Assembly: GCA_043767805.1 (NCBI GenBank)
Contig: JAYUGC010000107.1
Location: forward strand, 1-11,981
From: Pseudomonadota bacterium
GTDB lineage: Bacteria > Bdellovibrionota > FAC87 > UBA2466
Direction: 5' to 3'
Length of the DNA stretch: 11,981 nt
Below the pieces are notes generated by a model, which made no database searches, had not been told where the DNA came from, and saw only the letters and a list, made by a program, of their open reading frames with translations. The position numbers and the translations under genes are program-made. Each line of letters starts with the position of its first letter. Within the stretch, counting starts at the first letter, position 1. Below, piece by piece: positions 1 to 11,981 of the stretch.

Positions 1-2
1 TG

Positions 3-236
3 AGCAAATACTGCGACCTCATTCCCATTGGGCGCTACGCCCGGATGGCTGAGCGCAGCGGGGTGCCGGGCCTTCCGCCCCAGAGCTTGATTGAATCGAG
101 TCATCATCTTGCCGATTTTCTTAAGCCCACCTACGAGCTCTTGCGGCAAGAAATCCGTGCTGAAAAAGTACTGCATGCCGATGAGACCCCGCACCGGATG
201 CTGGAGGGGGATGAGAAATCACACTGGTACCTTTGG
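3..236 (+). pseudogene. IS66-family transposase (TnpC) internal fragment, 5'-open at the window edge and truncated at ~236
   Basis: Frame 3 from nt 3 reads SKYCDLIPIGRYARMAERSG...LADFLKPTYELLRQEIRAEKVLHADETPHRMLEGDEKSHWYLW. This matches the IS66 TnpC pattern KYxDHLPLxR...lhaDETp...YLW, which carries the first catalytic Asp. Similarity stops right after YLW (234-236), and the rest of ORF 45..698 is out-of-frame read-through. Confidence 0.85.
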
Positions 237-237
237 A

Positions 238-630
238 ACCGGCGAGGAGAAGACTCACATAGATGCGGTCCTCCAAGAGAATACCCAATTTGCCAAACTC
301 GAGCTCATCGAAGAAAGAATGCTCACCTTCTTCGACCAGCCCGACGAGGCCGCCGCCAAAACGGTGTTCGAGGAGATTGGCGACTGGATCTTCCAAGCTG
401 GATTCATCCCCCTCATGAGATGGATCCAAAGGCTCGAGAAGGGCTGGGATACCCTCAAGAACTACTTCCGCTACCGAGTCACCACGGGCGTCTCGGAAGG
501 CATCAACCGAGCCATCAAGGGACTCAAATGGCAGGCCTACGGCTACAAAGACATGGACTACTTCGCCCTCAAAATCCTACAAAAGTACGGCTACCTAAAC
601 TCCCGATACCACATGCTCTCCGACAAATAG
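238..630 (+). pseudogene. ISL3-family transposase, C-terminal fragment (N-terminal part missing)
   Basis: Frame 1 reads ...WDTLKNYFRYRVTTGVSEGINRAIKGLKWQAYGYKDMDYFALKIL..., the ISL3 C-terminal signature (TNxxxEGxNxxIKxxKRxAYGY/FRxxxxFxLKI). It stops at TAG 628-630. There is no credible start of its own, and the upstream part of ORF 91..630 is an alternative frame of the IS66 fragment. Confidence 0.85.
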
Positions 631-641
631 AAGAAAGAGCC
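620..641 (+). repeat. Possible right terminal inverted repeat of the ISL3 element (ends ...AAAGAGCC at 641)
   Basis: The sequence 11 nt after the transposase stop ends in AGAGCC, whose reverse complement begins GGCTCT, a common ISL3 terminus. The left end is absent, so the repeat cannot be paired and its inner boundary is approximate. Confidence 0.4.
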
Positions 642-814
642 TCGATCTTGTTCACGAACCATTCGTGCGTCTGCCGTAGTTTGTCCCCTTTTTCCTAACC
701 AACCCGTACACCGCCGGTATGCGCGCCCTACAGCCGGCCTCGCGCCGTGGACAGTCTCTTGCACAGAAGGCAGGTGCGCCGCCTTGTGAAAGACGGCGAA
801 GGAGTGTTCTGTCG

Positions 815-3800
815 TTGTTTAGGTCTGCCTTAAACCTGGTTTTTCTCGCCGCGCTTTGCCTCGCGTCTTTCGCTTGGGCTGAGGTAATCACCGTGCACTC
901 GGAGAGCGAGTGCGTCGATTTCTTCGTTAAGATCGCCCAGAACCATCCGACCACGGCCGCGACGGTCGATCGCCTTAAGGAATTTGCCCGCGTCCACAAC
1001 CTGCCGACCAAGATCGTCGAAGTGGGCCCGCCCGAACGCCGGGTGAAGCGTCTCATCGTGGGACTCAACTTCCACGACTGGAACCTCATGCAGGAGTACA
1101 TGAAGTGGTTCAACCTGGAATCGGCGGGCCGGCCCGATCTGGGCGGTATTCTGCCTCTCGAGTACGCGACCGAGATGGACCGGGCGAACGGAAAAAATTA
1201 CGTCGGAACGAATGTGCGCCCGCGCCCCAGCATGTCGGCGCCCATCTGGATGTTCGGCCGGGAAGACGTGCCCTGGCAGCAGTGGTGGGACGTCTCCGTA
1301 AAGCACCCCAAAGCGGTCGAGGCCGATTTGCCCATCATGGGCTTCTCGCATCTCATCGGCACGACGCCCGAACAGCAGAAAAACATCTGGGAATTCCTCT
1401 ACAACCCGGACAAACGCGCCGTGTGCAAGAGCACGAACTGCGTCGCCTGGCAGTCGCAAATCGAATTTGGCCATACCGATTTCAACATCCCTGAAGTCGA
1501 GCGTCAGTTTCTAGCCACCCGGCTCGGCTTTTCGCGCACCATGGAACATTCCGAGATGACTCGCCGGATGTTCCACTACGCCAATCAGGAACACGGCGCG
1601 ATGATTGCCTTCCTCAATGGGCAAAAGGGCATCGATGCCTTCAATAGCGATTTAGCTTCGCACCTTCCCCCGCCTCCGAAAAAATCTGCGCGGGAAGCCG
1701 TCAAAGGCATCACCTTCAGCCGCAATACGGAGTTGGATGAAGCTATTTCGAAGATCCCCGACATGCCCGGTGGCACTAAAGTGTTTTTGCCCATTGGCCC
1801 GGGCGCGAGCCCCGAGGGCATGGAAGCGCTCGCCGAGCTCGCAGCGAAATCCAACGGCGGCATCGACGTTCACGTTTTCGTAAACGGCGTAAGCGAACGG
1901 GTTTTCCAAGAAGGTCTCGATAAGGGTAAGGACAAGCTTCGCATCCACGCCCTCTTTCTCGGCGGAAACTTACGCAAGCTCCATTCCGAAGGCCGCGTCC
2001 ATCACATCCCGGGCTATCTCGGCGATTTCGCGCATTACATGCGCGATCCCAACGAAAAAGATTTCCAGTACGACGCCATCATCGTGCGCGTGTCGCCGCC
2101 GGATGCAAACGGGCATTACAGCCTCGGGCCCAATAGCGATCTAGTCAAAACGGTGCTCGAGACTCGCCCCAACATCAAGATCATCGCCGAGATCAACCCG
2201 AACGTTCCCTTCACGACCGGCGACAACTTCCTGACCAAAGATCAAATCGCGGGAAGCTTCCATTCGACGACTCAGCTCGGCGGGCCCGCGGCCTTGCCCC
2301 TGACCAAAGTCGAGCAGAACATCGGCGAAAACCTGGCCGGGCTCATCGAAAACGGCGCGACCCTGCAAGTTGGTATCGGAAACGTCTTCGGTGGTTTACC
2401 CGAGGCGCTTAAAAACGCGGGACGCCGGGGCTTAAACATCTCGACTGAGATGATGGGCGATGATTTGAAGAAGATCGTCGAGAACGGCACGGCTCAGAAG
2501 GCCGAAACCACGTTTGGGTATGGCAGCACCGAGTTCTATAAATGGCTCGACCACAATCCCGACGTGGTCTTTAAGCCCACCGAAGTGATCAACGATCCCG
2601 CGCGGGTTTCCTCGATTCCTAATTTCCACGCGGTGAACACCGCGCTCCAAGTGGATCTCCATGGCCAGGTCAACGCGACCATGGGCCCTCAGGGGCGCAT
2701 CTCGAGTCCGGGCGGACAAGTGGAGTTCATGTCGGGCGCGTCTCGCTCCACCGGCGGAAAATCGATTATCGCCCTTCGTTCCACGGCTAAACAAGGCGAG
2801 CTTTCCACCATCGACGTGGATCTCTATGCCGGGCCCATCACCACGCCGCGCGAGTACATCTCTCACGTGGTGACCGAGTACGGCGTCGCCAAACTTTCCG
2901 GAAAGAGCGATCGGGACCGCGCGGTCGCACTGATTAACGTCGCCCATCCGAAATTCAGAAAGAGCCTCGCGAACAAGGCGGTCGAGAAAGGGATCATCAC
3001 CGCGGGAGACGTGAGTCATATCCGTTTCGACGTCGCCGAGATCAAGCCCAATAAAGATCACAAAGGTCCCGAAGGCCAGGAGAACAAGAAGCCTCCGACC
3101 GATCTTCCGGCGCGGGCGGATCATGAAGGCAATGTTCCCATGGCCGGCGGCGATCCCGTGCCTCAAACCCGCACGGCGGCGCCCGACGCCGATCCCAAAG
3201 CGGCGATCCTCAAGCAGTCGACGCTTCAGGGGAAGGACTTCAATTACAAGGTTTACGGCGAAGAAAACAAAGAAACGATCGTGCTCGTTCACGGCGTCGG
3301 CTCTTCCCTTTGGTCCTGGAAGGACATCGCTCCGCTGCTCGCCGATCGCTATAAAGTCGTCGTCTACGATCAGCGCGGACACGGAAAAACGCCGGATTCC
3401 GGTGAGAACTATTCTTCCACCGCCATGGCGGACGATCTTCGGGCACTCCTCGATCACTTAGGCATCAAGAAAGCGCACCTTCTGGGCCACTCCATGGGTG
3501 GGCGCGCGGTGGTTCGCTTCGCCGAGCGCTATCCCGAGCGCACGCACTCCGTTATCGTCGAGGACATGCACATGAAGGGATCCGGCACTGCCTCCCTGAA
3601 GCTTCCCGGAGTCCGCGTGCAAGCCGAAAAAATGAAAGCGGAGATCCCCGCGACTTTCGCCAGCGCCCCGGAAGCCAAAGCGAGGCTTTTGAATTACTTC
3701 CTTGAAGAGCAGGTGGAAGACATCCTAAAGCGCGCGGCTCACGATCCCGACGGCAAAGTCACGCTCGCGGGCCGGCCCGAAGTCCCCGAGCTGTGGCTGC

Positions 3801-5071
3801 ACCAAGGCCTCTCGGAAGACATGACGGAAGCGCTACGCAACGTACGATCCCCCATCGTCTTCATTGGCGCCGATCCTTCCAGACCCGACGCGGCCTTAAA
3901 GGGCGCGGGCGTGGATCACATCCGTGAGACCCGGCCGGATATCCCGATTTGGCAGCTCCCTGGCACCGGTCACAAAGTGCATAACGATCCGAAGTTCATG
4001 GAAAGCGTCCGCTACTTCCTGGGGACGACTAAAACCAGAGCGGTCACCGAACCGGCTCGCGAGGCGCTCATCAAAGCCGCAAAGGAAGCGGGCGTTCCCA
4101 TCTTCATGCGCCAAGTGGGCGATCGCGAGCTTCCCGTCGTTCTCTTGAACGAGGAGACGTATCCCAAGCTGAAGCCGTTTCTGGATGGCTCCATCGGAAC
4201 CGGAGTAAAGATGTTCCCCTTCACGAACCAAGGTACGGACCACGGTCTCTTCCGCGTGGGCGACAACCTTCTCGATTTTTACTGGCCCGACGATCCGAAC
4301 AAATACGGCCAGCTCCATAACACGGGCGTGTACGCGCTTCCTTTGCAGACTTATCTTCCGCGCCGGAACAACAACTCGGAGCGCATCATCGAAGCGACGT
4401 ACGCTTTGACGCCCGAAGAGCGGCAGACGGCCGAGTATTACCACCGTATGCGCCGAGCCGGCGTGTTCCGCGCGAAGTACGAGTTCAACAATTACGACCC
4501 GGCTTACGGGCAGCGTAAGCACGTGCTCGATGAAGGTTTCCAGAACTGTTATAACTTCGGCGTCAGCGCGTGCAACCAGAGCCACGCGAATAACATGAAA
4601 ACGCAGCTTTATCAGATCGGCGTCCGCGACGTTCCTAAGCTGCTCGCCACGCCTGAAGTAAAAGAGTTCCAAAGAAGGGCGAAGGAACAGCTCCTCGCCA
4701 TCAATCGCAACGATCCCGCGCTGGCCGATCCCAAGGCCGAAGAGAAAGTGCTCAACATTCACATGTTCGACAAGCCCGAGTACTTCGAGCTGCTTAAGAA
4801 CGTAATCCCTGAGAACTCCAGCCCCGAGAACCGCACGAAGTTCATCAATTATCTGGTGGGGATCGATGCCGTGCAGCAGTACGATCAGATCACCACCGAT
4901 CTGAGCCTCGGCGGAAACTTCTGGAATTTCAACCACCCCCGCGCCACAGCCATCGTGGTTTGGGACACTCCGCTACAAAACGAAGCGTTCAAAAACGGGA
5001 CTTACGAAATCGGCGGCTCGAACCCCGCGTACCAGTTCCGCAACCCTTCTCTGAACCGACCGTTGCCCTAG
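815..5071 (+). CDS. Large predicted secreted multidomain protein: signal peptide + unknown domain A + acetyl-CoA hydrolase/CoA-transferase + linker + alpha/beta hydrolase + unknown domain B (~1418 aa)
   Basis: Uninterrupted ORF 719..5071. The preferred start is TTG 815, 10 nt after AAGGAG (799-804), giving MFRSALNLVFLAALCLASFAWA|EV (signal peptide, AxA site). CoA-transferase motifs at ~1730-3030: VSPPDANGHYSLG, IIAEINPNVP, IENGATLQVGIG, STEM (Glu 2447-2449), VNTALQVDLHGQVNA, GGQVEF, GGKSIIALRST, VVTEYGVA, ALINVAHPKFR. Hydrolase motifs at ~3230-4025: VLVHG, YDQRGHG, GHSMGG (Ser 3491-3493), GTGH (His 3971-3973). Confidence 0.9.
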   Translation: MFRSALNLVFLAALCLASFAWAEVITVHSESECVDFFVKIAQNHPTTAATVDRLKEFARVHNLPTKIVEVGPPERRVKRLIVGLNFHDWNLMQEYMKWFNLESAGRPDLGGILPLEYATEMDRANGKNYVGTNVRPRPSMSAPIWMFGREDVPWQQWWDVSVKHPKAVEADLPIMGFSHLIGTTPEQQKNIWEFLYNPDKRAVCKSTNCVAWQSQIEFGHTDFNIPEVERQFLATRLGFSRTMEHSEMTRRMFHYANQEHGAMIAFLNGQKGIDAFNSDLASHLPPPPKKSAREAVKGITFSRNTELDEAISKIPDMPGGTKVFLPIGPGASPEGMEALAELAAKSNGGIDVHVFVNGVSERVFQEGLDKGKDKLRIHALFLGGNLRKLHSEGRVHHIPGYLGDFAHYMRDPNEKDFQYDAIIVRVSPPDANGHYSLGPNSDLVKTVLETRPNIKIIAEINPNVPFTTGDNFLTKDQIAGSFHSTTQLGGPAALPLTKVEQNIGENLAGLIENGATLQVGIGNVFGGLPEALKNAGRRGLNISTEMMGDDLKKIVENGTAQKAETTFGYGSTEFYKWLDHNPDVVFKPTEVINDPARVSSIPNFHAVNTALQVDLHGQVNATMGPQGRISSPGGQVEFMSGASRSTGGKSIIALRSTAKQGELSTIDVDLYAGPITTPREYISHVVTEYGVAKLSGKSDRDRAVALINVAHPKFRKSLANKAVEKGIITAGDVSHIRFDVAEIKPNKDHKGPEGQENKKPPTDLPARADHEGNVPMAGGDPVPQTRTAAPDADPKAAILKQSTLQGKDFNYKVYGEENKETIVLVHGVGSSLWSWKDIAPLLADRYKVVVYDQRGHGKTPDSGENYSSTAMADDLRALLDHLGIKKAHLLGHSMGGRAVVRFAERYPERTHSVIVEDMHMKGSGTASLKLPGVRVQAEKMKAEIPATFASAPEAKARLLNYFLEEQVEDILKRAAHDPDGKVTLAGRPEVPELWLHQGLSEDMTEALRNVRSPIVFIGADPSRPDAALKGAGVDHIRETRPDIPIWQLPGTGHKVHNDPKFMESVRYFLGTTKTRAVTEPAREALIKAAKEAGVPIFMRQVGDRELPVVLLNEETYPKLKPFLDGSIGTGVKMFPFTNQGTDHGLFRVGDNLLDFYWPDDPNKYGQLHNTGVYALPLQTYLPRRNNNSERIIEATYALTPEERQTAEYYHRMRRAGVFRAKYEFNNYDPAYGQRKHVLDEGFQNCYNFGVSACNQSHANNMKTQLYQIGVRDVPKLLATPEVKEFQRRAKEQLLAINRNDPALADPKAEEKVLNIHMFDKPEYFELLKNVIPENSSPENRTKFINYLVGIDAVQQYDQITTDLSLGGNFWNFNHPRATAIVVWDTPLQNEAFKNGTYEIGGSNPAYQFRNPSLNRPLP

Positions 5072-5075
5072 GCGC

Positions 5076-5086
5076 TGTGGTATCCT
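5076..5086 (+). promoter_or_regulatory. Possible extended -10 promoter (TGTGG-TATCCT) for the 5102 gene
   Basis: TGnTATCCT lies at 5078-5086 in the 30-nt gap between the two CDSs. There is no SD before ATG 5102 and no correctly spaced -35. Confidence 0.35.
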
Positions 5087-5101
5087 TAATGCCACTCCCC
5101 T

Positions 5102-6748
5102 ATGCTATTTCGCGAAGAATTCACGCTTCTGCTGGTGTGCGTCGCCACCGGGATTCTCCTTCATTTCGTGCCGTATGACGGCGAGAAGGTGGCCCTCTAC
5201 CGGTTGCAGGAAAAGCTGCGGCAAGAGCCCGAACTCACCGAGAAGATCTCGACCCAGTGCTCCAGCCTCGAGTCCGCGGATAACCGCGCGGCCGCCCGCT
5301 TCGTTTCGAAGAGCTTTCGCTTACCGAGCCCCGGGACTTCCGGCGCCGGCAAATGTCTCGTCGTGTTGGAGAGCAGCCAGACCCAGCGCTTCTTCGTCAG
5401 AAACTACGCGCACTTCGCGCTCGCCGTGCAAGGCGAGAACGGAAACATGGTTTACCGGCGCGACTACGACATCGAGTTCCCGCGGCCGCTCGCGCTTTTG
5501 CCGCTCGCCGTGTTTCTCCTCTCCTTGGTCTGGGGCTTTAAGCCCTGGGGTCTCGCGTGGACGCTCGGCACCTACGTGCTACTGCTCGGCGGCGGCAATC
5601 TCATCCGCGCGCTCGAGTTCGGCGTGAAGAGCACGCTCATTACTTTCGGCGGAAGCCAGCCCCTCCTTGGCACCCTGCTCGTCTTGTTCTGGGTCGCACT
5701 CCATCGAAGCCGGCGCGACCGAAAGCCCGCAAGACTCTATTCCGTAAAAGTCGAAAGCTGGATCAATAAGGTCCTCTCCGTGCTCCTGGGTCTTTGGAAC
5801 CCCGCGATTTTCACGGCGGCCTCGAAGCTCTTTCTGCCGTTCCGCGGCTCGCTCGCGCGCATCACTTTCTTCATGGACGCCCAGTTCTTCATCGTTTGCG
5901 GAAGTCTCTATCTCTTGGCCGCGGACTGGAGAAACCCGCGCGCTTTCGTGATGGAAAGCCTCCTCTTACCCCGGTATTTTTCTTTCGCGGCGGCGCTCTT
6001 TCTTTCTCTAGGCTATTGGACTCCCACGCCGAAGAAGCGAGCGATTGCCTGGCACCAGCTTCGTTTCTGGCGGGCGGCGGGCTTTGTCATCGCGACCGAG
6101 GGCCTGGCCTTCCGCTTTCCGGTGATGCGGGAAATTTCCACCGTCACTCGCGTCGGACTCTCGCTGATAGCGAGTGAGCTCGTGATGCCAAGAAGCATCG
6201 CTTGGCGCTCGGCGGTTCGAAGCTTCCTCCCCTGGGCGGCGATGCTTTTGGTGGCGACTTTCATCACGCTCCAGAGCGTGCAAGCCGGGGTCAGCGAATT
6301 GGTGCTCGTACTCTGGGAGCCGACGGCGCACCCGACGGCGGTCGCTCTCTTCACTTTCATCTCGGGCGTTTTCCTGGGCTTCCTCACCGGAAATTTCGCG
6401 ATCACCTTCTTCGCGCTTTACGGGGTACTCATCCGCTCGTTCGATCAGCCGCTGGTCAAAGCCGCGCTCATCGACGGCATTCTCGCGGGAAGCCTTCTCT
6501 CCCCATTCTCGCTCTTTAATCTTTTCTCCGCGGCGCAGTTCGGCCTCGACCTTCAAGAGCTCGTCCGCTTCCGCTTCCGTCAGCTCGCGGTACCGCTCAC
6601 CATCTCCACCATCATCTACGCCGTCTGCGCCATCAACTCGGTGGCCATCCTGCAACCGGTGACGTTCGTCTTCCTTTGCCTCGTCGCGCTGGCGACTCGC
6701 TTGAAGAAAAATGCGTGGACCTGGAGCGGCTTTACCCAAGCTCACTAG
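5102..6748 (+). CDS. Polytopic inner-membrane protein; C-terminal third resembles the ion-transporter (NhaC/DUF401-like) superfamily
   Basis: 548-aa ORF with an N-terminal TM helix, a ~100-aa soluble loop containing two Cys, then many hydrophobic segments. ISGVFLGFLTGNFAITF and GILAGSLLSPFS recall the IT-superfamily 'TG(T/S)' and 'GxxxSPxS' hairpin motifs. The family assignment is by eye. Confidence 0.7.
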   Translation: MLFREEFTLLLVCVATGILLHFVPYDGEKVALYRLQEKLRQEPELTEKISTQCSSLESADNRAAARFVSKSFRLPSPGTSGAGKCLVVLESSQTQRFFVRNYAHFALAVQGENGNMVYRRDYDIEFPRPLALLPLAVFLLSLVWGFKPWGLAWTLGTYVLLLGGGNLIRALEFGVKSTLITFGGSQPLLGTLLVLFWVALHRSRRDRKPARLYSVKVESWINKVLSVLLGLWNPAIFTAASKLFLPFRGSLARITFFMDAQFFIVCGSLYLLAADWRNPRAFVMESLLLPRYFSFAAALFLSLGYWTPTPKKRAIAWHQLRFWRAAGFVIATEGLAFRFPVMREISTVTRVGLSLIASELVMPRSIAWRSAVRSFLPWAAMLLVATFITLQSVQAGVSELVLVLWEPTAHPTAVALFTFISGVFLGFLTGNFAITFFALYGVLIRSFDQPLVKAALIDGILAGSLLSPFSLFNLFSAAQFGLDLQELVRFRFRQLAVPLTISTIIYAVCAINSVAILQPVTFVFLCLVALATRLKKNAWTWSGFTQAH

Positions 6749-6759
6749 GAAACCACAGA

Positions 6760-6930
6760 ATGAAGCTTCTTTTCTTTTTCTTGGCGCTCGCCACTTCGTT
6801 TGCCCTTGCCCAGGAACCCGAAGAGAAACCCGTCGTCGGCGTACCTGCTGCTTTAGACACTTTGGTCGCCGCCCTCAAAAAGGCGAAAGAAAACGTCGTT
6901 TGGCCGATCCCCGCCCCATTCGAGCCCTAG
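6760..6930 (+). CDS. Small secreted protein (56 aa) with signal peptide
   Basis: ATG 6760 follows AGGA (6747-6750). MKLLFFFLALATSFALA|QEPEEKP... is a clear Sec signal with an ALA site. It fills the gap between the 6748 stop and the convergent gene, with which it shares CTAG at 6927-6930. Confidence 0.65.
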   Translation: MKLLFFFLALATSFALAQEPEEKPVVGVPAALDTLVAALKKAKENVVWPIPAPFEP

Positions 6931-7454
6931 CTCCGGTACGTTTTCATGAGGTTCACGTAGTGACGCGCGCTGAAGGCGAGGCCTTCGCGCTCGGCTTCTG
7001 TCAGCTCAGCCACGATCTTCGCCGGACGGCCGAAGGCTTTCGTGCCCGACGGAATTTTCATTTTGGGCGTCACGAGGCTTCCCGCGCCGAGCAAAACGAA
7101 ATCGCCGATTTCCGCGCCATCCAAGATCTGGCTGCCCATGCCGATTAACGTCGTATTACCGATGGAGCAGGCGTGAATCACCGCTGAGTGGCCGATGGTC
7201 ACGTCGTCGCCGATTATACAAGGGTAAGCTTTGTAAGCGACGTGCACGAGGGTGCAATCTTGAATGTTGGTGCGCTTACCGACGCGGATGTAATTTACGT
7301 CTCCACGAAGCACCGAATTGAACCAGATGCTCGACTCCTCGCCGATCTCGAGATCGCCGTAAACATGCGCGCCGGGCGCGATGAACGCGGAAGGATGCAC
7401 CTTCGGCGTCTGAAACCGGTGCGGAAACATCGCCTTCAAATCGACGTCAGACAT
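6927..7454 (-). CDS. Gamma-class carbonic anhydrase family protein (YrdA/CaiE/PaaY-like hexapeptide-repeat protein)
   Basis: AFIAPGA..GD..IG..SSIWF..VLRGD.N.I.VG.RTNIQD..LVH; IG..VTIGH.A.IH.C.IG...LIGMG. The three metal-binding His and the left-handed beta-helix repeats are present. Its start overlaps the miaB stop by 8 nt. Confidence 0.93.
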   Translation of the reverse strand: MSDVDLKAMFPHRFQTPKVHPSAFIAPGAHVYGDLEIGEESSIWFNSVLRGDVNYIRVGKRTNIQDCTLVHVAYKAYPCIIGDDVTIGHSAVIHACSIGNTTLIGMGSQILDGAEIGDFVLLGAGSLVTPKMKIPSGTKAFGRPAKIVAELTEAEREGLAFSARHYVNLMKTYRS

Positions 7455-8796
7455 GAGCTTCCATCCCCCGCGCTACCCGAGGCGCGCCCGTATAGTAGCC
7501 GCGCAAGTTGGAAGCGTGCCCTTCGGTGATTTCCACGTCGATAATCTTGCCTTGGCAGGCCTCGCCCGCGTTCATGACGTGCACGAGCTTCCATTGCGGC
7601 GTGCGCCCGGAAAAATACTTCTTCTTTTTATCGAGCCCCTCGATGAGCACGGGGATCCTCTTGCCGATGAATCCGGCGTTCTCGCGATCGATGCCTTCTT
7701 GCAGCACGGCATTCGCGCGCGCGAGCCGATCCGCTTTAACCGCTTCGGGAATTTCTTCCTCGTAAGCAAAAGCGCGCGTGCCCGGGCGAGGTGAGTACTT
7801 AAAGAGGTACGCTTGTGTGAAGGCGACCTGACGCAGGACCGTCAAGGTGTCCTGAAACTCTTCCTCGGTCTCGCCCGGAAACCCGACGATGACGTCCGTC
7901 GATAAAGAGATCTCGGGGCAATGCTTACGAAGGGCGTCGATCTTGGCCAGATAATCCGCGCGGGTATAGAGCCGCGACATGCGCTTCAAGACGCGATCGT
8001 TACCCGACTGAAACGGCAGATGAAGCTGCGGACAAAGCTTTTCGACGCGCCCGAACTGCTCGATGAGATCTTGGCCGAGATCGCGCGGATGGGACGTCAA
8101 ATAACGGATACGCTCGACGCCCGGAATCTCGTTCGTCTGCTCGATGAGTTGAGCCAAAGTGTGCGGCGTACCCTTGCCGTAGGTATTGATGTTCTGGCCG
8201 AGGAAGGTGATTTCCTTCGTGCCGCGGTGAATGACGTTGCGAACGTCTTCCAGAATTTCGGGAATCGCGCGGCTCTTCTCGCGGCCACGCACGAAGGGAA
8301 CGATGCAGTACGTGCAGAAATGATCGCAGCCCTTGATGATGGTGAGAAATTCCACCGGACGGGCGTTTAAAATTTTCGCGGGCTCTGAGTAGAGCCGGCC
8401 ACCGTCGTCGAACTTCGCTTCGACGACGCGTTTTCCTTGATTCACCACGGAGTCGATGAGCTCACCGACGCGCGTGACGCTATCGGGACCGAACACCAAA
8501 TCGAGATGCGGCACGCGCTGTAAAAGCTCGCGGCCCATGCGCTGACCGAGGCAACCCGAAACGCCGATGACCATGGCGGGGTTCGCGTCCTTCAAAGGCT
8601 TCAACTGGCCGAGAAGCGTCAGTACTTTGTTCTCGGACTTGTCGCGGATGCTGCAGGTATTGAGTAAAACCACGTCCGCGCCCCGGAGCTCTTCGCTCAA
8701 GGAATACCCCTTCTCGGAAAGAACCGCTTTCATGCGGTCCGAGTCGTAAACGTTCATCTGGCAGCCGAACGTTTTGATGTGGACGCTTTTTGACAT
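7447..8796 (-). CDS. miaB: tRNA-2-methylthio-N6-dimethylallyladenosine (ms2i6A37) synthase MiaB
   Basis: UPF0004 domain (TFGCQMNVYDS, NTCSIRDKSENK, VSGC), radical-SAM motif GCDHFCTYC followed by IVPFVRGREKSR, LLGQN-type motif FLGQNINTY, TSHPRD, HLPFQSG, DVIVGFPGET, YSPRPGT and a C-terminal TRAM region. CQMN and TSHP favour MiaB over RimO or MtaB. Confidence 0.96.
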   Translation of the reverse strand: MSKSVHIKTFGCQMNVYDSDRMKAVLSEKGYSLSEELRGADVVLLNTCSIRDKSENKVLTLLGQLKPLKDANPAMVIGVSGCLGQRMGRELLQRVPHLDLVFGPDSVTRVGELIDSVVNQGKRVVEAKFDDGGRLYSEPAKILNARPVEFLTIIKGCDHFCTYCIVPFVRGREKSRAIPEILEDVRNVIHRGTKEITFLGQNINTYGKGTPHTLAQLIEQTNEIPGVERIRYLTSHPRDLGQDLIEQFGRVEKLCPQLHLPFQSGNDRVLKRMSRLYTRADYLAKIDALRKHCPEISLSTDVIVGFPGETEEEFQDTLTVLRQVAFTQAYLFKYSPRPGTRAFAYEEEIPEAVKADRLARANAVLQEGIDRENAGFIGKRIPVLIEGLDKKKKYFSGRTPQWKLVHVMNAGEACQGKIIDVEITEGHASNLRGYYTGAPRVARGMEAHV

Positions 8797-8804
8797 GGCG
8801 GCTG

Positions 8805-8833
8805 AGCTTAGTCAGGCGGTGCGCTATTTTCAA
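8805..8833 (-). promoter_or_regulatory. Sigma70-type promoter for miaB (TTGAAA-17 bp-TAAGCT)
   Basis: On the minus strand: -35 TTGAAA (8833-8828), a 17-bp spacer, -10 TAAGCT (8810-8805), then 8 nt to the ATG at 8796 with no SD. Confidence 0.6.
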
Positions 8834-8857
8834 CCCACGAGGCCCCTCGGGTACAAT
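8829..8857 (+). promoter_or_regulatory. Sigma70-type promoter for the 8865 gene (weak -35 TTCAAC-17 bp-TACAAT)
   Basis: -10 TACAAT at 8852-8857 lies 7 nt upstream of ATG 8865. TTCAAC at 8829-8834 gives 17-bp spacing but is a poor -35 match. Confidence 0.55.
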
Positions 8858-8864
8858 AGAGGAA

Positions 8865-9311
8865 ATGGAAAACCAGCCCCCCACCTCACCCCGCTTGGCC
8901 CCTTGGCTGGCGGGCTTGGTCACGGTCCAAATGGCCATGGCCGGCCTCCTTTATGGGCTCTCCAGCCTGCTTAACCGGGGAACGACGTCGGGCGGAATCA
9001 CCGCGGTCGGACATTTTCTGGGGGCCCAAACCTTGGGCTCACTTCTCGAAACGAAGCACCCCGGCAAGGCGCGGCCTCTACGGCACCTGCTTTCTCTCTG
9101 CGCCATGACCTTTCAGGTCGCCCTCGGGCTCGTTTACTACCTGGCTTTCGGCCTGCCGGACTTAGGTCCCTCCGTGGATCCGAAGAAGATGGGCATGCTC
9201 GCCTTCATCGTGATTCCGGTGACCTCGGGCCTGTCTTATGGATTCACCTGGCTGGGCCTCACGTCCGGCATCCGGGTCATGGAAAAACAACGAGCGAGGA
9301 TGAAGAAATGA
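8865..9311 (+). CDS. Hypothetical membrane protein (148 aa, about 4 TM segments)
   Basis: Start moved to ATG 8865 (MENQPP...) because the track start at 8790 overlaps miaB and the promoter region. It has hydrophobic segments and a basic C-tail, and its stop overlaps the next start (ATGA 9308-9311). Confidence 0.75.
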   Translation: MENQPPTSPRLAPWLAGLVTVQMAMAGLLYGLSSLLNRGTTSGGITAVGHFLGAQTLGSLLETKHPGKARPLRHLLSLCAMTFQVALGLVYYLAFGLPDLGPSVDPKKMGMLAFIVIPVTSGLSYGFTWLGLTSGIRVMEKQRARMKK

Positions 9312-10300
9312 TTTCCTTTCTCTCCCCTGAACGACAAAACCGCGGGCTCGCCCCGAGCTTCGTGCCCAAGACCACGCTTTGGCTATCCGCCCCCGAGGAC
9401 GGCGCCTTGAGAGCGGAAAGGGACGCCGTCGAAGCGCTACTCGCCAAAACCACCGGCTACGCGCACGCAGTCGCCCTCTCGAGCGGCTTCGCGGCCCTAC
9501 AAATCGCCTTGAAAGCCCTTCGCCTGCCCCCGGGTTCCGAGTGCCTCGTGGCCTCGCCGACGGCAAACGAAGCGGCCTCGGTCCTCAGGCTGAAGCCCCT
9601 TCTACTCGACCCGACTTCGCCGCTGACCGCGACGGAAGTCATCGTGCGGCTCACCCCTGCGGTGCGCGCGGTGGTGGTCTCGGCCCCCTTCGGCCGTCAG
9701 GCCGATCTGGAAGCGATTCGCAAAGTGTGCGCGCCCGCCGGCGTTTATGTGGTCGAGGAAAGTGTTTTGGGCCTTCCGAAGGGAAAACAGAACGCGGCTC
9801 TTCTTTCCTTTTCGGCGTGCTCTCTTTTATCCGTGCCGGGCCAAATGGGAGCGCTCCTTACCGACGATCCGATCATGGCGACCCGCGCGCGCGAAGCCCG
9901 GGGACTTTGGCAAGCGGACGCCGATCTCATGTCTTGCGCCTTGATACAGGCAAAGCTCCCTAAGCTCCCCAGCTGGCTATCGCTCCGCCGAAGCATCGCT
10001 CAGTGGTACCTCGCGGCTTTTGAAACGGAGTTCGTGCGCGGCCGAATCGGCCTGCCCGCCTGGCCGGAAAACCCCGCGACCCACGCCTGGGAACAATTCG
10101 CGGTGGGCACCGCCGAGCCGCAAAAGCTCAAAGAGAAACTCCTCCGGGAGGGCGTCGAGACCAACGTTCCGCTCGCCGGTAAGCCCTTTCTCGCCCTTCC
10201 TCTCTATCCCGAGCTCTCTGGCAAGGAAGTACAGTTCGTGGTAGAGCGCATGCAATCGTGTCTGAACCGCGCTTCCACATCGTCCTCCATCAGCCTGTAA
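9308..10300 (+). CDS. DegT/DnrJ/EryC1/StrS aminotransferase-fold protein, degenerate (PLP lysine absent)
   Basis: Family scaffold motifs: HAVALSSGFAALQIALKAL..PG.E, LTPAVRAVVV...FG..ADLEAI...C......VVEE, G..GALLTDD, KL..L......RR.IA..Y, LALPLYPEL...EV..VV. The canonical EDAAQ reads EESVL and SFxxxK reads SFSACS. Confidence 0.85.
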   Translation: MISFLSPERQNRGLAPSFVPKTTLWLSAPEDGALRAERDAVEALLAKTTGYAHAVALSSGFAALQIALKALRLPPGSECLVASPTANEAASVLRLKPLLLDPTSPLTATEVIVRLTPAVRAVVVSAPFGRQADLEAIRKVCAPAGVYVVEESVLGLPKGKQNAALLSFSACSLLSVPGQMGALLTDDPIMATRAREARGLWQADADLMSCALIQAKLPKLPSWLSLRRSIAQWYLAAFETEFVRGRIGLPAWPENPATHAWEQFAVGTAEPQKLKEKLLREGVETNVPLAGKPFLALPLYPELSGKEVQFVVERMQSCLNRASTSSSISL

Positions 10301-10785
10301 TCCCGCAAAACACGGGCTCCATCGCCCGACTTTCGGCGTGCACCGGGGCTCAGCTGCACCTCGTGCATCCCTTGGGATTTAAAACCGACGACGCCGCCGT
10401 GAAACGCGCCGGCCTCGACTACTGGGAACATGTGGCGGTCCGGGAGCACGAGAGCTGGGAAGCTTTTGTGCAGAAGGAAAAACCCGCTCATCTGGCTTTT
10501 TTGAGCAAGTTTTCCACGCAGCCCTATACCGAGATCCCCTGGGATGCTTCGCCGCTCTATCTGATTTTCGGCAGTGAGACCCGCGGTCTTCCGAAGCGGC
10601 TCCATGACGCGCATCCGAATGATTTCTACAATATTCCCATGCGAACGAACCTCGTCCGCAGCCTCAACCTCGCGCAAGCCGCCGGCATCGTTTTGTACGA
10701 AGGCCTGCGGCGGAACGAGTTTCAGACCATCGGCCCATCTCAGGGACATGTCGCGGCCCGCGCCAGCGGACCCGAGGATTTCTAA
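10258..10785 (+). CDS. trmL: tRNA (cytidine/uridine-34 2'-O)-methyltransferase TrmL (SPOUT family)
   Basis: HIVLHQPVIPQNTGSIARL, LHLVHPLGF, KRAGLDYW, FGSETRGLP, IPM...RSLNLAQA..IVLYE. The GTG start overlaps the upstream gene by 43 nt. Confidence 0.94.
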   Translation: MSEPRFHIVLHQPVIPQNTGSIARLSACTGAQLHLVHPLGFKTDDAAVKRAGLDYWEHVAVREHESWEAFVQKEKPAHLAFLSKFSTQPYTEIPWDASPLYLIFGSETRGLPKRLHDAHPNDFYNIPMRTNLVRSLNLAQAAGIVLYEGLRRNEFQTIGPSQGHVAARASGPEDF

Positions 10786-10823
10786 ACTTTTCTCCAGCCT
10801 CAAAGCAGTGATAGAAAGTCCCC

Positions 10824-11645
10824 ATGAAATTCATTTTGGGTTTACTCACTCTGCTCTGGGCGGACTTTGCGACCGCGGCGTACGTCAACGCCGCTCAGGC
10901 CTGTAACGCCCCTGAAAAGGCCACCTATTCCAAATCGGTCGCGGAAGAGCTGGAGTATTTTTGCCGCCTTCCCGAGCGCGTGCAGCGAAACCTCCCGGAG
11001 GGATATTGGTACTCTCCCTTGCAATACCGCGCGTGGCTCAAAGCCCTTCCAACCCGGCCCGCGGCGCGAGCGAACTTTGGAAAATCCATTAAAGAGGGAG
11101 ACGAGATCGTAAACCGCCTCGTGCTCGAGCGCGAAGCTTGCCACTTTTATTCGTCCATCTCGCCCAGCGTGCAAGCCGGTAAAGTCGATCTCGCCGACCC
11201 GCGCACCTTCGTCGTTTTGGATGCGCCGGATCTCCTAGCGAAATGCGAACAGCTCGATACCTACCTGGGCCAGCAAAAACTTCCGCGCTGTTCGGTGGTG
11301 GAGTTCGCGGGCCATTCGATTCAAGCCGCGAGCCTCGATACCGTTTTCGGCGTCGAAGGAGGGCTCCACGCGTACCCTTCCTCCCGCTGGCTCGGCCAAC
11401 TCGGCGCTTGCTTGCGGCGTATTTCCGAGCCTCGCGCCTACGCGGTGTTTAGCACTTGTGGCGGCGATACCGAGCTCCTTGCCGACGGGAGCTACGGGCG
11501 CGCTCATTACTGGCCCGGCAAGGCGCGCGCGCAGAAAAAACTCTCCCACCTTTTCCAGATGCCCATCCTGAGCGGAGTAGGCTCGGTGAGCGGCACGACG
11601 GACGGCGGCGTCTCCAGTCCCGAAGGCTGGCACCTCACCCGCTAA
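10824..11645 (+). CDS. Secreted hypothetical protein (273 aa), possible caspase/hemoglobinase-fold (clan CD-like) domain
   Basis: Signal peptide MKFILGLLTLLWADFATA|A and 7 Cys. VVEFAGH (His 11313-11315) and YAVFSTC (Cys 11457-11459) each follow a hydrophobic beta-strand. The CDS is well supported, but the fold call is tentative. Confidence 0.75.
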   Translation: MKFILGLLTLLWADFATAAYVNAAQACNAPEKATYSKSVAEELEYFCRLPERVQRNLPEGYWYSPLQYRAWLKALPTRPAARANFGKSIKEGDEIVNRLVLEREACHFYSSISPSVQAGKVDLADPRTFVVLDAPDLLAKCEQLDTYLGQQKLPRCSVVEFAGHSIQAASLDTVFGVEGGLHAYPSSRWLGQLGACLRRISEPRAYAVFSTCGGDTELLADGSYGRAHYWPGKARAQKKLSHLFQMPILSGVGSVSGTTDGGVSSPEGWHLTR

Positions 11646-11694
11646 AAAAATGATAGATTAGGGGGCGAAACAGACCATTGGGGTGCCCCAAACT

Positions 11695-11981
11695 ATGAGA
11701 CGCATTGCGGCCCGAGTGCTTCTTCTCGGTTTTTTCTTTTACCCCGTATCCGCCGCCTGGGCGTGGGGAGAGATCGGGCACTTCATCATCGCGCTCGTCG
11801 CTTCCAAAGTCGTCGAGTCGCCGGAGCTGAAAGCTTTTCTCAAAAACCGGGGCCTCATGCTGGGGCACGTCGGCAATATTCCCGACATCTCCTGGCGAGA
11901 TAACCCCGACAAAGACAAAGTCGGAGAGAACAGCCATTTCATCAATCCAGGAGAAACTCCGCTGGAAGATCTCCCCACTAC
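11695..11981 (+). CDS. Secreted S1/P1 nuclease / zinc-dependent phospholipase C superfamily protein, 5' part (runs off the window)
   Basis: Manual translation from ATG 11695: MRRIAARVLLLGFFFYPVSAAWA|WGEIGHFIIALVASKVVESPELKAFLKNRGLMLGHVGNIPDISWRDNPDKDKVGENSHFINPGETPLEDLPT... The mature N-terminus W-G-x-x-G-H, the PD and the HF(I)N carry the Zn-ligand motifs of this superfamily. The frame stays open to the window end. Confidence 0.85.
   Translation, partial: MRRIAARVLLLGFFFYPVSAAWAWGEIGHFIIALVASKVVESPELKAFLKNRGLMLGHVGNIPDISWRDNPDKDKVGENSHFINPGETPLEDLPT

Follow-up and report, generated by a model that had tools for sequence, protein, structure and literature searches.

The gene at positions 815 to 5071 of the window, a term by which we refer to the entire 11,981-nucleotide stretch of DNA analysed here, encodes a four-module protein in which the products of a conserved operon of two or three genes are fused in a lineage-specific manner, and which is not a chimera. 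This relationship follows from the presence of its parts as operon genes in relatives and from the existence of a separate protein that unites its last two modules. In the relatives, the operon comprises a core gene encoding a signal peptide, an N-terminal domain (N-domain) and a family I CoA-transferase (CoAT), a second gene for a predicted exported C-family protein of ~350-400 residues with an invariant His and Cys and, in some lineages only, one or two alpha/beta-hydrolases. In the window protein, the corresponding regions follow each other in the order signal peptide, N-domain, CoA-transferase, linker, alpha/beta-hydrolase (ABH) and C-domain (Table 1). Taken together, the evidence indicates an exported, hitherto undescribed enzyme system for acyl handling, and no paper on it was found in our literature search.

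Table 1. Positions and properties of the features located in the window.
Feature	Position	Strand	Description
IS66-family transposase fragment	3..698	+	Just upstream of the gene; PF03050, E 5e-15, profile positions 15-122 of 284
Shine-Dalgarno-like GAAGGAG	799..805	+	9 nt 5' of TTG815; read from the sequence
Whole gene	815..5071	+	1418 codons plus stop; start TTG815; single frame; all four parts match relatives
Predicted Sec-type signal peptide	815..880	+	Residues 1-22; hydrophobicity scan and reading by eye
N-domain	881..1696	+	Residues 23-294; no known family; no Pfam or PDB profile match
Family I CoA-transferase, 4-hydroxybutyrate / butyryl-CoA:acetate type	1697..3043	+	Residues 295-743
Pro/Ala/Lys/Asp-rich linker	3032..3232	+	Residues 740-806; window-specific
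ABH domain	3209..4033	+	Residues 799-1073; Abhydrolase_1/_6, Hydrolase_4, PDB esterases
C-domain	4034..5068	+	Residues 1074-1418, 345 aa; family without annotation, mostly stand-alone
Polytopic membrane protein, 548 aa	5102..6748	+	Starts 30 nt past the stop; at least 8 hydrophobic segments

The frame is open from 719 to 5071 on the forward strand, and its 1450 codons without a stop would occur by chance with p ~3e-22 at 58.9% GC. It contains an in-frame upstream start at ATG719, where a Shine-Dalgarno-like motif is absent. The single uninterrupted ORF with four modules described in the first-pass annotation agrees with this open frame and with the Pfam and PDB matches, and its coordinates for the two catalytic candidates were reproduced upon recomputation (Glu545, nt 2447-2449; Ser893, nt 3491-3493). 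An assembly chimera, or separate genes read through via a sequencing error, could be suspected since the exact four-module order was seen in the window only, an IS66 fragment (far below the cut-off of NF033517) is located upstream of the gene and L001, the closest genome relative, shows a frame change within its CoA-transferase, which illustrates that errors or decay do occur in the family. We nevertheless regard such an artefact as extremely unlikely, since homology continues in one frame over all junctions, the GC content is even along the gene (0.54-0.62) and each type of junction is independently present in other records (CoAT-ABH in P0004-7 and L020, ABH-C in P0019/P0120 and CoAT-C in P0002, P0003, P0018 and L001). 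The C-domain is closest to other fused C-domains, with 54-55% identity to those of P0018 and P0002, which fits common descent and not a mis-join.

The operon is defined by 26 genome loci encoding the N-domain and CoA-transferase core, which were found with a strict search pattern based on an N-domain motif. In 25 of the 26, the titles refer to Bdellovibrionota (Bacteriovorax, Bacteriovoracaceae, Halobacteriovorax, Bdellovibrio, Bdellovibrionaceae, Pseudobdellovibrionaceae, Bdellovibrionales or Bdellovibrionota itself), and the loci span two classes of this phylum of predatory bacteria; the host of the window gene is probably a bacterium preying on other bacteria. A C-family gene is adjacent to or overlaps with the core on the same strand in 22/26 loci, is fused to it in L001 and is located 1.1 kb away in divergent orientation in L024, whereas it was not found on the two short contigs L018 and L019. 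An ABH gene adjoins the core in L002 and L019 and is fused in L020. The ABH domain of the window protein shares 42.5% identity with the separate gene of L002 and 43% with P0019, the latter being the cluster representative and an N-terminally truncated form of P0120, a stand-alone protein composed of signal peptide, ABH and C. Over 616 aa, P0019 is 43% identical to the second half of the window protein. The four-module architecture had initially appeared unfamiliar, and its exact N-CoAT-ABH-C order was indeed found in the window's own protein only (in a word-index search of 5.8 billion proteins for lengths of 779-2482 aa and among the 26 genome loci), but it is no isolated oddity, since relatives keep the parts as an operon. 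The operon origin, the taxonomic restriction and the export signal were absent from the first-pass annotation.

In a hydrophobicity scan combined with reading of the sequence, residues 1-22 (MFRSALNLVFLAALCLASFAWA|EV), which end in ASFAWA|EV with an AxA site, contain the sole strongly hydrophobic 19-residue stretch of the whole protein. The window protein thus looks like one that is exported via its predicted N-terminal signal peptide. A hydrophobic leader is also found on every separately encoded component in relatives, including the core, C, ABH and a GlgA-like fusion, and all 49 family ORFs that passed the N-terminal hydrophobicity threshold in the loci (49/49) contain a Cys within 30 residues past the hydrophobic stretch. 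The export of a CoA enzyme is odd.

The described complete acetyl-CoA hydrolase/transferase module with its retained STEM Glu was borne out by matches to both halves, with AcetylCoA_hyd_C (PF13336) found on residues 570-722 (E 2.3e-50) and AcetylCoA_hydro (PF02550), the N-terminal half of the transferase, in residues 343-572 scanned alone (E 3e-6). Solved 4-hydroxybutyrate CoA-transferases align to residues ~320-724 (2oas, E 1.4e-57; 3gk7, E 1.4e-48), and in the comparison to family I enzymes (PDB 2oas, 3eh7, 3gk7 and Yersinia RipA 3qli; E 1.4e-57 to 2.1e-39) both fold halves are matched and the GIG, GGQ and STA motifs are shared, as is the catalytic glutamate. The putative catalytic residue Glu545 in ISTEMMG aligns with the conserved TE(L/M) glutamate of the solved enzymes and is kept in 36/36 family rows covering its column (here and for the N-domain, counts are restricted to those of the 40 aligned rows that are not gapped at the position). 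In the RipA paper (PMC3180442), the family is described as using this glutamate for ping-pong catalysis. The window domain differs from its cytoplasmic, stand-alone counterparts of 434-476 aa (PDB chain lengths) in its predicted export and in the N-domain that always precedes it. It scores 173 bits against TIGR03948, compared to an equivalog cut-off of 675, and carries the family-specific changes GIGN[VI]FGG and GGQVEF in place of GIGAIPDA and GGQMDF in 2oas.

The CoA-transferase fold might also have been re-used for a non-CoA substrate in a periplasmic set remodelling lipids or the envelope of the predator itself, without involvement of prey. Export by itself does not imply prey, and the family is chromosomal, residing near ordinary genes such as FabH in Bacteriovorax loci and flanked by the housekeeping genes MiaB, TrmL and gamma-carbonic anhydrase in the window. 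We still consider such envelope housekeeping unlikely, since the motifs GIGN, TEM.GD, GGQV[ED]F and RSTAK are nearly invariant in family rows, which argues for canonical chemistry and ligand, and since the confinement to predatory lineages (25/26 loci) hints at a connection with lifestyle. The neighbouring 548-aa membrane protein matched no Pfam or NCBIfam family and is not found beside relatives, with tblastn matches in 0/26 loci.

The ~65-residue Pro/Lys/Asp/Ala-rich linker noted initially is confirmed by its composition (10 P, 9 A, 7 K and 6 D in 67 residues) and corresponds to a gap in each of the nine relatives in the alignment. In the subsequent ABH domain, Abhydrolase_1 and _6 match residues 817-1060 (E 1.6e-25 and 5.9e-22), besides Hydrolase_4 and PDB esterases at about E 1e-17, and the reported intact GHSMGG and distal His are both present as Ser893 and His1053 in GTGHKVH (nt 3971-3973), with Asp1020 as candidate acid. 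The fold, the G-H-S-M-G-G nucleophile elbow and the distal His are shared with generic Abhydrolase_1/6 enzymes (PcaD, RutD, MenH and BioH-like esterases; PDB 7c4d), from which the domain differs in its predicted export, its fusion and its lack of an equivalog. Many NCBIfam esterase and lactonase families score about equally and far below their cut-offs (77-82 bits for the best hits compared to 239-307), so that a substrate cannot be assigned from families.

The two domains of ~300 residues bracketing the enzymes had been described as uncharacterised, and neither matches Pfam (even at E<=10) or NCBIfam, but both represent conserved families, in which His, Cys and Arg residues are invariant, and are not mere brackets. 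In the N-domain, where a PDB profile search and Foldseek with an AlphaFold2 model (pLDDT 71) also gave no match, the conserved residues include Cys33 (nt 911; 34/34), His179 (nt 1349; 34/36), Cys204 (nt 1424) and Cys209 (nt 1439) within the motif CKSxNC[IV]AW (both 37/37), Arg250/251 (38/38), His254 and His260. Its pattern C-x4-C ... H-x5-H could equally reflect a metal site or disulfides. The C-family encompasses 101 representative clusters at E<=1e-3; no recurrent Pfam family was found among 68 aligned sequences, in all of which His1143 (nt 4241) and Cys1245 (nt 4547) are invariant. A C-domain model of high confidence (pLDDT 93.7, pTM 0.92) gave no Foldseek match in PDB and BFVD. A language-model look-alike search listed for the N- and C-domain the same unnamed 242-aa cluster and clusters with TseH, the IcsB middle domain and CLN5, families that we take to be papain-like acyl-handling enzymes; with all scores at 0.82-0.88, below 0.9, these matches are leads only by the tool's own grading. 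The invariant His/Cys pair of the C-domain and the conserved His and Cys of the N-domain would fit this lead, which found no support in Pfam, profile searches or Foldseek, with the MARTX RID structure 5xn7 reaching only E 0.3 and TM 0.12.

Both domains might instead be non-catalytic modules for targeting, docking or a chaperone-like function that deliver two ordinary enzymes, with their conserved Cys residues engaged in disulfides. A CxDLF-like helix motif that places a Cys a few residues past the signal peptide, common to all separately encoded components and found in 31/49 family ORFs but only 3/146 other ORFs with a hydrophobic N-terminus, could be such a docking or disulfide element, and the predicted export would lead into an oxidising compartment. 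This is distinctly improbable in light of Cys1245, which is invariant even where a fused C-domain no longer has its N-terminal Cys partner (window, P0002, P0003, P0018 and P0120), and of the invariant His1143 adjoining a near-invariant Asp, which together with a near-invariant Arg, Tyr and Arg appears more active-site-like.

Based on these sequence features, we tentatively favour, with somewhat less than even confidence, an exported acyl (thio)ester-processing complex that would act on prey-derived acyl-CoA and esters. Its site of action would be outside the predator cytoplasm, either in the periplasm of the predator, in the invaded prey compartment or within the prey, where prey would be the sole source of CoA thioesters. 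Against this reading, CoA is not known to occur in any periplasm, and the case for prey acyl-CoA as substrate is indirect. The parts would work as a single acyl-processing machine, in which the hydrolase would cleave esters and the CoA-transferase domain would take acyl groups from prey acyl-CoA for exchange or hydrolysis, passing through a glutamyl anhydride and a glutamyl-CoA thioester as is usual. The two His/Cys domains might serve as acceptors or hydrolases of acyl groups, with acyl-S-cysteine as intermediate, a role that is a guess for domains without detectable relative of known function in Pfam, NCBIfam, PDB profiles and Foldseek. As net effect, the prey pool of activated acyl groups would be harvested or collapsed, and the fusion into one chain would fix the stoichiometry of partners that elsewhere would be made from translationally coupled genes. 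The coupling of ester or thioester cleavage to CoA transfer proposed initially remains the best general reading, with the putative catalytic residues kept, whereas the predicted export signal makes a cytoplasmic multi-enzyme of CoA metabolism unlikely; the suggested multi-activity effector is possible.

Two relatives of the Halobacteriovorax type contain fusions of the C-domain to glycogen-synthase-like and CBM48 modules, which hints at glucan and not small thioesters. P0052 (L020:8583-12848), encoded directly 3' of the core gene, consists of a signal peptide, a GlgA-like region (TIGR02095, E 6.6e-41), a CBM48/GlgB N-terminal region and C, and P0027 of a signal peptide, CBM48 and C. The system could accordingly acylate a polysaccharide of prey or predator, such as peptidoglycan or alpha-glucan, using acyl groups from acyl-CoA or groups that the hydrolase releases from lipids, with the His/Cys domains as acyltransferases. 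A review (PMC10482364) attributes to Bdellovibrio an acylation of the prey wall with a lipid and cites Thomashow and Rittenberg 1978 for it. Such polymer acylation appears quite unlikely, since glucan modules were seen in just these two fused forms and the window protein contains no carbohydrate-binding module. Moreover, none of the 26 loci is from B. bacteriovorus, in which the classic acylation was reportedly described, although the strict search pattern could have missed a diverged copy.

A multi-domain organisation around the same CoA-transferase family is likewise found in P0012-P0016, fusions of ~1000 aa with histone-deacetylase-like (PF00850) and GNAT (PF00583) domains. These partner domains are unrelated to the N-, C- and ABH modules, which are absent, and the proteins share 28-32% identity with the window protein over 22-30% of the query.

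What appears to be new in the protein encoded at 815-5071 of the window is the placement of known catalytic modules within a predicted exported, lineage-restricted system that also contains two conserved domains without annotation, and, as judged from gene order in related genomes, the protein is the fused form of a conserved operon. The plus-strand frame (719-5071) is stop-free across 1450 codons, a run whose computed chance at the window GC content of 58.9% is about 3e-22. A GAAGGAG motif lies 9 nt ahead of TTG815, from which a protein of 1418 residues would be read, and nothing similar is found upstream of ATG719 in the same frame. Matches to Pfam and PDB entries define a family I CoA-transferase and an alpha/beta-hydrolase (ABH), which are joined by a linker (residues 740-806) with 10 Pro, 9 Ala, 7 Lys and 6 Asp among its 67 residues. 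These modules are flanked by residues 23 to ~294 (N-domain) and 1074-1418 (C-domain), both without a Pfam match even at E<=10 and without an NCBIfam match. The four modules in one frame and the Pro/Lys/Asp/Ala-rich linker that the first-pass annotation had read from the DNA are thus borne out, the linker by its composition, and its positions for the catalytic glutamate and serine (nt 2447 and 3491) coincide exactly with Glu545 and Ser893. In a scan of 400-7600 a sigma-70-like promoter site was not found and terminator-like sites were at background level (11 vs 8.7 +/- 3.3).

The Pfam models that the first-pass annotation had pointed to, AcetylCoA_hyd_C and its N-terminal counterpart as well as the alpha/beta-hydrolases, are all matched. 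AcetylCoA_hyd_C (PF13336) covers residues 570-722 (E 2.3e-50), and PF02550, the N-terminal half of the transferase, was detected upon scanning residues 343-572 alone (E 3e-6, 27.8 bits vs a cut-off of 24). Residues ~320-724 align with 4-hydroxybutyrate CoA-transferases of known structure (2oas, E 1.4e-57; 3eh7, E 1.7e-56) and residues 320-721 with 3gk7 (E 1.4e-48), with significant matches to both halves of the two-lobed family I fold. Glu545 in the sequence ISTEMMG falls onto the conserved glutamate of the TE(L/M) motif of 2oas and 3eh7 and is kept in each of the 36 family rows with a residue at this position. In a study on RipA (PMC3180442), family I CoA-transferases are described to proceed by a ping-pong mechanism via a glutamyl anhydride and a glutamyl-CoA thioester, the latter formed in RipA by the active-site residue Glu249. 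The equivalog-level specificities butyryl-CoA:acetate and succinyl-CoA:acetate were not reached (TIGR03948, 173.3 bits vs 674.8; TIGR03458, 66 vs 659), and the domain is thus classified by its predicted fold, its motifs and its catalytic glutamate as a family I member of no named specificity. In P0011, a CoA-transferase is fused with periplasmic-binding-protein domains.

Alpha/beta-hydrolase models match residues 817-1060 (PF00561, E 1.6e-25; PF12697, E 5.9e-22). The G-x-S-x-G nucleophile elbow is present as GHSMGG with Ser893, and GHSMG is conserved in the first ABH domain of four relatives (P0004-P0007). His1053 aligns with a histidine in all four ABH-bearing relatives, and Asp1020, picked by eye from their alignment, is a candidate for the acid residue. 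The hydrolase is a generic Abhydrolase_1/6 member to which no substrate is assignable; a PHA depolymerase was considered and rejected, as NF050089 scores 54.5 bits vs a cut-off of 300, no better than many esterase families. The catalytic residues of both known modules are thus predicted to be intact and under conservation. In the second ABH domain of P0004-P0006, glycine occupies the position of the nucleophilic serine (GEGLGA, GVGDGA and GVGDGS were noted among P0004-P0007, by eye and unaligned), and in that of P0007 inspection by eye revealed no recognisable elbow, suggesting that this second domain may be inactive.

The only strongly hydrophobic stretch that a scan of the protein reveals is formed by residues 1-22 (MFRSALNLVFLAALCLASFAWA, then EV), with a hydrophobic run at residues 1-19 and a cleavage site, assigned by eye, between AWA and the following Glu. 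Full-length relatives open in a similar manner, as for example with MKKKLLSVLFSFVLFLTSHTAFA. The stretch thus looks like a putative Sec signal peptide with an AxA site, and it is this hydrophobicity and the conservation of the leader in relatives on which the predicted export is based. Neither of two other routes fits. The cysteine after the leader is, by eye, outside any lipobox, which disfavours a lipoprotein, and a start at ATG719 would place RRRRSVLSLF ahead of the hydrophobic stretch as in Tat export, yet this start is devoid of a ribosome-binding motif and the leaders of relatives are short and of the Sec type.

A word-index search of 5.8 billion proteins (lengths 779-2482 aa) returned, besides ordinary CoA-transferases and the entry of the window protein itself, only nine relatives. 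In their alignment the signal peptide, the N-domain and the CoA-transferase, together referred to as the core, are constant and the tails variable: the tail is absent in P0008-P0010 (~800 aa), consists of two hydrolase domains in P0004-P0007 (~1320 aa) and of the C-domain directly in P0002 and P0003. We have also scanned one genome per species, in total 185,579 species, for the N-domain motif CK[SA][DST]NC[IV]AW. The scan identified 26 loci (L001-L026), all in metagenome-assembled genomes (MAGs) and 25 titled as Bdellovibrionota lineages, which cover the classes Bacteriovoracia and Bdellovibrionia; no record of B. bacteriovorus matched. In B. marinus SJ, a region listed as 'CoA transferases/aminotransferases' (BMS1866-1878; PMC3526173) may be a candidate site for the operon. 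The exception, L004, resides on a contig of 57% GC from a MAG titled candidate division WWE3, and it contains a core gene followed by a C-domain gene as in loci of the Bdellovibrionia type; we suspect this title to reflect a binning error. Family frames in the 26 loci mostly comprise 743-790 aa, equivalent to the core alone, and 1320 aa in L020, and shorter ones are either cut by contig ends or, in L001 and L016, interrupted by a change of frame. The order of N-domain, CoA-transferase, hydrolase and C-domain, described as unfamiliar in the first-pass annotation, was found in the window protein only, both in the word-index search and among the 26 loci. Its nearest relatives, L001 (64% N-domain identity) and P0002 (66%), combine N-domain, CoA-transferase and C-domain without a hydrolase, from which we infer that the hydrolase entered or left the gene together with the 67-residue linker as one cassette. 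In L001 (5090-8472) the reading frame shifts within the CoA-transferase at ~6385-6397, either as an error of the MAG or as a sign of a decaying gene.

The C-domain turned out to define a family of its own. An exhaustive HMMER search with residues 1074-1418 against 1.84 billion representatives yielded 101 clusters at E<=1e-3, of which 39 reach E<=1e-30, thus attributing the failure of the word-index search to find anything with this domain to limited sensitivity. Most members contain 350-400 aa, with the domain beginning after ~40-60 residues. Pfam did not match any of the 12 members without recognisable partner domains among 19 scanned, no Pfam family recurred at E<=1 in more than two of 68 members, and NCBIfam gave no match attributable to the domain in seven members. 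His70 and Cys172 of the domain (His1143 and Cys1245 of the protein) are invariant in all 68 aligned members, and conservation reaches 90% or more at Asp69, Gly71, Arg74, Asp81, Tyr136 and Arg140. An AlphaFold2 model based on this alignment is of high confidence (pLDDT 93.7, pTM 0.92), and Foldseek found nothing significant for it in the PDB (best E 0.039, TM<=0.18) or in BFVD (best E 0.042).

The gene encoding the C-domain accompanies the core in almost all of the loci. In a survey of the 26 loci by tblastn and HMM, it is located on the same strand and touches or overlaps the core gene in 22 cases, upstream in 13 and downstream in nine; in L001 it is fused to the core, in L024 it is divergent at a distance of 1.1 kb, and it is absent only from L018 and L019, which are short contigs. 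In L002 the pair is extended by a hydrolase gene, in the order ABH-C-core with overlaps of 4 nt; such a gene is found nearby on the opposite strand in L019 and is fused to the core in L020. The second half of the window protein has a counterpart in a stand-alone protein of 659 aa (P0120) composed of signal peptide, ABH and C-domain, whose N-terminally truncated form and cluster representative (P0019) shares 43% identity over 616 aa. The alternative that the long frame is a chimera created during assembly is strongly argued against, because every junction of the window protein occurs independently in other records and the GC content is even. The two Bacteriovorax loci L007 (1693-5604) and L008 (1319-5954) contain two tandem core genes after one C-domain gene, and five to six closely related loci of this type (e.g. 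L005, 4650-7278) share an Endonuclease I gene as well as a FabH-like KAS III encoded on the opposite strand, which may be plain synteny. Elsewhere the C-domain is fused with a circularly permuted ATP-grasp (P0098) or with an N-terminal region of 530 residues (P0030) that matches no PDB sequence, Pfam or NCBIfam entry.

The N-domain is always joined to the CoA-transferase. A search for stand-alone versions gave three short, fragment-like matches, none of them convincing: P0118, with 64% identity to L001 and a contig of equal length (11610), is probably the frame-shifted N-terminal part of that protein, P0117, from a contig of 3.3 kb, stops right at the domain junction and P0119 originates from a contig of 1.2 kb. 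Among 40 family rows, which include some proteins twice, taken from different sources, and were counted where they cover the position, Cys33 is conserved in 34/34, His179 in 34/36, Cys204 and Cys209 in 37/37, Arg250 and Arg251 in 38/38, and His254 and His260 in 37/38 each. The AlphaFold2 model of this domain, based on nine sequences, is mediocre (pLDDT 71, pTM 0.78), and its best match in the PDB is at E 0.82. Sequence alignments show a conserved Cys and His in both domains, as in Cys-His enzymes of the papain-like, NlpC-P60 and IcsB-RID types. Pfam gave no match to either domain at E<=10, Foldseek of both models did not detect such a fold and profiles of the domains against PDB sequences found nothing below E 0.25; by these comparisons the two domains belong to no family tested.

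The N- and C-domains may be diverged copies of a single fold. Predicted helices and strands follow a parallel order in the two models, and a language-model search placed both domains next to the same unnamed cluster and to clusters bearing TseH and IcsB_M, all at scores below 0.9. A comparison by hhalign (Prob 49%, E 1.8e-4) covers 48 columns that include the tail of the signal peptide, the Cys and the first helix-strand unit; without leaders it drops to a Prob of 2.4% in a different, C-terminal stretch, and a forced long alignment to 0.6%. BLASTP between the domains found nothing (E 2.2), matches of the C-family HMM to core proteins are confined to their leaders, and the N-profile aligns with the point inside P0030 at which its C-domain begins (31% identity, 32 columns, E 0.054). 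There are thus three weak, colinear local similarities, none of them significant, with the best score partly derived from signal peptides.

Collectively, components that are co-encoded, repeatedly fused and apparently exported by predicted leaders include a CoA-transferase, an enzyme class known from textbooks as cytoplasmic. Since an exported enzyme would meet CoA thioesters only if these are derived from prey, the window protein might be a putative exported complex that processes acyl esters and thioesters, a tentative reading to which we assign somewhat less than even chances. In such a complex, the hydrolase would cleave esters, the CoA-transferase would exchange or hydrolyse acyl-CoA and the His/Cys domains would accept or hydrolyse acyl groups via a thioester. 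A complex prediction for the CoA-transferase (residues 300-740) with the C-domain, run without controls, gave a score of 0.00, which speaks neither for nor against such a complex. The processing of acyl esters competes with the transfer of acyl groups onto a glycan, which finds real support in fusions of the C-domain with glucan-related modules: P0052 (L020, 8583-12848), encoded directly after a core gene with two hydrolase domains, combines a signal peptide with a GlgA-like synthase, a CBM48/GlgB N-terminal region and the C-domain, and P0027 consists of signal peptide, CBM48 and C-domain. An exported glycogen synthase would encounter its cytoplasmic-type substrate outside the producing cell, which also feeds a wider proposal that we consider unlikely. 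By this proposal the operon, present as one chain in the window, would constitute a new predator-to-prey effector system acting on the energy-rich activated metabolites of the prey and not on its polymers, with an exported CoA-transferase tapping prey acyl-CoA, an exported glycogen-synthase-like fusion of Halobacteriovorax requiring ADP-glucose, and N- and C-domains that, as diverged copies of an unseen His/Cys acyltransferase fold, carry the acyl thioester. Our confidence in the anatomy of the protein is much higher than in any functional reading. In a literature search that covered few subscription journals, neither an exported CoA-transferase nor this operon was found to be described.

If correct, the processing of acyl groups by this complex would imply that predators handle the activated acyl pool of their prey outside their own cytoplasm, with a conserved exported CoA-transferase restricted to bacteria-eating bacteria, whose secreted enzymes also attract interest for antibacterial use. 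Which proteins work together is indicated by the operon and by its natural fusion, and the C-family, with its 101 clusters, its confident model and no neighbour in PDB or BFVD, offers a clean target for structural and functional studies.

A further element is shared between the separately encoded core, C-domain protein, hydrolase and GlgA-like fusion, in all of which a Cys follows the leader at a distance of one to about ten residues, often within a CxDLF-like motif (C-x-[DN]-[LIV]-[FLI]) with which a helix begins. In a crude regular-expression test on frames with hydrophobic N-termini in loci L002-L026, a Cys within 30 residues after the hydrophobic stretch was found in 49/49 family frames vs 67/146 others, and the motif in 31/49 vs 3/146. 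Domains that became internal by fusion do not carry this element but retain Cys1245. The element could be a docking helix, participate in a disulfide or reflect shared ancestry.

Genes in the window and their assignment
Feature	Position	Strand	Remarks
IS66-family transposase fragment	3-698	+	PF03050 profile positions 15-122 of 284; continues beyond the left end of the window
Fusion protein, 1418 aa	815-5071	+	start TTG815
Protein of 548 aa, at least 8 hydrophobic segments	5102-6748	+	starts 30 nt past the stop of the fusion gene
Gamma-carbonic-anhydrase-like hexapeptide protein	within 6927-8796/9308-10785	-/+	190 bits vs cut-off 250
MiaB	within 6927-8796/9308-10785	-/+	456 vs cut-off 355
Short DegT-family aminotransferase, 330 aa	within 6927-8796/9308-10785	-/+	
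TrmL	within 6927-8796/9308-10785	-/+	165 vs cut-off 191

The remaining genes of the window, including the membrane protein of 548 aa that matches no Pfam or NCBIfam family, were not found by tblastn in any of the 26 related loci, and the flanks are thus unshared. The frames of MiaB and the carbonic-anhydrase-like protein overlap by 8 nt and those of the DegT-family protein and TrmL by 43 nt. The IS66 fragment ends 116 nt before the start of the fusion gene and may have a bearing on how the locus moved.
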